Shown: piece after piece, positions 1 to 64,000 of the stretch
How the letters are laid out: every line of letters starts with the position of its first letter
How positions within the stretch are numbered: position 1 is the stretch's first letter
From: Hadesarchaea archaeon
GTDB lineage: Archaea > Hadarchaeota > Hadarchaeia > Hadarchaeales > WYZ-LMO6
Direction: 5' to 3'
Length of the DNA stretch: 64,000 nucleotides
Assembly (NCBI GenBank): GCA_029259185.1
Contig: JAPDJF010000001.1
Coordinates: 9,156-73,155 of the forward strand
Made by a program: the position numbers and the translations under genes
Notes under the pieces: generated by a model
Seen by the model: the letters and a program-made list of their open reading frames with translations, nothing else
The model's database searches: none
Told to the model about the DNA's origin: nothing

Positions 1-219
1 ATACGCGTGAAGATCTGCCAATAGTAAGATCGTGTGTGCACCCACCTCCTGAAAATCCAACAATTTCCAAAGAGTAATCACGTGGCCGTAGTGGATCTTA
101 CCCGAAGGTTCATAACCACAATACACGACCGGCCTTCTCGCTGTCAACACCTTGCGGAGTTCTGTCTCTGTCACCACCTCGATTGTTCCCCGCGTGACCA
201 GTTCGTACTTTTTCTGCAT
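1..219 (-). CDS. tyrS: Tyrosyl-tRNA synthetase, N-terminal part; the gene continues beyond the window start
   Basis: The reverse-strand translation from the ATG (revcomp of cat at 217-219) reads MQKKYELVTRGTIEVVTETELRKVLTARRPVVYCGYEPSGKIHYGHV...LADLHAY. This carries the class I HIGH-type motif and the archaeal TyrRS N-terminal pattern. It is not in the ORF track because it is partial. Confidence 0.65.
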   Translation of the reverse strand, partial: MQKKYELVTRGTIEVVTETELRKVLTARRPVVYCGYEPSGKIHYGHVITLWKLLDFQEVGAHTILLLADLHAY

Positions 220-258
220 CCCATTAGACTCAGACAGATTACTAAAAAAACCGAGAGT

Positions 259-597
259 TTAGCTCCTACCCCTTGATTTCCACTCCAGCACTTTTCTCTT
301 CCATCTCTCAAATTGTTGACATTTTACCTTGGTTTTGAGTTTCCCGCTCAAGTATTCCGTTAAAGCGATTACATCTTCCTTCCTTCTGACTTCCCACCTG
401 TGTAAAATACCACACTTTCTCACTTCCCCACATCCCATCAGATTATTGATCAAGTCTAACGGTTCTCTTTCCACACTCGTAACATAAAAGACGGGGTTTA
501 GATACACTCGCTCTTTCCCAGACCCACTCACGTATTTCACTTTATTCAACGTGAAACATCCTTTCGCTTCGATATATCCTAAAACCCATTCTTTCAT
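259..597 (-). CDS. Free-standing LAGLIDADG-type homing-endonuclease-like protein, 112 aa
   Basis: LGYIEAKGCF resembles the LAGLIDADG motif (LAGFIDGDGSF). A second conserved block follows, EREPLDLINNLMGCGEV ... LTEYLSGKLKTKVKCQQFERW, typical of LAGLIDADG domains. The gene sits immediately upstream of tyrS on the same strand. Confidence 0.5.
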   Translation of the reverse strand: MKEWVLGYIEAKGCFTLNKVKYVSGSGKERVYLNPVFYVTSVEREPLDLINNLMGCGEVRKCGILHRWEVRRKEDVIALTEYLSGKLKTKVKCQQFERWKRKVLEWKSRGRS

Positions 598-639
598 GTA
601 TAATTATAACAAAAATCTCTTCCTTTTTATAAATTTTTG

Positions 640-660
640 TTCCAGTGGAAATAAGGGGGG
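640..660. promoter_or_regulatory. ORB-like dyad TTCCAGTGGAAAT followed by a G-string (AAGGGGGG). Candidate origin-recognition box or transcription-factor site in the divergent promoter region
   Basis: The sequence gTTCCAGTGGAAATAAGGGGGGccc matches the archaeal ORB architecture, a TCCAGTGGAAA dyad plus a G-rich tract. The AT-rich palindromic TATA-like element tttttataaattttt lies directly upstream at 621-637. Confidence 0.35.
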
Positions 661-725
661 CCCGGATATTCGTTTGTAAAACTTTTATTAATGGAATCCC
701 GTAGAAACAATCTTGAGAAGAGCCC

Positions 726-1223
726 ATGTTTGAGGACGAGTTCTTTAAGAGGATTCGAAAAGTAATCGAGGAAAGGATAGAAAGGGAAGAGCGAGGCAGG
801 AAGGAAGAATTCTGGGGCAAGTTGGGCCTCCGGGGAATCTCCATTGAAATAAGAAATGGGGAGGGGGAAGAACCCCAAGTGAAGATTAGGAGGATAAGGG
901 AGCGACCGAGGAGCTATCGTGAGAGTATCAGAACAAAAAATATAGGGACGGAGAAAAGAATAACTAAGATGCTCGATTCGAGTTGCGTGAGAATCGAGAA
1001 ACCTCGAGAGATCCTTTTCAGCATGCATATCCCTGGAGCAACTGGCGAGAGAATTGAGATCAGGAGATACGGAAACGCGCTGGAGGTGCTCGCTAGGAAA
1101 GATGATGGAAAGGCGTATTTTTCCACTTTTGAATTACCCTCCGATGCAGTTCCCGAGGAACGCGTGGTGAGGGTGAAGGGGGACATCCTTACTATAATAG
1201 TACCGAGACGAAGGAAGCAATAG
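726..1223 (+). CDS. Hsp20/alpha-crystallin family small heat-shock protein
   Basis: The C-terminal region ERIEIRRYGNALEVLARKDDGKAYFSTFELPSDAVPEERVVRVKGDILTIIVPRRRK has the alpha-crystallin-domain pattern. A paralog lies at 43915-44523. Confidence 0.55.
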   Translation: MFEDEFFKRIRKVIEERIEREERGRKEEFWGKLGLRGISIEIRNGEGEEPQVKIRRIRERPRSYRESIRTKNIGTEKRITKMLDSSCVRIEKPREILFSMHIPGATGERIEIRRYGNALEVLARKDDGKAYFSTFELPSDAVPEERVVRVKGDILTIIVPRRRKQ

Positions 1224-1235
1224 GGAAATCCAGAG

Positions 1236-1751
1236 GTGGGCGCAATTCAAGTCAGGCTGGAGATGGAGCTAGAGGATATACCCGGACAACTCGTTCGGGC
1301 ACTTGAGCCCATATCGAGGTTTGGAGGAAATATAAAGAGCGTGGTTCATCGAAGGGAGAGAAAAACTCAGCTAGGAATGGTCCCGGTGACCGTGGTTTTG
1401 GAGGTGGGAGAAAAAGAGAGATTCAACAGGATCCTTTCAGAACTCAAATCCATGGGCGTGAGGATAACCCATGTAGGGGAAAGGGAGGAAATGAAGAAGA
1501 GGGTAGTCCTGATATCTGGTCCTCTAACGATTGAAGAACTGGATGAGATCACGAAGAGGGTTGGGGAACTGAAAGGCACAAAGATCTCGGACGTGAGCTT
1601 GGCGATGGAAAGCGTAGGGGGTGGAATGGCAGCGCGCTTGACGATCAGCGGAAGGAGCGATCGATCCTTGGATAGTGCTTTCTCCCTGATCGAGTCGATT
1701 GCGGAAAAAAAGAGATTCCTTTTGATGAAGTCGGTGGAGGAAGGTGGTTGA
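1236..1751 (+). CDS. ACT-domain regulatory protein upstream of homoserine dehydrogenase
   Basis: It is 171 aa and overlaps the hom start by 4 nt, which suggests coupling. Composition and length fit the archaeal ACT-domain partner of Hom. The assignment rests on context. Confidence 0.5.
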   Translation: MGAIQVRLEMELEDIPGQLVRALEPISRFGGNIKSVVHRRERKTQLGMVPVTVVLEVGEKERFNRILSELKSMGVRITHVGEREEMKKRVVLISGPLTIEELDEITKRVGELKGTKISDVSLAMESVGGGMAARLTISGRSDRSLDSAFSLIESIAEKKRFLLMKSVEEGG

Positions 1752-2752
1752 AGCTCATATTGGTTGGATTCGGAAATGTGGGGAGAGGTCTCGTTCGAGC
1801 GCTCGTGCAGAAAAGGAATTTTTTTTTGAAGGAGCATGGGATGTCATGTGAAATCGTTGCGGTGGTGGACGGACACGGGGCGGTGGTGGATGAGAATGGA
1901 CTGAGCTTCAGACGGCTCCTCAGGATGGTGGAGGAAGGAAATCTGATCGGAAGTGAAAGAAAACTTGGGGTTGAGATCATCCGAGAGGTGGATGCCGATG
2001 TCGTTTTCGAGCTCACACCCACCAACATCAAAACAGGAGAACCAGGGTTGACGCATATCAAGACAGCAATGCGTACGGGAAAGAGCGTGATAACTTCCAA
2101 TAAAGGCCCATTGGTGGTCGCATTCAGGGAGCTTGAAGAGTTAGCCAAGAAGAGAGGGGTAGAGTTCAGGTATTCTGCTTCGGTGGGTGGAGCCGTGCCC
2201 GTGATAGGATTGGCCAAGAGGATCTTGATGGGGAACGAGGTTCTGGCGATCAGGGGGGTATTGAACGGGACGACGAACTACATCCTCACCCGAATGGCCC
2301 AGGAGGACGCACCCTTCGACATCGTTTTGAAGGAGGCTCAAGAGCTAGGAATAGCAGAAAAGGATCCGAGCCTAGACATCCAAGGAATAGACACAGCTTG
2401 TAAGATAACGATTCTGGCCAATTCGGTCCTAGGAATCGACGCGAAACTCGGAGAGGTGAAGACGAAGGGGATCTCCGGAGTTACCCCGGAGGCAATCAGG
2501 CTCGCCCGAGAGGCAGGATTCACCGTTAAGCTGGTCGGGATTGCGAGTAAGAGGACATTGGAAGTAGGGCCCAAGCTCGTTCCGATTCACCACCCGCTGG
2601 CTGTGAGCGGGACTTTAAATGCCGTGACCTTCGAAGTCGACTTGGCTAGGGAGATCACCATCAGCGGATTTGGTGCTGGGCCGAGGGAGACTTCAAGTTC
2701 TCTACTCGGTGATTTAGTGGATGTATACCAGGCGATCAGTCAGAGGGGTTGA
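1748..2752 (+). CDS. hom: Homoserine dehydrogenase
   Basis: N-terminal Rossmann motif LILVGFGNVGRGL is present, and the body pattern ...SNKGPLV...GTTNYIL... is typical of Hom. The start is a non-ATG (TTG) codon. Confidence 0.85.
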   Translation: MKLILVGFGNVGRGLVRALVQKRNFFLKEHGMSCEIVAVVDGHGAVVDENGLSFRRLLRMVEEGNLIGSERKLGVEIIREVDADVVFELTPTNIKTGEPGLTHIKTAMRTGKSVITSNKGPLVVAFRELEELAKKRGVEFRYSASVGGAVPVIGLAKRILMGNEVLAIRGVLNGTTNYILTRMAQEDAPFDIVLKEAQELGIAEKDPSLDIQGIDTACKITILANSVLGIDAKLGEVKTKGISGVTPEAIRLAREAGFTVKLVGIASKRTLEVGPKLVPIHHPLAVSGTLNAVTFEVDLAREITISGFGAGPRETSSSLLGDLVDVYQAISQRG

Positions 2753-2950
2753 CCGGTCTAGAGAACTTCGTGATTGGCGTGTGGATGGGTAGGGTTGGGG
2801 ATAGGATTTTCCGCGATCACCGGAAAGCTCGTTTCGGAGATAGTGTTGGATGGAAAGCCGTCCATACCGATAGACGAATTCGGTTACCCTAGACCCATCG
2901 GATAGCGTTCTCTCTCTCATCACGCATAGGCTATTAATCGGTTAAACGTA

Positions 2951-4183
2951 GTGGAATGGATGAGGTCGTGGTTCGAGTATGAGTGTATAGATTGCGGTAA
3001 GAGACAGCCTCCTGAGAAGAGATTTTATGTCTGTCCTGAGTGTGGAGGATTGTTGGAGATAGAGCTAGACCTCCAGTATATCTCAGAGCGTTTGGATCGG
3101 GAGGCGCTTGAGAGGAAACCCCTGAACGTGTGGAGGTATCGACAGTTTTTGCCGATCGTGGATGAGTCCAAGATAGTCACTCTCCAAGAAGGAGGGACAC
3201 CACTGTACAGGTGTAGACGATTAGAGGAGAAGCTCGGGATAGCAGAGTTCTACGTGAAGTACGAGGGAGCTAATCCTACCGGATCCTTCAAAGACAGGGG
3301 GATGACGGTAGGGGTCACAAAGGCCCTCGAGTTTGGGGTGAAGACAGTGGCTTGTGCATCCACCGGCAACACCTCAGCCTCACTCGCGGCTTATGCGGCC
3401 AAAGCTGGGCTGAAGTGTTTAGTGATCCTCCCTAGCGGAAAAGTAGCCCTGGGGAAACTGGCACAGGCGGCGATTCACGGGGCACGCATAGTAGCCGTTA
3501 AGGGAAACTTCGATCGGGCACTTTCACTCGTCCGGCAGATATGTGAGAAGCGTGGGGACATATATCTACTAAACTCCCTCAATCCCTTCAGGCCGCAGGG
3601 ACAGAAGACGATAGGGTTCGAAATAGCCGATCAACTCGGGTGGGGCGTTCCGGATCGATTAGTGGTCCCGATGGGGAACTGCGCTAACATATGGGCGATA
3701 TACAAGGGATTCTTTGAGTTAAAAGAGGTGGGCATGATAGAAAACATACCGAGGATGGTGGGGATCCAAGCTGAAGGGGCTAAACCCATAGTCGATGCGG
3801 TGAGGAAGGGGATTGATAAATTCATTCCAGTTGAGAACCCGGAGACGATAGCAACGGCTATCCGTATAGGCAATCCGGTGAACGGTTCGAAGGCGATCCG
3901 GGCCATAAAGCGCTCGGGCGGTACGGCTGAGAGCGTAACGGATGAGGAGATAATAGAAGCCCAGCGTGAACTAGCTAGGTCAGAGGGAATAGGTGTCGAA
4001 CCCGCCAGCGCGGCAGCGATAGCAGGGATTAAAAAGCTCATAGAGAGAGGGGAAGTGGACAGAGATGAGAAGGTAGTTTGTGTGGCCACGGGTAACGTGC
4101 TCAAGGATCCGGAAGAAGCAGTGCGGGTATCTGAGAGCCCCTTGGAAACGGAGCCGGAGGAGGTATTGAAGGTGGTAGGATGA
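2951..4183 (+). CDS. thrC: Threonine synthase, archaeal type with an N-terminal zinc ribbon
   Basis: N-terminal CxxC...CxxC ribbon (CIDCGK...CPECGG). PLP-lysine motif GSFKDRGMTV. Length 410 aa. Confidence 0.9.
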   Translation: MEWMRSWFEYECIDCGKRQPPEKRFYVCPECGGLLEIELDLQYISERLDREALERKPLNVWRYRQFLPIVDESKIVTLQEGGTPLYRCRRLEEKLGIAEFYVKYEGANPTGSFKDRGMTVGVTKALEFGVKTVACASTGNTSASLAAYAAKAGLKCLVILPSGKVALGKLAQAAIHGARIVAVKGNFDRALSLVRQICEKRGDIYLLNSLNPFRPQGQKTIGFEIADQLGWGVPDRLVVPMGNCANIWAIYKGFFELKEVGMIENIPRMVGIQAEGAKPIVDAVRKGIDKFIPVENPETIATAIRIGNPVNGSKAIRAIKRSGGTAESVTDEEIIEAQRELARSEGIGVEPASAAAIAGIKKLIERGEVDRDEKVVCVATGNVLKDPEEAVRVSESPLETEPEEVLKVVG

Positions 4184-5508
4184 GACTGATGCATCCGAGC
4201 GAAATCCTTAATCGAACATTTGAACTCCTCAGGAAACATCACGAGTGGATGAAGGGGACTGTAAATCTGATAGCTAGTGAGAATGTAACGAGCGTTGCCG
4301 TTAGGGAAGCGTTGATAAGTGATTTCCAGCATCGATACGCCGAGGGCTGGCCGGGGGAAAGAGTTTACGCGGGTTGTAAGTACATCGACCAGATAGAGCT
4401 CATGAGCATAGACTTAGCCAAGCAGCTCTTTAAGGCGGAGCATGCCAACGTTCAGCCGACCTCAGGAGTGGCGGCAAACTTGGCAATGTTCACCGCACTC
4501 ACTGAGCCAGGGGACACGATGATGTGTCTCTCCATCCCATCGGGGGGGCACATAAGCATGGGAAAGAAAAAGCTTGGAGGGACAGCAGGGGCAGTTCATG
4601 GCTTGCAGGTGGAGAACTGGCCCTTCGATGAAGGGCGCATGAACATCGATGTGGATGCAGCGATAAAGAAAGTGAGAGAGGTGAGACCGAAACTCTTACT
4701 CTTCGGTGGGAGCGTGTTCTTGTTCCCCCATCCTGTGAAAGAGTTCGCAGAAATCGCAAACGAGGTGGGAGCACACATCGCGTATGATGCCGCTCATGTG
4801 GCGGGCCTGATAGCTGGGGGACAGTTCCAAGATCCACTCAGGGAGGGGGCGGACGTGATGACTTGTAGTACCCATAAAACCCTGCCCGGACCCCAACACG
4901 GGATGATCCTTTGCAAGCAGGAGCTTGCAGAGAGGATAAACAAAGCGGTTTTCCCAGGTGTGGTGAGCAACCATCATCTCCACTGTGTTGCTGCGTTGAA
5001 CGTAGCGCTGGCGGAGATGTTAGAGTTTGGGAAGGAGTATGCCATCCAGATAATCAAGAATGCGAGAGCACTCGCTAAAGAGCTCTATGAAAGAGGATTC
5101 AGTGTGCTGTGTCCGGATCAAGGGTTCACTTCTTCTCACACGATTCTCATAGACGTGACGAAATACGGTGGGGGAGGGATCATTGAGAAGAGGCTAGAGG
5201 AGGCTAATATAATCATAAACCGCAACTTGCTCCCCTGGGATCTACGAGAGGGCAGACACTACGTGAATCCAGGTGGTATAAGACTGGGAGTCTCAGAGGT
5301 CACCAGGCTTGGTATGAGAGAAGGAGAAATGAAGGAAGTGGCAGACTTCATCACAAGAGTGGTAGTGGATGGGATCTCACCTACTCGAGTTGCGGTGGAA
5401 GTTCAGGAGTTCAAGAAGAGGTTCACCAAGCTTCACTATGCGTTCGACTCCATGGATGAGGCATACGAATACATAAGGATACGAGGGAATCCCCCCTCAT
5501 CCGGATAA
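4180..5508 (+). CDS. glyA: Serine hydroxymethyltransferase
   Basis: Motifs NLIASEN and THKTLPGPQHG (PLP-lysine region) are present. Length 442 aa. It overlaps the thrC stop by 4 nt. Confidence 0.9.
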   Translation: MRLMHPSEILNRTFELLRKHHEWMKGTVNLIASENVTSVAVREALISDFQHRYAEGWPGERVYAGCKYIDQIELMSIDLAKQLFKAEHANVQPTSGVAANLAMFTALTEPGDTMMCLSIPSGGHISMGKKKLGGTAGAVHGLQVENWPFDEGRMNIDVDAAIKKVREVRPKLLLFGGSVFLFPHPVKEFAEIANEVGAHIAYDAAHVAGLIAGGQFQDPLREGADVMTCSTHKTLPGPQHGMILCKQELAERINKAVFPGVVSNHHLHCVAALNVALAEMLEFGKEYAIQIIKNARALAKELYERGFSVLCPDQGFTSSHTILIDVTKYGGGGIIEKRLEEANIIINRNLLPWDLREGRHYVNPGGIRLGVSEVTRLGMREGEMKEVADFITRVVVDGISPTRVAVEVQEFKKRFTKLHYAFDSMDEAYEYIRIRGNPPSSG

Positions 5509-5805
5509 CTTTCAACGATCTCTCTGAGAGGTGCTTTTTTCTGGAGTGATGGCCGTGTAGGTTAGAGATGGCACGCTTGTCTCTTCTCGGGAGAAGAAAA
5601 ATAACACAACATATTCTTAGGGGAGTGCAAAAAATTTGCTTCTTTTTAAACCATGTGAACCAATGGACACCGATTTGGCTAAATAGCTCCCACTTCCTCC
5701 AAGGGAACCGGAGGTCAAGGGGGGTAATTTCTGGAGGAGATAGGTCTCTCCGTCGATGAGGAAATAAAGGAGAAGCTTACAGGATTTTTCCAGAGCAAGC
5801 GGATT

Positions 5806-8800
5806 TTGAAGGAGGTATATGCAGCTTCGTCAGCGGGGCGGGATTCGCTCGTGATAGATTTCGACAATTTGGTTGAGCACGACATTACACTAGCAAAATA
5901 CTTGTTGGAGAGCCCCCATCCCTTTTTCAAAATAGCCAACGGGCTGCTTGTTGAACTGACTGGAAACCCGAAAATACAACTCCGGGTTAGGGGGGCGGGG
6001 GGCCTCACCAGGATAAGGGAGCTCAGGGCCACCCATGTCGGAAAGTTTGTCCAAGTGGAGGGGATCCTCACCCGTGCGAGCGAGATAAAGCCGGAGATAA
6101 GGGAGGCCCTCTTCAGGTGTCTCCATTGCGGGGAGCTTAATCCGGTGCCCCAGAGCGACGAGGTGTTCAGAGAGCCGTTGAGTTGTCAGAATCCAAATTG
6201 TAGACGACGAGGCCCCTTCAAACTGGAAGTGGAGCAATCGGAGTTCAGGGACTGGCAGAGCCTCCGTGTTCAAGAGAGACATGAGGAGCTCAGGGGGGGA
6301 CGCATGCCGATGATGCTCGATTGCATAGTCAGGGACGACTTGGTGGATGTAGCAGTTCCTGGAAATCACGTGATCCTGAGTGGCGTGTTGGAGGTATTCC
6401 AGGAGAGTTTCAAGCAGAGACGAAAGACTTTCCGCAAGATCCTCTATGTTTCCTACCTAGAGGTAATTCAGAAGGGCGTCGAAGAAACGGAGCTGAGTGA
6501 GGAAGACGAGAAGCAGATAGAGGAGATGGTAAAGGACCCTTGGCTCTACAATAGGGTGATTCAGTCCATAGCTCCGAGCGTCCACGGGTATGAAGCCGTC
6601 AAGGAAGGAATAGCTCTCATGCTTTTCGGATGTGATCCTTTGGCCCTCCCAGATGGTACGCGCGTGAGGGGAGATACCCACATCCTGCTAACAGGTGATC
6701 CGGGGGTGGCGAAGAGCATGCTCCTGACATGGGTGGCGGGGGTAGCGCCACGCGGGCTCTACACGTCTGGGAAGAAGGCGACGGGGGCAGGGCTTACAGC
6801 CACAGCCGTTAGAGATGAACTCGGCGGGGGATGGACACTCGAAGCTGGAGCTCTCGTGATAGCCGATGGGGGGGTTGCTTGCTTGCATCCCTCAACTCAC
6901 ATAATTTACAATGGGAGGATCGTTCGGATAAGTGAACTCGCTGATGGAGTGAACTTCGAGAAAGCTTGGTCTGGGGGGGAAGAGGTTGAAGTTGGAGCCA
7001 TCGATGGCGAGGTTCCTTCCCTAAACTTGAGAACTTTAAAGGTTGAATACACGCCGGCCGTCCTGATCCGGCGGAAACGTTACTGTGGAGAGATGGTGAG
7101 AATGAGGTTCAGATCAGGGTTTGAGATAAGTGTCACTCCAGACCACCTCTTGTTGGACGGAGATACGTTCGGGTGGAAGGAGGCATCGGATTTTAGAGAG
7201 CTGGATCGAGTGGTAGCACCGTCTCACATTCCGAGCTACAGGGGAGAGGTTTTCCTGTGGGATATCCTACCCGAGGACTGCTTGGTCTACCTAACCCCAA
7301 AGGAGAAAAATGAATTGGAACGGCTGTTGAAGCAGAGATTCAGAACGTTGGCTACTGCCAGTAAAGTGCTTAGTATCCCGTGTTTGCCTGCATTTTTCCA
7401 TGGGGGGGTACATCCCCTCCTTGGGGAACTCAGAGCGATGGTAAGGGCGGTGGGCGTTGAGTGGGAGTGGAGAGTCAAGCCTCACCGGTACTTCGGGTCG
7501 GAAACAAAAATCGCAAGGTTGACATGGGAGCTAGGGTACCTTCTAGGATTCATCTTCGGAAGCGACACGGTGGAGAGTGAACCCGAGGCAGATGTCCCTC
7601 CGAGTCGATCGGTCAAGTCGCGAGCGTGCATTGAGAGATTCAGAGACTGCTGGAACAGGGTTTTCCCAGAGTTTTCGTACGGGGAATTGGGGAGACGATT
7701 CCATCCGAGGAGTGGGAATAACCGTGAGTTAAGGATGCTGGCTTGGCTCTACAATTTCTCCTTCGGAAACGATTTGAAGAATCTCCCATCTCTATCACCA
7801 GAATTCATAGCGGGAGTTTTTGCTGGCCTGACGGATTCACATGAAGGTAATCTAGGGTGTGGGGGGGAGGGGGAAAAACTCGTCCGTAACGTGTCCGAGG
7901 GGATCAACCGATTGGACTTGAATTTTTTGCTCGCCCTTCGGATGATCGACCGGTACGGAATCTGTGGGGGGTGTGTGAATAATGTTGTACCTTCTGGAAA
8001 GCGCGATTGTCAGGGGTTCGAACAGGTCGGCTGTTTGGTGGAGGTGTCCACCGAGGTCGGGAGGAGAGGTGGTTCAGAGTTCAGCGTACGAGAAAGAGAG
8101 CGCGGAACTTTCCCTACAGGGGAAGGAAAAGATTGGTTCAGTCCTCGAGATTCGATCCGCTTCGATTGTTTCTTAGATCAGTTAGTCAAAGTGGAACGGG
8201 AGAAGTATGAAGGGTACGTGTACGATATCTACGTGCCCCATTCACATAATTTCATCGCGGAGGGGGTGTTCGTCCACAATTGTATAGATGAGTTCGACAA
8301 GATGAGCGAAGAGGATAGGAGCGCAATACTCGAAGCACTTGAGCAACAAACGATAAGTGTGGCGAAAGCAGGGATAGTCGCAACGCTTAATGCACGCACC
8401 TCGGTGCTTGCAGCCTCCAACCCGAAGGCTGGAAGGCTCGATCGGAGCAGGAACTTAAACGAACAGATAGCACTGGACCCCGTGCTCCTTTCGAGGTTTG
8501 ATCTCATTTTCGTAATGAGGGATGAACCTAGAGGGGATGTGGATAAGAGGATCGCTAGACACATGTTGGAGCTCCATAGAAAGCCAGAGATCGCGAAGCC
8601 CCCGATCGATGCTGAAACCCTACGTAAACTCATAATTTACGCGAGGAAGTACATCCATCCAAAACTAACCAGCGAGCGCGTGATAAAGCGCATAGAAGAT
8701 TTCTACGTGAGGAACAGGAGTGTGGCCGAGAGGGGTGAAGCACCGATCCCCATAACCCCGAGGCAACTGGAGTCCCTGATAAGACTAGCCAAGGCGAGCG

Positions 8801-9156
8801 CCCGGATGCACTTCAGAGAAGAGGTGACAGAGGAAGATGCGACGCGGGCAATAGAGCTGATCAACCGATACCTTAGGGAAGCGGGATTCGATGCGTCTAC
8901 GGGCAAAATAGATGTGGACATAATACTCACGGGTAAGAGCAAGTCTCAGCGAGATAAGATCCAACGAGTCATGGATATCATAGCTAAGCTTGAAACTACC
9001 CACGGTGGAGCGGCACCCTTGGAAGAGATCAAGAGGGTAGCCGAGGAGGATGGGATAGAACCCAACTTCGTCCAACGGGTGATAGAGGAGGAGATGCGCA
9101 ACGGCTTCTTATACGAGCCCAAACCGGGGCACGTGACTAGGGTGATAAAGGGATGA
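5806..9156 (+). CDS. mcm: MCM replicative helicase containing one intein. The true start may lie about 75 nt upstream at a non-ATG codon
   Basis: Walker A ILLTGDPGVAKS is present. The extein junction GALVIADGGVA|C...HN|CIDEFDKM shows the intein inserted before the conserved CIDEFDKM. In-frame upstream sequence FLEEIGLSVDEEIKEKLTGFF also looks like MCM N-terminus. Confidence 0.9.
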   Translation: MKEVYAASSAGRDSLVIDFDNLVEHDITLAKYLLESPHPFFKIANGLLVELTGNPKIQLRVRGAGGLTRIRELRATHVGKFVQVEGILTRASEIKPEIREALFRCLHCGELNPVPQSDEVFREPLSCQNPNCRRRGPFKLEVEQSEFRDWQSLRVQERHEELRGGRMPMMLDCIVRDDLVDVAVPGNHVILSGVLEVFQESFKQRRKTFRKILYVSYLEVIQKGVEETELSEEDEKQIEEMVKDPWLYNRVIQSIAPSVHGYEAVKEGIALMLFGCDPLALPDGTRVRGDTHILLTGDPGVAKSMLLTWVAGVAPRGLYTSGKKATGAGLTATAVRDELGGGWTLEAGALVIADGGVACLHPSTHIIYNGRIVRISELADGVNFEKAWSGGEEVEVGAIDGEVPSLNLRTLKVEYTPAVLIRRKRYCGEMVRMRFRSGFEISVTPDHLLLDGDTFGWKEASDFRELDRVVAPSHIPSYRGEVFLWDILPEDCLVYLTPKEKNELERLLKQRFRTLATASKVLSIPCLPAFFHGGVHPLLGELRAMVRAVGVEWEWRVKPHRYFGSETKIARLTWELGYLLGFIFGSDTVESEPEADVPPSRSVKSRACIERFRDCWNRVFPEFSYGELGRRFHPRSGNNRELRMLAWLYNFSFGNDLKNLPSLSPEFIAGVFAGLTDSHEGNLGCGGEGEKLVRNVSEGINRLDLNFLLALRMIDRYGICGGCVNNVVPSGKRDCQGFEQVGCLVEVSTEVGRRGGSEFSVRERERGTFPTGEGKDWFSPRDSIRFDCFLDQLVKVEREKYEGYVYDIYVPHSHNFIAEGVFVHNCIDEFDKMSEEDRSAILEALEQQTISVAKAGIVATLNARTSVLAASNPKAGRLDRSRNLNEQIALDPVLLSRFDLIFVMRDEPRGDVDKRIARHMLELHRKPEIAKPPIDAETLRKLIIYARKYIHPKLTSERVIKRIEDFYVRNRSVAERGEAPIPITPRQLESLIRLAKASARMHFREEVTEEDATRAIELINRYLREAGFDASTGKIDVDIILTGKSKSQRDKIQRVMDIIAKLETTHGGAAPLEEIKRVAEEDGIEPNFVQRVIEEEMRNGFLYEPKPGHVTRVIKG
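6880..8280 (+). mobile_element. Intein inside MCM, 467 aa, with a LAGLIDADG homing-endonuclease domain
   Basis: It starts with Cys (CLHPSTH) and ends with HN followed by the extein Cys (VHN|CIDEF). Two LAGLIDADG-like blocks are present, LGYLLGFIFGSD and FIAGVFAGLTDSHEG. Removing 1401 nt restores a contiguous MCM. Confidence 0.85.
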
Positions 9157-9689
9157 AGATCAGGGCCATCGTTCGAAAGGGGGTCGGTGAAGTGGAGATC
9201 GCGGGGAGGAAGTTGGGCCCGTTCAGGGAGGGGGAAGAGGTAGAGCTGGAGCACTGGGAGTTAAGAGTCTTGAGGAGACATGGGATGGCTGAACCTGCTC
9301 AAAGGATGGGCATTGCCGAGTTGCGGAAGGTGTTAATCTCGGAGGGAAAGCAAGCGGAGCTCTCCGTTTTGCCAGAGTGGTTTTATCACTCGGTTGCTGG
9401 AGAAATAGAGAGTCTCCGGAGGGAGGGAAAAAACGAAAAAGCCAATGAACTTCGGGCGGCGCTGGAGAGTTTCATAGAGATGCGGTTACACAAACTCGTG
9501 AAACTCGCACTCTCTCCCTCGGAGGCCAAGGGGGCACTCCCTGAAGAACGGATGCTTTTGTCTCGTCTATCCTCTTGTGTGGAGGAATGGATCGAATGGT
9601 TGAATGAGCGTTTCGAGAGAAAGGAGGTGGGGGGAATTGGAGCACGAGGGAATATTCCGAATGTGGTTGGAGAGAAAACCGATATTTAA
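9153..9689 (+). CDS. Hypothetical protein between mcm and cdc6, possibly GINS subunit Gins23
   Basis: It is 178 aa. The segment GEEVELEHWELRVLRRHGMAEP resembles the GINS B-domain pattern (v.lP.W.A..L...G.AE). Its position between MCM and Cdc6 fits this. The call is a context and pattern inference only. Confidence 0.35.
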   Translation: MKIRAIVRKGVGEVEIAGRKLGPFREGEEVELEHWELRVLRRHGMAEPAQRMGIAELRKVLISEGKQAELSVLPEWFYHSVAGEIESLRREGKNEKANELRAALESFIEMRLHKLVKLALSPSEAKGALPEERMLLSRLSSCVEEWIEWLNERFERKEVGGIGARGNIPNVVGEKTDI

Positions 9690-10881
9690 GAACAGGGAGT
9701 ACCTGCGACCAACCTACACTCCCGAGAGACTCCCGCATCGTGAGGAACAGATCCACCAACTAGCTAGGATCTTGGTCGCCCCGCTTCGGGGGGAAACCCC
9801 GTCCAACATCTTCATTTACGGGAAGACGGGGACGGGAAAGACGGCGACAGTTAAGTACGTGATAAAGGAGCTGGAGAAGGTGGGAAAAGAGCTCCAGCGG
9901 AGGGTAGAGGGGATTTATGTAAATTGTGAGATGGTCAACACACGCTACAGGGTACTAGCAACCTTGGTGAATTGCTTGGTGGGAGGCGATAGGGGGGCTC
10001 GAGGCGTTCCAATGACTGGGTGGCCAACCGATGCGGTCTATGATTGCTTCCTCCGATCCCTTGACTCAACGGAGCGCGTGGTGGTGATAGTTATGGACGA
10101 AGTGGACAGGCTCGTTGCCAAGAACGGAGACGATGTGCTTTACGACTTGACCAGAATAAACTCAGAGCTTAGGAGCACTAAGGTGAGCGTCATCGGGATC
10201 TCAAACGATGCTAGGTTCACGACTTACCTTGATCCGCGGGTGAAAAGCAGTCTCGGAGAGGAGGAGATAGTTTTTCCTCCTTATAACGCGATCCAACTCA
10301 AAGACATTTTAGAGCAGAGGGCGTCGGAGGCTTTCAACCCAAGGGTCTTGGGGGAGGGCGTGATTCAGCTTTGTGCCGCCCATGCAGCGAGGGAGCATGG
10401 GGATGCGAGAAGGGCTCTTGATCTGTTGAGAGTAGCCGGAGAACTTGCGGAGAGGGATAATACTGGAATGGTGACGGTGGAGCATGTGAGGAGGGCATAC
10501 GAGAAAGTAGAGCAGGACAAAATGATGGAGCTCATAAGAACTCTCCCGAGCCAGTCGAAACTCGTGCTCTACAGCGTACTCTTGTTGACCGAAAAGGGGA
10601 GGAACAGGATAACGACGGGAGAGGTTTACGAAGCGTACAGGAGGATATGCAGGTCCGGTGGGGTGGACGTCTTGACCCCCCGCAGGGTGAGTGACCTCAT
10701 CTCAGAGTTAGACATGCTCGGAGTGATAAGCACCCAACTTATCAGCAGCGGGCGTTACGGTAGGACGAAAGAGATAGTCCTCAACATTTCTCCGGTTCAG
10801 CTTAGAGCGGCCTTGCAAGAAGATGACTCAATAAGCACTATCGACGTGCTCACGCTCCCACGTCAGCTGACGCTCATGTAG
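9661..10881 (+). CDS. cdc6: Cdc6/Orc1 replication initiator
   Basis: N-terminal motif YTPERLPHREEQI. Walker A IFIYGKTGTGKT. Walker B/sensor VVIVMDEVD. C-terminal winged-helix region. The start is chosen at the internal Met (MWLERKP) because the longer ORF overlaps the upstream gene. Confidence 0.9.
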   Translation: MWLERKPIFKNREYLRPTYTPERLPHREEQIHQLARILVAPLRGETPSNIFIYGKTGTGKTATVKYVIKELEKVGKELQRRVEGIYVNCEMVNTRYRVLATLVNCLVGGDRGARGVPMTGWPTDAVYDCFLRSLDSTERVVVIVMDEVDRLVAKNGDDVLYDLTRINSELRSTKVSVIGISNDARFTTYLDPRVKSSLGEEEIVFPPYNAIQLKDILEQRASEAFNPRVLGEGVIQLCAAHAAREHGDARRALDLLRVAGELAERDNTGMVTVEHVRRAYEKVEQDKMMELIRTLPSQSKLVLYSVLLLTEKGRNRITTGEVYEAYRRICRSGGVDVLTPRRVSDLISELDMLGVISTQLISSGRYGRTKEIVLNISPVQLRAALQEDDSISTIDVLTLPRQLTLM

Positions 10882-12423
10882 GTGGAGAAGGTGGATGGAG
10901 AGTTACTGGTTCGGAAATTCCGAGATGCAGACCTTTGCCTCACCCCGGAGGCTCTGGAGTTCCTCCTCAGAATGGAGGGCAAAGAGGTAGAGGAGCTCCT
11001 GGAGAAGCTGAAGAAGGTTCGTGATGGTCCTTTCGTTACTCCGGAGGTGTTGAGAAAAGCCCTAGGTCTTGAAGAGAAACCCTCCAAAGCGGAGGGAGAA
11101 GAGGGTGGAGCCACGGGTGGTCGCGCTCCGGAGAGAGGGTTAAAAGAGCTCTCTCATGGATCAAAACCCCTCGCGGCCGAGATAGATGCTAGGGTGGAGG
11201 TAATAAAGGACATAACCGGGAAGAGTTACAGCCGTGGGGAGATCAGGGATTTCTTGAGTCTATTCCGTGACCGTTACGAGCGTCTCAGCGCGCTTCTAAG
11301 GAGGCGAACAGATTTTCAGAATCCGGTTTATATTGAGGAGCTTGGGAGGATGGAAGGCGAGACGGTTACCGTTATAGGGATGGTAATGAGCAAGCGTGAA
11401 ACCTCCAGCGGACACCTACTGATCGAAATAGAGGACCTAACGGGGAGGGCGGCGGTTTGGGTTTTCAAGGGGCAGAGAGAGCTAATGCAGAAGGCCGGTG
11501 AGGTGGTACCGGATGAAGTCATAGGAGTAGAAGGAAACGTTCGTCCAGGCGATAAGATCCCCCGCATCCTAGCCAGAGACATAGTTTGGCCCGACCTGCC
11601 GACTCCGAGAGAACCAACGCGCGCTGACGAGCCTGTTTGTGCTGTGTTGATCTCCGATCTGCATGTGGGGAGCAAAATGTTTCTCGAAGACGTTTTCATG
11701 AGGTTCATTAAGTGGCTGAGGGGGGAGCTGGGAAATGCGGATCACCGCGAGCTCGCGGGTAGAACGAAGTATGTGGTTATAGCTGGGGATGTGGTGGACG
11801 GAATAGGTATCTATCCAAAACAGGAGGAAGAACTCTTGATCCATGATATCTTCAGACAGTACGAGGAGGCCGCGAGATTGCTGGAGCAGATCCCTGATCA
11901 TATAACAATAATAATCTCCCCTGGAAATCACGATGGGGTAAGACCCTCTGAACCTCAACCGGCTATTTCGAGGGAGGTGGGTGGACGATTGTATGAGCTG
12001 AATTCGGTCATGGTCGGAAACCCAGCTTGGGTTTCCCTCCACGGAGTTAAATTTCTGATCTACCACGGCAGGAGTTTTGATGACCTAGCGGCCACGGTGC
12101 CCGGGAGCAGCAGGAGCGATATTTCATCGATGATGATTAAACTATTACAAAAGAGACACATGGCCCCGGTCTACGGTGGGAGGGTAGCGGTGGTTCCGGA
12201 AGAAAAAGATTTCTTGGTGATAGAGGAAGTTCCAGATGTTTTTCACTGTGGTCACGCCCATGTTTACGGGCTCAAAAGCTATCGATCTGTCTGGGCGGTC
12301 AACTCGGGGACATTTCAGACGATGACTACTTACATGTGGGAGAGGGGGATAACTCCGACCCCCGGGATAATCACGGTGATGGATTTACAAAAAAATCAAC
12401 CGAAGGTGATAAGACTTGCGTGA
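10882..12423 (+). CDS. DNA polymerase II (PolD) small subunit DP1
   Basis: Calcineurin-like phosphoesterase motifs are present: ISDLHVG, AGDVVDG, GNHD, YHGRSFDD and CGHAHV. The N-terminal region is PCNA and DP2-interacting type. Length 513 aa. Confidence 0.9.
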   Translation: MEKVDGELLVRKFRDADLCLTPEALEFLLRMEGKEVEELLEKLKKVRDGPFVTPEVLRKALGLEEKPSKAEGEEGGATGGRAPERGLKELSHGSKPLAAEIDARVEVIKDITGKSYSRGEIRDFLSLFRDRYERLSALLRRRTDFQNPVYIEELGRMEGETVTVIGMVMSKRETSSGHLLIEIEDLTGRAAVWVFKGQRELMQKAGEVVPDEVIGVEGNVRPGDKIPRILARDIVWPDLPTPREPTRADEPVCAVLISDLHVGSKMFLEDVFMRFIKWLRGELGNADHRELAGRTKYVVIAGDVVDGIGIYPKQEEELLIHDIFRQYEEAARLLEQIPDHITIIISPGNHDGVRPSEPQPAISREVGGRLYELNSVMVGNPAWVSLHGVKFLIYHGRSFDDLAATVPGSSRSDISSMMIKLLQKRHMAPVYGGRVAVVPEEKDFLVIEEVPDVFHCGHAHVYGLKSYRSVWAVNSGTFQTMTTYMWERGITPTPGIITVMDLQKNQPKVIRLA

Positions 12424-13225
12424 GCGAAGAATCGAAAGGGCCTCAGGATTCATCTTAGACATGGACGGGGTTCTCTACTTGGAAGACTCTCCGATCGAAG
12501 GGGCATCGGAGACCGTGAGGAAATGGCGTGAGAAAGGGAAAAAAGTCATATTCCTAACCAACAACTCCTCCCTCTCAAGGAGGATGTATGTGAAGAAGCT
12601 ATCCAAGATGGGCATTAGGGCGGACGAGCGAGAGATAATAACCTCAGCTTACATGACGGCTCTCTATTTGCAGAGGAGGTGTGAGGAAACCTTATTGTAT
12701 GTGGTTGGGGAGAGAGGGCTCAGAGAGGAGCTAAAGGAGGCGGGACTTGAGATGGTTGGAGAGGAGGAGGCGGAAACCGCTACCCATGTGGTGGTGGGAA
12801 TAGATCGATCGTTTAGCTACGATAAGATAGCGGCCTCATTGAGCGCCCTCAGCAGAGGGGCCAAACTGATAGCGACGAACCCAGATCCAACCTATCCAAC
12901 GGGGAGGGGACTCCTACCCGGAGCGGGAGCGATGGTAGCGGCCATCTCCAAGTGTTCAGGAAAGAGACCTCTCATCGTGGGCAAACCTTCTCTGAGGATG
13001 TATGAGTTCGCTCTCCGTATCTTGGGGATGAAACCGGGTGAGGTGGTAGCGGTGGGTGATAGGGTTGATTTAGACATCAAACCTGCGAAGAAGCTGGGGA
13101 TGATCTCGGTGCTGGTTCTCAGCGGGGTGAGCGGGCGTGATTCGCCGATACCGAAGGAAGCTTATTTCCCTGACTATGTCGTTGATCGGATATCAGATTT
13201 GGAGGTGAATCGATGGAAGCGATGA
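12416..13225 (+). CDS. HAD-superfamily hydrolase, subfamily IIA-like
   Basis: Motif I FILDMDGVLY and motif IV VAVGDRVDLD are present. Length 269 aa. It is embedded between the two PolD subunit genes. Confidence 0.6.
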   Translation: MRERRIERASGFILDMDGVLYLEDSPIEGASETVRKWREKGKKVIFLTNNSSLSRRMYVKKLSKMGIRADEREIITSAYMTALYLQRRCEETLLYVVGERGLREELKEAGLEMVGEEEAETATHVVVGIDRSFSYDKIAASLSALSRGAKLIATNPDPTYPTGRGLLPGAGAMVAAISKCSGKRPLIVGKPSLRMYEFALRILGMKPGEVVAVGDRVDLDIKPAKKLGMISVLVLSGVSGRDSPIPKEAYFPDYVVDRISDLEVNRWKR

Positions 13226-16200
13226 GTTCGAGAATGAAGGAGTACTTTGACGAAATCGAGAGGAAGGTCGAGGAAGCGTATGAGATCGGGAGGAGAGCTC
13301 GCTCACTCGGCCTTGATCCCGAGCTGAGTCCAGAGATTCCGATCACGCGAGACTTGGCCTCCAGAGTAGAGGAACTCGTGGGTCCACCGGGTGTGGGTGA
13401 GGTAATCCGAAGGCTGGAGAAGGAAATGTCGAGAGAGGAGTTGGCACTCAAGGTCGCGGAGATGATCGTTGATGGAGAATTGAGTGGGGAGAGAAGTGAT
13501 GAGAAAAGAGCAGAGCAAGCGATCCGAACTGCGCTCGCGATAATAACCGAGGGAATAGCGGTGGCCGCACCCCTTGAAGGGCTAACGCAAGTGAAGATAC
13601 GGAAGAACTTGGATAAAACCCCATACTTAGCGTTGTACTTTTCGGGCCCGATAAGATCCGCAGGGGGGACAGCGGCTTCGCTTGCTGTTCTTACGGGCGA
13701 CTTTGTCCGCAGGAAGTTGCTCCTGGAGCCGTTTAAACCGACGGAGGAGGAAGTTGAGAGATTCGTGGAAGAGGTTAATCTCTACGCTAGCGAGGTAGCC
13801 CATCTCCAATACACTCCTCCTTCCGCCGATGACATACGCCTCGCGGTGCGCAACCTTCCGATAGAACTTACCGGAGAACCCACGAGGCGGGATGTGATGG
13901 TGACGGCTCACAGGGATCTTCCTAGGATCGGGCATAACTTCGTTCGGGGCGGGGCGGTCTTGGCACTCGTTGAAGGGGTGTTGCAGAAGGCTCCGAAGAT
14001 CCTGAAATACGTTAAAAAACTGGGGATCGATGGCTGGGAGTGGCTTGAGGAGCTGGTGGGCAGGATCCCGGCTACGGATGAGGAAGTGGAAGTGCCGAGG
14101 GGAGACAAATATTTGGAAGAAGTGATAGGAGGCAGACCGGTGATATCCCATCCAGGCAAACCTGGTGGACTGAGGCTTAGGTATGGGAGGTCTAGGAACA
14201 CGGGAATAGCGGCACTGGGACTTCACCCCGCAACGATGGTGATTTTGGGTGGATTCCTAGCGGTTGGAACTCAACTCAAGATCGAGCGTCCAGGTAAGGG
14301 GGGAGCCGTGGCCCCAGTGGACTGTATAGAGGGACCAATAGTGAAGCTCGTGGACGGGTCGGTGGTGCAAGTCTCGTCGGTGGAGGAGGCCCAAGAGTTG
14401 GTTGGCAAGGTCAAGGAGGTGATTTCACTCGGGGATTTGCTCGTGGGGTTCGGGGAATTCTTGGAGAATAATCATCCATTAATGGTAGCGGGGTACTCTG
14501 AAGAATGGTGGGCTCAGGAGGTCGAGCGAGCGCTCACTAAACAGGCATTCGGTAGAGATCTCTCCCCTTACCTTTCTCCTCCTTATCCGAAGCCACCTGC
14601 GAGGCTCGCGATAGAAATTTCAGAGAGGCTTGGGGTTCCACTTCATCCAGCTTACACGTACTTTTTCCACGATGTGGGCGTCCCGGAGTTGCTTGACTTA
14701 GCTAGGTGGCTTGCTGAGGGGAAAGCGGAATTCAAGGATGGCGAACTACAAATGTTGGTTTTGTCGTTCAACGAAAGGGCTAAGCGGATACTGGAATTGC
14801 TCGGTGTACCCCATCGGGTTGAGGGGGGGGAGGTAAAAGTGGGGGAGCACGCTTTGCCCCTCTGCAGGTTGTTAGGAATGTTGGGAAGAGGTGAACTGAC
14901 GGATGAAAAACTCAAGAAGTTGGCGAGGGAGAAGCCGGGTGTAGATGCAGTGGAGTTCGTCCAGGAGCTGGCAGGGTTCCCGATAAGGAAGAAGGCCCCA
15001 ACCAGAATAGGGTGCAAGATGGGTAGACCCGAAAAAGCGAGTCCTAGGGAGATGAGACCTCCGCCCCACCTGTTATTTCCCGTGAGTTCCAAAGGGGGGC
15101 CGACGAGGAGTGTGGTGAAAGCGGCGATGAGCGATGAGGTTTGGGTAGAGATCGCCCACCTCCAGTGTCCCGCATGTAAAACGGTGGGATTCTCTAGGAA
15201 GTGTCCGAATTGCGGGCAGCAGATGGAGTTCGTAAAGACGTGCCCTAGGTGCGCCCGGCAATCGACGGAGGAGAGGTGTCCTACGTGCAGGGTCAGAACG
15301 GAGTACTTCAGCAAAAGGAGGGTGGAAATCGGTAAGCTCTTGGAAGAGGCTCAGCGGAGACTCGGGGAGAAGGCCCCGGCGGGACTCAAGGGGGTAAGGG
15401 GCATGTCAAGTGCTTGTAAGATCCCTGAGCTCCTCGAGAAGGGGATCTTGAGGGCAAAGCACGGCTTACATGTGTTCAAGGATGGTACCGTTCGCTTCGA
15501 CGCGACGAATCTCCCACTAACCCACTTCCGCCCGAGGGAGATAGGAATTTCGGTGGGGAGGTTGATAGAACTCGGTTATACGCGTGACTACTTAGGACAA
15601 CCACTTGAAAGAGACGACCAGATACTCGAACTCAAGGTTCAGGATCTAATCCTCTCAGAGAGTTGTGCGGACTACATGCTCAGGGCATCGAAGTTCGTAG
15701 ATGAATTGCTCCAGAAGGTGTACCATCTTCCCCCTTATTACAATGCTTCCAAGAAGGAGGACTTGGTGGGCCACCTCGTGATCGGCCTTGCCCCCCATAC
15801 TTCGGTGGGAGTGGTCGGAAGAATAGTAGGGTTTACCAAAGCGAACGTGGGATACGCACATCCATATTTCCACGCGGCGAAAAGAAGGGATTGCGATGGT
15901 GATGAGGATGCGGTGATGCTTTTGCTGGACGCCCTCCTCAATTTTAGCAAACGTTTTCTTCCGGCCACGCGAGGAGGATTTATGGATGCCCCCCTGATCC
16001 TCAATGTCCACATCAATCCTAGGGAAGTGGATAAAGAGGTACACAACATGGATACGATGTTTAGATATCCGTTGGAGTTCTACGAGGCTACCCTCAGGTT
16101 CGCCCATCCGTCTGAGGTGGTGCACCTCGTGGAAACCGTGGAACGTCGGCTCGGGAGCGAGACCCAATATGAGGGGCTGACCTTCAGCGTCGATACCTCC

Positions 16201-16644
16201 GACATAGCTAAAGGGCCCCTCGTCTCAAGTTATTCGATTCTCGAGAGTATGGAGGAGAAAACATTAGCACAGCTGGAGCTCGCAAGACGAATCCGGGCCG
16301 TTGACGAGCGAGATGTAGCCGAACGTGTAATAGAACACCATTTCATTCCAGATTTGAGGGGGAATTTGCGCAAGTTTTCGAGTCAGCAGTTCAGATGCAC
16401 GGGATGCAATGCAAAATATCGCCGTATTCCACTTGGGGGATCTTGTCCTGAGTGTGGGGGAAACCTCGTTTTGACCGTTTCGAGGGGTACGGTGGAAAAA
16501 TACCTAAACATGGCAATGAAGGTGGCTGATGAGTTTCAAGTCAGAGAGTACACTAAGCAGTGTTTGAAGCTCGTTGAGAAAGACATAAAATCTGTCTTCG
16601 AAAGCGATGCCCAAAAGCAAGTGAGTTTGGCAGATTTTCTGTAG
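13213..16644 (+). CDS. DNA polymerase II (PolD) large subunit DP2, no intein
   Basis: N-terminus MEAMSSRMKEYFDEIERKVEEAYEIGRRARSLGLDPE. Catalytic region GHLVIGLAPHTSVGVVGRIVGFT...DCDGDEDAV. C-terminal zinc module CTGCNAKYRR...CPECGG. Length 1143 aa, continuous. Confidence 0.9.
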   Translation: MEAMSSRMKEYFDEIERKVEEAYEIGRRARSLGLDPELSPEIPITRDLASRVEELVGPPGVGEVIRRLEKEMSREELALKVAEMIVDGELSGERSDEKRAEQAIRTALAIITEGIAVAAPLEGLTQVKIRKNLDKTPYLALYFSGPIRSAGGTAASLAVLTGDFVRRKLLLEPFKPTEEEVERFVEEVNLYASEVAHLQYTPPSADDIRLAVRNLPIELTGEPTRRDVMVTAHRDLPRIGHNFVRGGAVLALVEGVLQKAPKILKYVKKLGIDGWEWLEELVGRIPATDEEVEVPRGDKYLEEVIGGRPVISHPGKPGGLRLRYGRSRNTGIAALGLHPATMVILGGFLAVGTQLKIERPGKGGAVAPVDCIEGPIVKLVDGSVVQVSSVEEAQELVGKVKEVISLGDLLVGFGEFLENNHPLMVAGYSEEWWAQEVERALTKQAFGRDLSPYLSPPYPKPPARLAIEISERLGVPLHPAYTYFFHDVGVPELLDLARWLAEGKAEFKDGELQMLVLSFNERAKRILELLGVPHRVEGGEVKVGEHALPLCRLLGMLGRGELTDEKLKKLAREKPGVDAVEFVQELAGFPIRKKAPTRIGCKMGRPEKASPREMRPPPHLLFPVSSKGGPTRSVVKAAMSDEVWVEIAHLQCPACKTVGFSRKCPNCGQQMEFVKTCPRCARQSTEERCPTCRVRTEYFSKRRVEIGKLLEEAQRRLGEKAPAGLKGVRGMSSACKIPELLEKGILRAKHGLHVFKDGTVRFDATNLPLTHFRPREIGISVGRLIELGYTRDYLGQPLERDDQILELKVQDLILSESCADYMLRASKFVDELLQKVYHLPPYYNASKKEDLVGHLVIGLAPHTSVGVVGRIVGFTKANVGYAHPYFHAAKRRDCDGDEDAVMLLLDALLNFSKRFLPATRGGFMDAPLILNVHINPREVDKEVHNMDTMFRYPLEFYEATLRFAHPSEVVHLVETVERRLGSETQYEGLTFSVDTSDIAKGPLVSSYSILESMEEKTLAQLELARRIRAVDERDVAERVIEHHFIPDLRGNLRKFSSQQFRCTGCNAKYRRIPLGGSCPECGGNLVLTVSRGTVEKYLNMAMKVADEFQVREYTKQCLKLVEKDIKSVFESDAQKQVSLADFL

Positions 16645-16691
16645 TCGGTTCTGGGGATCGTCATTTATTTTTGAAGGGGAGAATTGTTTTG

Positions 16692-16776
16692 GCCGGGGTA
16701 GCCTAGCCAGGTAAGGCGACAGCCTCGAGAGCTGTTGACCCATCGGGTCTCGAGGGTTCGAATCCCTCCCCCGGCG
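16692..16776 (+). tRNA. tRNA-Ser (anticodon CGA) with a long variable arm
   Basis: Manual fold: acceptor GCCGGGG/CCCCGGC, D-arm GCCT/AGGC, anticodon stem ACAGC/GCTGT with loop CUCGAGA, variable hairpin GACCC..GGGTC, and T-arm GAGGG-TTCGAAT-CCCTC. CCA is not encoded. Confidence 0.8.
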
Positions 16777-17095
16777 CTGTAGCAAAGTGAAGGATATCCC
16801 CTTTGATGGGGGATTCAATGGGAATTTTCCTTCGGATCTTGAAATTCATTTAGCGCTACAATTAGAGCAGATGCCGGTGGGTTCTAATCTGGTTCAAAAT
16901 TTACAGGATTATTTCGAAAAATGTTCTCCAATACCTAATTGCTGGCGGGGCTGTTCCCCGGCGTGTGGACACCCGTTTCATTGTAAAATACTCGAGGGGC
17001 CATGGCTACCGGGGGCTAACACCCCGCCAGCGATTATTTTGGATATAAAACATGTTTTAATCTAACGGCTAAATACTCAATCAGGAAACGTTAGG

Positions 17096-17171
17096 GCCGC
17101 CGTAGCTCAGCCGGTAGAGCGACCGCCTCGTAAGCGGTAGGTCGTGGGTTCAAAGCCCACCGGCGGCTCCA
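17096..17171 (+). tRNA. tRNA-Thr (anticodon CGU), CCA encoded
   Basis: Manual fold: acceptor GCCGCCG/CGGCGGC, D-arm GCTC/GAGC, anticodon stem ACCGC/GCGGT with loop CUCGUAA, and T-arm GTGGG-TTCAAAG-CCCAC. Discriminator T followed by CCA. Confidence 0.8.
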
Positions 17172-17179
17172 GATTTTGG

Positions 17180-17365
17180 TTACATCTTCTCCAACAGCTC
17201 GAAGAATTTTTCTCGAGTGAGCTCCGCCTCCCGGATTATCGCCCTCACAAGTGCTGGCTTGACCTCTTTGCCCGGATGAACTGGGACAACAGTGCGCATG
17301 TTCCCTTTCATCAGGATAACATGAGAACCCTTCCTTCTTACGACCTGAAATCCTTCATGGATCAA
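17180..17365 (-). CDS. hicA: HicA-family mRNA-interferase toxin
   Basis: The 61-aa sequence MIHEGFQVVRRKGSHVILMKGNMRTVVPVHPGKEVKPALVRAIIREAELTREKF matches the YcfA/HicA fold signature (GSH...PvH). Confidence 0.75.
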   Translation of the reverse strand: MIHEGFQVVRRKGSHVILMKGNMRTVVPVHPGKEVKPALVRAIIREAELTREKFFELLEKM

Positions 17366-17402
17366 TATTTTGATGAGCTTCTCAGCTGGAACGGGTCCGA
17401 TT

Positions 17403-17642
17403 TTAGGTATGAACCTCTACTTTTTGTAATCCTACAACTGACTGAGCCATTTTGAGAACTTCTGATTTCTCCTCTTCATCCAAGGTTTCTAGGTAGAGCT
17501 CAATCGCTTCTTCAACGTTTTTCATCAACTCTTCGAGCGTTTCGCCTTGCGTGTGGCACCCGGGTAGGGAAGGAACAAACGCCACATACCCGCCCGTTTC
17601 ATCTTTTTGAACCACGACATCAAACATCAATCTCTTGGCCAT
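17403..17642 (-). CDS. hicB: HicB-family antitoxin (UPF0150)
   Basis: The 79-aa sequence MAKRLMFDVVVQKDETGGYVAFVPSLPGCHTQGETLEELMKNVEEAIELYLE is the classic HicB N-domain. It lies directly upstream of hicA on the same strand. Confidence 0.75.
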   Translation of the reverse strand: MAKRLMFDVVVQKDETGGYVAFVPSLPGCHTQGETLEELMKNVEEAIELYLETLDEEEKSEVLKMAQSVVGLQKVEVHT

Positions 17643-17768
17643 GCTCTCTCCAACCGCTACTTTATGTGAATCTGAGTATAAAATCTATTTCTGGAAGTTC
17701 TAGACTCTGAATATTGCTCAACTTCCAGTTTGACAAGCAATTATAAGGGGTGTTGAGCCAGGAGGCAA

Positions 17769-18020
17769 GTGGGAGAAACCTCTGTCCCTTATACTTCTGG
17801 TGAGAAACCCACCGGCGAAAAGGCTTTGAAGGTGCTCACCTACTTCTTTGAGAACCCGCGAGAGGAAGTTTACTTGCGGGAACTGGCGCGCCGGCTACGG
17901 ATGAGCCCAGCAACTGTTATGCGAGCTCTGCGTCTCCTCATTAGAGAAGGCTTGATAACCAAGCGCCCGGAGAAGCACGCCACCTATTTCAAGGCCAACC
18001 TTAACAGTTATGTAAAGTAA
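17769..18020 (+). pseudogene. 5-prime (winged-HTH) half of an HTH-nucleotidyltransferase (MNT) gene disrupted by an IS630 insertion
   Basis: YLRELARRLRMSPATVMRALRLLIREGLITKRPEKHATYF is homologous to the N-terminus of the intact 186-aa paralog at 57559-58119 (YVRELAEKLGLSPSKVSVASRALELQGILKSEERGLAKFY). The ORF terminates 14 nt before the IS left end. Confidence 0.55.
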
Positions 18021-18033
18021 CAGAACTTCAAAG

Positions 18034-19105
18034 TTGTAAAGTATTTATATTTCAATAGGAAACGAGAGATAGGGCGATGAGACAGCTGTTTGTCAGAAGG
18101 CTCACCAAGCGGGAGAGGGACTTCGTTTACAGACTCATCGAGGACAAGCGGTACAGAGCGCGGGGGCTCGTGATCGCGCTGAGCTACGAGGGCTATCCTG
18201 TAGACATGATTGCTAGAAAGGTCAATATGCACCCGGTCAACGTGAGGAAGTGGATACGGAGGTTCAACCGATCCGGTGTCGAGGGCATTGCTCCCCAGAA
18301 GGTCGGGAGGAAGCCGAAGCTGGACAAGCGGACGGAGGATCGGATCGTCGCGATCGCGCTGATCGACCCGGAAGCGCTGGGGCTCCGATTCTCGACTTGG
18401 AGCCTGCGCAAGCTGAGCGCCTATCTGAGATCAAGGGGGATAGCCGACCTGAGCCACACCCAGCTCAGAACCATCCTGACGAGCAGGGGGTTGAGGTTCA
18501 GGCGGAGCAGGGCCAAGCTCATTTCCCGAGACCCCGAGTACGAGGCCAAAAAGCGCAGAATTCAGCGCCTGCTGAGACACCCCAACTGCAGGGTCATGTT
18601 CGAGGACGAGAAGCGTCTGGTGGCCAAGGAGTACGGCGGGTGAAGCTGGTGTAGGAAGGCAAAAGTGGTGGAGCTGAACCAGCGGACGCGGGGGAAGGAG
18701 ATTCTCTTCGTCGCCTACGACCCGCACCGGCATCGGATCGTGAGGCGGTACACACCGAACATGCACGCGCGGTGCTTTGTCGAGTTCCTGAAGCTCCTGT
18801 CGCGCACGACCGACGAGGACATCTATCTGATCTTGGACAACCATCCATCTCATCGCTCGAGGGAGGCCGGGGAGGTGTTCGCGAAGGGCAAGATAAAGCC
18901 CGTGTGGTTGCCGAAACATGCGCCCGAGCTGAACGATGTGGACAAGATCATCTTCTCTCTTCTTCAGCGGGAGGTCATTCAGAACCGGAAGTTCAGGTCG
19001 CTCGATGAGATGGAGCGATGCATCGACCGATGGATAAGAGGGTTCAACTCCTCACACAGAATAAATCCAAGTTTACAAAATTGAAGCACAATTATTTTAC
19101 AATAC
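18034..19105 (+). mobile_element. IS630/Tc1-mariner family insertion sequence, about 1.07 kb, with imperfect terminal inverted repeats
   Basis: The left end TTGTAAAGTATTTATATTTCAAT pairs with the reverse complement of the right end, TTGTAAAATAATTGTGCTTCAAT. The interior is markedly more GC-rich than the flanks. It encodes an IS630-type transposase. Confidence 0.65.
18077..19084 (+). CDS. IS630-family transposase (HTH plus DDE_3 domains), interrupted by a single in-frame TGA at 18641-18643
   Basis: The N-part (188 aa) carries HTH and pairing domains. The C-part (139 aa) is the DDE region (ILFVAYDPHRHRIV...LILDNHPSHRS...LPKHAPELNDVDKIIFSLLQREV). Both parts are in the same frame and are separated only by the TGA (EYGG*SWCRKAKVVEL). 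Confidence 0.7.
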
Positions 19106-19127
19106 TCTTAACCCATGCTTCAGAGAG

Positions 19128-19457
19128 TTGAAGAAAGCGTATACGGTTTCCAAAATCTTGCGCTCCGGAGTCCTTGGACTCCTCAGCGAGAAATCGGTTG
19201 GTCTGAGTTCAATACTGCTCTACGGTAGCGCTGCTAAGGGTGAAGACGACCGAGAAAGCGATTACGACTTTTTGGTAATCGCCGCAAGATGTACCGCGAA
19301 AAGTAGTGAGCTCTTGAGGCTCCTAGGAAGAGAGGTCACCCTGCAGGTCTTCGACGCAGCGGGCTGGAAGCGAGTAGCAAAACGAAATCGAGCATTCTAC
19401 CTAGACGTTATAAGCAGCTCCATTGTCCTTTATGGTGAAAAGCCGGTGATCGATTGA
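19128..19457 (+). pseudogene. 3-prime (nucleotidyltransferase) half of the IS-disrupted HTH-MNT gene
   Basis: LLYGSAAKGEDDRESDYDFLVIA is the minimal-nucleotidyltransferase motif GSx9-13Dx[DE]. It is homologous to the C-half of the 57559-58119 paralog (IAVYGSYASGTNDEKSAIKLLVIS). It starts 23 nt after the IS right end. Confidence 0.55.
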
Positions 19458-19467
19458 CGCTTAGGGA

Positions 19468-19668
19468 TTGTTTCGCGCTGACAAAGTGGCGGATGCTTAC
19501 ATCTGCAAGGTAACATCCGTAGGTCAAATAACCTTACCAAAAGAAATTAGAAAGGAGCTAAACATCAAAGGAGACGATTTCGTTATTTTGGAGAAAATCG
19601 GGAAAACATATTTTCTCAGAAAGGTCGGGATCGAGAAAGACATTTTGAAAAAATTAGGGCACGAGTGA
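19468..19668 (+). CDS. AbrB/SpoVT (swapped-hairpin) domain protein, likely a VapB/MazE-like antitoxin
   Basis: The 66-aa sequence contains VTSVGQITLPKEIRKELNIKGDDFVILEK, which is the looped-hinge helix pattern. Confidence 0.5.
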   Translation: MFRADKVADAYICKVTSVGQITLPKEIRKELNIKGDDFVILEKIGKTYFLRKVGIEKDILKKLGHE

Positions 19669-19743
19669 AGAAGAGTGCCATAACGGGGAACAAATTGTTT
19701 AAGATCTTCGAGAATATTTCCGAAGACGTGTGGAGAAAAACTT

Positions 19744-19947
19744 ATGAAAGTGTTCGTTGACGCGAACACTATTGTAAGTTTGGTGACATGTGGTGGGACT
19801 TTTTTCTCAATCCGAAACTCAACCACTTTTTTGCCTGTGGGAGAAAGGAGAAATGATGTCCAAGAAGAGGAGATGTGGGATAATCGCGGTTGGAAACGAA
19901 ATCTTGCAAGGCTATGTTCGAGACTCGAATTCCTTTTGGCTTGCTAG
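19744..19947 (+). pseudogene. PIN-domain (VapC-like) toxin remnant. Only the N-terminal 14 aa are recognisable
   Basis: MKVFVDANTIVSLV is the canonical PIN N-terminal strand with the first acidic residue. The sequence then diverges and is overlapped by the cinA-like start. Confidence 0.3.
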
Positions 19948-20644
19948 GAGACTCAACAATTTAGGGTTCGATGTGGAGAGAATTTTCGTTGTCGGAGACG
20001 TGATAAACGATATAGTCGATGTCTTGGATTCAGCTTTGAGGCTAGGACTGGATTTGATATTCGTTTGTGGAGGAGTGGGCGGAACCCCGGATGATAGGAC
20101 TGTGACCGCAGTGGCACAGGCCTTGGGTCTCGAGTTGGTAAGAGACGAAACCGTCTTAGGGGAGATCCAGAAAAAAATAGAGCTTTTAAAGAAGAAGAAT
20201 TTCGAGATAGAACTATCCAAGTGGATTCTGAAAATGGCGTATATCCCTAAAGGAAGCATTCCGTTGAAAAACAGCCTAGGTTTTGCTCCTGGAATAATGA
20301 TCGAGCTTCAGGGAACGAAGATCTTCGTTCTCCCGGGAGTGCCTGTTGAGATGAAGACGGTTTTCGCTGAGGAAGTTGAGCCTAAACTAGGTTTCGGTGA
20401 GAGAAGGGTGATGCGGGAAGTCAAATTAGATTCTGAAGAAACTAAATTCAGTGGGATCGTGGAAAGATTGGAGAAAAAGCATGAAGGCGTGACCATAGGC
20501 ATGTATCCTCACTTCGGAAAAATGCAGGTGATAATTAGGATCATCGGAGACGAACGGGAAGTAAAAAATGTGGAAAGGGAGATAATCGAGAAAGCGAAAA
20601 GGCTTGGGGTAGGTTTTTCTTCGGTGACCGATGATTTCGAGTGA
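19853..20644 (+). CDS. CinA-like / MoCF-biosynthesis (molybdopterin-binding) domain protein
   Basis: GIIAVGNEILQGYVRDSNSFWLARRL...FVCGGVGGTPDDRT follows the MoaB/CinA-N fold pattern (GGTG motif). An RBS GGAG lies 8 nt upstream of the ATG at 19853. Confidence 0.6.
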   Translation: MMSKKRRCGIIAVGNEILQGYVRDSNSFWLARRLNNLGFDVERIFVVGDVINDIVDVLDSALRLGLDLIFVCGGVGGTPDDRTVTAVAQALGLELVRDETVLGEIQKKIELLKKKNFEIELSKWILKMAYIPKGSIPLKNSLGFAPGIMIELQGTKIFVLPGVPVEMKTVFAEEVEPKLGFGERRVMREVKLDSEETKFSGIVERLEKKHEGVTIGMYPHFGKMQVIIRIIGDEREVKNVEREIIEKAKRLGVGFSSVTDDFE

Positions 20645-20828
20645 ACTACCCCTCCTCACGGAAGGAGCTTCTCCGACCGTGCCTTCGCAGCTTGGGGAAC
20701 TCCAGCACGGAACCCCTTTACGGAGACCTCTGTCCCAGAGGCGTCCCCGACAAAGAAATATCACCAAAAGTGTGTATATGAATTGCGGGCTCTCATCCCC
20801 TCCCTTTCGAACTTCCCGTCCGCATCGG

Positions 20829-21641
20829 TTAAAAGGCGGGTTCACACTCGACTTCAAAAGCTTCGCAAATGGATTCGATGTTCGTGCAGATTTTCTTCCA
20901 GTACCCCGAACCACTTGCTAGGAGGGCTGGGATCTGTTCTTTCATTCCGGGGTATTCTCGATCCAAGAAGGATCCAAGCCGGTGCAAGACCCACCTTCTC
21001 AAGTTCAGCTTGTCATATATGAGATAGCTATTCGTACTTTTAGCCACTTCAACGATTTGCTTGAAGTTTTCTTGGCTGTCGTTTACTCCGGGAATGATTG
21101 GTCCGAGGAAGAGCCAGGTTCTCACCCCTGAGGAAGAGAATTCTTCAAGGATGCGAGCTCTAGCTTCGGGTGGGGAGGCATTTGGTTCCAGCTTCTCGGC
21201 TAACTTCCGGTTCATGGTTGTTATGGTCACTCCGACCTCGAATCCATCAGGTTTGATCACATCCATATCGCGTAGGATCAGGCTGGACTTGGTCTGGATG
21301 CATACTGACAAGTTCCTAAACGACAGCAGTTCGATGCATTTGCGCGTGAGTTCGAATTTAGCCTCGGCCGGCTGGTATGGGTCACATGTAGTACCTAAGC
21401 CGACGACTCCGGCCGGTCTTCTCCTTAGTTCGGTCTCCAGTACTTCAGCGATGTTTTGTTTCACCTTAACGAGTTTCCCCCAGTTCAATCCCATCCATTC
21501 GTCGCGTAGGGTAGATGGGGAATAACAATACAGACAAGCATGTTCGCATCCGATGTACGGGTTGAGAGCATAACGTAGCCCTGGGAGCCTGCTCGGGGAG
21601 AGGGCTGACCTACACTTTATTATCGATATTTCTGCTCTCAT
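20829..21641 (-). CDS. Radical SAM protein, spore-photoproduct-lyase / DNA-repair-photolyase-like (COG1533)
   Basis: CX3CX2C cluster CEHACLYC is present. Length and pattern fit (...LGTTCDPYQP...). Its start ATG overlaps the stop of the upstream Nre-like gene as ATGA. Confidence 0.6.
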   Translation of the reverse strand: MRAEISIIKCRSALSPSRLPGLRYALNPYIGCEHACLYCYSPSTLRDEWMGLNWGKLVKVKQNIAEVLETELRRRPAGVVGLGTTCDPYQPAEAKFELTRKCIELLSFRNLSVCIQTKSSLILRDMDVIKPDGFEVGVTITTMNRKLAEKLEPNASPPEARARILEEFSSSGVRTWLFLGPIIPGVNDSQENFKQIVEVAKSTNSYLIYDKLNLRRWVLHRLGSFLDREYPGMKEQIPALLASGSGYWKKICTNIESICEAFEVECEPAF

Positions 21642-22954
21642 GAGAACTCCGTGATCTTCTTCTGGAAGAACGCATTCCTCAGGAGGGCACTGTTTTCGAC
21701 CCACTTCGACACGGGAACGGTCAATTTCTCGCTGATGTGTTTCATGACTTGTTGAAGGGAATCGAAAACATGTGGTTTGTTCCTAAGCGCTACTCGCACA
21801 CATTCCCGCGTGAACCATACCCCAACCGGAAGCACATAGCCAGGATGAATTTCTCTCAAAGCCAACACGGATGCTTGTTTTCTTTCTCGGTTGAGTTTCT
21901 CAGCTACCGCTAGTCTGCACGCGTAGTAACATCCCCCGATATCAGGATAGGTTTTCCTTCCTTGATAAGGTTCCCAATCCCCCATGATCGCTGGGTTCTC
22001 TGCGGTTGGGGGATTCCATGTGGTTCCTGGAAACCAAGATTCGATCCACTCAAAGCTCCACCGTTCCGGCATCATGATAATCACAAACACGTTGTCCATT
22101 TGTTTCAAGTGATAAACTCTGTATTCGTTGATCGTCTCCCATTGTTTTATTCGTTCGATAAGTTTGGATGAGACGATCGAGTCTACAGCGGTGATACTCC
22201 ACCTCGTCGGCACGAGTTTTCTGTTATGGCCCAGTCCGAAAATCCCTAGACTAAATGCCCGCTGGATTCGTGTGATGGTTACTCCCTCCTCATAGAGCTT
22301 TACGACGGCATCGTCTGCCCTCAGGTCTCGGTCGTAGAAGAGCTTCTCTATCCTTTTATCGACCTTGATGTCGGAGAGCTTTAGTTGGCGCATGGGGGCT
22401 GAGGGGCCGAATGGGGGAGTTTCGTGGCTTAGGGTCAGCACCGCCTTTGGTATTTTTGCCAGCAGGACTTCGGCATCGATCGGATGTTTTCCCATCGCCA
22501 CTTCTTGTAAACTTTCCACCATCCTGTTTCCAGCACGTATTGCCCGGACATCGGTACACACACTCCCGCGAATCAGTGCGGATCGGTAATCCACTATTGC
22601 TTGGAGCGGCTTCCCTAACCAAAGTTCTGGTGTATCGAGGATCTCCGTGTTTCCCTTGTATGGAGGTACCATTGGCCCTACGAATACCTTGGGATATCCT
22701 ATTCGTCCTACGAATACGGCAGGGGGAGTTGAACCTTCGATACGCGGAGAGTCGATTTGAACGGTAGCCTTTAGCAAAGACCTCGCTCTCAGGAGGATGG
22801 GGCACCTCAGCTTTCCACACAACATTTTTGCCCCCCTACACAGAAGGCAAATGGTCTCTCTTGTCCCTGAGACCCTGAGGTTGTTCGTGGATAGTTCCCT
22901 AGCGATCCGGAGGGGGAGGATTTCTCTCAGCCAATGAATGTCTTCGGTCACCAT
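21638..22954 (-). CDS. Nre-family protein (archaeal NreA-like putative DNA-repair factor, COG1602)
   Basis: Length 438 aa. N-terminal C4 zinc finger CLLCRGAKMLCGKLRCP. C-terminus ends ...LLRNAFFQKKITEFS, a PIP-like FF motif. The family call is made from length and architecture. Confidence 0.45.
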   Translation of the reverse strand: MVTEDIHWLREILPLRIARELSTNNLRVSGTRETICLLCRGAKMLCGKLRCPILLRARSLLKATVQIDSPRIEGSTPPAVFVGRIGYPKVFVGPMVPPYKGNTEILDTPELWLGKPLQAIVDYRSALIRGSVCTDVRAIRAGNRMVESLQEVAMGKHPIDAEVLLAKIPKAVLTLSHETPPFGPSAPMRQLKLSDIKVDKRIEKLFYDRDLRADDAVVKLYEEGVTITRIQRAFSLGIFGLGHNRKLVPTRWSITAVDSIVSSKLIERIKQWETINEYRVYHLKQMDNVFVIIMMPERWSFEWIESWFPGTTWNPPTAENPAIMGDWEPYQGRKTYPDIGGCYYACRLAVAEKLNRERKQASVLALREIHPGYVLPVGVWFTRECVRVALRNKPHVFDSLQQVMKHISEKLTVPVSKWVENSALLRNAFFQKKITEFS

Positions 22955-22991
22955 TCTAATTGTTTGGGATTTCGAGATTTAGAGGTTAGAT

Positions 22992-23669
22992 TCAGAGACG
23001 ACTAAGGGCTATGCACCTTATTATGTCACTAACATCTTCACAGTAGTCAGCCACATTTTCCATGTTGTCGGTGATCTCCTTCAGCAAGAGGGAGGAACCT
23101 ATATCTCTGTTCTTCCTATACCATTCGAGGAGTTGGGGCATCAATTTTTCAGCTCGGAGGTCGTCTATCTCTTCTTCGAGTTTTTCCACTTGGTGGGATA
23201 TGGCCACGGCAGAAGTTGGGTTTTTGCTCAGGACGAGAAAGTTCTTATATGTAGTCTTTGAAATCTCCACCAATCGATTCGAAAAAGTACACAGCGTCTT
23301 ACGCAGTTTCTGGGGAAGACTCTTGGGGTCTATGAAGGTCAATTTTCTCGCCACGGCTTTGGCGTTGGAGGCCACATCGTCGGCAGTCATGACGAGTCTA
23401 ACTATCTCATCCCTGTTTATGGGGTGAAAGATACCTTTCGCTAGATCTTCTAATATCTTCCTCTTTATTTCGTCAGCTTCCCTTTCTCTTTTGAAAGTAC
23501 CGGAAAAGCCGTTTATGGTCTTCTTCTTGTTCAGATTGCATACCCCTTGAACGGCTTTGTCCATCTCAATTACGGTCTCCATTATCTTCTTCATGTGAAT
23601 GTCACAACTCTTCAGAACCTCTTTCTCCCTTCCCTTCGCAACCCAGAAAAGAGGACCCGCGTGTCTCAT
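22992..23669 (-). CDS. DUF47 / PhoU-like Pit accessory protein
   Basis: It is helical and about 225 aa. It lies immediately downstream of the PiT permease gene on the same strand. The start is chosen at the Met abutting the pit stop codon. Confidence 0.55.
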   Translation of the reverse strand: MRHAGPLFWVAKGREKEVLKSCDIHMKKIMETVIEMDKAVQGVCNLNKKKTINGFSGTFKREREADEIKRKILEDLAKGIFHPINRDEIVRLVMTADDVASNAKAVARKLTFIDPKSLPQKLRKTLCTFSNRLVEISKTTYKNFLVLSKNPTSAVAISHQVEKLEEEIDDLRAEKLMPQLLEWYRKNRDIGSSLLLKEITDNMENVADYCEDVSDIIRCIALSRL

Positions 23670-24874
23670 GCTATCCCCAATCCATGTCCCAATAACACGA
23701 AAAGCACGATGCTTAATAAGGCTACGCATGGGATGGTCAAGATCCAGAACAACAAAATCTTTAGCGTAGTTGGCTTGTGGAGGGCGCCCATCCCCCCCCT
23801 CGCCAAACCCACCCCTATTATGGTCCCTATGCTGCTATGGGTGGTAGAAACGGGTATGCCGAACCCCATTAAGAAGGTGGGAACCACGGTGAATAAAAAG
23901 ACGGTGAGGGCATTCGAAAACTCAGCTACCATCCCCATCAAGGGATCAAGTCTTGTCACCCTGTAAGCGCATGTGGAGATGACCCTGTATCCCCAAGTGA
24001 GACCTCCTATAAGTATGCCCGTGGCTCCCAGAATGCTGAGAAGAAACATGGTGAGAAGTGTTGGTTCTCCTATCAGTCGCTGGGTAGGAGTGACGAAAAC
24101 TCCGGTTGCGTTCGCCATGTCGTTGGCACCGAAGGAGAGGGCAGAGAAACAGAGGGAAACTATGAGAAGGGAAGAAAGGACGAACTCGTTCTTGAAGGTT
24201 TTGTACTTCTTCCACATCGATGTGATAAGGATGGAGGGGGGGAGAAAAGAGATGGTCAGGCTACCGACCACTGCAGATAGCTTATCCCACTCGAGGAGTT
24301 TGTAGAGGACGGAGACTGAGGTGATGAAACTCAGGAAATAGGTGACGAAGTAAACTAAGATAACGTTTCCATGCTTTCTCTCCCTGCTGAAGTAGTTCCT
24401 CGCTGGACGGAAAAGACCGAACGAAAGCAGAATGGAGAGAAGGGGGGAGAGGAGGAGACTGAGGATCACGGTGAAGAGAACTCCATGGTTTATCAATCCG
24501 GGCGAGATGAGCAGACCGAAGCCTAGGACACCTCCTATCACCGAGTGGGTGGTGGACACGGGCATTCCCTTCCAGCTCGAGAAGGTGACCCAAAGGCATG
24601 CAGCGAGAGAGGCAACGAAGCTTCCCAAGATGAGTTTTTGTGTCTCGAGTTCTTCCCTCGCTATCAGTCCCCTATCGATGGTTTTCATGACGAAGGGACC
24701 GAGTATTATCCCTCCGGTGGCGGTGAAAATCGCAAAAAGGATAAAGGCTTTCTTCAAGGAGAGTACTCCAGATCCGACCGCACAATCGGTAGGATTGGCG
24801 GCATCGTTGGCCCCCATGTTCCATGCGTAGTAGAAAGCGAGAGCGATTCCAAGGGCGTATACGACCTCTAGCAT
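23666..24874 (-). CDS. pit: Inorganic phosphate transporter, PiT family
   Basis: The PiT signature GANDAAN is present near the N-terminus and the protein is polytopic. Length 402 aa. Confidence 0.85.
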   Translation of the reverse strand: MLEVVYALGIALAFYYAWNMGANDAANPTDCAVGSGVLSLKKAFILFAIFTATGGIILGPFVMKTIDRGLIAREELETQKLILGSFVASLAACLWVTFSSWKGMPVSTTHSVIGGVLGFGLLISPGLINHGVLFTVILSLLLSPLLSILLSFGLFRPARNYFSRERKHGNVILVYFVTYFLSFITSVSVLYKLLEWDKLSAVVGSLTISFLPPSILITSMWKKYKTFKNEFVLSSLLIVSLCFSALSFGANDMANATGVFVTPTQRLIGEPTLLTMFLLSILGATGILIGGLTWGYRVISTCAYRVTRLDPLMGMVAEFSNALTVFLFTVVPTFLMGFGIPVSTTHSSIGTIIGVGLARGGMGALHKPTTLKILLFWILTIPCVALLSIVLFVLLGHGLGIA

Positions 24875-24957
24875 TTTCCCCCTATAGAGGAGGGATTTAT
24901 ATAGTTTACTGAAAGGGAGACATATAGAGTTTAAATATAGAAAAATAATCTATATAG

Positions 24958-25989
24958 ATGGAGAGCGAGCGAAGGAAAGTTCAATTGACGGGCAAATCTA
25001 CCTACATAATCTCCATCCCGAAGAAGTGGGCCGTGGAGATGGGGATAAAGGAAGGCGATGAGCTTGTAATAGAAAAGCAAGATGGGTTATTACGTATCTC
25101 CCCAAAAGCGGTGAAAAGGGCCAACAAAACGGGGGAGGTTACCCTAAAGCTCTCCGCTACCGAGGATCCCCATGCGGGGGCTAGAAAGGTCGTCTCTCTG
25201 TACTTGGTGGGTTATAACGTGATACGACTTCAAGCGGAGGAGGAGAGGATATCCGCTCCCCAGAGGGAAACGATAAAACAATTCGTGAGGACGAAGCTCG
25301 TTGGGATGGAAATAACGACCGACTTACCGAACGAGATGGTTCTCCAAGTCCTCATGAGCTATCCCGAACTATCCGTCAAAGATGCTTTAAAGCGAATGTG
25401 TTTGATAGCCACATCGATGAAGAGGGATGCGATCAGCGCGTTGGAGAACTTCGATGAGACCCTCGCCAGAGACGTGATTGGGAGGGACGACGAGGTCGAC
25501 AGGTTCGGTATGTACGTGATCAGACAGCTGAAGTCAGCGGTTCAGGAGCAGAGTTTAATAAAGGAGATAGGATTGGAGACACCCCGCGATTGTCTCGGGT
25601 ACCGGCTCATCGCCAAGATAATCGAGAGGGTCTCCGATCATGTTGTCTTGATAGCCCAAAACATTCTCCAGATGAAGGGCAGGGTTGGACGTTTCCTCGT
25701 AAAGAAAATAAAAGAGATGGATTCCTTCGTTTCCGAGATATTCGAGGATGCGGTGAAATCGTTGTTTGAGGGGGATTACGAAATGGCAGAGAAAGTGATA
25801 GAGAGAGGAAGGGCATTGGTCGAGGTCGAGGAAGGTGTGGTTCGAGAAGTGCTTCGGAGGGCCTCACGGGAGCACCTGATAGCCCTGAGATTGATAATAG
25901 AGAGTCTAAGGAGGATAGGGGAATACGGGAGTGACATAGCAGAGATAGTGCTGAACCTGAATGCCACCAAAATGGTGGAAGGACGGTAG
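24958..25989 (+). CDS. Phosphate-uptake regulator, PhoU-like with an N-terminal AbrB-type domain
   Basis: N-terminus VQLTGKSTYIISIPKKWAVEMGIKEGDELVIEKQDGLLRISP is a swapped-hairpin domain. The rest is a helical PhoU-like repeat region. It is divergent from pit. Confidence 0.55.
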   Translation: MESERRKVQLTGKSTYIISIPKKWAVEMGIKEGDELVIEKQDGLLRISPKAVKRANKTGEVTLKLSATEDPHAGARKVVSLYLVGYNVIRLQAEEERISAPQRETIKQFVRTKLVGMEITTDLPNEMVLQVLMSYPELSVKDALKRMCLIATSMKRDAISALENFDETLARDVIGRDDEVDRFGMYVIRQLKSAVQEQSLIKEIGLETPRDCLGYRLIAKIIERVSDHVVLIAQNILQMKGRVGRFLVKKIKEMDSFVSEIFEDAVKSLFEGDYEMAEKVIERGRALVEVEEGVVREVLRRASREHLIALRLIIESLRRIGEYGSDIAEIVLNLNATKMVEGR

Positions 25990-26030
25990 ACGGTGGTAGG
26001 ACGGAGATTTACGATTTCGAAGAGAATCGC

Positions 26031-27002
26031 GTGAGGGAGTTCCTCCGGAAGTATCGAGCCGAACTCGCCGCCATCCAATTACCTCCGGGGCTGAGGAGGT
26101 GGACTGCTAAGATCGGAAAAGTTTTCGAAGAGGAAGGAGTAGAATTCGTGATTCTCGGGAAGAGTTGTTACGGAGCCTGTGATCTCGCGGATAAAGAGGC
26201 GAAGCAGGTCGGTGCCGATGTGCTCGTACACTACGGACATGCGGACATGGGGCTCCCTGCCTCTTTGCCTGTTTTGTTTGTTGAGGCTAGGATGCTCGTG
26301 AACGTTACCGAAAAGCTCGAGCAGGGTTTTGAAGAGATCGACTCGAGGAGGGTGGGGGTAGTCACTACGGTTCAACATGTTGGTGAATTGCAGAAGGTTC
26401 GGGAATTACTGACTTCTCGGGGAATAGAAGTGGCGATCGGGAAACCCGGGTTCAGGGCGAGATATCCTGGGCAGGTCCTCGGGTGTGATATGGGCTCGGC
26501 AACCTCTGTGATGGGAGAGGTGGACGAGTTTCTCTACCTAGGTACGGGAAGGTTCCATCCCCTAGGAGTGGCTTTGGTCACCGGAAAGGAAGTTTTGACG
26601 ATAAATCCCATAACTGGAAATTTTGAAAGGTGGTCGAGGGAAACGGAAAGCTTTTTGAAGAAGAGGAGAGCTCTCGTAGCCCGAGCAGCGTGTTGCAGGA
26701 GATTTGGGGTCGTGACGAGCACAAAGATAGGGCAGGCTCGGTTCAAGCTTGCAAGACATTTGGTGGAGAAGTTGACGAAGGCGGGAAAGGATGTACAGAT
26801 GATATTGGTGGATGAAGTCACGCCTGAAACGCTCGGAGATTTCGGGTTAGACGCTGTGGTGTGCGCCGCCTGTCCCAGAATTCCGATAGATGATGCTGAG
26901 CGGTTTGAGATCCCTCTTCTGACTCCTTTTGAATTGTCGCTCGTGCTTGGTGAGAGGTGGGAGGGCTACAGGTTGGATGTGGTAAAGGCAATTGATTTTT
27001 AA
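26031..27002 (+). CDS. dph2: Diphthamide synthesis enzyme Dph2 (2-(3-amino-3-carboxypropyl)histidine synthase)
   Basis: Length 323 aa. The three-domain pattern with conserved Cys residues (ILGKSCYGACD..., GCDMGSAT..., VVCAACPRI) is typical of archaeal Dph2. Confidence 0.8.
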   Translation: MREFLRKYRAELAAIQLPPGLRRWTAKIGKVFEEEGVEFVILGKSCYGACDLADKEAKQVGADVLVHYGHADMGLPASLPVLFVEARMLVNVTEKLEQGFEEIDSRRVGVVTTVQHVGELQKVRELLTSRGIEVAIGKPGFRARYPGQVLGCDMGSATSVMGEVDEFLYLGTGRFHPLGVALVTGKEVLTINPITGNFERWSRETESFLKKRRALVARAACCRRFGVVTSTKIGQARFKLARHLVEKLTKAGKDVQMILVDEVTPETLGDFGLDAVVCAACPRIPIDDAERFEIPLLTPFELSLVLGERWEGYRLDVVKAIDF

Positions 27003-27037
27003 TAGTTGGATCCAAGTTAAATGGTGGTTTTCTGGAA

Positions 27038-27625
27038 GTGATAAAAACTGGAACTTTCGTAGTGCCTGGCGTCTTCCTCTCTACGGTAGAGGAGTTCATG
27101 CCTGGAGAAGGTGCGTACGAGGAGAATGGGAAAGTCTACTCTTCGTGTGCGGGTTTGGTGTTGGTGGATCTCCGAACTCGGAGGATCTCGGTATTTCCTG
27201 CGGCGGCACCGCCAATCCTGAAGCGTGGGGATACCATCATAGGTGAAGTGGAAGAAGTTACTCCTCAGAGGGCAGACGTGTCCATCGAGATTCTCCACGG
27301 ACATGAAGGGAGGGAGTTGCCTCCTCCGAGGGTCGGAACGATCCATGTCTCTCACACGAGCAAGAGCTATGTGAGGGACGCGACGAAAAAGTTTAGGGTT
27401 GGGGACGTGGTGCGGGCACGTGTACTCAATGTCGGGCGGGAACTCGTTCAGCTCTCTACCGAGGGCGAGGATCTGGGGGTTATCTTCACGAAGTGCTCCA
27501 GATGTAGTACCCCGCTAGAAGTGGAAAACCAGAGGACGGGAAAGCTGAAATGTCCGATATGTGAAAAGGTGGAATTCAGGAAGCTCGCTAGGGACTACCG
27601 CAAGGGGGTGCTGTGGGGGGAATGA
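27038..27625 (+). CDS. csl4: Exosome complex RNA-binding subunit Csl4
   Basis: N-terminal domain, S1-like core, and C-terminal zinc ribbon (CSRCSTPL...CPICEKV). Confidence 0.75.
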   Translation: MIKTGTFVVPGVFLSTVEEFMPGEGAYEENGKVYSSCAGLVLVDLRTRRISVFPAAAPPILKRGDTIIGEVEEVTPQRADVSIEILHGHEGRELPPPRVGTIHVSHTSKSYVRDATKKFRVGDVVRARVLNVGRELVQLSTEGEDLGVIFTKCSRCSTPLEVENQRTGKLKCPICEKVEFRKLARDYRKGVLWGE

Positions 27626-27831
27626 AAGGAAAAAAAGTTTTGAGTTTCAAGCTACCCAACTCCCAGAGTGCGGTAGAAGTTATGCGCCGGCTTGGTGAGC
27701 TGAGGGCGAATCTGGAGGCCGAGGCGAAGTTGAATCGGATAGTGTTAACGATCCATGGCCCCTCCTCTGAAATTAAAAAGGTGAGCAGAGAAGTAAGAGA
27801 GATCATCAAAGGCGTACACGGAGGGAGTTGA
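27613..27831 (+). CDS. Small hypothetical protein between csl4 and rpoL. A KEOPS Pcc1-like identity is possible but unverified
   Basis: 72-aa ORF in the conserved exosome/RNAP neighbourhood. No diagnostic motif was recognised. Confidence 0.3.
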   Translation: MGGMKGKKVLSFKLPNSQSAVEVMRRLGELRANLEAEAKLNRIVLTIHGPSSEIKKVSREVREIIKGVHGGS

Positions 27832-28113
27832 GTGAAAATCGAGGTAGTGGAAAGAGGGGAGAAAAGCATACGTGTGAGGATCATAGGTGAGGATCATACC
27901 TTTTGTAACATACTCAGGAAAATGATGTACGAAGATGACAATGTAGAGATGGCTCCCTACACCATAGAACATCCGATGTTGGGGCACCCAGAATTCTATG
28001 TGAAGGTCAGGAGGGGAAAACCCGAAGACGCGATGCTCAAGGCAGCTAAGCGCTTGATGGAGAGATGTGAGGAACTCCGCGAAAAACTCAAAAACAAACT
28101 GGAGACGCGGTAA
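27832..28113 (+). CDS. rpoL: DNA-directed RNA polymerase subunit L (Rpb11 homolog)
   Basis: MKIEVVERGEKSIRVRIIGEDHTFCNILRKMMYEDDNVEMAPYTIEHPMLGHPEFYVKV is the canonical RpoL sequence pattern. Confidence 0.8.
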   Translation: MKIEVVERGEKSIRVRIIGEDHTFCNILRKMMYEDDNVEMAPYTIEHPMLGHPEFYVKVRRGKPEDAMLKAAKRLMERCEELREKLKNKLETR

Positions 28114-28118
28114 TCCAA

Positions 28119-28724
28119 GTGTCCTTGGGGCACGTTAAGTTCTGGGGCATCAAACCGGAAATAAGAGTACTGGGCCTCGACGACGGTTCTTTTAAACCTA
28201 GGGTCAGAGGTAAAGCTTTGGTCATCGGTGTGGTTCTTCGAAGTGGGCGCATGCTCGAGGGAGTGATGAGCACAAGTGTCGAGATAGATGGTACAGATGC
28301 TACTGGGAAGGTGATTGAAATGGTCAATCGGAGTAGACACAAGCCTCAACTGAGGGTCATCATGAGCGAGGGAATAACGCTTGCCGGATTCAACGTCTTG
28401 GATTTGGGAGAGATATTCAGACAGACGGGGTTGCCCATGATCGTAGTGACACGCAAGAAACCCAACATGTTGGAGGTAAAAAAAGCCTTAAAGCACCTCC
28501 CCTGCTGGCGCGAGCGATGGAGGATGATGAAAGCGGCTGGAAAGGTATACCCCGTGAGTTTCAGGGGAAGAAAGATCTACATGCAGTTGGCCGGCATACG
28601 GAGGGAGGATGCTGAAAAGATTTTAACCATCACGACCACGCACGGGGTGATGCCTGAACCTCTCCGGGTTGCTCACCTCATCGCCACTGGCATGACGAGG
28701 GGGGAAAGTGTAGGGAGGGTCTGA
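28119..28724 (+). CDS. DUF99/UPF0215 family protein (archaeal EndoV-like fold)
   Basis: GIKPEIRVLGLDDGSF... matches the UPF0215 N-terminal signature. Confidence 0.55.
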   Translation: MSLGHVKFWGIKPEIRVLGLDDGSFKPRVRGKALVIGVVLRSGRMLEGVMSTSVEIDGTDATGKVIEMVNRSRHKPQLRVIMSEGITLAGFNVLDLGEIFRQTGLPMIVVTRKKPNMLEVKKALKHLPCWRERWRMMKAAGKVYPVSFRGRKIYMQLAGIRREDAEKILTITTTHGVMPEPLRVAHLIATGMTRGESVGRV

Positions 28725-28725
28725 G

Positions 28726-29277
28726 ATGGGGGGGCGGAAAGGGATCAAGAGAGTTTTCATCCCACTTGTGAAGAACGATTTTATCTATGAGGTACTTTCC
28801 TTCTTTCTTTGCATCGGTATCTTGTACTTTTCCCATCAGGGAATCCTGATGTTGGCCCTGGACTGCGATACCCCCCTCATGCCTGTCATCTCGAATAGCA
28901 TGCAACACCACAGCGAGAGCTGGAAAGTACCATACGAGCAGATGGGTTATGACCCCTCCCAGTTTCCGTTTCAGGGGGGATTCGAGAGGGGCGATCTTCT
29001 TGTGATAAAGGGTGTAGATTCACCTAGTGAGATATCGGTCGGAGATGTGGTGGTATACCAGCGAGTGCCGGGTACGATACCGGTGGTGCATAGGGTGCTA
29101 TCGAAGTCAGAAGACGGACAGATCATCGTCCTGAAAGGGGATGCGAATTCGAGTCCGGATCCGAGCATATCTTTCGAGATGGTTAGGGGAAAGGTGATAT
29201 TGGCAATCCCTAACCTCGGTTGGTTCTCTATATCAGTTTGGAAGTACAGATGGCTTTGCACAAAAATTAGCCCCTGA
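28726..29277 (+). CDS. Signal peptidase I, archaeal Sec11-type
   Basis: N-terminal TM segment. Catalytic Ser box VISNSMQH. The GDLLVIKG and KGDANSSPD boxes are present. Confidence 0.7.
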   Translation: MGGRKGIKRVFIPLVKNDFIYEVLSFFLCIGILYFSHQGILMLALDCDTPLMPVISNSMQHHSESWKVPYEQMGYDPSQFPFQGGFERGDLLVIKGVDSPSEISVGDVVVYQRVPGTIPVVHRVLSKSEDGQIIVLKGDANSSPDPSISFEMVRGKVILAIPNLGWFSISVWKYRWLCTKISP

Positions 29278-30406
29278 GGCCAATTTCCGTGCTTGGGGGC
29301 TCGGAGTCCCCCTCAAGGGCCGAAAGCCCTACGGCCCCGTCCCTGAGCCAGTGGCCCAGGAACCTCTCTCCAATGTTTATGGCTCCGTTGAGGTCGGCGT
29401 TGTACTCGAGGCCACACGAGGGACATTTGAAGAAGCCTTGAGAGACCCTTCGTCCTTCGTTTCCGCAGCGGTGGCACGTTCGGCTGGTGTACGCCTCGCC
29501 GGCGTGCACCACGGGGATCCCCTCCCAGAGAGCCTTGTACTCGATGTACCTTGACAGCCGGTGGTGGGGCATCGAGTGCACGATGCGCCTGAACCTCCGC
29601 CCCTTTGCCCGCTTGCGGATTCCCTTCAGATCTCCTATCACGATAACCGAGTTCCGCTCCTTAGCTTCGCTGACGATAGCCCTTGAGATCTTGTGGCACA
29701 GGTCGTCTATTCGCCGGCGCTCCGTTCTGCCTATCCGCTTGATCACCCGCAGTAGCTTGCGCTCGCCGAGTCGCTTTCGGAGCCAAGCGTAGTGGCGCCT
29801 TATCCCCCTTGCTTCCTTCCCGTAGAGCTTGGGGGAGGTGATGTTGGCCTCCTTCTGCAGCGCCACAGACGCCGCGAGAAAGCGCTCCCCCAAGTCCACT
29901 GCGAGGACGCCGGAGGGACGCATCGGCTTGACCCTACGCTTGACCGTGAGGTGGAGGAAGAACCTCCCGTTGCGGTGGACGAGCTGTGAGTCGGAGATCT
30001 CAACCCTACCCGAGGAGAGAAGCTCCTCGTGGGAGCGCCACATCCGCAGCGGGCACCAGATGCGCCCGCCGGGGGTTGAAACGGATACGAAAAACCTGGC
30101 GAACCTGTTTCCGGTGTCGGTGAGCTTGAATGAGTCCTTATCGATGAGGATGGGAGCCTTCCGCCTGTCCCCGGCCTTCCAAGCTAAAGCACGGCAGTAG
30201 TAGGAGGGCAACCTCGTTTGCTCTCTCAGAGTCCGGTAGTCCCTCTCAAGGGCCTGGGCGCGATCCCACTCGGCTTGGAGGTCCTCCAGAAGCTTGCGCT
30301 TGAACCGGGTGAGGCCGTAGAGTTCAGCCCTTATCGTCTTGGAGACCAACATCGAACGTGGTCTGTCGGAACCATTTTAAGTTTTCCGGTATTTTTGTGC
30401 AAAGCG
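29252..30406 (-). mobile_element. TnpB-only transposon, 1155 bp, with 15-bp perfect TIRs (GCTTTGCACAAAAAT) and a 9-bp TSD (AGTACAGAT)
   Basis: AGTACAGAT occurs at 29243-29251 and at 30407-30415, directly abutting the inverted termini GGCTTTGCACAAAAAT ... ATTTTTGTGCAAAGCG. The element encodes a single full-length TnpB. Confidence 0.75.
29267..30352 (-). CDS. tnpB: TnpB (OrfB) RuvC-like RNA-guided endonuclease family protein, apparently intact
   Basis: Length 361 aa. RuvC-I VLAVDLGE. Zinc finger CHRCGNEG...CPSCG. RuvC-III YNADLNGAINIG. Confidence 0.85.
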   Translation of the reverse strand: MLVSKTIRAELYGLTRFKRKLLEDLQAEWDRAQALERDYRTLREQTRLPSYYCRALAWKAGDRRKAPILIDKDSFKLTDTGNRFARFFVSVSTPGGRIWCPLRMWRSHEELLSSGRVEISDSQLVHRNGRFFLHLTVKRRVKPMRPSGVLAVDLGERFLAASVALQKEANITSPKLYGKEARGIRRHYAWLRKRLGERKLLRVIKRIGRTERRRIDDLCHKISRAIVSEAKERNSVIVIGDLKGIRKRAKGRRFRRIVHSMPHHRLSRYIEYKALWEGIPVVHAGEAYTSRTCHRCGNEGRRVSQGFFKCPSCGLEYNADLNGAINIGERFLGHWLRDGAVGLSALEGDSEPPSTEIGLRG

Positions 30407-30464
30407 AGTACAGATGAAAGATTTATTGGTACCCAAGTGAGTAGATTTAGCTTGGAGGCAGGCG

Positions 30465-30785
30465 ATGAGGTTCTGCAAGAAATGTGGTGGTCTGATGGTT
30501 CCCAAGAAGAGTGGGGGAAAGAACGTATTGCTTTGTGAGATGTGTGGAGAGACGGAGGAGGCCGATAGCTCCGGCTACACGTTGGTTCGAAAAGTTGAGG
30601 AAAAAGCGGAAGTGGTGGTGATTGAGAATGAGCCTTCTACCTTGCCGACCACACGCGCCAAGTGTACTAAATGTGGGAATGACAAAGCGTATTGGTGGAT
30701 GAGACAGACGAGGAGTGCGGACGAGCCCTCTACTCGATTCTACAGGTGTACCAAGTGCGGGAATACATGGAGGGAATACGCATAG
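30465..30785 (+). CDS. tfs: Transcription factor S (TFS) / RNAP subunit M
   Basis: N-terminal ribbon MRFCKKCGGLMVP...CEMCG. C-terminal TFIIS-type ribbon CTKCGNDKAYWWMRQTRSADEPSTRFYRCTKCGNTW. Confidence 0.8.
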   Translation: MRFCKKCGGLMVPKKSGGKNVLLCEMCGETEEADSSGYTLVRKVEEKAEVVVIENEPSTLPTTRAKCTKCGNDKAYWWMRQTRSADEPSTRFYRCTKCGNTWREYA

Positions 30786-31160
30786 GTGGTTCAGGTGGAT
30801 GAGTTTCAGCCCCGAAGGAAAGTGGCCAAACCGAGACGAATTTCGGAAATAAGGGTGGGGGAGGAGTTCGTGAGGGTCACCGGGTGTGTCGCCTACAAGA
30901 AGAACAGCGAGATAGTCCTAGATGACGGATCCGGGATGCTCACGGTTTTTTCAGACGATTCTGGGATGTTCCGCGATGTCGATATAGGCTCGAAGATAAG
31001 GGTTTTCGGCACGCCGTTAATAACGGAGGGTGGGCAAGAGCTTAAGGCGGAGATAGTTCAAAAGGTGGACGGGCTGGATCTCCAGCTCCTCGAAAAAGTT
31101 ATGGAGGAAGTAAAAAAATTCGAGTCAGAAGTGAAGGGGGAAGAGAGTGTTCAGAGCTAG
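30786..31160 (+). CDS. OB-fold nucleic-acid-binding protein, possibly a small RPA-like ssDNA-binding subunit
   Basis: Length 124 aa. VRVTGCVAYKKNSEIVLDDGSGMLTVF...IRVFG resembles the PF01336-type OB barrel. It lies between tfs and pcna. Confidence 0.35.
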   Translation: MVQVDEFQPRRKVAKPRRISEIRVGEEFVRVTGCVAYKKNSEIVLDDGSGMLTVFSDDSGMFRDVDIGSKIRVFGTPLITEGGQELKAEIVQKVDGLDLQLLEKVMEEVKKFESEVKGEESVQS

Positions 31161-31902
31161 AATGTCGGATACGAGGGTTTGGAAAACTTGCGTCGGAGCG
31201 ATAGTGAATCTGATCGAGGAAGCGGCTTTTAAATTCACGGGGGAAGGGGTCAGGATGAGAGCTATGGACCCCTCCCATGTCGCTTTGGTGGATTTCGACC
31301 TTCCCGCAAAGGCATTCGATGAGTACGAGGTTTCAAAGCCTGTGGTTCTGGGTATCGTGCTGGTCGAACTTAACAAGATAATGTCTAGGGCGAAGAGTGA
31401 GGATTCCCTGATATTGGAATTTGAGGAGGAGAAAAACCGTCTATCACTCGTCTTCAAAGGTAGATCCAGCAGGAGATTCAATCTTCCTCTCGTCGACATA
31501 AAAGAGAGCGAGCTTCCCGAGCCCAAACTCCAGTTCGGTGCCACCGTCCGGGTTCTAGGCGAGATAATTCAGGATGGACTCCGCGATGCCGAGGTGGTTG
31601 GGGATACCGTACGCTTCGAGGCTAACGAATCTGGATTCTTCATGTACTCGGAGGGGGACGGAAGATCGGTTGAACTCAAACTCGAAAAGGGTAGTGAAGC
31701 ACTGGCGAAGTTGGAGGTGCGACAACCATCGAGAGCGATGTTCAACGTGAAGTATCTTTCTGACATGCTTAAAGCCGCAGACATGAAGGATTTCATAACG
31801 ATAAATCTGGGAACGGATCTCCCAATAAAACTCGATTTCCCAATAGCGGGTGGGGAAGGGAGGCTCAGCTTCATCCTAGCTCCACGGATCGAGTCAGAGT
31901 GA
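31147..31902 (+). CDS. pcn: PCNA sliding clamp. The start may be the Met at 31162
   Basis: IEEAAFKFTGEGVRMRAMDPSHVALVDFDLP...LAPRIE aligns closely with the Pyrococcus PCNA pattern. Confidence 0.85.
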   Translation: MFRARMSDTRVWKTCVGAIVNLIEEAAFKFTGEGVRMRAMDPSHVALVDFDLPAKAFDEYEVSKPVVLGIVLVELNKIMSRAKSEDSLILEFEEEKNRLSLVFKGRSSRRFNLPLVDIKESELPEPKLQFGATVRVLGEIIQDGLRDAEVVGDTVRFEANESGFFMYSEGDGRSVELKLEKGSEALAKLEVRQPSRAMFNVKYLSDMLKAADMKDFITINLGTDLPIKLDFPIAGGEGRLSFILAPRIESE

Positions 31903-33167
31903 CCCGAGAGCCATATATGTTTCCCCTTCCAGAGTATCCAGCTGTTTTAGATCTCTTTTCCCAAGAAGCAAAGGAGATCGTCCGAACCTCTCCACCGCTC
32001 GGCTCCTTGCCCCAAGAGGTAAGCGAGAGAGCCGTGAAGAGGGTGATGTGGAAAACGGGTGGGGAGATGATGGTGGGGTTCAAATCCTCCGAAGTCAGAA
32101 TGGATGTGCTCTCTTTCTATCTGATGTGTCAAGGAGTAGCGGCAGTCTCGTATCCCTATTCTAGAGAGGTCAGGCTGGTGAGTGAAAAGACTGCGGAGAC
32201 GATCCGATATAGGATGTATTATCTGTTTTCCCACGGTTATGGGGAGCAGTGCTTGGGGGTTGTTCGGAGGTACTTCAGGATTTCAAGACTTGAAAATCGC
32301 AGGGTTGCGGGTGAGGAAATCCCAAAGGAGGATCTCTTCAAACTGAGAAACGCGTGTTTGGCTCGTGCAGGTATCCAAGTTCCATCGGATCGGATCCCCC
32401 CCCAGTACGTGCCCGAGTACACCTTACCTTGGGTCGACCTCGCCCCCTTGCTGAGGCAGGGGCGGATACAGCTTACAGATCTTTATGTGGTGAGAGGGAG
32501 CGTTGTAATAACTCCCTACGAGCTTTGGGACATGTTCGCGTGGATGATGAGTATGAAGTGCGAAGAGTACATAGCTGCTCTCTATGAACGCTTCACGGAG
32601 ACGGGTCCTCCTCCCGAAGTGATCGGTAAAGTAGGTGAGCGCATATCCTCCCTCTTCCCCCCCGAACTTGAGGTAGTGGAGAGAGGGGGCAGGTTTCCGA
32701 GGGGGAAGCTCCGTCCGGAGTTCTTCCCCCCATGTGTCAAACGTGCACTTGCTGGGGTGGGTTCTGGGGCTAGGAATTACGCGATAACGGTTCTTTTGAC
32801 TTCTTTTCTTTCCTACGCCCGTATTTCTCCCTCCGGAAAAGCTGCGATGAGGATAAAGGACTTTGTGGATAACCTCTCCGTGTTACAGGAGGAGGTCATC
32901 CCTCTCATATTCGAAGCCGCTGAGCGATGCAATCCCCCCCTTTTCAGGGATCAGCCCCAAGAACGCGCCAATGTGTATTACCATCTCGGGTTTGGAATGA
33001 CCACCGAACCAAGACTTGAGGATTCGGGGAGGAGTCGCTGGTATAAAACCCCCAATTGCCGGAAAATAGCTTCTTCTGCACCACTCCTCTGCACCCCTGA
33101 TGAGACATGTAAGGAAGTGAAGAACCCTCTCACCTATTACTATAAGCGTTTAGCGAGAAAGAGTTGA
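31899..33167 (+). CDS. priL: DNA primase large subunit PriL
   Basis: Length 422 aa. C-terminal Fe-S domain cysteines: FPPCVKR, ERCNPP, TPNCRK and CTPDETC. Confidence 0.75.
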   Translation: MTREPYMFPLPEYPAVLDLFSQEAKEIVRTSPPLGSLPQEVSERAVKRVMWKTGGEMMVGFKSSEVRMDVLSFYLMCQGVAAVSYPYSREVRLVSEKTAETIRYRMYYLFSHGYGEQCLGVVRRYFRISRLENRRVAGEEIPKEDLFKLRNACLARAGIQVPSDRIPPQYVPEYTLPWVDLAPLLRQGRIQLTDLYVVRGSVVITPYELWDMFAWMMSMKCEEYIAALYERFTETGPPPEVIGKVGERISSLFPPELEVVERGGRFPRGKLRPEFFPPCVKRALAGVGSGARNYAITVLLTSFLSYARISPSGKAAMRIKDFVDNLSVLQEEVIPLIFEAAERCNPPLFRDQPQERANVYYHLGFGMTTEPRLEDSGRSRWYKTPNCRKIASSAPLLCTPDETCKEVKNPLTYYYKRLARKS

Positions 33168-33174
33168 AAAATGG

Positions 33175-34119
33175 ATGTTGGAGCTACGGAAAGCAACACC
33201 GGAGGAAAGGAAAATATTCTATGCGGAGGAGTGGGACAAGCGTGAGATCCCTGATTTTATCCTTCACACCCTTTCCCTCCGGGAGTTCGGCTTCGACCCG
33301 GATGGTAGCGGGCCCAATCAGAGATACAAGCAGTTCACCACTCCCGAACAGCTCGCGGATTATCTGAGGAGGACGGCTCCCTATTCGGTCTTCTCGAGTG
33401 TTGCCCTCTACGAAGATCCCTCCCAACGGAGGGGTTGGCTGAAAGCTGAACTCGCTTTCGACATAGATGCGAAGGATCTGCCGATAAAGCCATGCTCTTG
33501 TACGGGGGGAAAGGTATGTGAACGATGTTTGGACGAGGCTAAGAGGGTGCTGATGCTCATCTCCGATGTGTTGTCTTCCAACCTGGGCTTGCGCGATCAG
33601 CATTTCTCTTACTCCGGGAGGGGATTCCACCTGCGTGTTCTCGACGAGCCAGTCATGCGCATGGAACAAAACGAGAGAACCCAGTTGGTCGCCTATGTTA
33701 CCGGGGGAGTGATACCGAGCGATATAACCCTAGCGTTGGGGTACTCGAAAGTTTTCAGGGAGTTCGCCGCGCGGACTTTTGAGCGTTTGGATAGGGAGAA
33801 ACTCGGGGAGGTTCTTACCCAAAGGGCAGTGAGGAAGTTGATCGAAAAGAAGGACGAGGTCTTGGGGGCCATACGCAATGGGAGGATCGAGGAGATAAAA
33901 AACCTAGGGGGAAGGAAAAGCGTGGAGCAATTGCTTGGATTCTTAGCTAGACTCAACTCCGAGTTCGTGGACGGAAAGGTTACGGTAGACGTTAAACGAA
34001 TCCTCCGTCTTCCTTCGAGTCTTCATTCGGGGGTGAGCATGAAGTGCATCTCTATCCGGAACATAGAGAAGTTTTCTCTGGATGAGGCGGTCCCCAAGTT
34101 CGTGTCCGAGAGGCGATGA
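33175..34119 (+). CDS. priS: DNA primase small (catalytic) subunit PriS
   Basis: Catalytic motif ELAFDIDAKD. SGRGFHLRV motif. Zinc knuckle CSCTGGKVCERC. Confidence 0.85.
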   Translation: MLELRKATPEERKIFYAEEWDKREIPDFILHTLSLREFGFDPDGSGPNQRYKQFTTPEQLADYLRRTAPYSVFSSVALYEDPSQRRGWLKAELAFDIDAKDLPIKPCSCTGGKVCERCLDEAKRVLMLISDVLSSNLGLRDQHFSYSGRGFHLRVLDEPVMRMEQNERTQLVAYVTGGVIPSDITLALGYSKVFREFAARTFERLDREKLGEVLTQRAVRKLIEKKDEVLGAIRNGRIEEIKNLGGRKSVEQLLGFLARLNSEFVDGKVTVDVKRILRLPSSLHSGVSMKCISIRNIEKFSLDEAVPKFVSERR

Positions 34120-34673
34120 GGGTGGATGACTTTTCGTTTCAGGATCTCGAGCGGGTTTGGATATCGGAGAGGACTTCAAGCAAGCTCTCAGAGCTTCCTA
34201 AGGAGTTTTATGCACGAGTGGCCGGTTGCATCTCCCAGTTGATCAAAGAGTTGGATCTGAGCGAGGGATTGCGGAGGGAACTCCTCCAAGAAGAGCTGAT
34301 TGAAATCACGAAGATGGTTAGCGAGATTTACTCAGTCCGTATGCTCAAGGCGATGGGTGAGATGTTGAGGGGAAGGGAGGTATTCTCCCTAGATGAACGT
34401 GAGCTCGCGGCTTTCAAGGAGATGAAAAAAATTCTTGAGAAGGCGCACGAGCTCATGGAGTGGCCAGGCGAGGTGGATCTCTCCCCTCCCCAGCTGGCGA
34501 ACGAATTGTTGCTGTTGCGTGGGGAAGTCCCTCGTATAGTGGGCGAGGACCTGAAGTATTACGGGCCCTTCAGTCCAGGGGATATCGTTAGTCTACCGAG
34601 ATCCACGGCGGAACTCCTGGTAAAACACAGACTTGCCGAGAAAATCCGAGCCAAATGGTATTTTTTTGGGTAG
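34116..34673 (+). CDS. GINS subunit Gins51 (Gins15)
   Basis: Length 185 aa. Helical A-domain followed by a C-terminal B-domain, GDIVSLPRSTAELLVKHRLAEKI. It sits directly after priS, which is a conserved euryarchaeal and TACK arrangement. Confidence 0.5.
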   Translation: MRVDDFSFQDLERVWISERTSSKLSELPKEFYARVAGCISQLIKELDLSEGLRRELLQEELIEITKMVSEIYSVRMLKAMGEMLRGREVFSLDERELAAFKEMKKILEKAHELMEWPGEVDLSPPQLANELLLLRGEVPRIVGEDLKYYGPFSPGDIVSLPRSTAELLVKHRLAEKIRAKWYFFG

Positions 34674-34689
34674 AATGATAAGTAGTGAG

Positions 34690-34968
34690 ATGAAAATCCC
34701 AAAAAAGATTCGAACCTATTGCCCGTCGTGCAGGAAACACACTGAGCACACAATGACCCAGCTCAAAAAGAGATCCCCGAGGTCGCTGAGCTGGGGGCAG
34801 AGACAGTTTGCTCGCGTGATGAAGGGATACGGTGGACAACCCAGATCGGAGCAGAAGAGGTTTGCCAAGACAACAAAAAAGGTGGCCTTGGTGTTAAGGT
34901 GTAGCATATGTGGCAAGTCTCATCCGAAGGTCGGGTTCAGGGCCAAAAAAGTGGAAATGGTGGGGTGA
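34690..34968 (+). CDS. rpl44e: Ribosomal protein L44e
   Basis: MKIPKKIRTYCPSCRKHTEHTM... C-terminal CSICGKS. Confidence 0.8.
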   Translation: MKIPKKIRTYCPSCRKHTEHTMTQLKKRSPRSLSWGQRQFARVMKGYGGQPRSEQKRFAKTTKKVALVLRCSICGKSHPKVGFRAKKVEMVG

Positions 34969-35155
34969 CGTGCCCGGCAGGTTCTTGAGGATAGCTTGTG
35001 ATGGATGTGGTAACGAGCAGGTGGTCTACAGCCATTCCTCCACCTCAGTTAGGTGCTCGGTGTGTGGTAGGACTCTAGTGAAACCACGGGGCGGTAAGGC
35101 GGAGATATTCGGCACCATCAAGGAGGGTGATAGAAGTGGTGAGGTACAGGAGTGA
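34910..35155 (+). CDS. rps27e: Ribosomal protein S27e. The start is uncertain, and an internal GTG near 34971 is possible
   Basis: C4 ribbon FLRIACDGCGNEQVVYSHSSTSVRCSVCGRTL. Confidence 0.7.
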   Translation: MASLIRRSGSGPKKWKWWGDVPGRFLRIACDGCGNEQVVYSHSSTSVRCSVCGRTLVKPRGGKAEIFGTIKEGDRSGEVQE

Positions 35156-35942
35156 ATTCCCTTCTCCAGATGAGCTCGTGGTCTGTACGGTCTCAAAGGT
35201 TTTCTCTCAGGGTGCTTTCGTCAAGCTGGATGAATACGGTGGGAAAGAAGGGTTAATTCACATTTCTGAGGTGGCCTCTGGCTGGATAAAGAATATCCGG
35301 GAACACATAAGGGAAGGTCAAAAGGTTGTGTGCAAAGTTTTGGCCGTGGATGAACAGAAAGGTCATGTCGATTTGTCCCTCCGGAGGGTCAAAGAGAACG
35401 AGAAGCGTTGGAAAAGGGAGCAGTGGAGGAGGGAGCAAAGAGCGGAAAAACTACTTGAGCTAGCCGCTCGGAAGCTCAAGAAAACGTTGGACGAAGCATA
35501 CGAGGAGGTGGGGTTCGCGATCCAAGATAAATTCGGGGATTTGTATTCGGGGTTGGAAGCACTCGCGAGGGAGGGGAAGAAAGTGTTCGATGGGTTGAAT
35601 GTATCCAAACGTTGGGTTAACGCGCTAGCCCACGTTTCTTCTTCGTTGGCCGAGTTGCCGACTTTCAAAATATACGGATATTTGGAGCTTTACTCTCCAG
35701 CTCCGGACGGGGTGGAGAAGTTGAGATCCGCGATGATGAGGGCACGCGACTCAGTCTCGGATGGAGACGTAAAAGTCGAGATCTCCTATATGGGTTCCCC
35801 CAGGTATAGGGTGGAGGTGGCTGCTCCTTCCTACAAGGAGGCTGAGGCCGCAATGCAAAAGGTAGCGGAGTTGGTTATAAATTCATTGGAAGCTGATGGG
35901 GGAAGAGGGGAATTTCACGCTGAGAGGAAGGCGGGGAAGTGA
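35127..35942 (+). CDS. Translation initiation factor 2 alpha subunit (aIF2-alpha)
   Basis: N-terminal S1 domain ELVVCTVSKVFSQGAFVKLDEYGGKEGLIHISEVASGWIKNIREHIREGQKVVCKVL. Length 271 aa. Confidence 0.85.
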   Translation: MIEVVRYRSEFPSPDELVVCTVSKVFSQGAFVKLDEYGGKEGLIHISEVASGWIKNIREHIREGQKVVCKVLAVDEQKGHVDLSLRRVKENEKRWKREQWRREQRAEKLLELAARKLKKTLDEAYEEVGFAIQDKFGDLYSGLEALAREGKKVFDGLNVSKRWVNALAHVSSSLAELPTFKIYGYLELYSPAPDGVEKLRSAMMRARDSVSDGDVKVEISYMGSPRYRVEVAAPSYKEAEAAMQKVAELVINSLEADGGRGEFHAERKAGK

Positions 35943-36100
35943 AGCTCAGAAGATGCAAGCGTTGCGGAAGCTACACGCTGAAAGAGGCGTGTCCAAAATG
36001 CGGAGGGTCCACGACCTCACCCCACCCCCCAAGGTTCTCTCCTCTCGACCCATACGGAAGGTACAGAAGGAGATTGAAGAAGGAGGTGGAAGGAAAGTGA
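35939..36100 (+). CDS. nop10: H/ACA RNP protein Nop10 (53 aa, GTG start overlapping the aIF2-alpha stop as GTGA)
   Basis: The translation VKLRRCKRCGSYTLKEACPKCGGSTTSPHPPRFSPLDPYGRYRR matches the Nop10 consensus (zinc ribbon plus PPRFSP). It is not in the ORF track because it is under 60 aa. Confidence 0.75.
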   Translation: MKLRRCKRCGSYTLKEACPKCGGSTTSPHPPRFSPLDPYGRYRRRLKKEVEGK

Positions 36101-36858
36101 AGACGGAGATAAGATTTACTTCCGTTCCCAAGGTGAGGGGGCCTATAATGATCGAGGGATTGCCTGGAGTGGGCCACGTGGGAAAACTGGCAACCGAACA
36201 TCTAATCGAGGAGTTCGGTGCTCAGAAGTTCGCAGATCTCTACTCCCCCCACTTTCCCCATCACGTTATTGTGGAAAAAGACGGATCGGTAAGGTTGCCG
36301 CGGAACTCGTTTTATCTAGCCAAGGTTGGCGGAAAGGATCTCATCATAGTGGCGGGGGATGCGCAAGCGGTTTCATCTGAGGGGTATTATGAAATAGCGA
36401 ATAAGATCCTTGACTTGGCAGAGAGGTTTGGCGTGAAAAGACTTTTCGCTCTTGGGGGTTACGCTACCGGAAGGTACACGAGTGGGAAACCTAGAGTGGT
36501 GGTTTCAGCCACAGACCCTTCGCTGTTGAAAGAATGTGGGGATTTGGGAATAACCGGTGGGGAGGAGACAGGATCGATTGTGGGTACCACAGGACTTCTT
36601 CTCGGTTTAGGAAAAGTGCGGGGGATAGAGGGGATATGTCTGCTTGGTGAGACCCACGGGGCCCTTATAGATCACCGCTCTACTCAGTCGGTGCTGGAGG
36701 TGCTAGGCACTATCTTAGGTATAAAAATTAACACCGTCGTGCTCGAGGAGAGGGCGAGGGAGGTGGAGCGAATGCTTGCCAAGTTCAAAAGGGAGTTTGA
36801 GCGTAGAGAAGCGATAGAAAGACAGAAGGCGAAGGAGGAGCTCTGGTACATAGGGTGA
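36097..36858 (+). CDS. PAC2-family (proteasome assembly chaperone-like, COG1938) protein
   Basis: IMIEGLPGVGHVGKLA is the family N-terminal signature. It completes the conserved archaeal aIF2a-Nop10-PAC2 cluster. The start is approximate. Confidence 0.6.
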   Translation: MKTEIRFTSVPKVRGPIMIEGLPGVGHVGKLATEHLIEEFGAQKFADLYSPHFPHHVIVEKDGSVRLPRNSFYLAKVGGKDLIIVAGDAQAVSSEGYYEIANKILDLAERFGVKRLFALGGYATGRYTSGKPRVVVSATDPSLLKECGDLGITGGEETGSIVGTTGLLLGLGKVRGIEGICLLGETHGALIDHRSTQSVLEVLGTILGIKINTVVLEERAREVERMLAKFKREFERREAIERQKAKEELWYIG

Positions 36859-36862
36859 TGGA

Positions 36863-37396
36863 ATGCCGGCACTCACCCGGCTGACCATAGCTTTAGATAA
36901 AGAGACAGAGGAGATCTTGAGGAAGCTCACCAACGAGAGTGGAATGTCCTATAGTGCATTGATCAGGACCACCCTGAAATTCTTCTCTCAGTATGGGGAT
37001 CTGATGAAAGATCCGGAAAAAGTCAGGCTTTGGTTGAACCTCCTTACGAGCGGAGAACACCTGATACTTGACATAGACCACTGGGCACTATTTCTGAAAT
37101 ACATAGAGGAGTGTGGTAAAAAAGAAGAGTTCTATGAGGAATGCAAGAATGTAGCGAAATCTCATGCGGAGCAGCTCTTGAGGGTTACATCCACTCCAGC
37201 GGATTACCTCAAGAGGATTGAGGCTTGTAATTTTTATAGGCTTAGCAAGGAATCGGATAGCGAGTTCACTTTGGTTCTTAACTCGGAGGCTAGCAAGAGA
37301 TTCATTAGAGAACTTCTATCAGAGACGATGGAGGGAATGGGATACAAAATTGAGATCAAAGAAGACCTGATGAAGCTGAGGGTCAAGATTCTTTGA
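36863..37396 (+). CDS. Ribbon-helix-helix (CopG/Arc) domain protein with a C-terminal domain of unknown function
   Basis: N-terminus RLTIALDKETEEILRKLTNESGMSYSALIRTTL is RHH-like. The remaining roughly 120 aa are uncharacterised. Confidence 0.4.
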   Translation: MPALTRLTIALDKETEEILRKLTNESGMSYSALIRTTLKFFSQYGDLMKDPEKVRLWLNLLTSGEHLILDIDHWALFLKYIEECGKKEEFYEECKNVAKSHAEQLLRVTSTPADYLKRIEACNFYRLSKESDSEFTLVLNSEASKRFIRELLSETMEGMGYKIEIKEDLMKLRVKIL

Positions 37397-37523
37397 AGTG
37401 TCTAGAATCCTATTCGGTGGATGCGGGCATAGCCGGATGCGAGCATCACCAACTCCATGGGGACGAGTTCCGAAAACAACACCTTTTGCAAGGCACCGAT
37501 CCCCACTGGTGATGGGGTAGTGA

Positions 37524-38408
37524 TTAGCCTGGGTCTTGGCTGTACACCCTCAGGGAAGTGTGAGTTTCGTCCCACACGGTGATCTCCTTAAATTCGTCTC
37601 CCTCAACAGGTTTTTTTCTGTAGAGCGAGGGGTCTGGGATATCCGCACTTTTAAACGCTAGGTACCGCCTCCTGCAGTTACTGCAGATCCCACAGTGGAC
37701 TGGGAGTTTTTCCTCCCCGTGGATTACCCAGATATCGCCCGAGTAACAGCTGTAAGTGTATCTCCAATCAACACCCAAGATCTTGCCGATCTTTATACAT
37801 GAGTCTTTATCCAAGTTGATGAAAGGTGCGTACACACGATATCCACCGAAGTGGGTGGAAACTTCGGCGACCCGATTCATTTCCTCGATGAACTCGGGAG
37901 TGTTGTCCTTCATCGCTACCGGGGTTTCCCTCCTTATCCCGATGTAGATATCCCATATTTCCCTGGTGCCTTTGGTGATGTAGCTTTTGAGATCGAAAGA
38001 CTCGGCGTGTGCCAATCCTATCGTGATCAACTGTAGGTTCCGAACGACATCCCACCATCTGAGGATCCTATCGCTGGCCTTTTGGGGATCCCACAGGGCG
38101 TCCACAGGTGTCTCGGGTATTGGCTCATCACTAACGAGTTTACTCGTTGATAGTTCTCCAAGCCATCTCACGTCAATCTCTTTGAATGGAACCTTAAGAA
38201 CCTCAGCGGTTTTTGCTGCACACCATCTTTCGTATTGGACCATTCTCTGTCCGTAGTTAGCGTGGATTATCAGCATCTTTGGAGGATTAACCACCTTTTT
38301 CACATAGTAGGTCATTGGAACACTGTCGGCACCCCCACTAACGAGGCAAACGGCATTTCGCTTTCCGATAACTTCCACCTCCGCGCTTTTCCCAAGTATC
38401 ATTTTCAC
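37524..38408 (-). CDS. queC: 7-cyano-7-deazaguanine synthase QueC-like PP-loop ATPase
   Basis: PP-loop CLVSGGADS. HANYGQR. C-terminal zinc site CGICSNCRRR. Confidence 0.65.
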   Translation of the reverse strand: MKMILGKSAEVEVIGKRNAVCLVSGGADSVPMTYYVKKVVNPPKMLIIHANYGQRMVQYERWCAAKTAEVLKVPFKEIDVRWLGELSTSKLVSDEPIPETPVDALWDPQKASDRILRWWDVVRNLQLITIGLAHAESFDLKSYITKGTREIWDIYIGIRRETPVAMKDNTPEFIEEMNRVAEVSTHFGGYRVYAPFINLDKDSCIKIGKILGVDWRYTYSCYSGDIWVIHGEEKLPVHCGICSNCRRRYLAFKSADIPDPSLYRKKPVEGDEFKEITVWDETHTSLRVYSQDPG

Positions 38409-38455
38409 CCATCAAATAATAGAGCACGCTTTATTAACTTCGACTTCGGGAGTGA

Positions 38456-40183
38456 TTAGAAGCTCCTGTATCGATTGGTGATGGGCATCTTACGATCTTT
38501 CCCCAGTGCCCGAGGAGTGATCTTTACGCCTGGGGGCGCTTGCCTGCGCTTGTATTCGTTCCTGTCGACCATGGTTACAACTTTTCTCACGGTTTTTTCA
38601 TCGAACCCAAGATTCAAGATTCCCTCGTATGGGACATCATCTTCCACGTAAGATTTCAGGATAGGATCGAGAACCTCATACGGGGGAAGGGTGTCTTGAT
38701 CTTTCTGGTTCGGTCTCAGTTCGGCACTCGGAGGTTTTTCTAACACCCTTTGCGGTATAACAGGGGATAAGGAATTTCTGTACAGTGCTAGTCTGTAAAC
38801 CCTCGTCTTGAACACATCCTTTAGAACTGCGAAGCCACCCGCCATGTCTCCGTAGAGGGTGGCATAACCCACACTCATCTCACTTTTGTTTCCAGTAGTC
38901 AAGACGAGGGAGCCGAACTTATTCGAAAGCGCCATGAGTATGTTGCCCCTTATCCTCGCTTGGATGTTCTCCTCCGTTACATCCGGTTTTTCCTGTTTGA
39001 AAACCTCTGAGAGACTCCGGAGGTATGCATCAAAAATGCCCTCTATAGAAATTGTGATAGTCTTTATCCCTAGATTCTCTGAAAGTTCCAGCGCATCTTC
39101 CACGGACTCCCTCGAGGTGTAGCGGGAGGGCATGAGAACACCTGTGACGTTTTCTCTTCCAAGAGCATCCACAGCGATGGCGGCAGTTAGAGATGAGTCA
39201 ATACCTCCGCTCAATCCGATGAGCACCCCTTTGAAGCCATTTTTTCTCACATAGTCTCTCGTCCCAACAACGAGTGCTTTGTATACCTCTTCGTCCTCCT
39301 GGAGCGGGCTCGTGAGGCTCGTTTTTATCCGAGGCTTGCTCCTTCGTGCAACTTTCTTTAGCTTTATGGTAACGACCTCTTGATCCCCCTTAAATTTCAG
39401 GATTTCTTTCCGCCTCCGAGGGTCGTGAAGCCTCGTCCTGAACACGGACTCGGGATTAACGTCGACCACGAGGAGCTCTTCTTCGAAAGCCTTCGCCCTA
39501 GCAGTGATTTCACCGCATTCGTTCACCACGAAGCTCTGACCATCGAAAACGAGCTCATCTTGTCCCCCCACCATGTTCACATAAGCTATGATGAGTTCGT
39601 TGTCGAACGCCCTTGTGGAGATCATCTTCTCCTTCAGGTTCCTCTTTCCTGCGTGGTAAGGGGATGCATTGAGGTTGATGGCTATCTGTGCCCCGGCCAG
39701 GGACTGAACGTGCACCGGTCCTTTCGGGTACCAAATATCTTCGCATATGCTTACTCCTATCCTCACCCCGTCCAGTTCAAAAATAACATTCTTGTCTCCA
39801 GCTTGGAAGTAACGATCCTCGTCAAATACACCATAGTTGGGGAGGAACATCTTGTGGTATATCCCAGCGAGTTCACCATCATGGATTAGAGCGGCAGCGT
39901 TATAGATGTCATCACTTTTGTCCACGAAACCGACGAGTGCGGTTATCCCGACGCACTTTTCCTCGATCTTTTCCAGAGTTTTGATGTTATCCTTTATGAA
40001 CTGAGGCTTGAGCAGTAGGTCCTCGGGAGGATATCCGGTCAAACACAGCTCCGGGAATGCTATCAGGTCAACTCCGAGCCTCTTGCCTTCTTCTACTCGC
40101 TTTAAGATTTTTTTTCTGTTTCCTTCTAGATCCCCAACCACTGGGTTTATCTGAGCCAGTCCGATCCTCATTTTATCGACCAC
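38456..40183 (-). CDS. nadE: Glutamine-dependent NAD+ synthetase (CN-hydrolase plus NAD synthetase domains)
   Basis: N-terminal nitrilase-like domain ([12 protein letters not shown]...FPEL). C-terminal PP-loop GLSGGIDSS. Length 575 aa. Confidence 0.85.
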
Positions 40184-40232
40184 AGCTTCACATAGTCTTC
40201 CACTCGTTCAAAATAAGTCTTTCAGAGACCTC

Positions 40233-40823
40233 TGCTTTGCACAAAAATACCGGAAAACTTAAAATGGTTCCGACAGACCACGTTCGATGTTGGCCTCCAA
40301 GACGATAAGAGCTGAACTCTACGGCCTCACCCGGTTCAAGCGCAAGCTTCTGGAGGACCTCCAAGCCGAGTGGGATCGCGCCCAAGCCCCTTGAGAGGCC
40401 GGACTCTGAGAGAGCAAACGAGGCTGCCCTCCTACTACTGCCGTGCTTTAGCCTGGAAGGCTGGCGATGGGCGGAAGGCTCCCATCCTCATCGATAAGGA
40501 CTCATTCAAGCTCACCGACACCGGAAACAGTTCGCCAGGTTTTTCGTATCCGTTTCAACCCCCGGCGGGTGTACGCCGGCGAGGCATACACCAGCAAATG
40601 TGCCACTGGAAACGAAGGACGAAGGGTCTCTCAAGGCTTCTTCAAATGCTCGTCGTGTGGGCTGGAGTACAACGCCGACCTCAACGGAGCCATAAATATT
40701 GGAGAGGGGTTCCTGGGCCACTGGCTCAGGGACGAAGGCGTGGGGCTTTCGGCCCTTAGGGGATCCCGAGCCCCCAAGCACGGAAATTGGCCTCAGGGGC
40801 TAATTTTTTTTGTGCAGAGCCAG
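40233..40823 (+). mobile_element. MITE-like internally deleted derivative of the TnpB transposon, about 590 bp, with both TIRs and a 9-10-bp TSD (AGAGACCTC(T))
   Basis: Left end tGCTTTGCACAAAAATACCGGAAAACTTAAAATGG... Right end ...GGCCTCAGGGGCTAATTTTTTTTGTGCAGAGCC. The flanking direct repeat AGAGACCTCT lies at 40224-40233 and 40824-40833. Only the 5-prime and 3-prime parts of tnpB remain. Confidence 0.7.
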
Positions 40824-40835
40824 AGACCTCTCAGG

Positions 40836-42383
40836 TCACTCCCACTCTATGGTAGCTGGAGGCTTGTGGGTGATGTCGTATACCACCCGGCTTACTTGGG
40901 GGATCTCGTTAGTGATTCTCGTGGAGATCCTCTCCATAAGGTCATGGGGTAATTTTGCATAGCTCGCCGTCATTCCATCCACACTCTCAACCGCTCTTAT
41001 GGCTACTGTGTATCCGTACGCTCTCGCATCCCCTTTCACACCCGTGGATTTCGTGTCCAAGAGAACCGCGAAATATTGCCAGAGGGATCCCTTAACTTCA
41101 TGCTTTTCGATTTCCTCCCTCACTATTGCATCCACCCTCTTGAGTATCTCGATCTTCTCCTTAGTCACCTCACCGATTATCCTTATGGCCAATCCAGGGC
41201 CGGGAAAAGGCTGTCTGTTCACTATACTTTCGGGTATTCCAAGGGATCGGGCTATTTTCCTGACCTCGTCCTTGTATAACTCTCTCAAGGGTTCCACCAC
41301 CCCCTTGAACTTGATTTCGGTCGGGAGACCACCCACGTTGTGATGGGTTTTTATCTTCTCGGAGTGTTTCGAAGCCCCTGACTCTATCCTGTCCGGATAG
41401 ATCGTTCCTTGGATGAGGTATTCCGCCTCGCTCTCTTCTGCTACTTTCTCGAACACATGGATGAATTCTTCCCCGATGATCTTCCTCTTAAGCTCGGGAT
41501 CGCTTACCCCCCTGAGCTTTTCCATAAACCGTTTTCGTTCGTCTAAGACGAGGAGATTCATCCCAAGCTCGGTAAAAGTCTTCTTTATACTCTCTGGTTC
41601 CCCCTCCCTCATGAATCCGTGGTCAACGAAGACGGCTGTCAAATTTCTCCCCACGGCCTTAGCGGCTAGCACAGCAGCTGTGCTTGAGTCTATTCCACCA
41701 CTCAGGGCGATGATACATTTCGAGTTTCCAACCTTTTCCCTGATCTCCTCAACGCACTTTTTCACGAAGTTTTCGGGTGTCCAGTTCGGAACACATCCAC
41801 ATATCTCGAAAAGGAAGTTCCTCAGCAACATCTTTCCTCTGGGTGTGTGGACGACCTCGGGGTGCCACTGGACTCCATAGAGGGGTTTGTGTCTGTGGCG
41901 GAACGCAGCTACTGGGCAATTTTCGGTGTGTGCGAGTATCTCAAACTCTTCGGGCATTTCGTACACGGTGTCTCCATGGCTTGTCCAAACTCTCTCGACC
42001 TTTTGGTGTCCTTTCAGCAAGGTGTCGGTTACATCCACATAGACTTCGGTGATACCGTATTCCATTTTGTCTCCCTTCCTCACATCACCCCCCATGTAAT
42101 GGGCTACCAGCTGGTGACCATAGCATATCCCCAAGATGGGCAACCCCATCTCGAGTATTTCCTTCCGGCATCGGGGAGCCCCTTTCTCATAGATGCTGGA
42201 GGGCCCTCCCGAGAGGATGATCCCTTTCACCGAGTATTCATCATCAAAAGATCGAATCTCCTCGGGCGTGATATCCGGAGGGACGATCTCGGCATACACC
42301 TCCTCTTCCCTGATTCTCCGTTTGATCAAGTGGCAGTACTGCCCGCCGAAGTTCAAGACAAGCACGACATCAGTTTTCATCAA
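40836..42383 (-). CDS. guaA: GMP synthase (glutamine-hydrolysing), full-length with GATase and ATP-PPase domains
   Basis: GATase catalytic region GICYGHQL. PP-loop SGGIDSS. C-terminal dimerisation domain. Length 515 aa. Confidence 0.9.
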   Translation of the reverse strand: MMKTDVVLVLNFGGQYCHLIKRRIREEEVYAEIVPPDITPEEIRSFDDEYSVKGIILSGGPSSIYEKGAPRCRKEILEMGLPILGICYGHQLVAHYMGGDVRKGDKMEYGITEVYVDVTDTLLKGHQKVERVWTSHGDTVYEMPEEFEILAHTENCPVAAFRHRHKPLYGVQWHPEVVHTPRGKMLLRNFLFEICGCVPNWTPENFVKKCVEEIREKVGNSKCIIALSGGIDSSTAAVLAAKAVGRNLTAVFVDHGFMREGEPESIKKTFTELGMNLLVLDERKRFMEKLRGVSDPELKRKIIGEEFIHVFEKVAEESEAEYLIQGTIYPDRIESGASKHSEKIKTHHNVGGLPTEIKFKGVVEPLRELYKDEVRKIARSLGIPESIVNRQPFPGPGLAIRIIGEVTKEKIEILKRVDAIVREEIEKHEVKGSLWQYFAVLLDTKSTGVKGDARAYGYTVAIRAVESVDGMTASYAKLPHDLMERISTRITNEIPQVSRVVYDITHKPPATIEWE

Positions 42384-42660
42384 TTTCGATTATCGTCTGG
42401 GCTTAAAACTTCCCTCGCAAGGTTTTTGGTCCTCGGGTTGAAGTTTTAGGAACTTTTAACTCCACCGCCGGGGAGTCCCCTTCCGCAAGGGGGGGAATGA
42501 GAGGTGGAACGATATATAGTTTGTAGTAATCTATTGCGATGACGAAATACATCATCACGGTTGAAGATAGGTTGGGGGGAGGAATTCAAGCGGACCATAA
42601 CGAAGGACAAGACCATCAATGAAGCAATGGAGCTGATAAAGAAAAAAGTGGGGCAGGGGC

Positions 42661-43440
42661 GTGCTTAGCCACAGGTTCTGCTTGTATCCTTCAAAGACAG
42701 CCGAGCGCGCTCTGAATCGACACATGGCACTTTGCAGGTGGCTCTACAACCGCCTGCTCTCGGAGCTGAACTTGGTGAGGGAGAAGGGAATGAGGCTGAG
42801 AGACACCCAAGCCTTGATCGTTGACCTGAAAAAGCACGAGAAGCCTGAACTCAACGAGGTGCACTCAAGAGTTTTACAGATGGTCAGCTCTGGTCGAACG
42901 TTCGTGCTCTTGCTTGGCTGAAGCGGAGCGGTAAAAAAATCGAGAAGTTGTGGTTCAAGGGAAGGGGCTGGTTCAAGACGCTGAACTACAACCAGTCGGG
43001 GTTCAAGCTTGAGAGCGGAAAGCTCGCCCTCTCGAAAATCGGGGAAATCCCCATCAAGCTCCACCGAAAGATTGAGGGAAAAGTGAAGGGGGTTATCTGT
43101 CAAGCGCGAACGCTAGGGCAAGTGGCACGCGATATTTCAGGTGGAGGGGGAATTGGAACCCCTGCCGAAGACGGGCAAGGCGGTCGGGATCGATGTCTGA
43201 TCAAGCGCTTCCTGAGCCTCAAGAACCCGCGCTTCTACGAGCGAACACTTGAACGGATAAGGGTGAGGCAAAAACAGTTGTCTAAGAAGCGGGAGGGTTC
43301 AGCCAACAGGAGAAAAGCTCGATCTTCTCAACTTTTTTGGGGAAGGCCTCAGTCCGCCCATCATCAAATCATCGCTGGGCTCAAAGGTACCGTGACATCA
43401 TCGGCGAATGATTTTTGTCTTGGATCCATAAATCCTTGTC
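42661..43440 (+). pseudogene. Degraded TnpB/OrfB-like gene of a second family, with frameshifts and a truncated C-terminus
   Basis: The N-terminal signature HRFCLYPSKTAERALNRHMALCRWLYNRLL is the TnpB N-terminal pattern. The middle part is in another frame. KAVGIDV (RuvC-I) is readable only in a third frame and is followed by a stop. The zinc-finger and RuvC-III C-terminus is absent. Confidence 0.5.
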
Positions 43441-43442
43441 GG

Positions 43443-43814
43443 CTACACCACTTCGAGGAGAAGCTTCTCTTCATTTGGAGCGTATACGGCTATGTTGGTT
43501 TCTCCGTATGGATATGCGACGATCATGAGCAATCGTCCGAATGTGTAGTTCATATCGTGTGCGGAGGGAATCAAGATGCCAGAGGGATGTGAGTGAACGC
43601 TCCCCATTATTGAGGGATCCAAGGGAAGTGCATGTAGGGGGAACCCGGCGAAATCTCTACCCCGGGTGACGAATGGGGGAAAGAGAAATTCAGTTAATTC
43701 GACCACCCCTCTCTTCGATTTTCCCCGCAGGAGGAGAAGCATTTCTTTTGGGTGCATATCCCCGGCATTTTTTAGGATGAGACTCAGTAGCTCTCTGTCG
43801 ATTCGGACTCTCAC
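43443..43814 (-). CDS. JAMM/MPN-family metalloprotease (Mov34-like)
   Basis: JAMM motif HSHPSGILIPSAHD (HxHx7Sx2D). Length 123 aa. Confidence 0.65.
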   Translation of the reverse strand: MRVRIDRELLSLILKNAGDMHPKEMLLLLRGKSKRGVVELTEFLFPPFVTRGRDFAGFPLHALPLDPSIMGSVHSHPSGILIPSAHDMNYTFGRLLMIVAYPYGETNIAVYAPNEEKLLLEVV

Positions 43815-43914
43815 ATCTCTGTTTTGTTGGGATCGTTTTTTAACTTCGGTACTTCTGGTGCTTGGTGCCGAAGTGTTTATTTTTGTTTGATCCCTTATTT
43901 TTTATGGTGAAACG

Positions 43915-44523
43915 ATGTGGGATTTCTGGGAGGATTGGTTCAGGAGATGGCGACGGAATTTCTTTAGAGATGTCTTCAGGGATTTCAGGGAGATGAACAG
44001 GGAGTTTGAAGAGATGTTTGCCCGGATGTTCAGGGAGTTACCGAGAGAGTTTCTCCGAGAGTCGAAACTCCCCGATGGAAGCATCGTCAAGACGTGGGGT
44101 CCTGTGGTCTACGGGTACTCCATGACGGTCGGGCCTGATGGTAAACCGTCCGTGAAGGTATTCGGTAATGTGAGTCCAGAACTTGGCCTGCCTAACGTAG
44201 AGATGAAACGCGAGCCACTGGTCGAGTGCATTCCTGGTCCGAAGCACGTGAGGGTGATAGTCGAACTTCCCGGGGTGAGTAAATCCGATATCGATCTCAA
44301 AGCGGAGGAGAATAGGGTTGTGGTTTCTGCCGAGAGGGGGGATTGGAAGTACTACAAAGAGATCGAGCTTCCTTGCAAGGTAGATCCTAAGTCCGCGGAC
44401 GCGAGTTACACCAACGGGATCCTAGAGGTGATATTCCGAAGGCAAGAGAAACCTGAACCCAAAGAGAAAATCGAGATAAAGGGGCCAGAGGAGAGGAAAG
44501 AAGAAAAGAAGGAAAAGAAGTGA
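43915..44523 (+). CDS. Hsp20/alpha-crystallin family small heat-shock protein with a Lys/Glu-rich tail
   Basis: KHVRVIVELPGVSKSDIDLKAEENRVVVSAERGDWKYYKEIELPCKVDPKSADASYTNGILEVIFRR is a clear alpha-crystallin domain. Confidence 0.7.
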   Translation: MWDFWEDWFRRWRRNFFRDVFRDFREMNREFEEMFARMFRELPREFLRESKLPDGSIVKTWGPVVYGYSMTVGPDGKPSVKVFGNVSPELGLPNVEMKREPLVECIPGPKHVRVIVELPGVSKSDIDLKAEENRVVVSAERGDWKYYKEIELPCKVDPKSADASYTNGILEVIFRRQEKPEPKEKIEIKGPEERKEEKKEKK

Positions 44524-44689
44524 ACTCCTTTCTTATCTTTTTTTAAGCTCATTGGATAATGTTGACGTTAGAAGTCGAGGTATGCGTACAGCCATATTTT
44601 GTCCCCCATTAGATCTAAGAATGTTCAGAAACGATCTTGATAGGTTCCCGAGAAATCGAATTTATAATTTGAGGCACAAAAGGTATTGG

Positions 44690-44798
44690 GCCCCGGTGGT
44701 GTAGACCGGTCAAGGAGGAAGCTCCGCCGAAATCATACAGCCCTTTCGAGCAACGAGGACAGGCTGTGACGTGGGTTCAAATCCCGCCCGGGGCACCA
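44690..44798 (+). tRNA. tRNA-Glu (anticodon UUC) with two putative introns: about 19 nt in the D-loop (44714-44732) and 12 nt at the canonical 37/38 position (44749-44760). CCA is encoded
   Basis: With both inserts removed, the sequence GCCCCGG-UG-GUGUAGACCGGUCAA-UCAU-A-CAGCC-CUUUCGA-GGCUG-UGAC-GUGGGUUCAAAUCCCGC-CCGGGGC-A-CCA matches the canonical archaeal tRNA-Glu. Without splicing, the D-arm and anticodon stem cannot form. Confidence 0.55.
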
Positions 44799-44878
44799 CC
44801 TCCGAAATACTCGTTTGTGGATCTCGGAAAACACGAACAGGGGAAGTCAATGTACCAAGAATAATCTAAAGAAACTCA

Positions 44879-45136
44879 GTGATGGAGTTTCCGTGCCACC
44901 GTTGTAGAGAACTTATTCTTTCATTCGTGTTCGTCCTCTTATTCCTGGGTCAGATTACCCCAGTTGGATCACAGGCGCTAACATCGGTTCCAGAGGAGGG
45001 AGTGGTGGTGGCTGTTTTTGATCCCACAACCGGAGATATCGTATACCTCTTCTCTTTCATGGGTGACTGTGGCCCCAGTTTTGAAATGTATGAACGCATG
45101 GGTCTTATCCCCATTGTTATCGAAAACCATCCATGA
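44879..45136 (+). CDS. Small hypothetical secreted or membrane protein
   Basis: 85 aa with an N-terminal hydrophobic segment (LILSFVFVLLFLGQI). No known motif. Confidence 0.25.
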   Translation: MMEFPCHRCRELILSFVFVLLFLGQITPVGSQALTSVPEEGVVVAVFDPTTGDIVYLFSFMGDCGPSFEMYERMGLIPIVIENHP

Positions 45137-45585
45137 AAAACGAGATATGGAGGGATCCAACTAGATTTCTACTTCGATTTTGAAGACGAGCGAGCACATC
45201 AAGAACCGCACCATCAGAGGCGAAGACATAGGTTAGGGACAAGTCACGAACACGAGATAGCTTTGGGTACAATCCTTCCCAGGAGCCTCAAGCTCAAAGA
45301 AAAGTTATTAGCATCGGACGGTGGAGTTTTTCGCCACCTTTTTACCTGCGCTACCAAATCCATTAGTTTGGGCGGAGATGGGCTCCAAGTTCGGTGATTA
45401 CCTCCTTCGGATAGGTTATGTTCTCGAAACCGTCGCGCTCCACGAAGTAGCGCTTGCACTTTTGCATCGATAGCCCTGTTCACTTCTTCGTCACCTACCA
45501 AGTCCAGCCTCCAAGATGAATTGACCAATCTTAAATCACTAATCCTAGGAAAACCTTAAATCCAGATGAAGTCATTGAGTGATGA

Positions 45586-46911
45586 GTGGAAGACAAAAGT
45601 AAAGTTCTGAAAACCGCTGAAACCGAGAAGGTAAAATTCGTCCAGATGCAGTTCATGGACATCCTTGGTACAGTGAAAAATGTCACGATACCCGTGAGTA
45701 GGCTTGAGAGGGCCTTAGAGGAGGGTGTTTTCTTCGATGGTTCCTCGATCTTGGGATATGCCACCATCGAAGAATCAGACATGCGCCTCATGCCCGACCC
45801 AAAAACTTTCACCATATTGCCTTGGACCGAAGAGGGACTCAAAACTGCCCGCATGGTCTGCGACGTTTACGACCATGAAAACAATAGGTTCGAAGGGGAT
45901 CCTAGATACGCTATACAGAGGATCTTGGGCAAAGCTAGAGAGATGGGGTACATTTTCAACACGGCACCAGAATACGAGTTCTTCTTCCTACTTCTCGATG
46001 AGAAAGGGAACCCGACAAACAAACCTTCCGATTCTGGGGGATATTTCGACCTCATGAAAGATCGTGGAGATGAAATAAGGAAGGAAATTGTTTCCCACTT
46101 GAACGCGATGGGTTTTGAGGTAGAGGCCTCACATCATGAAGTGGCTCCGGGACAGCACGAGATTGACCTCAGGTATGCTGACGCGCTGACCTCTGCAGAC
46201 AGGGTAGCGATGATGAAATACGTGGCCAAGGTCATCGCTTACAAACACCAACTCTTTGCCACCTTTATGCCAAAACCTATATACGGGGTCAACGGTTCAG
46301 GCATGCACACCCATATGTCGCTTATAACCCCGGACGGAAGGAATGTGTTTTACGATCCGAATGGCAAATACCAACTCAGCGATCTCGCCCTGTACTTCAT
46401 AGGCGGGCTGCTGAAGTACGCTAAAGAGATCTGTGCAATCCTAGCATCATCCGTCAACTCTTACAAGAGACTCGTGCCCGGCTACGAAGCCCCAGTATAT
46501 ATCTCCTGGGCGAACAGGAACAGGAGTGCCTACATAAGGGTACCCTCGGGAAGAGGCATGAGAACCAGAATAGAACTACGCAGTCCTGACCCGGCGGGGA
46601 ATCCCTATCTCCAATTCACGGTCATGCTGGCTGCTGGTTTGAAAGGGATTAAAGACAAGATTTCACCTCCTGATCCCGTCGAGAAAAACATTTTCCGCAT
46701 AAACGCTGAAGAGAAGAAAGCTCTGGGAATCGAATCGCTACCGAGAAACTTGGGAGAAGCGCTGGAATACATGGAAAAAAGTAGCCTAGTGAAGGAGGCT
46801 CTGGGAACCCACCTCTTCGAGCACTTCCTTTACATCAAGGGACAGGAGTGGGACACTTATAGGGCTCAGGTGAGCGACTGGGAAGTCAAAAACCTCCTGC
46901 CTTCCCTTTAA
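45586..46911 (+). CDS. glnA: Glutamine synthetase type I
   Basis: Length 441 aa. The N-terminal beta-grasp region (VKFVQMQFMDILGTVKNVTIP) and the catalytic-domain patterns (GSGMHTHMS, NPYL) are present. Confidence 0.9.
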   Translation: MEDKSKVLKTAETEKVKFVQMQFMDILGTVKNVTIPVSRLERALEEGVFFDGSSILGYATIEESDMRLMPDPKTFTILPWTEEGLKTARMVCDVYDHENNRFEGDPRYAIQRILGKAREMGYIFNTAPEYEFFFLLLDEKGNPTNKPSDSGGYFDLMKDRGDEIRKEIVSHLNAMGFEVEASHHEVAPGQHEIDLRYADALTSADRVAMMKYVAKVIAYKHQLFATFMPKPIYGVNGSGMHTHMSLITPDGRNVFYDPNGKYQLSDLALYFIGGLLKYAKEICAILASSVNSYKRLVPGYEAPVYISWANRNRSAYIRVPSGRGMRTRIELRSPDPAGNPYLQFTVMLAAGLKGIKDKISPPDPVEKNIFRINAEEKKALGIESLPRNLGEALEYMEKSSLVKEALGTHLFEHFLYIKGQEWDTYRAQVSDWEVKNLLPSL

Positions 46912-46963
46912 ATTCATCAAAGCTCAATAATCTTGAGGAGAACCCCTCCGAACATGAATAGAC

Positions 46964-47527
46964 ATGAAAAAGAAAGTTTCGAACGAGGATGTTTATAGGT
47001 TGCTTCACCCCAGACAGGTTGTTCTCGTGACAAGCATCGGTGAATCAGGGGAACCGAACATCATGCCCGTTGCTTGGTCTACCCCCCTATCTTTCAGCCC
47101 TCCCTTGGTCGGGGTCTCGGTGGGATTTCAGCGATATTCTCACAAGCTCATCATCGAGAGTGGTGAGTTTGTGATCAACATCCCCGGGGTCGAGCTTGCT
47201 TTGAAGGTGCAGGAGTGCGGTAGGGTTTCAGGAAGAACCCATGCCAAATTCGAGGAGGTGGGCCTCACCCCGAAACCTTCCAAGAAGTTGAAGACTCCGA
47301 TCGTAGAAGAGTGTTTAGCCCACTTGGAATGTAAACTCTTCAAGTCGTTGGAAGTTGGGGACCATACCTTCTTCGTCGGTCGGGTGGTGGAAGCATACGC
47401 TGACGAAAAAGTCTTCAAGAGAGGAGTATTCGATCTCAATAAGGCTAAGATACTTTATCATGTTGGGGGTAGCTCTTTCACCACGTTGAGCGATCGTCTA
47501 CTGAATGGTGGGGATGTATCCGCTTAA
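46964..47527 (+). CDS. Flavin reductase-like FMN-binding split-barrel protein
   Basis: RQVVLVTSIGESGEPNIMPVAWSTPLSFSPPLVGVSV follows the flavin-reductase-domain pattern. Confidence 0.6.
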   Translation: MKKKVSNEDVYRLLHPRQVVLVTSIGESGEPNIMPVAWSTPLSFSPPLVGVSVGFQRYSHKLIIESGEFVINIPGVELALKVQECGRVSGRTHAKFEEVGLTPKPSKKLKTPIVEECLAHLECKLFKSLEVGDHTFFVGRVVEAYADEKVFKRGVFDLNKAKILYHVGGSSFTTLSDRLLNGGDVSA

Positions 47528-47612
47528 AGCCCGAGACTTGTGAACAGTTCGATCCGTCATCCCCTCCAACCTATGGGTGGTTCCACTTTGGCCCTTGGCC
47601 CGAAGGTTTTAA

Positions 47613-48044
47613 ATGTGGAACAGAGGGAAAAATAGCAAAGGTGGGAGTTTGCAGAGGATGCCCGTAGTCGTGCAAGAAGTATTGAATAACCCGGGAAGAT
47701 TGTTGGGGATTGCCGGGATCCTGTTGTTTGTGGGTTCTCTAGGTTCCTGGTATTCGGGTCCCACCACAAGTGGCTGGGATGCCGGGATAGGTAAGATCAG
47801 CTTCTTCATTTCGCTGATTTTCTTAGCGACGGCGGCTACTCATCTCGGGTACATCCGTCACCCAATCGCCCACCCACTCCTGCCCATGCTCAGCATTTCC
47901 TCGATTTGCGGATTCATAGCGCTGATAACTTGTCTCGTGGGGTTTGACTTGCGCCCGAATTATTCTTGGGGACTCCTCCTCAGCACCGTAGGGGCACTGG
48001 CTGCGCTTTTCGCGGCTTACAAGGCGTACACGCTCAGGGTTTAG
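47613..48044 (+). CDS. Hypothetical integral membrane protein
   Basis: 143 aa with four predicted hydrophobic helices. Confidence 0.4.
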   Translation: MWNRGKNSKGGSLQRMPVVVQEVLNNPGRLLGIAGILLFVGSLGSWYSGPTTSGWDAGIGKISFFISLIFLATAATHLGYIRHPIAHPLLPMLSISSICGFIALITCLVGFDLRPNYSWGLLLSTVGALAALFAAYKAYTLRV

Positions 48045-48059
48045 TCTTCTTTGGGATGA

Positions 48060-48293
48060 GTGGGGGAGAGGAAAAGCGAAATGTCGGTCTGTCCAGTCTG
48101 TGGAAAACCGCTTGAAGCGAGAAAAGTGAAGTGTTTCGGTTGTGCCGTTGAGCTCCACAGGGAGTGTGCTAAAAAAACAATGGGTAAGTTCTATTGCAGG
48201 CGGTGTTACAGGGAGGGGAAAAGGCGCGCGCGGTTAGAACGGATGCGGCAGTGGGGGGGTATGGGCAAAAAAGTCCCGCACAAGCTCTGGTAG
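48060..48293 (+). CDS. Small zinc-ribbon protein
   Basis: CPVCGK...CFGC...C..C..CRRC cysteine pairs in a 77-aa basic protein. Confidence 0.3.
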   Translation: MGERKSEMSVCPVCGKPLEARKVKCFGCAVELHRECAKKTMGKFYCRRCYREGKRRARLERMRQWGGMGKKVPHKLW

Positions 48294-48362
48294 GATCCCT
48301 CATCCCCGGTCGCGCATGATGGTTAGGTTGAATAAAGGGTCGAAATCGAGTATAATTATGGT

Positions 48363-48447
48363 GCGAGGGTGGCCGAGCCAGGTCAAAGGCGTAAGCCTTA
48401 GGAGCTTATCCCGTAGGGGTTCGAGGGTTCAAATCCCTCCCCTCGCA
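48363..48447 (+). tRNA. tRNA-Leu (anticodon UAG) with a long variable arm
   Basis: Acceptor GCGAGGG/CCCTCGC. D-arm GCC-AGCCAGGTCAAA-GGC. Anticodon stem TAAGC/GCTTA with loop CUUAGGA. Variable hairpin CCCGTAGGGG. T-arm GAGGG-TTCAAAT-CCCTC. Discriminator A. Confidence 0.75.
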
Positions 48448-48576
48448 CTTCCAAGGAGTAAACTGATCCCAGCAGTCGAACGCCAGTCTTTTCGTGAGTC
48501 AAGAAGCGTTTCCGCACCCAATTTGACTTAGAAGTGGTTCTTGAGGATTTTTTATATGGAATAGACAAAAAGACGA

Positions 48577-48753
48577 ATGATGAGGACCGAAGAAATCGTT
48601 GCACTCGCCGGTATTCTGCTCATCATGCTCGGCATGGTGGGGGGAGGGAGCTCGTATCTCCCTTGGTGGGCTATCTCCATCCTCATTGGAGTATTGCTCC
48701 TGTTGGTAGCGTTTGTACTTACGCGGATGGCCCCCAGATTCGGTGTTCCTTGA
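48577..48753 (+). CDS. Possible 58-aa small membrane protein, below the ORF-track cutoff
   Basis: ATGATG start. The translation MMRTEEIVALAGILLIMLGMVGGGSSYLPWWAISILIGVLLLLVAFVLTRMAPRFGVP contains two hydrophobic helices. Confidence 0.25.
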   Translation: MMRTEEIVALAGILLIMLGMVGGGSSYLPWWAISILIGVLLLLVAFVLTRMAPRFGVP

Positions 48754-48765
48754 GGAGCGACTTGG

Positions 48766-49560
48766 ATGAGGGCGGAAATAGGGATAATAGGGGGAACGGG
48801 AGTTTACGAGTTCGAGGGGATAGCAAATCCAAAATGGAGAGTTGTCAAAACCCCTTACGGCAAGGTGGAGATCCTTCTCGGCTCAGTCGGCTCTCGAAGT
48901 GTGGGGTTTCTCTCCAGACATGGGAGAACTCACAAGTTGCCCCCCCACAAGGTGAATTATCGTGCCAATCTGTGGGCACTGTGGTCGATAGGCGTCCAGA
49001 GGATCCTCGGAATCACCGCGTGTGGTTCTTTGAATCCAGTGTTGAAACCAGGGGAACTGGTGCTACCGGATCAGTTTATAGATTTTACGAAGGGTCGGAT
49101 CCCCAGTTTCTACGAAGGGGGGAGAAAGGGGGTCGTGCATGTGGATGTTACGAACCCGTACTGTCCTGAACTGCGCACATTGGTGGCGGGGGTGGCGAGG
49201 AGGATGGGATTTCGCGTCCACCGAAAAGCGACCTATGTATGCACCGAGGGACCAAGATTCGAAACCGCGGCAGAGATAAGAATGTTCAGGAGACTGGGCG
49301 GGGATCTCGTCGGGATGACGAATGTCCCGGAATGTGTTCTAGCTCGGGAGCTGGAGATGTGCTATGCCGTTATTGGTGTGGTCACGAACTTCGCAGCTGG
49401 TATTTCCAAGACCAAGCTCACCCACACGGAAGTCGTCGAGCGCATGGGGGCGGGAATAAAAAAAATTAAAGGAATAGTTTCGAGTGTTATACCAGAAGTT
49501 CCCAGGGAACGGTCATGTCCGTGTCGGAGAGCTTTAGAAGGGGCCGTGGTAAAGCCATAG
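48766..49560 (+). CDS. mtnP: 5-prime-methylthioadenosine / purine nucleoside phosphorylase
   Basis: IGIIGGTGVYEF, LSRHGRTH, GITACGSLNP and MTNVPE motifs of the PNP/MTAP family are present. Confidence 0.85.
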   Translation: MRAEIGIIGGTGVYEFEGIANPKWRVVKTPYGKVEILLGSVGSRSVGFLSRHGRTHKLPPHKVNYRANLWALWSIGVQRILGITACGSLNPVLKPGELVLPDQFIDFTKGRIPSFYEGGRKGVVHVDVTNPYCPELRTLVAGVARRMGFRVHRKATYVCTEGPRFETAAEIRMFRRLGGDLVGMTNVPECVLARELEMCYAVIGVVTNFAAGISKTKLTHTEVVERMGAGIKKIKGIVSSVIPEVPRERSCPCRRALEGAVVKP

Positions 49561-49611
49561 CTCTCTCCCCGTGAGCATTTCCCCTTCCGTTCGGGTGCGG
49601 GTCTCTCATCT

Positions 49612-49956
49612 TCATTCCTCAAACATATCTTCGTAAAACTCGATAGGTTCCAGCTCGTATTCTTGTTGGATCAGTTTTCTCTTCTTCTTTTCAGATTTTG
49701 TTATGATTGGGATCTCTTTCGGTTCCCCCCCTTTCTCCCTTATTTTGTAGGCCTCCCTACTCCGGACGTTGATCTTGTACCCGCATCGCTTGCACATCAA
49801 TCTGGTAGCTCTCTTCACTTTTTCCGGATACAGGATACTCCCACACTTAGGACAAAACTCCATGTTCTCGCTGTGAGTTGTTAAAGGCAGAGGAGACTTA
49901 TAAGTGTATCGATTGATTTTGGATTTTTTAGCACCTCGTCCACGTTTGGAGGCCAC
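49612..49956 (-). CDS. Zinc-ribbon protein with a Lys-rich acidic C-terminal tail
   Basis: MEFCPKCGSILYPEKVKRATRLMCKRCGYK is a TFIIS/RpoM-like N-terminal ribbon. Function unknown. The start may be the internal Met. Confidence 0.35.
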   Translation of the reverse strand: MASKRGRGAKKSKINRYTYKSPLPLTTHSENMEFCPKCGSILYPEKVKRATRLMCKRCGYKINVRSREAYKIREKGGEPKEIPIITKSEKKKRKLIQQEYELEPIEFYEDMFEE

Positions 49957-49960
49957 GTTT

Positions 49961-51001
49961 TCAAGGGGTTCTTAGGATTTCAGGTATTTTCTTTCTGAAT
50001 GGAGGATAGACGATTCCACGTTCGGTGACTATCGCGGTTACGAGATCCGGAGGGGTAATATCGAAAGCGGGGTTCAGGGTTTTCACTCCTCGGGGAAGCA
50101 CCCTCTTCCCGAATATCTCCTCGATCTCGCGTCGGTCTCTCTCCTCGATCTTCACTTCCCGCACTTCACTTTTAGGATCAAAGGTTGAGAGGGGTGCTAC
50201 CACGTAGAAGGGGATGCGATGGCGCTTGGCCGCCACCGCTATCGTGTACGTACCGATCTTGTTGATCACATGCCCATCCTTCAGGATGCGATCAGCACCC
50301 ACCATCACGAGGTCTACCATCCGGTTGGAGAGGCAATATCCTACCATGTTATCGGTTATCACGGTAACGTTTATTCCATCCCTTTTGAGTTCCCAAGCTG
50401 TGAGCCTCGCCCCCTGCAAAAGGGGTCTGGTTTCGGTGGCTATCACTCGCACTCTCTTTCCTTCCTCTTTTGCCATCCTTACGGCCGCGAGGGCAGTTCC
50501 GTACCCTCCTCCGGTCGCAAGCCACCCGGCGTTACAGTGGGTCAGGACAGTGTCGTTGTCACGTATGAGTTTAGCACCGATCGTTCCGAGAGTCCGGTCA
50601 GTCTCGTCGACTTCTCTCACTATACACTTGACCTCCATGACCACGGCTCTCCGCACTTCTTCCGCGCTTCCCTTGGCTCGTTCGGCAACTCCCACTACAC
50701 GTTCCAAGCGGGTGAACAGGTCAGCGCCAGTTGGTCTCGTGCGTCGAAGTCTGGCAGCAGCTCGTTTGAGGTCTTTAAGTATCTCTCTCTTGGTCTTTCC
50801 TTTAGATCCGAGTGCAGCGATTGCCAATCCCATGGCTCCCGCGATTCCGACCGCTGGAGCACCTCTGATCTTCATCCCTTCGATAGCTCTGGCCACATCT
50901 TCCACCGTCAGGCATTCTAGGGTTTTGAGTCTGTCGGGCAATTTCGTTTGGTCGATCAACACCACTTTTTTCCCTTTGAGTTCTACAGCTCGCATACTCA
51001 A
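49961..51001 (-). CDS. mtnA: Methylthioribose-1-phosphate isomerase / aIF-2B-like protein (ribose-1,5-bisphosphate isomerase family)
   Basis: Length 346 aa. RGAPAVGIAGAMGLA and C-terminal TGADRI motifs of the eIF-2B alpha/beta/delta family are present. It is adjacent to MTAP. Confidence 0.8.
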   Translation of the reverse strand: MSMRAVELKGKKVVLIDQTKLPDRLKTLECLTVEDVARAIEGMKIRGAPAVGIAGAMGLAIAALGSKGKTKREILKDLKRAAARLRRTRPTGADLFTRLERVVGVAERAKGSAEEVRRAVVMEVKCIVREVDETDRTLGTIGAKLIRDNDTVLTHCNAGWLATGGGYGTALAAVRMAKEEGKRVRVIATETRPLLQGARLTAWELKRDGINVTVITDNMVGYCLSNRMVDLVMVGADRILKDGHVINKIGTYTIAVAAKRHRIPFYVVAPLSTFDPKSEVREVKIEERDRREIEEIFGKRVLPRGVKTLNPAFDITPPDLVTAIVTERGIVYPPFRKKIPEILRTP

Positions 51002-51039
51002 GACCCTAAATATTAGTAGGATTACAATTCAATGGTCTT

Positions 51040-52434
51040 ATGCTTGCAGGAATAAAAAAGGCGGCCGAAATCATAAGGAAGCACAGGGGCGACTTGGTTG
51101 AGATCATTTCACACATGGACGCGGATGGTGTTTGTGCAGCGGCTATAATGTCTAGGGCCTTGGATAGGGAGAACGTGGAGCACAGGGTCAAGTTCGTCCG
51201 CATGCTCTACAGGGATGTGGTTGAGAAGCTGGATCCTGCTCCACTCACGATATTCACAGACCTTGGAAGTTCCCAGCTTGAAAATCTTCGGCAAAGCTAT
51301 CGTTCAGCTCGGGTGATAATCTGTGACCACCACCCCCCACAGCGGGTGGATGGGTTGGAGGGTCTGGTTCACCTCAACGCTTACGAGATGGGAATGGACG
51401 GGCTCAAAGAGATAAGTGGGGCTGGTATGGCGTTTCTGCTAGCTAGGGAACTCAATCGAAAGAACTCAGACCTCTCCGCGTTGGCAGTGATCGGGGCGAT
51501 CGGAGATATCCAGAACGCATGGGGGAAGCTCTCGGGTAGTAACCGGGAGATCCTGAATGAAGGAATGAGGGCAAAAGTGCTCGATCGGAGAATAGATCTG
51601 CAGCTATACGGGAGATATACCAAACCTCTATTCCAGAGCTTAGAGAGTTTCTCGGATCCACCAATTGAGGGCGTGACCAATTCTAGTGCTGGTTGTATGG
51701 AGTTGATCCGCTCGCTCGGAATACCTGTGAAAGGGGAAAATGGATGGAGACGGTTGGCGGATCTCAGTGAGCACGAGAGACGTATGTTGGCAACTGAGCT
51801 CATATCACGTGCTCTCTCCAGCGTTCCGGAGGAATTCATCCCATACGTTCCGAATCTGATAGTTGGGGAGTGCTATACGATCCTCGGTGAGGATGAGAAC
51901 TCGGAACTGAGAGACGCTGGGGAGTTCGCTACGTGTCTGAACTCCACCGCTAGACACGAGCAACCACTGATAGGGCTTGAGGTCGCGAAGGGAGATAGGG
52001 GTGCATATTACCGCGCTATGCTTAACCTCCTACACCACCACCGGCGCGCTATAGCGAGGGGGATGGAATTCATAGAAACCGAAGGATTGAAGGTTGGCGA
52101 TGGCGGCTACCTCCAATACTTCGACGCGACGGGTGTGGTGAAAGAGACATTCGTGGGGACTCTCGCCAGTCTTTCCCTCGGCTCCCGAGTGGCGGATCCA
52201 TACAAGCCTGTCGTTGGGACAGTCCGGGAAGGGGGTATGGCGAAGGTCTCAGCGAGGTGCTCAAAACTTCTCTTTTTGAGGGGGCTGGATCTGGCCGCCG
52301 CTATCAAGGAGGCTGCGGAGGAGGTTGGTGGGGAAGGGGGAGGGCACCCCATCGCTTCGGGTGCGCAGGTCGAGGAGGAGAGAATATCCGAGTTCCTCCA
52401 CAGCCTTGAGCAGAACATACTGCGGCAACTCTGA
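51040..52434 (+). CDS. RecJ-like DHH phosphoesterase (archaeal GAN/Cdc45 homolog)
   Basis: DHH-family motifs HMDADG, ICDHH and GAIGDI. The C-terminal region (GGGHPIASGA) is DHHA1-like. Confidence 0.75.
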   Translation: MLAGIKKAAEIIRKHRGDLVEIISHMDADGVCAAAIMSRALDRENVEHRVKFVRMLYRDVVEKLDPAPLTIFTDLGSSQLENLRQSYRSARVIICDHHPPQRVDGLEGLVHLNAYEMGMDGLKEISGAGMAFLLARELNRKNSDLSALAVIGAIGDIQNAWGKLSGSNREILNEGMRAKVLDRRIDLQLYGRYTKPLFQSLESFSDPPIEGVTNSSAGCMELIRSLGIPVKGENGWRRLADLSEHERRMLATELISRALSSVPEEFIPYVPNLIVGECYTILGEDENSELRDAGEFATCLNSTARHEQPLIGLEVAKGDRGAYYRAMLNLLHHHRRAIARGMEFIETEGLKVGDGGYLQYFDATGVVKETFVGTLASLSLGSRVADPYKPVVGTVREGGMAKVSARCSKLLFLRGLDLAAAIKEAAEEVGGEGGGHPIASGAQVEEERISEFLHSLEQNILRQL

Positions 52435-52792
52435 GTTTTCCGTGTACTTTGAGGCCTCTTTCTTGACCACCGCAAGGAGACCCCATCCGAAAGGGCGGGG
52501 AGGGATTGTGACCATTGCCGGCAGGACTTTCGGGCGCGGTCACTCCACCGTGGGTGCTCACGGTAGCACCCCCGGCGGTTCGGATATACCGAGCCGCCTC
52601 AGTCAGGTTCCGACCAGCTTTGCGGCTTTCGCCCGATGCACTTCTATTTCGGAGAGTTGACCGCCAAGCGCGTTTGACGCCTGCTGGGTGGCGTTCTCCG
52701 AAGCCCACGCCCCATACGAAAGAGGCGTGTTGATCTCCTTCGGAACCTAACCGGCCATTGGTTTGTTGTTTCTCCGTAAATATACCGCCTCG

Positions 52793-54556
52793 CTAACCCC
52801 TCCCTTTCGGAAAGGGACTGCGTTCTGCATTGAGTTCACCTCCTTTTCGCCCGTGCTGGGTGCGGTACATCTGCATGATCTCTTCGATGGTGGTTGCCTC
52901 CTCGGGCCTGCGATCTTCCCTTATCCGAATGAACCTCGGGAACCTTAGCCCTACACCTCCAGTGTGCTTTTCGGGTGGACTCAGCTGGATTTCTTCAAAC
53001 GCTACTTCAAAAATTACCTCGGGTTTGAAGTAAGCGTCGCACTCTATTTCGATGTCCACCTCATCCGAGGGCTTCTCGAGCTTGATACGGTTAAAGAACT
53101 CAGTGAGTTCTTTTAGATCTTTGTCCGTGTATCCACTACCACATCGAGTAACAGTCTTATATCTCCCGGTTTTTTCATCTCTGGCTGCGAGTACATAGCT
53201 TCCGAAGGTTCCAGCCCTTTTTCCTTTTCCATAATGTGCTCCCACGACCACAAGGTCGACCGTGTCTACTTCGGGCTTAAGTTTGAGCCAGAGAAACTCC
53301 CTCCTCCCAGCTCGATACGGAGATTCTAGATCTTTCGCAACGAGTCCCTCATGGCCGAGGCTGAGGGAGTGCTTTAGGAACTTCAGGATGTCTTCCTTCT
53401 TCCCGGTTACTATTTTTTCCACTATCATGACCTTGCCGGGAACGGATGTAACGATCTGTTCGAGGATCTCTCTCCTCTCCTTGTAGGGCTTGTCGATAAC
53501 ACTTCTCCCCTCGACCATCAACACGTCGAATAGATATATCTCGATCGGAATTTGTTCAGCGGCTTTCTCTATTCCATACTTCCTTCTTCGCTTTAGCACT
53601 TCTTGGAATGGCATGGGTTTCTGGCGATCTTTGTCCATTGCGACAAGTTCTCCGTCGACTATCACCCTTTTTGGATTCAGGGCCTTACGTATTGGATCCA
53701 CGAGGTCTGGAAACATGGAGGTGTAGTCCTCCATCCTCCGAGTGAAGAGGGTGATCTTATCCTCGTTTTTGTGGGTCTGAATTCTTATCCCATCCAGCTT
53801 TATCTCGAAAGCCGCTTTTCCCCCCATTCGCTCTAGGATCTCGTCCACACTCTCCGCTCGTTGGGCTAGCATAGGACTCACGGGGTGTCCGAGAGTGACG
53901 CCTAGCTTCCTCAGAGTTCCCACCCCTTGCGCCGCCGCTTTCGCTACGATCGCATAGTCGGTGGTGAGCATGTAGGCATGTTCTACGATTTCGGGGGGCA
54001 AGTTGAAGGTTGCCGCTATAGCGTCCCTCATTCTCCCCTCGGCCACCCCTATCCTGAGATCCCCCAGCACGGTTCTAACGATGAACTTTGCCTCGATGGG
54101 GGTGGCGCTCGTCAGGAGTTCTGAAATGAGTGCGATCTTCCGGTCCACCGATCCCTCCCCTGTTACATCGGGGAGAGATTTCACTCTATCGAATACTTTT
54201 TCTACCGTGAGCGGTTCTGAAAAGAGAACGACCTGTTTCCTCCTTTCGGCTAGGAGCTTAGCGACCTCTCCCAGATCCCCGATACGGGCCATCAAGTTTT
54301 CTATCTCTTTTAGTGAGTGACCGGAGGCTGTGCTGATAGCCTTTTTCATTTGTTGGATTCCCACCCCAGTTTCCTTCGAGACATAAGTTGGCCACGGTCT
54401 TCCGAGGAGAAGGTAGACCACACGATCCATTTCTTCCACCGCCGTCCGTTTCAGGAGATCCACGATTATGGCATTTTTCTCCAAGTAACCCGATGCCTGC
54501 TCCAATTTCTCCAGTGCTTCGGCTAAAACTCTGTAGAGCATTCGCCCCACTCCCAA
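52793..54556 (-). CDS. lig: ATP-dependent DNA ligase
   Basis: Adenylation motif KLDGIR (KxDG). Length 587 aa with N-terminal DNA-binding, adenylation and OB domains. Confidence 0.9.
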   Translation of the reverse strand: MGVGRMLYRVLAEALEKLEQASGYLEKNAIIVDLLKRTAVEEMDRVVYLLLGRPWPTYVSKETGVGIQQMKKAISTASGHSLKEIENLMARIGDLGEVAKLLAERRKQVVLFSEPLTVEKVFDRVKSLPDVTGEGSVDRKIALISELLTSATPIEAKFIVRTVLGDLRIGVAEGRMRDAIAATFNLPPEIVEHAYMLTTDYAIVAKAAAQGVGTLRKLGVTLGHPVSPMLAQRAESVDEILERMGGKAAFEIKLDGIRIQTHKNEDKITLFTRRMEDYTSMFPDLVDPIRKALNPKRVIVDGELVAMDKDRQKPMPFQEVLKRRRKYGIEKAAEQIPIEIYLFDVLMVEGRSVIDKPYKERREILEQIVTSVPGKVMIVEKIVTGKKEDILKFLKHSLSLGHEGLVAKDLESPYRAGRREFLWLKLKPEVDTVDLVVVGAHYGKGKRAGTFGSYVLAARDEKTGRYKTVTRCGSGYTDKDLKELTEFFNRIKLEKPSDEVDIEIECDAYFKPEVIFEVAFEEIQLSPPEKHTGGVGLRFPRFIRIREDRRPEEATTIEEIMQMYRTQHGRKGGELNAERSPFPKGRG

Positions 54557-54649
54557 CTAAGTATCGCCCTCTAACTATTTTCACTTTCCCGAGCCGTAAC
54601 ATCCGGAAAGCATATTAACGTAGCTATCTTAAAGAGAGTAGGGCTGGGG

Positions 54650-55519
54650 GTGGGGGGAAGGGAGAAAAGGATGAGACCCCCTAAGGCCCTCTTGGAAAGC
54701 GCATTGGACTTGGCGTCCAAGGTTAAGGCGAAAGCTTTGCTAGTGTTAGCTTCGACTGAGCAAGACTTGGTTCCTCTTCTTTCAGAAAATGGATTAAAGC
54801 TTGTGGTTGCGACGACAGACGACCACCTCTACCGAGAATTGAAAAAGGTCGTTGACGGTGGGGCACTTAAGCTCACGTTTTTGCCCCGGGGACGGGAGAA
54901 GAAGATCGTACACGCGGTTTCGTGCGGGCTGAGCGAAGGGTTGTTTTCAGAGGGGGATCGGCTGGTGTGTTTGGTTGGGGAGGGTTCCATCTCCTTTGAT
55001 TCCATCTTCGTCCATGAAGTCTCAGGCGGGGAGTCAGTGTTTTCCCTTATTGAATCCCACCCAGTTCACAGGTCGATCGTGGAGCTGGCATTAGAACTCG
55101 GACACCCGAGGGCAGGAGGTCCGGTTGGATCAGCTTTCCTCGTGGGTGATGAAAGGGCCGTGATGAAAAATTCGCGTCAGCTTATGCCCAATCCGTTCAA
55201 AGGTCACAGAATAAGTGTTGTTGATAGGAAGAACTGGGATCTGTTGAGACGATACGCAACCTTCGATGGAGCGTTCGTGGTGAGGGAGGACGGGCGCGTG
55301 TTGGCTGCGATGAGATATCTGGAAGCGAGAGCAGATGTAGGTATCCCAGTGGGGCTGGGGACGCGTCACCGTGCCGTGGCGGCTGCGACATCGGTCACCA
55401 GAGCTATGGGGGTTACGGTTTCTGGTCAGGACGGAGTGGTCAGAGTGTTTAAAGGAGGTGCGTTGGTGGCATGGATTCACCCTCTCACCCGAAGGTTGGA
55501 ATCTCTGGAGAAGACTTAA
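54650..55519 (+). CDS. dacZ: Diadenylate cyclase (DAC domain, archaeal DacZ-type), c-di-AMP synthase
   Basis: DAC signature motifs DGAFVV and GTRHRAVAAATSVT are present. Confidence 0.7.
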   Translation: MGGREKRMRPPKALLESALDLASKVKAKALLVLASTEQDLVPLLSENGLKLVVATTDDHLYRELKKVVDGGALKLTFLPRGREKKIVHAVSCGLSEGLFSEGDRLVCLVGEGSISFDSIFVHEVSGGESVFSLIESHPVHRSIVELALELGHPRAGGPVGSAFLVGDERAVMKNSRQLMPNPFKGHRISVVDRKNWDLLRRYATFDGAFVVREDGRVLAAMRYLEARADVGIPVGLGTRHRAVAAATSVTRAMGVTVSGQDGVVRVFKGGALVAWIHPLTRRLESLEKT

Positions 55520-55595
55520 GGTTCGGCTTGCTTAAGAGTTCAGGAACGGTATTGGCTAGGGGCACATTTTTAGTGGAGTATTCATATCAAGACCG

Positions 55596-56384
55596 ATGGG
55601 ATTCCATCTCGTGGACAAGAAGACAAGAGTGAACTCTGGGAGAAACCGGCCCCAATTTTTCGTTTTAGTGTGTGTCTTGGCACTTGTTTTGGTTTTTATG
55701 GGTCTCATTTTGAGGGTCTTCCATCAAGGGCCCCTGATCGGAGTAGGGGAAGAAATGGTTTATGGGGTATATGTGGGTGGCAACAGGGCCGGCACGATGA
55801 CGTTCTGGGTGGAGGGAACTGAGAGTTTCGATGGTGTAGCTTGTTATGTGGGAAGATATTCGATGATGGTTGGAGATACCGTTCAAGCTGGGAGGATGGT
55901 GTTTGATAAACAGGGCAGACTCAGGCATGCAAAAATCGCTTTGGTGGAGAATCGGAGCCTGAAATGGTCTACGGAGATCGGTTACTCGCGGGCGGTCGGG
56001 GTGATGCGGATCATCTTCGAAGACAATCGGAACCCTGAAAATTATTCTGTGACAGATAACGCGGTGCTGATGCCCGGGGAGACGGTGCTCCCCGCCTACC
56101 TCTGGTATCGGTTACGCATGGAAAATTTGGGTCTCGGCTACCAGCTGGAGTTCTACATAAATGTTCTCCCCCAAGCCACCACACTTGTACCGGCTAGAGT
56201 AGCAGTGCGGGGAGAAGAGAGGGTCGACACCCCAATCGGTCGGTTTGATTGTTGGGTAATCAAAGGAGAGAATACAACGAGTGGATTTTGGATCACGAAA
56301 GATAGGCGTTTGGTGGTGAAGGCGGTGGAAGAGGCGGAGGGGGTGAGCTGGCTATACGTACTTGAAAAACATCGGTTGGATTAA
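55596..56384 (+). CDS. Hypothetical N-terminally membrane-anchored protein downstream of dacZ
   Basis: 262 aa with a single N-terminal TM segment (FFVLVCVLALVLVFMGLIL) and a beta-rich extracellular part. Confidence 0.35.
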   Translation: MGFHLVDKKTRVNSGRNRPQFFVLVCVLALVLVFMGLILRVFHQGPLIGVGEEMVYGVYVGGNRAGTMTFWVEGTESFDGVACYVGRYSMMVGDTVQAGRMVFDKQGRLRHAKIALVENRSLKWSTEIGYSRAVGVMRIIFEDNRNPENYSVTDNAVLMPGETVLPAYLWYRLRMENLGLGYQLEFYINVLPQATTLVPARVAVRGEERVDTPIGRFDCWVIKGENTTSGFWITKDRRLVVKAVEEAEGVSWLYVLEKHRLD

Positions 56385-56422
56385 ATATCAAAAAAAAGAA
56401 GAAATTAGCTCCCGGCGGCGGA

Positions 56423-57403
56423 TCAGGTCGCTATCCAGTAGAAGTCCACAGATATCCGCCAATTCTCCACCGTACTGTTGTATCTCAGCACAACCGTGAA
56501 ATTCTCCTGTGTCACGTTGCTCACCATTAGAACTATCCAGTTCTCCACGTTTTCCGAGGTAATTCTAATGGGTGTGACGACTACAGAGGGTGATGTACCG
56601 AAATTATCTAGGAACGGGATGGTCTTGGTATTTTCATGTAATCCTACAGAATCACCCACTACATTGTCACTAGTGATTGAGTTCTCGCCAGCCTCAACGT
56701 GTCGGGCAACGGTTGGAGGTCCTATCGTTCCCGTTATGTACAGGTTTTCGACTTGGAGGTTATCCAGAACTTTTATGTTGTCTGCATTGGGATATGCGGC
56801 GATATTTTCTACATACAATGTTGATGCTAGTGACGAGTCTCCGCTGACCGAGAGGGAAGATAGCGTAGTTCCACCAGCGCTCAGCGTCCCACTTATCGTA
56901 ACGTTGCCAGTAACAGAGGCGTTCCCTCCGATGCTCAGGTTGTCACCGATCGTTATATTGTCGTTGGCCGTGAGGTTGGTCACGGTGATATCATCGGCCA
57001 GTTGTGTGCTAGTTACCGAGTTTGCTGCGAGTTTACTTCCGGAGATATTGGCATTTGCCGCAATGTCAGCGTTCACGATTGTTCCGTCGAGAATTTTTTC
57101 TGAAGTGATCGCGCCAGCTGCTATATCTGCGGCCACGATCGTTCCATTAACTATCTTGCCACTGGTGATGGATTCGTCCGCGATTTTTGCAGTCGTCACG
57201 GCCGAATCAGCGATTTTTGCAGTCGTCACAGCACCGTTCGCCAAGTGGACGGTCTCTACTGCGCCGGCCCCTATCCCTTCCGTTGATTCCAAGTAAGTCA
57301 CTCTACTCTCGAGAGATGACAATTGCTGGTAGGTGGCGACTCCGAGGGCTGCTATGGCGAGCACTATCGCAACCGAGAGGACTACTATTCTGGGTATTTC
57401 CAT
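56423..57403 (-). CDS. Membrane-anchored protein with phage-tail-fibre-type repeats (Phage_fiber_2-like) and a beta-helix-like region
   Basis: N-terminal TM segment and coiled coil. Tandem repeats GAVTTAKIADSAVTTAKIADESITSGKIVNGTIVAADIAAGAITSEKILDGTIVNADIA, also visible as tandem DNA repeats around 57180-57240. Then an N/T/S-rich repetitive region. Confidence 0.5.
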   Translation of the reverse strand: MEIPRIVVLSVAIVLAIAALGVATYQQLSSLESRVTYLESTEGIGAGAVETVHLANGAVTTAKIADSAVTTAKIADESITSGKIVNGTIVAADIAAGAITSEKILDGTIVNADIAANANISGSKLAANSVTSTQLADDITVTNLTANDNITIGDNLSIGGNASVTGNVTISGTLSAGGTTLSSLSVSGDSSLASTLYVENIAAYPNADNIKVLDNLQVENLYITGTIGPPTVARHVEAGENSITSDNVVGDSVGLHENTKTIPFLDNFGTSPSVVVTPIRITSENVENWIVLMVSNVTQENFTVVLRYNSTVENWRISVDFYWIAT

Positions 57404-57558
57404 TTCATTCCTACCTCCACTTTTGTTGGGTATTTCTATAGCGCCCCTCCTCGGCGCTTCTCCGTTTCAAACAAGGGGGTTAGAGGCACGATTTAAAACT
57501 TTTCATTAGTTTTTTAAAAAGAACAAAAATTTTTTAAAGAAAACGATGGAGGGATTGT

Positions 57559-58119
57559 GTGGATCTGTTCAAAAAATATGCGGATTTTTTGCTGCTGAGT
57601 TTTTTCCTCCAAAATCCAACGGGCCAGTTCTATGTAAGAGAACTGGCTGAGAAGTTAGGGCTCAGTCCCTCTAAGGTGAGTGTGGCTTCCAGAGCACTCG
57701 AACTTCAAGGGATATTGAAAAGTGAAGAAAGAGGATTGGCCAAATTTTACAGACTCAACAATGACGTTCCGTTGGTGAAGGCTTTTAAGGTCGTTCACAG
57801 TTTAGCGAAACTCAGCGAAGCTAAGCTCGTCGAAAAACTCTTAGAAAGAGATCCGTCCATAATCTCGATCGCGGTTTATGGAAGCTATGCATCTGGAACG
57901 AACGATGAGAAAAGTGCCATCAAGCTCTTGGTGATCAGTCAGAAAGAAAAAGAAGTGTTTCTAGAGGTATTGAGGAGCATCGAGGAACGTCATGGGATCC
58001 GGCTTGATCTGGAAGTACTCAAGCTCGGGGAGTGGAGAGATCGGGTGAAAAAAAGTGATTCCCTCTATCGAGAAGTTCTTTCCGCCCACATCTTGCTCTT
58101 CGGTTCGAACCTCATCTGA
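57559..58119 (+). CDS. HTH plus minimal nucleotidyltransferase (MNT) protein, the intact paralog of the IS-split gene at 17769/19128
   Basis: N-terminal winged HTH. NT motif IAVYGSYASGTNDEKSAIKLLVIS. Confidence 0.6.
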   Translation: MDLFKKYADFLLLSFFLQNPTGQFYVRELAEKLGLSPSKVSVASRALELQGILKSEERGLAKFYRLNNDVPLVKAFKVVHSLAKLSEAKLVEKLLERDPSIISIAVYGSYASGTNDEKSAIKLLVISQKEKEVFLEVLRSIEERHGIRLDLEVLKLGEWRDRVKKSDSLYREVLSAHILLFGSNLI

Positions 58120-58330
58120 TTGAACTACCTTTTGGAAGAAAATGATTTCGAGAACCCACAAAGCATCAGCTTTGTCGGAGTTCAGAGCGGAGCCGTGGGG
58201 GTGGGGTTAAGAAAATTGAAAATTCTTAATGTGTTTTTGGGTGACCCACACGGCTCCAAACTCGATTTTAAACTTTGGATTATATTAATGCTACGGGGAG
58301 AGGGCTTCCCCACGAAAAAGGCGGGGATTC

Positions 58331-58741
58331 TCATCCTTTGGATAGTTCCTTCTCTATGGCCTTTATGAATTCCTTAGCAGAATCCATTGCTCCTTTAGCA
58401 TCGCTTCGTTTGACAGATAATGTGGGGTCACTATAGATGGCTGAGACGAATCGATTGAACTGATCTAAAGAGGTCACGTGCTCTCTCAGCTCAGGGTATC
58501 GACACCGAAGATACTCGATCATCGTTTGTCTTTCAACCTCGCTCACCCCATTTCTGAAGAGGAGAGCCCTAGCGGCATGAAACATGGAGATGAGCGAGGC
58601 CACCACGGCCATGTCCCGGTATCCTAGAGCATTGCTATCTTTCGCCCGCTTTAACCATTCTTTTGCAACTTTCAGGGATCTCATACTCATGTTCAACGGC
58701 AAAACCAATTTGAATTGCGTCTCAAAATTTAAAAATTTCAA
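58331..58741 (-). CDS. HEPN-domain protein, the toxin-type partner of MNT
   Basis: LKVAKEWLKRAKDSNALGYRDMAVVASLISMFHAARALLFRNG is the HEPN helical pattern. It is convergent with the MNT gene. Confidence 0.55.
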   Translation of the reverse strand: MKFLNFETQFKLVLPLNMSMRSLKVAKEWLKRAKDSNALGYRDMAVVASLISMFHAARALLFRNGVSEVERQTMIEYLRCRYPELREHVTSLDQFNRFVSAIYSDPTLSVKRSDAKGAMDSAKEFIKAIEKELSKG

Positions 58742-58748
58742 ACTTTGG

Positions 58749-59185
58749 CGCTTTGCACAAAAATACCGGAAAACTTAAAATGGTTCCGACAGACCACGTT
58801 CGATGTTGGCCTCCAAGACGATAAGAGCTGAACTCTACGGCCTCACCCGGTTCAAGCGCAAGCTTCTGGAGGACCTCCAAGCCGAGTGGGATCGCGCCCA
58901 GGCCCTTGAGAGGGACTACCGGACTCTGAGAGAGCAAACGAGGCATCCACCAGCCGAACGTGCCACCGCTGCGGAAACGAAGGACGAAGGGTCTCTCAAG
59001 GCTTCTTCAAATGCTCGTCGTGTGGGCTGGAGTACAACGCCGACCTCAACGGAGCCATAAATATTGGAGAGGGGTTCTTGGGCCACTGGCTCAGGGACGG
59101 GGGCGTGGGGCTTTCGCCCCTTTAGGGGATCCCGAGCCTCCAAGCACAAAAATTGGCCTCAGGGCTGATTTTTTTGTGCAGAGCC
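58749..59185 (+). mobile_element. Second MITE-like deletion derivative of the TnpB transposon, 437 bp, with TIRs and a 9-bp TSD (AAACTTTGG)
   Basis: AAACTTTGG lies at 58740-58748 and 59186-59194. Ends are cGCTTTGCACAAAAATACCGG... and ...TTTTTTTGTGCAGAGCC. The interior retains only the tnpB 5-prime fragment (MLASKTIRAELYGLT...) and the 3-prime fragment (…CSSCGLEYNADLNGAINIGEG…). Confidence 0.7.
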
Positions 59186-59299
59186 AAACTTTGGTTCCGT
59201 AAAAGTTTTTGAGGTAATCTCATTAATCTCGCTGGTCAAGGCAGGTGGGTGCGACAAAATCCCATGAGGTGATGTGAATGAGCCCCAGAACAAACCCAA

Positions 59300-59509
59300 A
59301 TGCCCGCCCCTGCGGAGCAGGGTTCTTGGAAGGTCGGCTTAAGCCAAAGCAAGAGGCGAGTCTACAAGTGTAGTTCTTGTAGAAAGAGGTTCAATGAGCG
59401 GGTGGGAACGCCGTTCCATGGACTGCACTTCCCAGAGGGGGGCCGGGTATTTCACGTAACAGGTGCGCCCCATCAGGGGCTGTCGAGTTACGATGTGGGT
59501 GCACTGTGA
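59300..59509 (+). pseudogene. Transposase N-terminal zinc-ribbon fragment (IS1/IS1595-like)
   Basis: YKCSSCRKRFNERVGTPFHGLH resembles transposase zinc-ribbon domains. Only 69 aa with no catalytic domain. Confidence 0.3.
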
Positions 59510-59643
59510 CCTGAAATTTTGCTCCAAGCTTTTTTACGGAACCCAAACTTTGGGATAATCCCAAAGTTTGGAGAAGCCCCCCAAACTCTGGAGAAAGAGG
59601 AAAGAAAATGGGAAAAAAAGAAGAAAAAAATTCGTTTTCTTTT

Positions 59644-62511
59644 TTACTTTTTCACTCGCAGTATCGCGATCGCAGCCAGCACCAACGCGATTATCACGAG
59701 GATTATTGCGTAGGTGCCTGTAGGTGTCACAGTCCGTTCCACCGTGAGTGAAATTGCTGGGCTCGTGTTTCCTGCTGCATCGGTGGCAATCAGCGTGATC
59801 ACATTTGATCCCTCGAAGACACGAATGCTTTTGCTGAAGCTCCCGTCAGCCTCCAGCGGGACAGTTATCGAGGTGTCTCCGTAGCTTATGCGCAACTCGA
59901 TCTCCGTGGGTTCGCTCACGTCATCTGTCACTTTGCCGCTCACGATGACTGAACTCTTGCTTGTGCTCAGCGAGGTCACAGCTTTTCCGTCGATCGTCAG
60001 CTCCGAGATCGTCGGTGGGGTGGCATCAGCCTTCACGTAACCGTATAGCGTTCGTTCACTCTCGTTTCCAGCAACATCAGTCTGGCTTACCTCGATCTTG
60101 GTCGTTACTCCGGCTGTTATGTCCAAGCTAGCGACCCATATCCCGTCTCCATCGGAGTCGGTGACCGTCGTCGCCAGAGTGGCGGTGGTCCACGGGGAAA
60201 CGCTTGTGTAGACGTTGATCGTGGCATAGGGTTCGCAAGTACCGCTTATGGTTATCGTTGTCGTATTCAGAGCTTTAGGTTTGTCGGCTGTCGATGTGGG
60301 GTAGCTCGTTGTCAGGACGGGTACACTCGGTGCTTTCGTGTCAACCACGAACGTATAGGACTTGTTGTCCGATTGCAGATTGTCGCCGGCGATCACGAAT
60401 ATGCGGTACGTGTTATCGGGTAATCCTCCGGTGAAGGAACCTATCGCCAGCGGGATGGTGTTTTCGAAGTTCAGTGTGTAGTTGTCATGAGCGAGGGCGT
60501 TCGCTAAAGTCGCTATCACGGTACCATTCTCATACTGGAGTTGTACACTGTAGCCACCGTTGTCGCTGAACGGCAGGTTCTCTACACCTAGGACGGCATC
60601 AGTTATAGTAAGGGTCAACGTGGGAGTGTTGTCGTTGATCACCACACCGTTCTCAAATGCCTTGCCTCCAATCGTGCCGAACGTAATCGTTGGGGCAGTC
60701 TTGTCGAATGTCACATTCTCCACGTTTTCGGTTCCCTCGTTCCCGGCCTTGTCGATTATCTTGATACCGATCACATGGGTTCCTTCGGTCAGTGACAGCT
60801 GGTAGTGCCAGTACCCACCGTCACCTGTCGTGGCAGTGTAAGTGGTATTATCGATGCGGATCTTCACCGTCATTCCCTTCTGAGTCTGGAGTGCTCCAGC
60901 CACGTTGTCCAGCGCACAGTTCTCCAGTAAGTAGGAACCAACATTGGTCTGAACGCCCGGTAGGGCTGCAAGCATGTCTTGCGGGAACCCTGCTATCTGA
61001 TCCAGCACTGGAGCAGGTGGGGCTATTCTGTCGATGGTGAAAGTACCCGTGTTATCGCTGACAGCGGTGTGCCCGACCAGATCTTCAAGCTGGGAGCCGA
61101 TAACATAGACGGTAGCCGTACCGTCACGCTGTATGTTGTCTCCAGTCGTGTAAGTACCAGTCCATACCGTGTTGTCAGCGTTTGGGGTCATCGATATCTG
61201 AACATTTTCTCCGTTGTTCTCAGCTACCATCACGTTTTCGAGCTTAGCCAAGGGTTCACTAGCCGTGACGGTGATGGTCACGGTCACGTTGTCTTTGACC
61301 CAGTCTGGTGACACACTCACACTCACGGTTGGTGGGGTGTTGTCGACCGTCAGCGTGATTTCCTTCTGAACAAGTGCTCCCTGAGCATCGGTGGTTCGCA
61401 CATAGATGGTATAGTCTCCTCCAGCCGTGGGGGTAATCAGGGCGAACGGGAAGTCGAGTTGTGCACCACTCGCTATCTTGTTGTCCCCTATACCAGCCCA
61501 CTCGGCAAAATTGCCTGTGGGTAGCGTGCTCGTGCCTGTGGTCTGAGTCCATCCTACTGGCTGGTTCTCAGCGGCGGCGGCGGTTTCCGAAGTCATGAGG
61601 AGGTTCTCTCCGGATTTTCTAATGACTCGGGTATTCTCGGCTACCACAGCCCCGATCGCATTTTCGAGCTTCACTAGGGTACCCACTGGTAGTACGACCT
61701 CATTTTCGCCGCTGCCACCCACCGTGGCGGGCAACTCCAACAGGGTACCGGCCGCAATGGTCACAGCTTCGACGTTTTCCTTCTTCGCACTCACATCCGT
61801 GACCGTTGTAGAAGTTCCATTGTCGAGCACCACGTTCTCCTCCTCAGCCATCTTCACGTAGGTATTCTCTCCAACCGTTACGTTCCTGTCTGCGGTCAGG
61901 TACACTAGGGTGTTCTCCGGCAACTTCACGATGTTTCCGCTCAGCACGATTACCTGAGTATCGCTGACAAGTTTCACGTCGCCATTGTCCAGCGTGAATT
62001 CATTTTCAACCGTAGTCTCCACATTTTCGCCAGCCAATTGGGCCCTGGAGTCCTGCTGTAACTTCAAGCTAGCATTTTCGGATAGGAGGTACCAAACCCC
62101 CGTAGTCACCGCTCGCACATTATCCCCGGCTTTTCGGATCACAACCGTTCCACTAGGTACGACGATGTTTTCACCAGGCAGCAAGGACAACGTAGTACCA
62201 GCTGGTAGGACAACAATGTTGTCGTTCCCGACTTCACTTCCGCTAAGTTGGACTACACTATCCTTAGGTATCTTCGTTAGGGTGTTGATCGTAAAGGTGG
62301 AGGGAACGACGATCCGAACGTTATCGATCGCGTCAGGCCCCCCGTTCTGGACGGTTATAGTCAAGACCACCGAGGTATTCTCTCTGACCAAGTTCTCGCT
62401 AATGCTCACCGTGGGTTCATGGGTAGCACTGACGCTGGTCGACACCGCCATAGCGGCAATCGACGTCATCATTATGGCTGCGATCACTAGCGCCGCTTTT
62501 TCTTTCATCAT
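59644..62511 (-). CDS. Large surface (S-layer-like) protein with a signal peptide and a C-terminal transmembrane anchor
   Basis: The start is chosen at MMKEKAALVIAAIMMTSIAAMAVSTSVSA, which has an RBS GGAGG upstream. About 900 aa of Thr/Val/Asn-rich beta-type sequence. C-terminus TYAIILVIIALVLAAIAILRVKK. The ORF-track N-terminal extension to 62748 is probably untranslated. Confidence 0.6.
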   Translation of the reverse strand: MMKEKAALVIAAIMMTSIAAMAVSTSVSATHEPTVSISENLVRENTSVVLTITVQNGGPDAIDNVRIVVPSTFTINTLTKIPKDSVVQLSGSEVGNDNIVVLPAGTTLSLLPGENIVVPSGTVVIRKAGDNVRAVTTGVWYLLSENASLKLQQDSRAQLAGENVETTVENEFTLDNGDVKLVSDTQVIVLSGNIVKLPENTLVYLTADRNVTVGENTYVKMAEEENVVLDNGTSTTVTDVSAKKENVEAVTIAAGTLLELPATVGGSGENEVVLPVGTLVKLENAIGAVVAENTRVIRKSGENLLMTSETAAAAENQPVGWTQTTGTSTLPTGNFAEWAGIGDNKIASGAQLDFPFALITPTAGGDYTIYVRTTDAQGALVQKEITLTVDNTPPTVSVSVSPDWVKDNVTVTITVTASEPLAKLENVMVAENNGENVQISMTPNADNTVWTGTYTTGDNIQRDGTATVYVIGSQLEDLVGHTAVSDNTGTFTIDRIAPPAPVLDQIAGFPQDMLAALPGVQTNVGSYLLENCALDNVAGALQTQKGMTVKIRIDNTTYTATTGDGGYWHYQLSLTEGTHVIGIKIIDKAGNEGTENVENVTFDKTAPTITFGTIGGKAFENGVVINDNTPTLTLTITDAVLGVENLPFSDNGGYSVQLQYENGTVIATLANALAHDNYTLNFENTIPLAIGSFTGGLPDNTYRIFVIAGDNLQSDNKSYTFVVDTKAPSVPVLTTSYPTSTADKPKALNTTTITISGTCEPYATINVYTSVSPWTTATLATTVTDSDGDGIWVASLDITAGVTTKIEVSQTDVAGNESERTLYGYVKADATPPTISELTIDGKAVTSLSTSKSSVIVSGKVTDDVSEPTEIELRISYGDTSITVPLEADGSFSKSIRVFEGSNVITLIATDAAGNTSPAISLTVERTVTPTGTYAIILVIIALVLAAIAILRVKK

Positions 62512-62739
62512 TTTTCCTCCTTTTTTCGGTTTAAGCTCTTGGGGGAGGCTATTTAAGCGTTTCGAACTTGATAATTTCAAATCTTCAAAAATGGAGGAGG
62601 TTGGATCCAACTGGTCAAAATCGTTGAATGTTGAAATCGACATCGACATTTGATGAACTTCAGGAGTTGTACCAGAACCGGTCGCTGTATTCGTTAAATC
62701 CGCTCGGGTTATATCGTCAGAGGGAGAGAAAAGAATAAC

Positions 62740-63174
62740 ATGACGCACATGGTGGACATAGGCGAGAAAGAGGACGTGGTGAGGATCGCCCGAGCGGAAG
62801 GTAAAATCCTTCTCAAACCGGAGACCGTGAAAGCGATTTTAGAAAAAAGAGTGGGAAAAGGTGATGTTATGGTGGCAGCTGAGTTGGCTGCAATAAGTGC
62901 AGCGAAGAGGACCCCAGAGTTGATAGTTCACTGTCATCCCATCCCCCTAAGTCAGGTTAAAGCGACCCTCACTCCGGAGAGCGATGGGATACGTGTCTTC
63001 GTGGAGGTGAGAAGTGTGGGAAAAACAGGGGTCGAAATGGAGGCCTTGGTAGGAGCCTCCATAGCGCTGCTGACCGTATGGGATATGGTAAAATCGCTGG
63101 AAAAAGATGAGAAGGGGCAGTATCCTACCACTGCGATCACTGAAATAAAAGTTTTGGAGAAGATCAAAAATTAG
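62740..63174 (+). CDS. moaC: Cyclic pyranopterin monophosphate synthase accessory protein MoaC
   Basis: MVDIGEK...KGDVMVAAELAAISAAKRTPELIVHCHPIPL is the MoaC signature. Confidence 0.85.
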   Translation: MTHMVDIGEKEDVVRIARAEGKILLKPETVKAILEKRVGKGDVMVAAELAAISAAKRTPELIVHCHPIPLSQVKATLTPESDGIRVFVEVRSVGKTGVEMEALVGASIALLTVWDMVKSLEKDEKGQYPTTAITEIKVLEKIKN

Positions 63175-63259
63175 TCGCGGGATTTGGCCCGGACAAAGGA
63201 GGTTAAAAACTGGTGGAACTCGGGGTGAAGTTAAAGGGTAGAAAAAAGGAGGTTTGACG

Positions 63260-63775
63260 ATGAGCTTTTTCAAACATCGCAGGGAGGCACCGAAACGACT
63301 AAGGGTTGGGGTTCTAACGATTAGTGACTCTAGGTACAGAGCTAAGCAAGAGGGGAGGGATGAGGATGTTTCTGGGAGAATCATTGAGACCAAGCTGCGG
63401 AAAGCGGGGCATGAGGTGTTTAGAGAAATAGTGCCAGATGAAAAGGACATGATAGCCGATATGGTGAAGCGTTTCTTGGAGGATGAGCGCATCGACGCTT
63501 TGATCACATGTGGAGGCACGGGAATAACACACAGGGACGTAACTTTAGAGACCTTGCGTCCGCTCTTTGAGAAGGAGCTTCCCGGATTTGGGGAGCGTCT
63601 GAGGCAGTTGGGATATGAAATGGTTGGTACCCCGGCGCTCCTGACTCGTGCGACTTGTGGCATAGCGAACAGAAAGCCCATCTTTTGTTTGCCCGGCGCT
63701 CCGTCCTCGGTGGAGGTCGGGATGGGTCTCATACTCCCGGAACTCGGGCATGTGGTGAAGCATGCACGTGAGTAA
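63260..63775 (+). CDS. moaB: Molybdopterin adenylyltransferase MoaB/MogA family
   Basis: RVGVLTISDSR...LITCGGTGITHRDVT is the MoCF-biosynthesis domain. An RBS AGGAGG lies 8 nt upstream of the ATG at 63260. Confidence 0.8.
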   Translation: MSFFKHRREAPKRLRVGVLTISDSRYRAKQEGRDEDVSGRIIETKLRKAGHEVFREIVPDEKDMIADMVKRFLEDERIDALITCGGTGITHRDVTLETLRPLFEKELPGFGERLRQLGYEMVGTPALLTRATCGIANRKPIFCLPGAPSSVEVGMGLILPELGHVVKHARE

Positions 63776-63779
63776 ATCC

Positions 63780-64000
63780 ATGTCAAGCAAACGAATGCGG
63801 GGGTTCGAGAGCTACCTCAAGTTCGAGGATGCGTTGAAAGTTGTGCTATCTGAAGTGAGACCTCTGGGCTGGGAGTGGGTTCCCTTCCATAATGCATGTG
63901 GGAGGATTTTGAGTGAAAGTGTGGTCTCTAAAATAGACTTCCCCCCATTCGACAGAGCGGCGGTCGATGGCTATGCGGTTAGAGCATCCGACACTTTCGG
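63780..64000 (+). CDS. moeA: Molybdopterin molybdenumtransferase MoeA, N-terminal part; continues beyond the window end
   Basis: LKFEDALKVVLSEVRPLGWEWVPFHNACGRILSESVVSKIDFPPFDRAAVDGYAV is the MoeA N-domain pattern. Confidence 0.7.
   Translation, partial: MSSKRMRGFESYLKFEDALKVVLSEVRPLGWEWVPFHNACGRILSESVVSKIDFPPFDRAAVDGYAVRASDTF

Follow-up and report, generated by a model that had tools for sequence, protein, structure and literature searches.

A recent insertion of an IS630-family element has split a gene encoding a 193-aa winged helix-turn-helix (wHTH)/minimal nucleotidyltransferase protein, and the one in-frame TGA of the transposase gene that arrived with it is best explained as a nonsense lesion in a solitary copy. 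We put the probability of this reading at about 85%. The window, that is, the whole 64,000-nucleotide stretch of DNA analysed here, holds both parts of the gene, the duplicated target between them and a distant paralog:

17769-18005, plus strand: 5' part of the disrupted gene, codons 1-79, with Pfam wHTH matches; equals residues 1-79 of the intact protein P0058
18000-18005, no strand: left copy of the duplicated target CTTAAC (TTAA core), single in the empty-site contigs L089-L092
19107-19112, no strand: right copy of the duplicated target CTTAAC, from comparison with the empty site
19113-19457, plus strand: 3' part of the disrupted gene, codons 80-193 and stop, comprising linker and nucleotidyltransferase domain (Pfam Polbeta/NTP_transf_2); equals residues 80-193 of P0058
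57559-58119, plus strand: distant intact paralog, 186 aa, 28-34% identical (alignment, Pfam)

The insertion is documented by alleles that lack it. Four other metagenome assemblies (L089-L092) carry the locus uninterrupted, with flanks 99.93-100% identical to those of the window (0-4 substitutions and one 1-bp indel over 3.7-8.6 kb) and with the same succession of neighbours, namely PolD DP2, HicA, HicB, the gene itself, a MazE-like gene and MoCF. The 193-aa protein encoded there, P0058, is exactly what a conceptual fusion of 17769-18005 with 19113-19457 encodes. Given empty alleles with near-identical flanks and a protein equal to the rejoined halves, the insertion must be very recent and polymorphic, and the same strain background without the element still circulates in other samples. 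These alleles bear out the proposal of the first-pass annotation that an IS630/Tc1-type element had recently disrupted an HTH-nucleotidyltransferase gene. An event of this sort is ordinary and well documented; what the locus offers is a clean, resolved case in which the exact pre-insertion allele persists in the population of an uncultured archaeon.

At least three more independent assemblies (L001-L003), with coverage as high as 244x, reproduce the filled sequence at 100% identity, TGA included, and it is therefore not an assembly error. We also considered that no insertion took place, the two open reading frames (ORFs) being natural separate genes beside an old resident element, or that an error of assembly or sequencing produced the arrangement or the stop. 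The window does derive from a metagenome assembly, and nothing else favours such an explanation, which we regard as next to impossible: rejoining the halves in frame gives a protein that is real in at least four independent datasets with identical genomic context, and the filled allele is itself reproduced. The empty-site contigs and the shared gene neighbourhood refute it.

The N-terminal half, a winged HTH matching Pfam HTH_IclR/MarR_2, is read by an ORF (17769-18020) that continues through four codons supplied by the insertion sequence (SYVK) to a TAA at 18018-18020. The C-terminal half is called mechanically from a TTG at 19128 (19128-19457); it bears the nucleotidyltransferase motif GS...DYD (LYGSAAKGEDDRESDYD) and scores 27 bits against Polbeta (cutoff 26.9) and 25.3 bits against NTP_transf_2 (cutoff 21). 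The insertion point lies in the linker that connects the winged-helix domain to the nucleotidyltransferase domain. As proposed earlier, the two ORFs are halves of one former gene: P0058 equals their join, and both align to the paralog, the first to residues 12-67 (34% identity, E 2e-10) and the second to residues 76-182 (28% identity, E 1e-11). The suggestion that the event could be dated against this paralog did not hold, since proteins only 28-34% identical are unusable for the purpose; recency comes from the empty-site alleles instead.

Comparison with the empty allele also sets the bounds of the element and adds the following features:

18006-19106, plus strand: IS630-family insertion sequence, 1,101 bp, termini AGT...ACT
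18006-18040, plus strand: left terminal inverted repeat, from an inverted-repeat search and conserved in relatives
18044-18052, plus strand: TATA-box-like TTTATATTT, about 29 nt 5' of the transposase ATG, read from the sequence
18077-19084, plus strand: transposase frame of 335 codons, one of them an internal TGA, closed by its own TGA stop at 19082-19084 (Pfam, NCBIfam, alignment)
18641-18643, plus strand: in-frame TGA, codon 189, in place of a Tyr codon conserved in the clade (alignment of relatives)
19072-19106, plus strand: right terminal inverted repeat, containing the transposase stop codon and conserved in relatives

The pre-insertion allele fixes both the ends of the element and its target, a TTAA core within a repeated CTTAAC. 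BLAST segments of the empty contigs onto the two window flanks overlap by exactly six bases, CTTAAC, and the extra DNA relative to the empty allele amounts to 1,107 bp, made up of the 1,101-bp element and the second CTTAAC. An element of about 1.07 kb had been proposed; it is present and of IS630 type, at a size slightly above that estimate. Its length becomes 1,103 bp if the duplication is taken to be TTAA and 1,105 bp if it is taken to be TA. The centre of the target is indeed TA, within TTAA, but the repeat found at the junction is the 6-bp CTTAAC rather than the bare TA duplication that had been anticipated. Reading the duplication as TA or TTAA would require the terminal bases of the element to mimic the target flanks, and the base adjoining AGT/ACT varies between near-identical copies (L087/L088 and L085/L093). 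The flanks of relatives are ambiguous, being compatible with a 2-, 4- or 6-bp duplication, and TTAA flanks the element in every copy of the clade examined. We envisage that the element moved by DDE cut-and-paste chemistry into the TTAA site of the 193-aa gene, where repair of a staggered target cut would have generated the duplicated CTTAAC.

The inverted repeat arms (18001-18040 and 19072-19111) span 40 nt at 75% complementarity when the flanking TTAA is counted in. The inverted ends of the element proper cover about 36 nt, are imperfect and contain two TGTAAA motifs each, those on the left at 18011-18016 and 18035-18040. Imperfect terminal repeats had been predicted and exist; the TTGTAAA...TTCAAT then given for them is an inner motif of the arms, and the tips are AGTTATGTAAAG... 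and ...TTTTACAATACT. At least six independent relatives share the terminal repeats. The TATA-like block is also conserved in the independent relative L004 (alignment columns 58-68), which is 75% identical in nucleotides to the element from end to end, and probably acts as an archaeal promoter giving rise to a leaderless transcript. A search of the element against Rfam returned no match.

In agreement with the earlier observation that the element is richer in GC than its surroundings, its GC content is 55.3%, while the flanks have 47-49% and the window as a whole 51.2%. The third-position GC of the transposase gene is 0.79, compared with a host mean of 0.59 +/- 0.03 (maximum 0.65), a contrast that marks the element as compositionally foreign. 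The insertion thereby shows that mobile DNA from a higher-GC source is still arriving horizontally.

Elements of the IS630 family are about 1.0-1.4 kb long, have terminal inverted repeats and insert at TA with duplication of the TA, and their transposases consist of an N-terminal HTH followed by a DDE_3 domain with DD(34-35)(D/E) spacing. Consistent with this, the window element shares with IS630 and ISY100 of the IS630/Tc1/mariner superfamily its size of about 1.1 kb, the bipartite HTH plus DDE_3 transposase, terminal inverted repeats and a TA-containing site. Unlike typical IS630, it lies in TTAA with a 6-bp CTTAAC repeat, resides in an archaeal host and has a transposase interrupted by a stop. 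The nearest named IS630 transposase (P0040) is only about 28% identical to it, and the element is a previously unnamed member of the family. TTAA repeats instead of TA have been reported for ISHsp2 of Halomonas sp. ZM3, which was called a distinct IS630-family member (PMC3606827). The clade of the window element, always flanked by TTAA, is like ISHsp2 in target site. This case also marks out a small clade of archaeal IS630-like elements.

The transposase gene matches Pfam HTH_23/HTH_29/HTH_32 in its N-terminal region and DDE_3 in its catalytic region. The read-through product scores 184.5 bits against NCBIfam NF033545 (transpos_IS630), whose cutoff is 100, and a single alignment that runs through the TGA pairs its residues 29-323 with positions 2-298 of the 299 in the model. 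P0001, the nearest intact relative, reaches 185.3 bits. Three acidic residues conserved in the alignment, D177 (18605-18607, within FEDE), D254 (18836-18838) and D289 (18941-18943), form what we take, from the alignment and family knowledge, to be the catalytic triad, and the 35 residues from D254 to D289 give it DD35D spacing. 

The TGA at 18641-18643 is the sole in-frame stop among the 335 codons, as the first-pass annotation had it. It had been placed between the HTH and DDE domains; in fact it falls inside the catalytic domain, 12 codons past D177 and before D254 and D289. Related DNA copies have a Tyr codon (TAC/TAT) at codon 189 in all eight cases, so that the window reads GGG TGA AGC TGG against GGN TAC/TAT GAG/AAG TGG in relatives. 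Tyr likewise occupies the position in nearly all aligned close proteins, the exceptions (P0027 and P0031) having another sense residue, and none of at least 80 related loci has a stop at residue 189. Close relatives, at up to 76% amino acid identity, are uninterrupted proteins of 320-345 aa.

Three other origins for this codon were discarded. The stop did not come from the Trp of the usual G-x-W motif by a TGG-to-TGA change, since relatives align Tyr with it and the conserved W191 still stands two codons 3'. A compensated double frameshift finds no support in the hexamer TGAAGC versus TACGAG, which no simple indel pair reproduces. An alternative code with TGA as sense is ruled out by the 26 of 45 long host ORFs that end in TGA, the disrupted gene and the transposase gene among them.

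Of the two explanations offered earlier for the TGA, a nonsense mutation or a readthrough site, the first is favoured by the Tyr of relatives, the use of TGA as a host stop and the failure to find a significant structure 3' of it, and the second gains no support. Most likely the TGA is a plain nonsense lesion that would have inactivated the transposase. The gene should then yield a 188-aa DNA-binding fragment whose active site is incomplete, which would leave this copy stranded.

The rest of the frame is flawless and retains all three putative catalytic residues. Its C-terminal part has not diverged further than that of intact relatives: the C-terminal/N-terminal pN ratio is about 1.3-1.5, the value that intact relatives show among themselves, and long-term decay 3' of the TGA is not seen. 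On either side of the TGA, dN/dS stays well under 1. These observations run counter to a lesion.

An alternative is that the TGA is leaky or subject to programmed readthrough. The gene would then yield mostly the 188-aa DNA-binding protein and, probably through a near-cognate tRNA, a small fraction of a 334-aa transposase, and transposition would be kept low, as by frameshifting in other IS630 members. Apart from the stop, the frame has no defect and keeps every catalytic residue, the sequence 3' of the stop shows no extra divergence, the stop may have been there already when this very recent move took place, and the protein search revealed no helper copy. Two-product expression is, moreover, known in the IS630 family, for which frameshifting and slippage have been covered (PMC5009743, PMC3606827), and Nitrososphaeraceae relatives have an A7 site. 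In those relatives (L018-L065) the A7 run is conserved after a DPEY motif at about residues 158-163, 5' of the first catalytic Asp; the recoding site of the wider family is such an A7 run with a frame change, about 30 codons 5' of codon 189. As in these and other two-ORF IS630 elements, such as the Roseiflexus IS630, which are expressed by -1 frameshifting or transcriptional slippage, an N-terminal binding product and a full transposase could share one gene here, and the break is in broadly the same part of the protein. The two parts are, however, in different frames at A7 in the two-ORF members, whereas the corresponding stretch of the window is GCC AAA AAG in a single frame. ISHsp2 similarly joins an HTH ORF and a DDE ORF by programmed frameshift, in contrast to the window element and the eight relatives nearest to it, which have one continuous frame each. 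Since both parts of the transposase are already in the same frame, frameshifting is not required.

Despite these parallels we consider readthrough very unlikely. The stop is conserved in no relative, the nearest ones having Tyr, and it sits within the catalytic domain, in contrast to family recoding sites at the HTH/DDE boundary. TGA also ends more of the host's long ORFs than any other stop codon and terminates the transposase gene itself. The earlier proposal had suggested a check for a stimulatory structure downstream; no significant RNA fold was found in the 100 nt 3' of the TGA (z = -1.27; 22 of 200 shuffles fold as well) or in the region around it (z = -1.34). Selenocysteine and pyrrolysine are the only amino acids for which readthrough recoding is established in archaea (PMC8037382), and a stop-codon-gated IS630 element in an archaeon would, if true, stand beside these two known cases. 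Unless readthrough of this TGA is proven, the locus leaves the view of transposase expression and stop-codon decoding unchanged.

Filled and empty haplotypes are nearly identical, and on that basis the element is expected to have acquired fewer than about 0.5 substitutions after it inserted, which makes a nonsense hit after insertion unlikely a priori and suggests that the stop may predate it. A stop older than the insertion would have needed either a helper transposase or leaky decoding of TGA. That the element already had the TGA when it jumped and supplied its own transposase by low-level readthrough seems to us very unlikely.

Selection for the truncated product offers a further alternative to the nonsense lesion. 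Here the 188-aa HTH protein would be a domesticated or repressor-like binder of the ends of the insertion sequence or of host DNA, and the remainder dispensable. The fragment does retain the whole HTH_23/HTH_29/HTH_32 region, and upstream-ORF products of insertion sequences can regulate alone (PMC5009743). We nevertheless judge this highly improbable. The frame 3' of the stop is intact rather than decayed, and the allele is polymorphic, very young and carried by one genome lineage only, so that selection on the product would not have had time to act. No orthologous truncated proteins were found; the other short relative, P0039, is broken at a different place by a frameshift.

Regarding the nonsense lesion as confined to a solitary copy, BLASTN and TBLASTN with the element and a search for the terminal inverted repeat pattern found no second copy in the window. 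The element is assembled through within contigs of 79-127 kb and is the genome's sole copy. Contigs that carry the exact 188-aa and 139-aa ORFs are all 100% identical to the locus. Among 5.8 billion proteins the best non-self relative has 76% amino acid identity, and no closer copy was present in the collections searched. The terminal repeat pattern recovered two more distant copies from metagenome contigs and none from viral contigs.

The host is probably a Hadesarchaeon: a more than 90%-identical orthologue of the disrupted gene, MCD6248023.1, is named Hadesarchaea, and the nearest genome match to the insertion sequence points the same way. The disrupted gene itself resembles the MNT component of HEPN/MNT modules (type VII toxin-antitoxin, MntA-like) in its GS-x(n)-D-x-D motif and Polbeta/NTP_transf_2 domain, differs from MntA-like proteins in its fused N-terminal winged HTH, and matches NF047752 (MntA_antitoxin) weakly, at 25.3 bits, far under the cutoff of 60. 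No HEPN gene lies beside it, its neighbours being HicB and a MazE/AbrB-like gene; the distant paralog does adjoin a HEPN gene (58331-58741, E 1e-8).

As the first-pass annotation proposed, an IS630-family element splits a gene for a winged-HTH/nucleotidyltransferase protein. The interrupted locus comprises three parts:

17769–18020, winged-helix ORF, 83 aa (winged-helix matches)
GC-richer transposase block, 1.1 kb, single frame with one TGA at 18641–18643 (HTH_29/HTH_32 and DDE_3 matches)
19128–19457, nucleotidyltransferase ORF, 109 aa (Polbeta/NTP_transf_2 matches)

[quoted passage not shown] At ~30% identity, the paralog is too distant to date anything, the disruption included. CTTAAC occurs twice, at 18000–18005 and 19107–19112, both in frame with the flanking ORFs, and removal of 18006–19112 restores a 193-codon ORF. 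An exact-sequence look-up placed the C-terminal ORF in a 90% cluster that includes the 193-aa proteins P0058 and P0060 and a 182-aa orthologue, MCD6248023.1, annotated 'Hadesarchaea archaeon'. Conceptual rejoining of the two gene halves yields a protein identical to P0058, which is encoded on four contigs of other datasets (L089–L092) in the gene context of the window (PolD DP2, HicA, HicB, disrupted gene, MazE-like, MoCF, radical SAM). These contigs are 99.93–100% identical to the window on either side of the insertion and carry a single CTTAAC, exactly the six bases shared by the two BLAST segments; over 3.7–8.6 kb, filled and empty haplotypes differ by 0–4 substitutions and one 1-bp indel. 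Because such near-identical empty haplotypes with one CTTAAC exist, the insertion is real, precise, very young and polymorphic. It lies in the linker separating the winged-helix from the nucleotidyltransferase domain, and the upstream gene fragment now terminates four IS-encoded codons past the junction.

The IS-bearing haplotype has an extra G at 17388 relative to three empty-site contigs, which is the sole difference from the closest empty allele across 3.7 kb. It falls in the spacer between two genes:

17403–17642, minus strand, hicB
17180–17365, minus strand, hicA

TTAA is present on both flanks of every examined copy of the window element's clade (the window, L004, L005, L085, L087, L088, L093, L094 and L097), and the same holds for a 30%-identical relative whose 11 copies sit in a single Nitrososphaeraceae genome (among L008–L063). 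The TTAA repeats reported for ISHsp2, an IS630 member, provide a precedent for the flanks of the window clade (PMC3606827). In the window's clade, near-identical copies (L087 versus L088, L085 versus L093) differ in the base that separates TTAA from the conserved AGT.../...ACT terminus. This comparison suggests that the variable base comes from the target, in which case the duplication would be a 6-bp N-TTAA-N and not the canonical TA. A 6-bp duplication agrees with L087, L085, L097 and the window itself, where the empty site validates the CTTAAC/CTTAAC pair. It agrees by half with L005 and not at all with L093 and L094, both of them short contigs and perhaps chimeric assemblies. All 11 copies of the Nitrososphaeraceae relative have one and the same base at this position, so that a duplication of TTAA or TA is favoured for that element.

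The element proper spans 18006–19106 (1,101 bp) and has inverted ends of ~36 nt, or 40 nt at 75% complementarity counting the flanking TTAA. The NCBIfam IS630 transposase model matched the read-through product over its whole length, in a single stretch across the stop (184.5 bits; cutoff 100). A search of 5.8 billion proteins returned ~38 uninterrupted relatives of 320–345 aa, all metagenomic, at 44–76% identity, with named IS630 transposases ~28% identical; an independent relative, L004, shows 75% DNA identity end to end (18001–19111), ends included. Another truncated relative, P0039 (192 aa, 69% identical), is frameshift-broken near residue 160. No second copy was found within the window, and contigs of 79–127 kb assemble straight through the element, which argues against more copies in that genome. 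GC3 of the transposase (18077–19084) is 0.79, far outside the range of host genes (0.59 ± 0.03, maximum 0.65), which suggests that the element came recently from a source of higher GC. The closest relatives' transposases have GC3 of 0.59–0.70, and a stay in a markedly GC-richer host seems to have preceded the arrival of this IS lineage. The element is a new, unnamed IS630-family member caught just after insertion, the phenomenon itself being ordinary. Each inverted end (18006–18040 and 19072–19106) carries two TGTAAA motifs ~24 bp apart, which may form a double transposase-binding site. A TATA-like TTTATATTT (18044–18052) is conserved after the left end, ~29 nt upstream of the transposase ATG, a spacing that suggests a leaderless archaeal transcript.

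The transposase is indeed encoded in a frame that is open but for one TGA, at 18641–18643. D177 (FEDE), D254 (LILDN) and D289 (NDVD; E in some relatives) are nearly invariant in the alignment, and we take them, from family knowledge, to be the DD35(D/E) catalytic triad. The TGA, codon 189, lies 12 codons past the first Asp of this putative triad and ahead of the other two; this puts it within the catalytic domain rather than in the interval separating HTH from DDE, where it was initially placed. Eight related elements read at the DNA level have GGN TAC/TAT GAG/AAG TGG here, versus GGG TGA AGC TGG in the window, so the TGA is not conserved in these copies. Tyr occupies position 189 in nearly all aligned close proteins; P0027 and P0031 lack it yet have a sense residue, and no stop was found at this position among 80 or more related loci. 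Decay in this IS clade strikes varying positions, and codon 189 is not recurrent. No significant sign was seen of the downstream structure envisaged as favouring readthrough: neither the RNA downstream of the TGA (z = -1.27) nor that around it (z = -1.34) folded more stably than its shuffled versions, and the region had no Rfam match. Of the window's 45 long ORFs, 26 end in TGA, the transposase gene and the disrupted gene among them, which makes it an ordinary stop in this host.

Recoding in the wider family occurs at another site. In many Nitrososphaeraceae relatives, the two transposase halves lie in different frames and meet at a TTGAAAAAAAG run that is conserved immediately past the DPEY motif, at about residues 158–163:

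L018, L020, L025–L028, L041, L043, L060, L065 (locus ~2970–3010); also L030, L051: split-frame IS630 relatives (Nitrososphaeraceae, Nitrosocosmicus)

Their HTH and DDE parts overlap at the conserved TTGAAAAAAAG / TTTAAAAAAAG run, which is likely a -1 frameshift or transcriptional-slippage site, in agreement with the frameshifting and slippage published for IS630 members (PMC5009743; PMC3606827). In contrast, the window element has GCC AAA AAG at that place, in a single frame, and its TGA lies ~30 codons beyond.

Given the Tyr in relatives, the ordinary use of TGA by the host, the lack of a fold and the location of the recoding site elsewhere, we favour a plain nonsense lesion. Programmed or leaky readthrough of the TGA appears very improbable, although nothing else in the gene is damaged, both sides of the TGA have dN/dS far below 1, and divergence of the C-terminal part is not out of proportion to that in intact relatives. 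Haplotype similarity also implies fewer than ~0.5 substitutions in the element since insertion, so a nonsense hit after insertion would be unlikely a priori (roughly 1–2% by estimate); had the stop already been there at insertion, the element would have depended on a helper transposase or a measure of readthrough. The collections searched showed no such helper. Against readthrough, recoding of this kind is established in archaea only for Sec and Pyl (PMC8037382). The transposase gene is solitary and, as a nonsense-bearing copy, most probably dead.

The disrupted gene encodes a winged HTH fused with a minimal nucleotidyltransferase (motif GSAAKGEDDRESDYD), weakly matching the curated MntA antitoxin model (25 bits; cutoff 60), and no HEPN partner adjoins it. 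The paralog at 57559–58119 (+) is convergent with a HEPN-domain gene at 58331–58741 (-; E 1e-8); the two form an HTH-MNT/HEPN pair, whereas the disrupted copy is without a HEPN neighbour. The locus lies directly past tRNA-Ser and tRNA-Thr in a small toxin–antitoxin-like cluster of HicA/HicB and a MazE-like gene. A MazE/AbrB-like antitoxin ORF (19468–19668) is followed by a short ORF (19744–19947) that starts MKVFVDANTIV, a PIN-domain-like start with no Pfam match, and overlaps the MoCF gene start; it may be a VapC-like toxin remnant. Elsewhere in the window, a 106-nt tRNA at 44690–44795, detected by Rfam (41 bits) and not reported by ARAGORN, is probably an intron-containing archaeal tRNA.

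Follow-up and report, generated by a model that had tools for sequence, protein, structure and literature searches.

The question raised by this locus is whether an archaeal Nre protein and the radical-SAM enzyme encoded directly behind it act together in DNA repair and, if so, by what chemistry. The two genes lie in a window of 64,000 nucleotides, the whole stretch of DNA analysed here, from a Hadarchaeota genome, and a first-pass annotation had read them as a candidate repair module. Nre binds the replication clamp and is required for crosslink repair in the single organism examined so far. To our knowledge, neither the Nre proteins nor any COG1533 enzyme other than spore-photoproduct lyase (SPL) has an established biochemical activity. 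The coupled SplB-like radical-SAM protein is the best available clue to Nre chemistry, because it suggests radical-based repair at PCNA.

Gene arrangement and the Nre protein

The two open reading frames (ORFs) claimed at this position were confirmed by the ORF list, with the minus strand as an added detail. The features of the transcription unit are as follows.

21638..22954, minus strand: nre gene, 438-aa Nre-family protein, stop codon included (ORF and Pfam)
20829..21641, minus strand: radical-SAM gene, 270-aa SplB-like (COG1533-type) enzyme, stop codon included
21638..21641, minus strand: ATGA stop/start overlap of nre and the radical-SAM gene (junction sequence)
22955..22991, minus strand: 37-nt spacer that separates nre from the DUF47/PhoU-like gene upstream (sequence)
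20749..20772, minus strand: T-rich stretch (CACTTTTGGTGATATTTCTTTGTC), 57-80 nt past the radical-SAM stop codon, in a convergent intergenic region

The radical-SAM ORF was listed from a GTG at 21704; its homologues favour an ATG start at 21641, which gives the 270-aa protein. The junction on the minus strand reads GGAGTTCTCATGA, and therefore the stop codon of nre and the start codon of the radical-SAM gene overlap as ATGA, exactly the coupling that had been claimed, with an SD-like GGAG at 21647-21650, 5 nt upstream of the radical-SAM ATG. Upstream of nre, about 25 nt from its ATG, a TCTAAATC element might act as the TATA box of a leaderless transcript, and the T-rich stretch CACTTTTGGTGATATTTCTTTGTC could possibly serve as an archaeal terminator at the operon end, beyond which a convergent MoCF/CinA-like gene is located (19790..20644, plus strand). 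A scan for sigma-70 promoters and intrinsic terminators gave counts no higher than those in shuffled sequence; the models are bacterial and not applicable to an archaeon. The genes flanking the pair in the window (PiT, DUF47 and MoCF) are functionally unrelated, and therefore the nre–radical-SAM pair stands alone. No second Nre copy was found in the window by tblastn. We consider the two-gene operon to be real. A reading of the pair as a defence system was rejected, as the PADLOC scan matched no defence-system family in either protein.

The domains and motifs of the Nre protein are located as follows.

22013..22822, minus strand: Nre_N domain, aa 45-314 (Pfam), with a near-invariant VPTRWSITAVD motif at aa 248-258
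21644..21973, minus strand: Nre_C domain, aa 328-437 (Pfam), with conserved GGCYYA, REIHPG and PVGVW..RE..R motifs
22802..22849, minus strand: N-terminal Cys4 metal-binding motif, C36-x2-C39-x6-C46-x4-C51
21641..21664, minus strand: C-terminal PIP-like box QKKITEFS, aa 431-438, of the Qxx[ILM]xx[FY] type (sequence motif)

The assignment of the 438-aa protein to the Nre family (COG1602) was borne out by the Pfam profile search, in which Nre_N (PF04894; 334.4 bits against a cut-off of 25, E 9.1e-100, profile positions 1-270 of 270) and Nre_C (PF04895; 133.6 bits against a cut-off of 27, E 3.4e-39, profile positions 1-110 of 110) both matched at full length and above the gathering score. NCBI contains a protein identical to it (P0001), and its nearest relatives are from Hadarchaeota, followed by Bathyarchaeia, Nitrososphaeria, Thermoplasmata and Methanoperedens, an archaeal distribution as for the family. 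The Nre family is specific to archaea and is represented in almost all of them.

The first-pass annotation had proposed an N-terminal C4 zinc finger and an FF-containing PCNA-interacting tail, and each proposal stands in part. Among near relatives, C46 and C51 never vary, and conservation of C36 and C39 is at least 90%; the Cys4 motif is invariant in 85 of the 85 rows of alignment A3, rows that were mostly picked among C4-bearing representatives, and is present in 95 of 122 diverse full-length Nre representatives. It is common in the Nre family, not universal. The conserved cysteines are thus as proposed and would bind either Zn or an Fe-S cluster; AlphaFold confidence is low in this region. 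At the other end of the protein, a PIP-like motif is indeed present, but it is not the FF pair (F429 and F430); the box is Q431-K-K-I434-T-E-F437-S438, just after that pair at the extreme C-terminus. Near relatives all keep Q431, conservation of F437 among them is at least 90%, and an equivalent box was detected by pattern in 76 of 80 orthologue loci and in 96 of the 122 diverse representatives. We regard QKKITEFS as PIP-like, that is, as the putative PCNA-interacting motif of this protein.

The fold of the Nre protein was less informative. A sequence search against the PDB gave no Nre relative at E<=1, and Foldseek with the confident model (pTM 0.83) returned nothing from the PDB or BFVD at E<=0.001. 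As the model has no significant structural neighbour, its fold gives no readable catalytic or DNA-binding role. Likenesses to GyrB/ParE/MutL ATPase-transducer modules, Fae, IGPD and OB folds were set aside for their low probability and low TM.

Conservation of the pairing and naming of the linked Nre protein

The adjacency of nre and a radical-SAM gene was surveyed in reference genomes, at the 80 Nre loci closest to that of the window, by searching for a radical-SAM gene within 6 kb. In 41 of the 80 loci, from several archaeal phyla, nre is followed on its own strand by a gene of the same radical-SAM family, and the two genes overlap or are at most 50 nt apart in 31 of these 41. The exact 4-nt ATGA overlap recurs in 9 related loci, with other overlaps in 6. 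The pairing was present in all five clearly Hadarchaeal reference loci and is widespread in Thermoplasmata, Methanoperedens and hot-spring Nitrososphaeria, and when the search was made from the radical-SAM side, all four metagenome loci had a gene for a protein with Nre_N and Nre_C directly upstream, among unrelated flanking genes. The conservation of this adjacency in related genomes was therefore confirmed, and of the two refuting conditions set in the first-pass annotation, an unrelated family for the 438-aa protein or a pairing not conserved in relatives, neither applied; the pairing is far above chance. Furthermore, the pairwise distances of the Nre and radical-SAM proteins co-vary (Mantel r=0.70, with 0 of 999 permutations as high).

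The conservation is wide but lineage-dependent, being found mostly in anaerobic lineages. About 45% of the closest Nre orthologues, including most of those in Bathyarchaeia and all Nitrososphaerales loci, have no radical-SAM gene within 6 kb, and the pair is split by an unrelated gene (Nudix, NYN or MBL) in 6 loci. ORF clustering of related loci revealed no third conserved gene in the module; the other large ORF clusters around nre were antisense shadow ORFs of nre and were discarded as members. No fusion of Nre and radical-SAM proteins was found, by Pfam domains, among the 240 Nre and 120 radical-SAM matches listed. A third, profile-based search for Nre homologues yielded mostly Bathyarchaeia at 44-51% identity, and no distant clade was reached for which the gene context could be used.

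Nearly all of the linked Nre proteins in the 41 loci carry a canonical Qxx[ILM]xx[FY] box, which bears on the name of the window protein. In the literature, linkage to SplB was assigned to NreB, a second copy with a less clear PIP motif, and NreA is the copy with the clear C-terminal PIP (PMC4929162). The window protein combines the clear PIP, an NreA trait, with the SplB-like adjacency, an NreB trait. It scored 238 bits against the haloarchaeal NreA equivalog NF041387, for which the cut-off is 700, a shortfall that says little about NreA-type function because the model is specific to Halobacteria. In a tree of 122 representatives and the 80 loci, tails lacking the Q were scattered and did not form one clade, and cluster look-ups for Nre gave generic 'Nre family' names only, from MAGs. 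The label 'NreA-like', as used in the first-pass annotation, is thus unsafe, since the literature links SplB to NreB and the window protein is not anchored to either paralogue. In many lineages, the radical-SAM-linked Nre might prove to be a canonical PIP-bearing orthologue rather than a degenerate 'NreB'. The linked Nre proteins retain the Cys4 motif as well.

The radical-SAM protein and spore-photoproduct lyase

SPL, the nearest solved relative of the window enzyme, reverses an intrastrand thymine crosslink by 5'-deoxyadenosyl-radical chemistry. The cluster motif of the window enzyme is the following.

21522..21548, minus strand: [4Fe-4S]/SAM motif C32-EHA-C36-L-Y38-C39-Y40 (CxxxCxYCY), invariant in alignment A2

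The 270-aa protein was verified as a radical-SAM protein with the expected CX3CX2C cluster (C32-x3-C36-x2-C39), its match to PF04055 being above the gathering score (48.3 bits against a cut-off of 29.5), and its AF2 model is a confident partial TIM-barrel (pLDDT 95.6). The top three NCBIfam matches were PA0069 (2e-44), Rv2578c (5e-36) and mobile pair B (5e-30). The scores were 152 bits for PA0069 (NF033668, cut-off 360) and 124 bits for Rv2578c (NF038135, cut-off 430); because they fall below the curated cut-offs, the window protein represents a related archaeal subfamily and not the PA0069 or Rv2578c equivalog. Many of its homologues carry the JGI name 'DNA repair photolyase'. On these profile matches, we assign it to the COG1533 'SplB-like / DNA repair photolyase' group, to which PA0069, Rv2578c and the rSAM mobile pair B belong.

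Compared with SPL (SplB) of Geobacillus thermodenitrificans (PDB 4FHC), the window protein is about 14% identical and shorter (270 versus 340 aa), and the N-terminal region of SPL ahead of the cluster motif, roughly 58 residues, is missing from it (cysteines at 32-39 versus 90-97). The CxxxCxYCY motif is common to both, GCEHACLYCY aligning with GCMGHCHYCY, and so is a second block, EPxxS..RL..GPI. Because the cluster motifs align, Y38 and Y40, both invariant in alignment A2, correspond to the SPL active-site residues Y96 and Y98 (G. thermodenitrificans numbering). The top PDB match of the radical-SAM profile was 4FHC at E=3.3e-4, covering 31 aa and, weakly, a second block, and the top Foldseek PDB matches of the model were the SPL structures 4fhg and 4fhc (TMq 0.70-0.71, E 3-4e-9, about 300 aligned columns), with the PFL-activase ranking behind (TM 0.61). 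No SPL-specific model was among the NCBIfam matches at E<=0.1, and phmmer of the window protein against the PDB did not find 4FHC at E<=1. SPL has a Cys140/141 H-atom donor, whereas in the sequence alignment A2 the window family has no universally conserved fourth cysteine, the three cluster ligands being the only invariant ones; C86 of the window protein, about +47 from the third cluster cysteine, aligns with Thr in at least 90% of relatives. The setting of SPL is the spore and UV, and the window enzyme has neither context. Thus, of the similarity to SPL and DNA-repair photolyase that had been noted, the COG1533 membership, the shared motif and the best fold match hold, but the relationship is remote and is not orthology.

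Proposed joint action at the clamp and comparison with known systems

[quoted passage not shown] The ATGA coupling would provide the two proteins in matched amounts, and they would meet at such sites as stalled forks or repair patches. Nre would dock on the clamp and probably engage the DNA or the lesion, possibly with metal-dependent catalysis of its own through invariant Asp/Glu/Arg residues, and SAM-derived radical chemistry of the partner may reverse or unhook a crosslink-type or other bulky lesion, presumably not the spore photoproduct, that forms in anoxic and often hot habitats. Since about half of the Nre orthologues have no adjacent copy, the radical-SAM enzyme is best seen as an accessory, lesion-specific module and not as an obligatory subunit; Nre clearly can work without this partner. 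The more specific proposal, that anaerobic archaea repair DNA with a PCNA-docked complex of Nre and the SplB-like enzyme, whose radical-SAM chemistry directly reverses or unhooks a crosslink or bulky adduct, is tentative, and we consider it doubtful as it stands.

The same genes could be explained in other ways. Co-transcription might reflect regulatory economy only, with the radical-SAM enzyme working independently on RNA, a cofactor, a metabolite or DNA lesions without Nre. The adjacency is missing in about 45% of close Nre orthologues and interrupted by insertions in 6 loci, the PA0069 and Rv2578c families have no known function, and Nre has a phenotype by itself in Haloferax, an organism described as NreA-only, all of which suits such independence; we nevertheless judge it unlikely, because the pair is retained, usually overlapping or nearly abutting, across phyla with wholly different flanking genes, because the two genes co-diverge, and because each partner is independently tied to the DNA-damage response. 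It is also conceivable that Nre is the substrate of the radical-SAM enzyme, which as a maturase or activase would equip it with a post-translational modification or a protein radical, so that Nre alone touches DNA. The small size of the enzyme (270 aa), which lacks the SPL-type N-terminal residues (about 58), the glycyl-radical activases as second-best relatives (PFL-AE with TM 0.61 and phmmer E=0.003, and several weak activase matches) and the tight translational coupling, which is typical of enzyme-substrate pairs too, fit this explanation. On the other hand, SPL outranks the activases in both profile and fold searches, the bacterial radical-SAM relatives occur without Nre, in SOS regulons, and no glycyl-radical-type motif is evident among the invariant residues of Nre. 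Moreover, Nre orthologues with the same motifs have no adjacent radical-SAM gene in about half of the lineages, including the aerobic Nitrososphaerales, and Nre works without one in Haloferax too; because such orthologues function without it, an obligatory modification of Nre is unlikely, and we regard this explanation as a whole as quite improbable.

Lastly, the enzyme might be a genuine SPL orthologue that repairs 5-thyminyl-5,6-dihydrothymine in archaeal DNA, given that SPL is the closest solved structure (TM 0.70) and that the CxxxCxYCY motif with both catalytic-site tyrosines is common to the two. We hold this to be very improbable indeed. The hosts, anaerobes of the subsurface or of hot springs, receive little UV, no SPL-specific model was matched, the single-sequence search missed SPL at an identity of about 14%, and no conserved Cys140-type H-atom donor is apparent in the sequence alignment. 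Furthermore, archaea do not form spores, and the spore photoproduct is unreported in them (PMC4929162).

If the more specific proposal of a PCNA-docked Nre–radical-SAM complex were true, DNA repair by radical chemistry would for the first time be known from anywhere but bacterial spores, and the structurally orphan Nre family would gain its first biochemical role, as a lesion-engaging or clamp-tethering subunit. The survey sharpens the picture in that the partner gene is the sole conserved feature of the neighbourhood and follows a lineage pattern, the linked Nre proteins keep the PIP box and the Cys4 motif, the fold of the partner is nearest to SPL although no SPL-type cysteine donor is seen to be conserved in its sequence alignment, and Nre has no solved relative. 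Failed attempts at Nre protein purification have been reported by MacNeill (PMC4929162), and Hadarchaeal or Thermoplasmata orthologues might suit biochemistry better than those earlier choices.

Nre/SplB-like gene pairs, sometimes with overlapping ORFs, are known from the work of Giroux & MacNeill (Mol Microbiol 2016) and from a review by MacNeill (Curr Genet 2016, PMC4929162), and joint repair of intra- or interstrand crosslinks other than the spore photoproduct was proposed for them in 2016 (PMC4929162). The window matches the published arrangement, with nre directly followed by an overlapping SplB-like radical-SAM gene on the same strand and with an Nre protein that has the N-terminal Cys4 and C-terminal PIP motifs; it differs in holding one Nre copy only, with a canonical box, and in coming from Hadarchaeota, a phylum unrecognised at the time of the 2016 work. 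Because both the pairing and the repair hypothesis were published then, the locus is a typical example rather than a discovery and brings no new concept. Our literature search for later work on NreA retrieved two reviews only.

Haloferax volcanii NreA (HVO_0734), the only Nre member studied genetically (PMC4929162), resembles the window protein in its Nre_N and Nre_C architecture and C-terminal PIP, and deletion of nreA causes sensitivity to mitomycin C (MMC) that is epistatic with uvrABC and PIP-dependent (PMC4929162; PMC7776575). Haloarchaeal NreA lacks the Cys4 motif that the window protein has, and the Haloferax work describes no SplB partner (PMC4929162). On the side of the enzyme, the closest sequence families, PA0069 and Rv2578c, are those of the bacterial SOS-associated SplB-like genes (Aravind et al. 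2013, PMC3765255), COG1533 members that are LexA/SOS-regulated and lie in operons with the repair-recruiting ImuB-C domain (PMC3765255; PMC3381160; PMC8565304). The regulator there is LexA, which is absent from archaea, and the partner is ImuB-C instead of Nre; as a non-polymerase protein that recruits repair factors, ImuB-C is analogous to the clamp-binding Nre.

The gene pair and its flanks

The interval 20829-22954 of the window contains two minus-strand ORFs, nre and a gene for an SplB-like radical-SAM protein (rSAM). The rSAM ORF as called begins at GTG 21704, and alignment with homologues supported the ATG at 21641 as the real start, resulting in a product of 270 aa. The minus-strand junction reads GGAGTTCTCATGA, so that the TGA stop of nre and the ATG of rSAM share 4 nt, and GGAG lies 5 nt 5' of the rSAM ATG. 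The coordinates, protein length, ATGA overlap, N-terminal four-cysteine motif (Cys4) and CX3CX2C cluster motif in the first-pass annotation were all borne out by the ORF calls and the sequence; the strand, left unstated there, is minus. Only one Nre copy is present within the window.

Features of the window around the pair
16692-16777, plus strand: tRNA Ser(CGA), just upstream of the insertion sequence
17096-17171, plus strand: tRNA Thr(CGT), just upstream of the insertion sequence
18077-19084, plus strand: split IS630/Tc1-like transposase, two ORFs
18077-18643, plus strand: transposase HTH part (HTH_32/HTH_29)
18665-19084, plus strand: transposase DDE_3 part
19128-19668, plus strand: nucleotidyltransferase (Polbeta/NTP_transf_2, 109 aa), then a 66-aa MazE/AbrB-like protein
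20829..21641, minus strand: rSAM gene, 270 aa
21638..22954, minus strand: nre, 438 aa
22992-23729, minus strand: DUF47/PhoU_div gene
23666-24874, minus strand: PiT/PHO4 transporter
24958-25989, plus strand: divergent PhoU protein with an N-terminal MazE/AbrB-like domain
26031-27002, plus strand: Dph2-type diphthamide synthase, also a (non-canonical) radical-SAM enzyme
48363-48448, plus strand: tRNA Leu(TAG)

A phosphate module (22992-25989) is located directly upstream of nre, and read-through co-transcription from the DUF47 gene into nre is possible because the gap from the DUF47 stop to the nre ATG is only 37 nt. The diphthamide synthase gene, about 3 kb from nre, is found less than 1 kb from nre in a related metagenome contig (L083, 483-1484; also in the contig L084), which probably reflects gene order shared locally in the phylum rather than a functional link. 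On the other side, the split transposase, some 2 kb away from the operon, points to an insertion sequence that is frameshifted or uses programmed frameshifting, and the adjoining nucleotidyltransferase and MazE/AbrB-like pair looks like an MNT-type toxin-antitoxin module, the usual HEPN partner of which was not seen at 19128-19668.

Family and motifs of the two proteins

The 438-aa protein belongs unambiguously to the Nre family, as indicated by Pfam matches over the full profiles of Nre_N (9.1e-100, positions 1-270 of 270) and Nre_C (3.4e-39, positions 1-110 of 110). Of the first-pass label "NreA-like", the family assignment is therefore upheld and the NreA designation itself is unproven; the score against the haloarchaeal NreA equivalog was 238 bits, below the cut-off of 700 bits. 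NCBI already has an identical protein, and the closest relatives, 56-67% identical, come from Hadarchaeota/Hadesarchaea MAGs, where they are named "Nre family DNA repair protein", indicating that the window is from a Hadarchaeota archaeon. The Cys4 motif is C36-x2-C39-x6-C46-x4-C51. The FF pair, previously taken for the PCNA-interacting motif (PIP), proved to be the wrong element, as the conserved box is Q431-K-K-I-T-E-F437-S438 just after it, at the extreme C-terminus, with Q431 invariant in 36 relatives and F437 conserved in at least 90% of them.

The family is of modest size (1,149 clusters at 50% identity). Among 122 diverse full-length representatives, a Qxx[ILMV]xx[FYW] box was present within the last 25 residues in 96, and the N-terminal Cys4 in 95. 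The residues near-invariant throughout the family (among them PTRWxITAxD, E302, E305, E328, GxYY, R347, E352, R367/E368 and GVW..RE..R) might, speculatively, form a catalytic or nucleic-acid-binding site. The structure model of the window Nre was confident over residues 51-430 (pTM 0.83), and neither PDB nor BFVD contained a significant structural match to it, so that the fold offers no functional handle. Many deposited Nre gene models (database proteins P0076, P0110, P0118 and other 397-aa entries) begin at the internal Met of ...GGRMLCGK..., by which the first CxxC of the Cys4 is lost; this looks like a systematic start-site miscall rather than a real short isoform. Because Nre proteins, about 400 aa in length, are described as archaea-specific in MacNeill's review (PMC4929162, citing Giroux & MacNeill 2016), an Nre protein labelled 'Acidobacteriota bacterium' in NCBI (P0428) probably comes from a mis-binned archaeal contig.

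PF04055 (48.3 bits versus a cut-off of 29.5) and the cluster motif C32-x3-C36-x2-C39 identify the 270-aa protein as a radical-SAM enzyme. Its best NCBIfam relatives, PA0069, Rv2578c and "mobile pair B" (2e-44 to 5e-30, all under the cut-offs), are families of the COG1533 "SplB / DNA repair photolyase" group, and many close homologues bear the JGI name "DNA repair photolyase". A single-sequence search of PDB did not find spore-photoproduct lyase (SPL), giving only weak PFL-activase matches, and a profile of 33 diverse orthologues placed SPL (4FHC) first with E=3.3e-4, the match spanning just 31 residues round the cluster motif and one weak second block. In this alignment, GCEHACLYCY of rSAM pairs with GCMGHCHYCY of SPL, which sets Y38 and Y40, both invariant, opposite Y96 and Y98 of SPL. 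PDB includes the SPL mutants Y98F, C140A and C140S, and the residues mutated belong to the radical-transfer path of SPL. The best PDB structural neighbours of the very confident AlphaFold model (pLDDT 95.6) were likewise SPL entries (TM 0.70-0.71, E about 3e-9), ahead of PFL-activase (TM 0.61). Three features speak against orthology with SPL: the identity is about 14%, the N-terminal stretch of SPL ahead of the cluster motif is missing, and no fourth conserved cysteine was found across the relatives aligned, C86 of the window protein being Thr in at least 90%. Thus, the earlier term "SPL-type" holds at the level of fold and motif, with no support for an SPL proper, and "SPL-like" is the right description.

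Conservation of the pairing

A scan with the Nre profile, using one reference genome per species, yielded 593 Nre-encoding stretches, and the best 80 loci (45-63% identity) were kept, spanning Hadarchaeota, Bathyarchaeia, Nitrososphaeria, Thermoplasmata, Methanoperedens, Aenigmatarchaeota and Hecatella. With the window rSAM as the query, tblastn gave a same-strand homologue downstream of nre in 41 of these 80 and a divergent one upstream of it in one more; 34 had none within 6 kb of nre, and downstream room was too short to judge in 4. The adjacency proposed in the first-pass annotation is therefore present in related genomes, and it follows lineage.

Spacing of nre and rSAM at the 41 linked loci, and linkage by lineage
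4-nt ATGA-type overlap: 9 loci
Other overlap: 6 loci
Gap of 50 nt or less: 16 loci
Gap of roughly 60-150 nt: 4 loci, including L011
0.4-1.4 kb apart: 6 loci
Clearly Hadarchaeal loci: 5/5 linked
Thermoplasmata-type loci: 15 directly linked, 3 with one intervening gene
Methanoperedens / Methanosarcinales: 6/9 directly linked, 1 more with one intervening gene
Hot-spring Nitrososphaeria and Hecatella: linked
Bathyarchaeia: mostly unlinked
Nitrososphaerales / Thaumarchaeota: all unlinked

When every ORF of the 80 loci was clustered, rSAM was the sole conserved neighbour of nre; the other large clusters were rejected as antisense shadow ORFs of nre. In the reverse direction, two rSAM homologues picked for contigs outside the Nre match list both had an Nre_N+Nre_C gene immediately upstream with overlapping ends (four metagenome contigs). 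The genes flanking the pair there are unrelated to those of the window, where the PiT transporter and DUF47/PhoU-like genes precede nre and a MoCF/CinA-like gene in convergent orientation follows rSAM; the unit conserved is therefore the two genes, nre and rSAM, as an isolated module. The pairwise distances of Nre and rSAM also co-varied (Mantel r=0.70, 0/999 permutations), as expected if the two are inherited together, with a contribution from shared species phylogeny.

Among intervening genes, a same-strand Nudix-box hydrolase lies between nre and rSAM in three Thermoplasmata-type genomes (L051, 4949-5317; L064 and L067, 7196-7645), overlapping the nre stop in the latter two. An NYN/LabA-like gene (L078) and an opposite-strand MBL-fold gene (L016) occupy this place elsewhere.

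Proposed function of the pair and its published counterparts

The analysis shows the family identities, the motifs, the translational overlap and the conservation of the isolated pair; beyond this, the two proteins are inferred to be made together and to act at PCNA, where Nre would dock on the clamp through QKKITEFS and probably engage the lesion or DNA, and the SplB-like enzyme would turn 5'-deoxyadenosyl radicals on a DNA lesion that is not spore photoproduct. Since about half of the Nre orthologues have no such partner, those of ammonia-oxidising aerobes among them, rSAM is better viewed as an accessory module, in keeping with the sensitivity of radical-SAM enzymes to oxygen. Rival explanations are that rSAM is a maturase acting on Nre, that the two proteins function independently, and that rSAM has true SPL activity. 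The last shares the fold match and would have to accommodate the divergence from SPL; according to MacNeill's review, no spore photoproduct formation is known in archaea, and SplB-like proteins may have evolved toward repair of intra- or interstrand crosslinks of other kinds. Work on bacteria independently links the partner family to DNA damage: Rv2578c carries a LexA site that is RecA-dependent (PMC3381160), COG1533 is a conserved SOS-regulon member (PMC8565304), and SplB-like genes share operons with the repair-recruiting ImuB-C domain (PMC3765255). As for Nre, deletion of nreA in Haloferax causes sensitivity to mitomycin C (MMC) and failure to restore the chromosomes after MMC; it is epistatic with uvrA/B/C, and NreA function requires the PIP motif (PMC4929162; PMC7776575). 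The literature searched contained no biochemical or structural study of Nre published since.

MacNeill's review describes a C-terminal PIP as usual in the family and the N-terminal Cys4 as frequent, with either a zinc finger or an Fe-S cluster possible for the latter. In the published sense, NreB is a second copy with a less clear PIP that adjoins the SplB-like gene. Our survey differs from this description, since the canonical Qxx[ILM]xx[FY] box was found by motif pattern in 76/80 orthologues, linked or not, as was the Cys4 in 74 of the 79 extracted intact, and Q-less tails were scattered through the family tree without forming a single clade. A divergent Nre in a Hadarchaeota-labelled MAG (L038, 1604-2827; 48% identity to the window protein) is unlinked to rSAM, has the clear PIP QKRIDEFF and clusters with sequences labelled Thermococci and Aenigmatarchaeota; either a second paralogue in the phylum or mis-binning could account for it. 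The nre and radical-SAM pair is a real feature, correctly identified in the first-pass annotation, and its value lies in the standing question of the biochemical function of Nre and in nothing particular to the window. Both the pairing and its repair interpretation restate an observation and a hypothesis already published, and the pair described here is an ordinary member of that published gene pairing.

Follow-up and report, generated by a model that had tools for sequence, protein, structure and literature searches.

A TnpB-only element with terminal inverted repeats and 9-bp target-site duplications in an uncultured archaeon, a probable non-autonomous carrier of an OMEGA module

The window, i.e., the whole stretch of 64 kb of DNA that was analysed, contains one complete TnpB-only element (copy 1, 1155 bp, 29252-30406, minus strand) and two shortened copies of it. 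The limits of copy 1 were set from its terminal inverted repeats (TIRs), its target-site duplication (TSD) and the loss of similarity with copies 2 and 3. In the orientation of tnpB, position 30406 is the left end (LE) and position 29252 the right end (RE). On the minus strand, the LE TIR (30391-30406) reads CGCTTTGCACAAAAAT and the RE TIR (29252-29267), which overlaps the tnpB stop codon, reads ATTTTTGTGCAAAGCC. They share a perfect 15-bp inverted repeat, GCTTTGCACAAAAAT, at 29253-29267 and 30391-30405; the outermost bases (G at 29252 and G at 30406) are not complementary, thus the TIR lies at most 1 nt from both termini. TIRs of this type read GGCTTTGCACA... With up to 3 mismatches allowed, the TIR pattern has 7 matches vs. 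1.5 expected, and 7 matches were reached in none of 100 shuffles. The element is flanked by an exact 9-bp TSD, AGTACAGAT on the plus strand, at 29243-29251 (RE side) and 30407-30415 (LE side, ATCTGTACT in tnpB orientation); these are the sole two exact occurrences of this 9-mer within the 64 kb. The TSD can be read as 10 bp when 29252 and 30416 are counted in. The coordinates of TIR and TSD proposed by a first-pass annotation of this DNA are thus confirmed.

The only gene, tnpB (29267-30352, minus strand), encodes a protein of 361 aa that matches NCBIfam guided_TnpB (8e-50) and Pfam Cas12f1-like_TNB (3e-23), the nearest solved structures in PDB being those of Cas12f/TnpB (E=2e-17). The RuvC residues D153, E286 and D320 and the four Cys of the CxxC...CxxC zinc finger are invariant among 24 aligned sequences. 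The protein has the TnpB fold with the intact RuvC D-E-D triad and the C4 zinc finger of an OMEGA nuclease; the profile matches and the invariant residues bear out the earlier description of an element with tnpB alone, complete in both RuvC and zinc finger. Look-ups of the exact sequences of TnpB and of one MITE ORF found nothing.

Copies 2 (589 bp, 40233-40821, plus strand) and 3 (437 bp, 58749-59185, plus strand) are internally deleted. In copy 2, the LE and the leader are preserved, as are 340 nt on the 5' side and 255 nt on the 3' side; copy 3 has the same ends as copy 1, and both retain the element from position 897/909 to 1155. Where they align with copy 1, on the 5' and 3' sides, the identity is 88-99%. 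Both are short and lack coding capacity, their ORF being disrupted; with the TIRs of copy 1 and individual TSDs, they are MITE-like deletion derivatives, a point that goes beyond the first-pass annotation. The left flank of copy 2 (40220-40232, plus strand) consists of TTTC (40220-40223) followed by the TSD AGAGACCTC (40224-40232), which is perfectly repeated on the RE side (40822-40830, plus strand). In the same manner, the left flank of copy 3 (58736-58748, plus strand) consists of TTTC (58736-58739) followed by the TSD AAACTTTGG (58740-58748), perfectly repeated at 59186-59194 (plus strand). The alignment of the three copies gives common ends and, for each copy, its own perfect 9-bp TSD of a different sequence; none lacks it. 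The chance of a random 9/9 match is about 4e-6 per site, thus three perfect TSDs out of three are not due to chance. It can also be ruled out that the 9-mer is part of the element, since it differs among copies and equals the right flank of each.

The 3' end of tnpB had been put forward as a position for the omega RNA, and a conserved covarying structure does lie there, abutting the right end. This structured region (29258-29363, minus strand), the candidate omega-RNA scaffold, contains three covarying helices (about 29295-29363) and a 16-bp terminal hairpin (29258-29292). It ends with AAAGCC at the RE, its last bases being GUGCAAAGCC. In a set of 17 sequences with four TIR types, 94% of the cells of the helices are paired vs. 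82% in shuffles and 39-60% in slid controls; compensatory changes occur at nine pairs, which is matched by none of 500 shuffles. Judged by eye, each of the four TIR types (families A-D) has the terminal hairpin although their sequences are unrelated, and so do the right ends of Micrarchaeota elements. The left end has no hairpin. The candidate has no match in Rfam. A structured RNA region that overlaps the tnpB 3' end and stops at the transposon boundary has the layout of an omega RNA; the last ~110 nt of tnpB fit such an RNA ending at the right end, with a structure based on covariation and with a presumed expression and guide role. The remaining 3' segment common to both MITE copies (29364-29510, minus strand) is possibly the 5' part of this RNA. 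Since the scaffold ends at the transposon boundary, the guide would be the flank and would open with the TSD: by comparison with TnpB systems, the guide AUCUGUACUUCCAAACUGAU is predicted at 29232-29251 (minus strand), its first 9 nt (29243-29251) being the RE-side TSD.

The LE leader (30353-30390, minus strand) is identical in the three aligned copies and has a TATA-like box, TTAAAA, about 25 nt upstream of the ATG. It is probably the promoter and 5' UTR of tnpB. The 54-nt leader had been named as a second candidate position for the omega RNA: its length is right, but a guide role is unlikely with this box upstream of the ATG.

In further archaeal MAGs, related elements likewise carry TnpB alone and have TIRs and TSDs of 8-9 bp. 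The TIR-bearing ones have a length of 1.13-1.19 kb and thus no room for a second gene. An element from a Hadesarchaea MAG (L002, 62% identity) has a TIR of 14 bp and a TSD that matches at 9/9. Micrarchaeota elements and L059 (unclassified archaeal MAG), at 33-41% identity, have the termini GCTTTGCACA, as the window element; their TSDs match at 9/9 (L014) or 8/9 (L022, L028 and L059). Family D (~51% identity) has the TIR GTATTTGTTTAGCA; its TSDs match at 8/8 in L003 and also in three insertions that are divided between contigs (L010/L021, L061/L051 and L054/L029). The flanks of family B (L086 and L088) are too ambiguous and were left out of the TSD and TAM counts. Look-ups of P0105 and P0034 gave one locus each across many samples, which rules them out as multicopy insertions; that of PCNA gave only one ENA contig with the same locus. 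With the 20-nt left end as query, a scan of metagenome DNA gave the same insertion site only (L084), plus chance matches. Viral contigs, scanned with the protein profile and with two TIR patterns, yielded a single distant homologue besides chance matches, and no paired TIRs around a transposase. As side observations, L006 has a 29-bp inverted repeat around a non-transposon gene; copy 1 is located near PCNA-PriL, and in the Micrarchaeota loci L012, L017 and L066 a TnpB homologue lies between PriL and PCNA.

Neither IS200/IS605 nor IS607 (serine recombinase TnpA) transposition produces TIRs or TSDs. The TIRs and TSDs found here and in relatives thus rule out single-strand transposition of the IS200/IS605 type, as had been claimed from copy 1, and they also set the element apart from IS607. 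Insertion by a staggered-cut, DDE-type transposase acting in trans is most likely, a reading drawn solely from the TIR/TSD signature and the best inference now as in the first-pass annotation. A staggered break made by TnpB itself is ruled out as the source of the TSD, since TnpB cuts far from the TAM. As stated earlier, no DDE transposase gene was found within the 64-kb window; no tnpA was found there either. A partner transposase was found neither as a recurrent neighbour among the 296 ORFs adjoining 80 homologues (neighbour-ORF clustering), nor by tblastn with the IS903 transposase, nor by a generic TIR+TSD scan of ~90 related loci (~0.9 Mb). A string search of the literature for the TIR gave primers only. 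Read inward, the right end is GGCTTTGCAC vs. GGCTTTGTTG for IS903, whose inverted repeat, GGCTTTGTTGAATAAATC, was confirmed in a plasmid record. The window element starts with GGC and has a 9-bp TSD, as do members of the IS903 group; the 7-nt terminal match (GGCTTTG) and the TSD length point to the IS903 group of the IS5 family.

The left flank has a further feature that the first-pass annotation did not contain. In copy 1, the LE-side TSD is directly preceded, on its 5' side, by the candidate TAM, TTTC (30416-30419, minus strand; GAAA on the plus strand). TTTC has this place in 3/3 window copies and 4/6 family-D sites, a small sample (3 + 6); the two other family-D left flanks have TTAC and ATTG. 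The mirrored GAAA is found on the RE side of none of the 3 window copies and of none of 11 family-D right flanks. L002 has CCTT instead of TTTC, and the flanks of Micrarchaeota elements are just T-rich, in host genomes that are AT-rich. We read TTTC, an observed motif, as a putative TAM. It is common to different TIRs and TSD lengths (9 vs. 8 bp), which argues for a property of TnpB and not of the transposase, and it stands exactly where a guide that starts at the right end requires the TAM.

The same anatomy can be read otherwise: TTTC(A) would be the target preference, with an orientation preference, of an IS903-like transposase acting in trans, unrelated to any TAM, and the targeting rule of TnpB would be another one. 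IS903 has a 9-bp TSD and the published target motif WTTYA-N9-TRAAW, the TTTCA of 3/3 window copies suits the WTTYA half-site, and the GGCTTTG termini are common to both. Against this, the motif is strictly one-sided while DDE target motifs are typically palindromic; it adjoins the TSD also in family D, which has another TIR, an 8-bp TSD and presumably another transposase; and it coincides with the TAM position expected from a guide starting at the right end. This explanation is considered unlikely, although it is the most serious of the competing ones.

The comparison of these data leads to the view that copy 1 is, with fair probability, a non-autonomous insertion sequence of the cut-and-paste type in an uncultured archaeon, whose only cargo is an OMEGA module (TnpB plus omega RNA). 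It would work as follows: (i) a transposase encoded elsewhere would bind the ~15-bp TIRs and insert the element via 9-bp staggered cuts, the two MITE-like derivatives being moved by the same enzyme; (ii) the left-end leader would drive tnpB expression; (iii) the 3' end of the tnpB transcript would fold into the conserved scaffold, which ends with AAAGCC at the boundary and consists of three covarying helices and the terminal hairpin, whose 3' arm is part of the right TIR; (iv) an un-inserted allele, i.e., TTTC + TSD + right flank, would offer the TAM and a full match to the guide, while an occupied allele would offer 9 matching bases only, followed by the left TIR; (v) TnpB would cut empty alleles, e.g., on sister or other chromosome copies, and homologous repair from the filled copy would restore or spread the element. 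The last step would adapt to a TSD-making transposon the retention and homing logic described for IS605 by Meers et al. As pointed out in a review, excision by cut-and-paste gives rise to a break or a footprint and not to a clean TAM+guide joint, so that TnpB would be of benefit on naive alleles only.

A more general proposal is made tentatively. A design in which the TAM abuts the TSD might let OMEGA nucleases work in TSD-generating transposons of several archaeal phyla: the guide would open with the duplicated bases while TTTC would remain outside the left duplicate, so that TnpB would cut naive alleles only and could drive TnpB-only TIR elements and MITEs through polyploid genomes. In that case, the one-sidedness of TTTC might stem from the nuclease, which would select among insertions that unrelated resident transposases make in an otherwise undirected way. 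We hold this generalization to be somewhat less probable than the reading of copy 1 itself.

An autonomous element, in which TnpB (an RNase-H-fold RuvC nuclease), with or without RNA, would recognise the TIRs and catalyse both excision and staggered insertion, is very improbable. TnpB-only TIR/TSD elements do occur in several archaeal phyla, no transposase gene was found in ~90 neighbourhoods, and the MITE copies keep long parts of both ends, beyond the TIRs. However, absence from 10-kb neighbourhoods is uninformative for the rest of the genome, TnpB/Cas12 cuts 15-22 nt from the TAM and not at the TAM, and to our knowledge no TnpB or Cas12 joins DNA. Moreover, 75%-identical TnpBs have unrelated TIRs while 40%-identical ones share TIRs, which fits ends matched to the resident transposase and not to TnpB.

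Still less credit can be given to an ordinary IS200/IS605 element of the IS1341 type, mobilised by a Y1 TnpA, in which likeness between subterminal hairpins would pass for a «TIR» and the repeats on both sides would be fortuitous. P0098, a relative at 47% identity, is linked to a Y1 TnpA, no significant TIR is seen in about 30 of 43 full-length relatives, and the right end contains a strong subterminal hairpin. On the contrary, the left end has none, the repeat runs to within 1 nt of both termini, and the window contains no tnpA. This explanation is effectively refuted by the TSDs: three independent perfect 9-bp ones are present in the window and more in relatives, and Y1 transposition makes none. 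An immobile domesticated TnpB merely lying between repeats, e.g., an RNA-guided regulator of the TldR type, has an equally negligible probability: TnpB clusters are often immobile (literature) and the PriL-PCNA setting recurs, but the catalytic triad is intact, three copies stand at unrelated sites, each with its own TSD, and non-coding derivatives were mobilised as well.

Cas12 descends from TnpB, which is commonly accounted for by its partnership with the scarless IS605/IS607 transposases. Reviews hold that OMEGA modules should have little to gain in DDE cut-and-paste transposons and that prokaryotes rarely have such associations. If archaeal TnpB-only elements with TIRs and TSDs are widespread, two questions become testable: (i) how RNA-guided homing can be squared with target duplication; (ii) whether the nuclease shapes which insertions survive. 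Archaeal TnpBs of this compact size (361 aa), for which a TTTC TAM is predicted and the end of the scaffold is defined, are also candidates for trials in genome editing.

Both TnpBs carried by DDE/TIR transposons and solo TnpBs that have ends of this kind were described in 2023. The arrangement had been called unusual in the first-pass annotation; it is rare, but it is not unprecedented. Elements of the IS630, ISL2 and IS1031 types have TSDs of 2-3 bp. These are the types of DDE partners reported for TnpB (review). Altae-Tran et al. 2023 (PNAS, PMC10691335) describe six TnpB branches that are associated with DDE transposases (DDE-1 to DDE-6) and have inverted terminal repeats, and in addition solo TnpBs whose ends match and which are mobilised in trans; the main text gives neither TSDs nor a flank/TAM rule for the DDE branches. 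The window element resembles them as a prokaryotic TnpB inside an inverted-end transposon, with its 3' end near one transposon end, and in the presumed mobilisation of solo copies in trans. It differs by the lack of a cis DDE gene in 80 relatives, by its 9-bp TSD and by its IS903-like termini.

With the IS1341 group («IS605B»), the element shares the single tnpB gene, the size (~1.15 kb), the omega-RNA-like structure overlapping the 3' end and a short T-rich motif in the left flank. Elements of that group have subterminal hairpins at both ends and insert on the immediate 3' side of a 4-5-nt target. The window element differs by a perfect TIR near both termini, 9-bp TSDs, a left end without hairpin and a TTTC that is parted from the left end by the TSD. 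These differences of ends and flanks indicate that the transposition chemistry is not that of the IS1341 group. IS1341-like elements of M. jannaschii have inverted ends.

With IS903, the likeness concerns the GGCTTTG termini, the 9-bp TSD and the preferred flank WTTYA, close to TTTCA. However, no IS903-type transposase gene is found in the element, the window or the related loci, the inverted repeats diverge beyond 7 nt, and the flank motif of the window element is one-sided and offset by one base. The Fanzor-carrying eukaryotic transposons also have a TnpB-family nuclease as cargo between TIRs and TSDs; their guide RNA overlaps the right TIR and enters the flank, and their TAM sometimes agrees with the insertion site. 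The window element is, on the contrary, prokaryotic and far smaller, without a cis transposase, and the RuvC site of its TnpB is canonical and not rearranged. Finally, copies 2 and 3 are similar to prokaryotic MITEs, i.e., short and non-coding, with TIRs and TSDs, and derived by internal deletion of a longer element; they differ from them in that, beyond the transposase-binding ends, they keep a complete putative guide-RNA module and the promoter region of tnpB.

Copy 1 of the element (29252-30406, 1155 bp) contains a single long ORF, the minus-strand tnpB gene (29267-30352), which encodes a protein of 361 aa. This protein matches guided_TnpB of NCBIfam (8e-50) and the Pfam families Cas12f1-like_TNB and OrfB_IS605, and the closest solved structures are those of Cas12f and TnpB (E=2e-17). 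In an alignment with 23 homologues, i.e., 24 sequences in all, D153, E286 and D320 of RuvC do not vary, nor do any of the four cysteines of the zinc finger; the first-pass annotation had taken both domains to be apparently complete. The perfect 15-bp terminal inverted repeat (TIR) GCTTTGCACAAAAAT lies one base inside either terminus (29253-29267 and 30391-30405). With at most 3 mismatches, the pattern has 7 matches in the window (1.5 expected), a number reached by no shuffle. The exact 9-mer AGTACAGAT brackets the copy (29243-29251 and 30407-30415) and has no other occurrence in the window. The TIR, target-site duplication (TSD), ORF and coordinates of copy 1 having been re-checked, the first-pass annotation of a tnpB-only element with these ends is confirmed in all details. 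It may be added that an upstream 183-aa ORF (28726-29277, plus strand) extends 26 nt into copy 1, the insertion having replaced its final ~8 codons and its stop codon.

All other TIR matches in the window fall in two MITE-like copies on the plus strand, copy 2 (40233-40821, 589 bp) and copy 3 (58749-59185, 437 bp). They derive from the element by internal deletion and lack an intact ORF; copy 2 retains its first 342 nt and last ~255 nt, copy 3 its first 195 nt and last ~247 nt. Other copies without TSDs had been named as a refutation of the proposal; both of these copies lie between perfect 9-bp direct repeats that differ from one another and from that of copy 1 (AGAGACCTC for copy 2, AAACTTTGG for copy 3). 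At a probability of ~4e-6 per copy, three independent perfect duplications of different sequence cannot be due to chance. They show that full-length and MITE-like copies were inserted by a mechanism that cuts the target with a 9-bp stagger. In tnpB orientation, i.e., from the left end (LE) to the right end (RE), the element reads 5'-(C/T)GCTTTGCAC...GTGCA(A/G)AGCC-3'. Since the terminal base of the RE is also C, an alternative reading is a 10-bp repeat, the left-flank motif TTTC being then shortened to TTT.

TIRs together with a TSD of fixed length are the signature of a DDE-type transposase. As TIRs and TSDs are both lacking in IS200/IS605 and in IS607 elements, these mechanisms are excluded for the window element. 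In the window, where the first pass had also seen none, no transposase is among the 25 Pfam families listed of the 95 matching. Nor is there one among 296 ORFs lying up to 3 kb from 80 homologues, whose recurrent neighbours are housekeeping genes. No partner was found by tblastn with the IS903 transposase, nor by a generic TIR and TSD scan of all compared loci. The missing transposase is the main gap of the model.

The proposal of cut-and-paste by a DDE-type transposase acting in trans stands as to the class of mechanism; the novelty ascribed to it was overstated. TnpB-only (IS1341/IS605B) elements are usually viewed as lacking TIRs and TSDs. Altae-Tran et al. 2023 (PMC10691335) describe six TnpB branches associated with DDE transposases, in all of which inverted terminal repeats are present and tnpB is at most 250 bp from one transposon end. 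They also describe solo TnpBs that lie between almost identical ends and would therefore be moved in trans. The general idea is thus already known and not unprecedented in prokaryotes. A 2026 review gives ISL2, IS630 and IS1031 as the DDE partners of TnpB, and considers such associations rare because DDE excision leaves OMEGA (TnpB plus omega RNA) little to do. The literature search returned nothing on IS903-type or 9-bp-TSD TnpB elements and no rule in prokaryotes placing the TAM (the motif beside the TnpB target) next to the TSD. Judged against the published description of the DDE branches, three things appear new: archaeal elements carrying TnpB alone, with TSDs of 8-9 bp and termini resembling those of IS903; MITE derivatives keeping a putative guide module; and the one-sided TTTC motif.

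The window TnpB has 712 homologues (E<1e-10), nearly all from archaeal MAGs or metagenomes, the nearest one from a named genome being that of a Hadesarchaea MAG. The comparison covered 80 genomic loci as well as several contigs that carry the nearest homologues. TnpB-only elements with TIRs, of 1.13-1.19 kb, recur in several lineages. L002 (Hadesarchaea, TnpB 62% identical to that of the window) has the TIR GGTTCTCTTCGGAA and a perfect 9-bp TSD, TAACTAGCC. L086 and L088 (73% by tblastn; 74-75% for proteins P0002/P0001) have the TIR GGTTCYGGTAARTATTCGTG and an ambiguous TSD. Four Micrarchaeota loci (L014, L022, L027, L028) and an unclassified archaeal MAG (L059), at 33-41%, have the TIR GCTTTGCACA(T/A)..., the Micrarchaeota termini sharing GCTTTGCACA with the window; TSDs are 9/9 in L014 and 8/9 in L022, L028 and L059, with none in L027. 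Family D (Thermoplasmata/Methanobacteriota MAGs, ~51%) has the TIR GTATTTGTTTAGCA and a TSD of 8/8 in four insertions; both sides lie on one contig in L003 (CTCAAGGG), and assembly-broken insertions were re-paired via their flanks (L010/L021, CGACGTAG; L061/L051, CCATTACC; L054/L029, CAGATCAC). Owing to its 8-bp TSD and other TIR, family D is presumably served by a different enzyme. L005 and L006 (47-49%) have TIRs of 20-24 bp and no recognisable TSD.

A significant TIR is absent in ~30 of 43 full-length relatives, and in P0098 (480 aa) a Y1 (HUH) TnpA is joined to a TnpB 47% identical to that of the window; canonical IS605-type elements and TIR/TSD elements thus occur in one clade. The type of TIR is out of step with TnpB phylogeny: 75%-identical TnpBs have unrelated TIRs and 40%-identical TnpBs the same ones. 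This is a sign that the ends may be fitted to whichever transposase the host harbours.

The termini are not strictly symmetric. The outermost LE base varies (C, T and C at 30406, 40233 and 58749; G or T in Micrarchaeota), as seen in the window copies, L014, L022, L027, L028 and the family D left ends; that of the RE is constant (C in the window copies, A in Micrarchaeota). The RNA may impose a constraint on the RE, or strand cleavage may have a quirk. A solo LE remnant, GCTTTGCACATAAATTCACC, lies in L028 (3630-3654), 2.3 kb upstream of a complete element and followed by ordinary host genes. An ORF of 338 aa in L006 (10571-11911), whose product resembles a secreted protein in its sequence, is surrounded by a perfect inverted repeat of 29 bp, TGTGTGCGCGCACCAGCAAACCCACACAC, with no TSD found.

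Archaeal housekeeping genes of the window include PolD DP2, MCM, ligase, PCNA, PriS/PriL, TFS and Nre. Copy 1 lies within ~800 bp of PCNA-PriL (29267-33167), and in three Micrarchaeota loci (L012, 4870-7835; L017; L066) the homologue of tnpB is placed between PCNA and the gene for the large primase subunit; chance, a preference for the same neighbourhood or an old insertion that became fixed could each account for this. A 112-aa ORF (259-597, minus strand), with a hit to the homing endonuclease family LAGLIDADG_1 (E=7e-7), may be another selfish element, e.g., intron- or intein-associated. Two further contigs, L001 (ENA metagenome) and L084 (JGI), carry the copy 1 insertion as well. Between L001 (8120-9260) and the window (29252-30406), the flanks are ~99.6% identical and the element interior 95.7%, the 3' part of the L001 element being nearer to the MITE copies than copy 1 is. 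One possible cause is gene conversion among the copies, which would be in keeping with homology-directed repair; another is a chimera created in metagenome assembly.

As RNA, the last 289 nt of the element fold better than shuffles (z=-2.8), and a 16-bp hairpin (GCACGGAAAUUGGCCU/GGGGCUAAUUUUUGUGC) lies six nucleotides from the RE. An alignment was made of the 3'-terminal 170 nt from 17 elements, with four TIR types. Three helices upstream of the hairpin are 94% paired, vs. 82% for column shuffles and 39-60% for slid partners, with compensatory changes in nine pairs (reached by 0 of 500 shuffles). By eye, one stem varies, for example, as GGGCCG/CGGCCC, GGGGCG/CGCCCC, GGGCAC/GTGCCC, GGGCGC/GCGCCC and GGGCTC/GAGCCC, and another stem as GGGGG/CCCCC, GGAGG/CCTCC and GGCGG/CCGCC. 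In all four TIR types, a terminal hairpin of unrelated sequence is visibly followed by A(A/G)A(G/A)CC or AATACC, then by the flank; a similar hairpin is followed by AAAGCA at the Micrarchaeota REs. This layout is that expected of an omega RNA with the flank as guide. Rfam has no family matching the element's RNA. The whole putative module is kept in both MITE copies. The 54-nt left leader, also suggested for the guide RNA, is an unlikely position: it is the same in all copies and its TATA-like TTAAAA box points to a probable tnpB promoter and 5' UTR, the structured module being at the RE.

A flank motif absent from the first-pass annotation is TTTC, which in tnpB orientation lies directly 5' of the LE-side TSD in all three window copies. 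In family D, TTT precedes the TSD, which begins with C, giving TTTC in L003, L004, L010 and L061 (exceptions: TTAC in L054, ATTG in L046). The flanks of L014, L022, L027, L028 and L059 are T-rich (TTTT in three, TATT, TTAG), the Micrarchaeota genomes being themselves AT-rich; that of L002 is CCTT. TTTC might reflect the target preference of the transposase, since IS903 prefers WTTYA-N9-TRAAW, of which TTTCA fits a half-site. However, DDE target motifs are typically palindromic, and a mirrored GAAA is found on the right side of 0/3 window copies and 0/11 family D flanks. As the motif also recurs across different TIRs and TSD lengths, and exactly where a TAM must be, a TAM, or co-adaptation of TAM and transposase preference, is favoured from nine informative left flanks. 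That TTTC is the TAM of the window TnpB can be held with middling confidence. The guide would start at the RE boundary, i.e., with the TSD, so that an empty site (TTTC, TSD and right flank) would present the TAM and the full target; a filled site would offer just 9 matching bases ahead of the left TIR.

On balance, the element is rather probably a non-autonomous TIR/TSD insertion sequence with a putatively active OMEGA module, moved in trans by a DDE-type transposase, with TTTC as probable TAM. For the transposase, the IS903 type is a suggestive candidate: the window RE read inward (GGCTTTGCAC...) and the IS903 end (GGCTTTGTTGAATAAATC, checked against the IS903 annotated in a plasmid record) share a 7-nt match, and IS903 also has a 9-bp TSD. 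A TAM at the insertion site would follow the retention and homing logic of IS605 elements, in which the TnpA target is the TnpB TAM and empty sister copies are cut (demonstrated; Meers et al.), and would resemble the case of Fanzors, in which TAM and insertion site sometimes agree.
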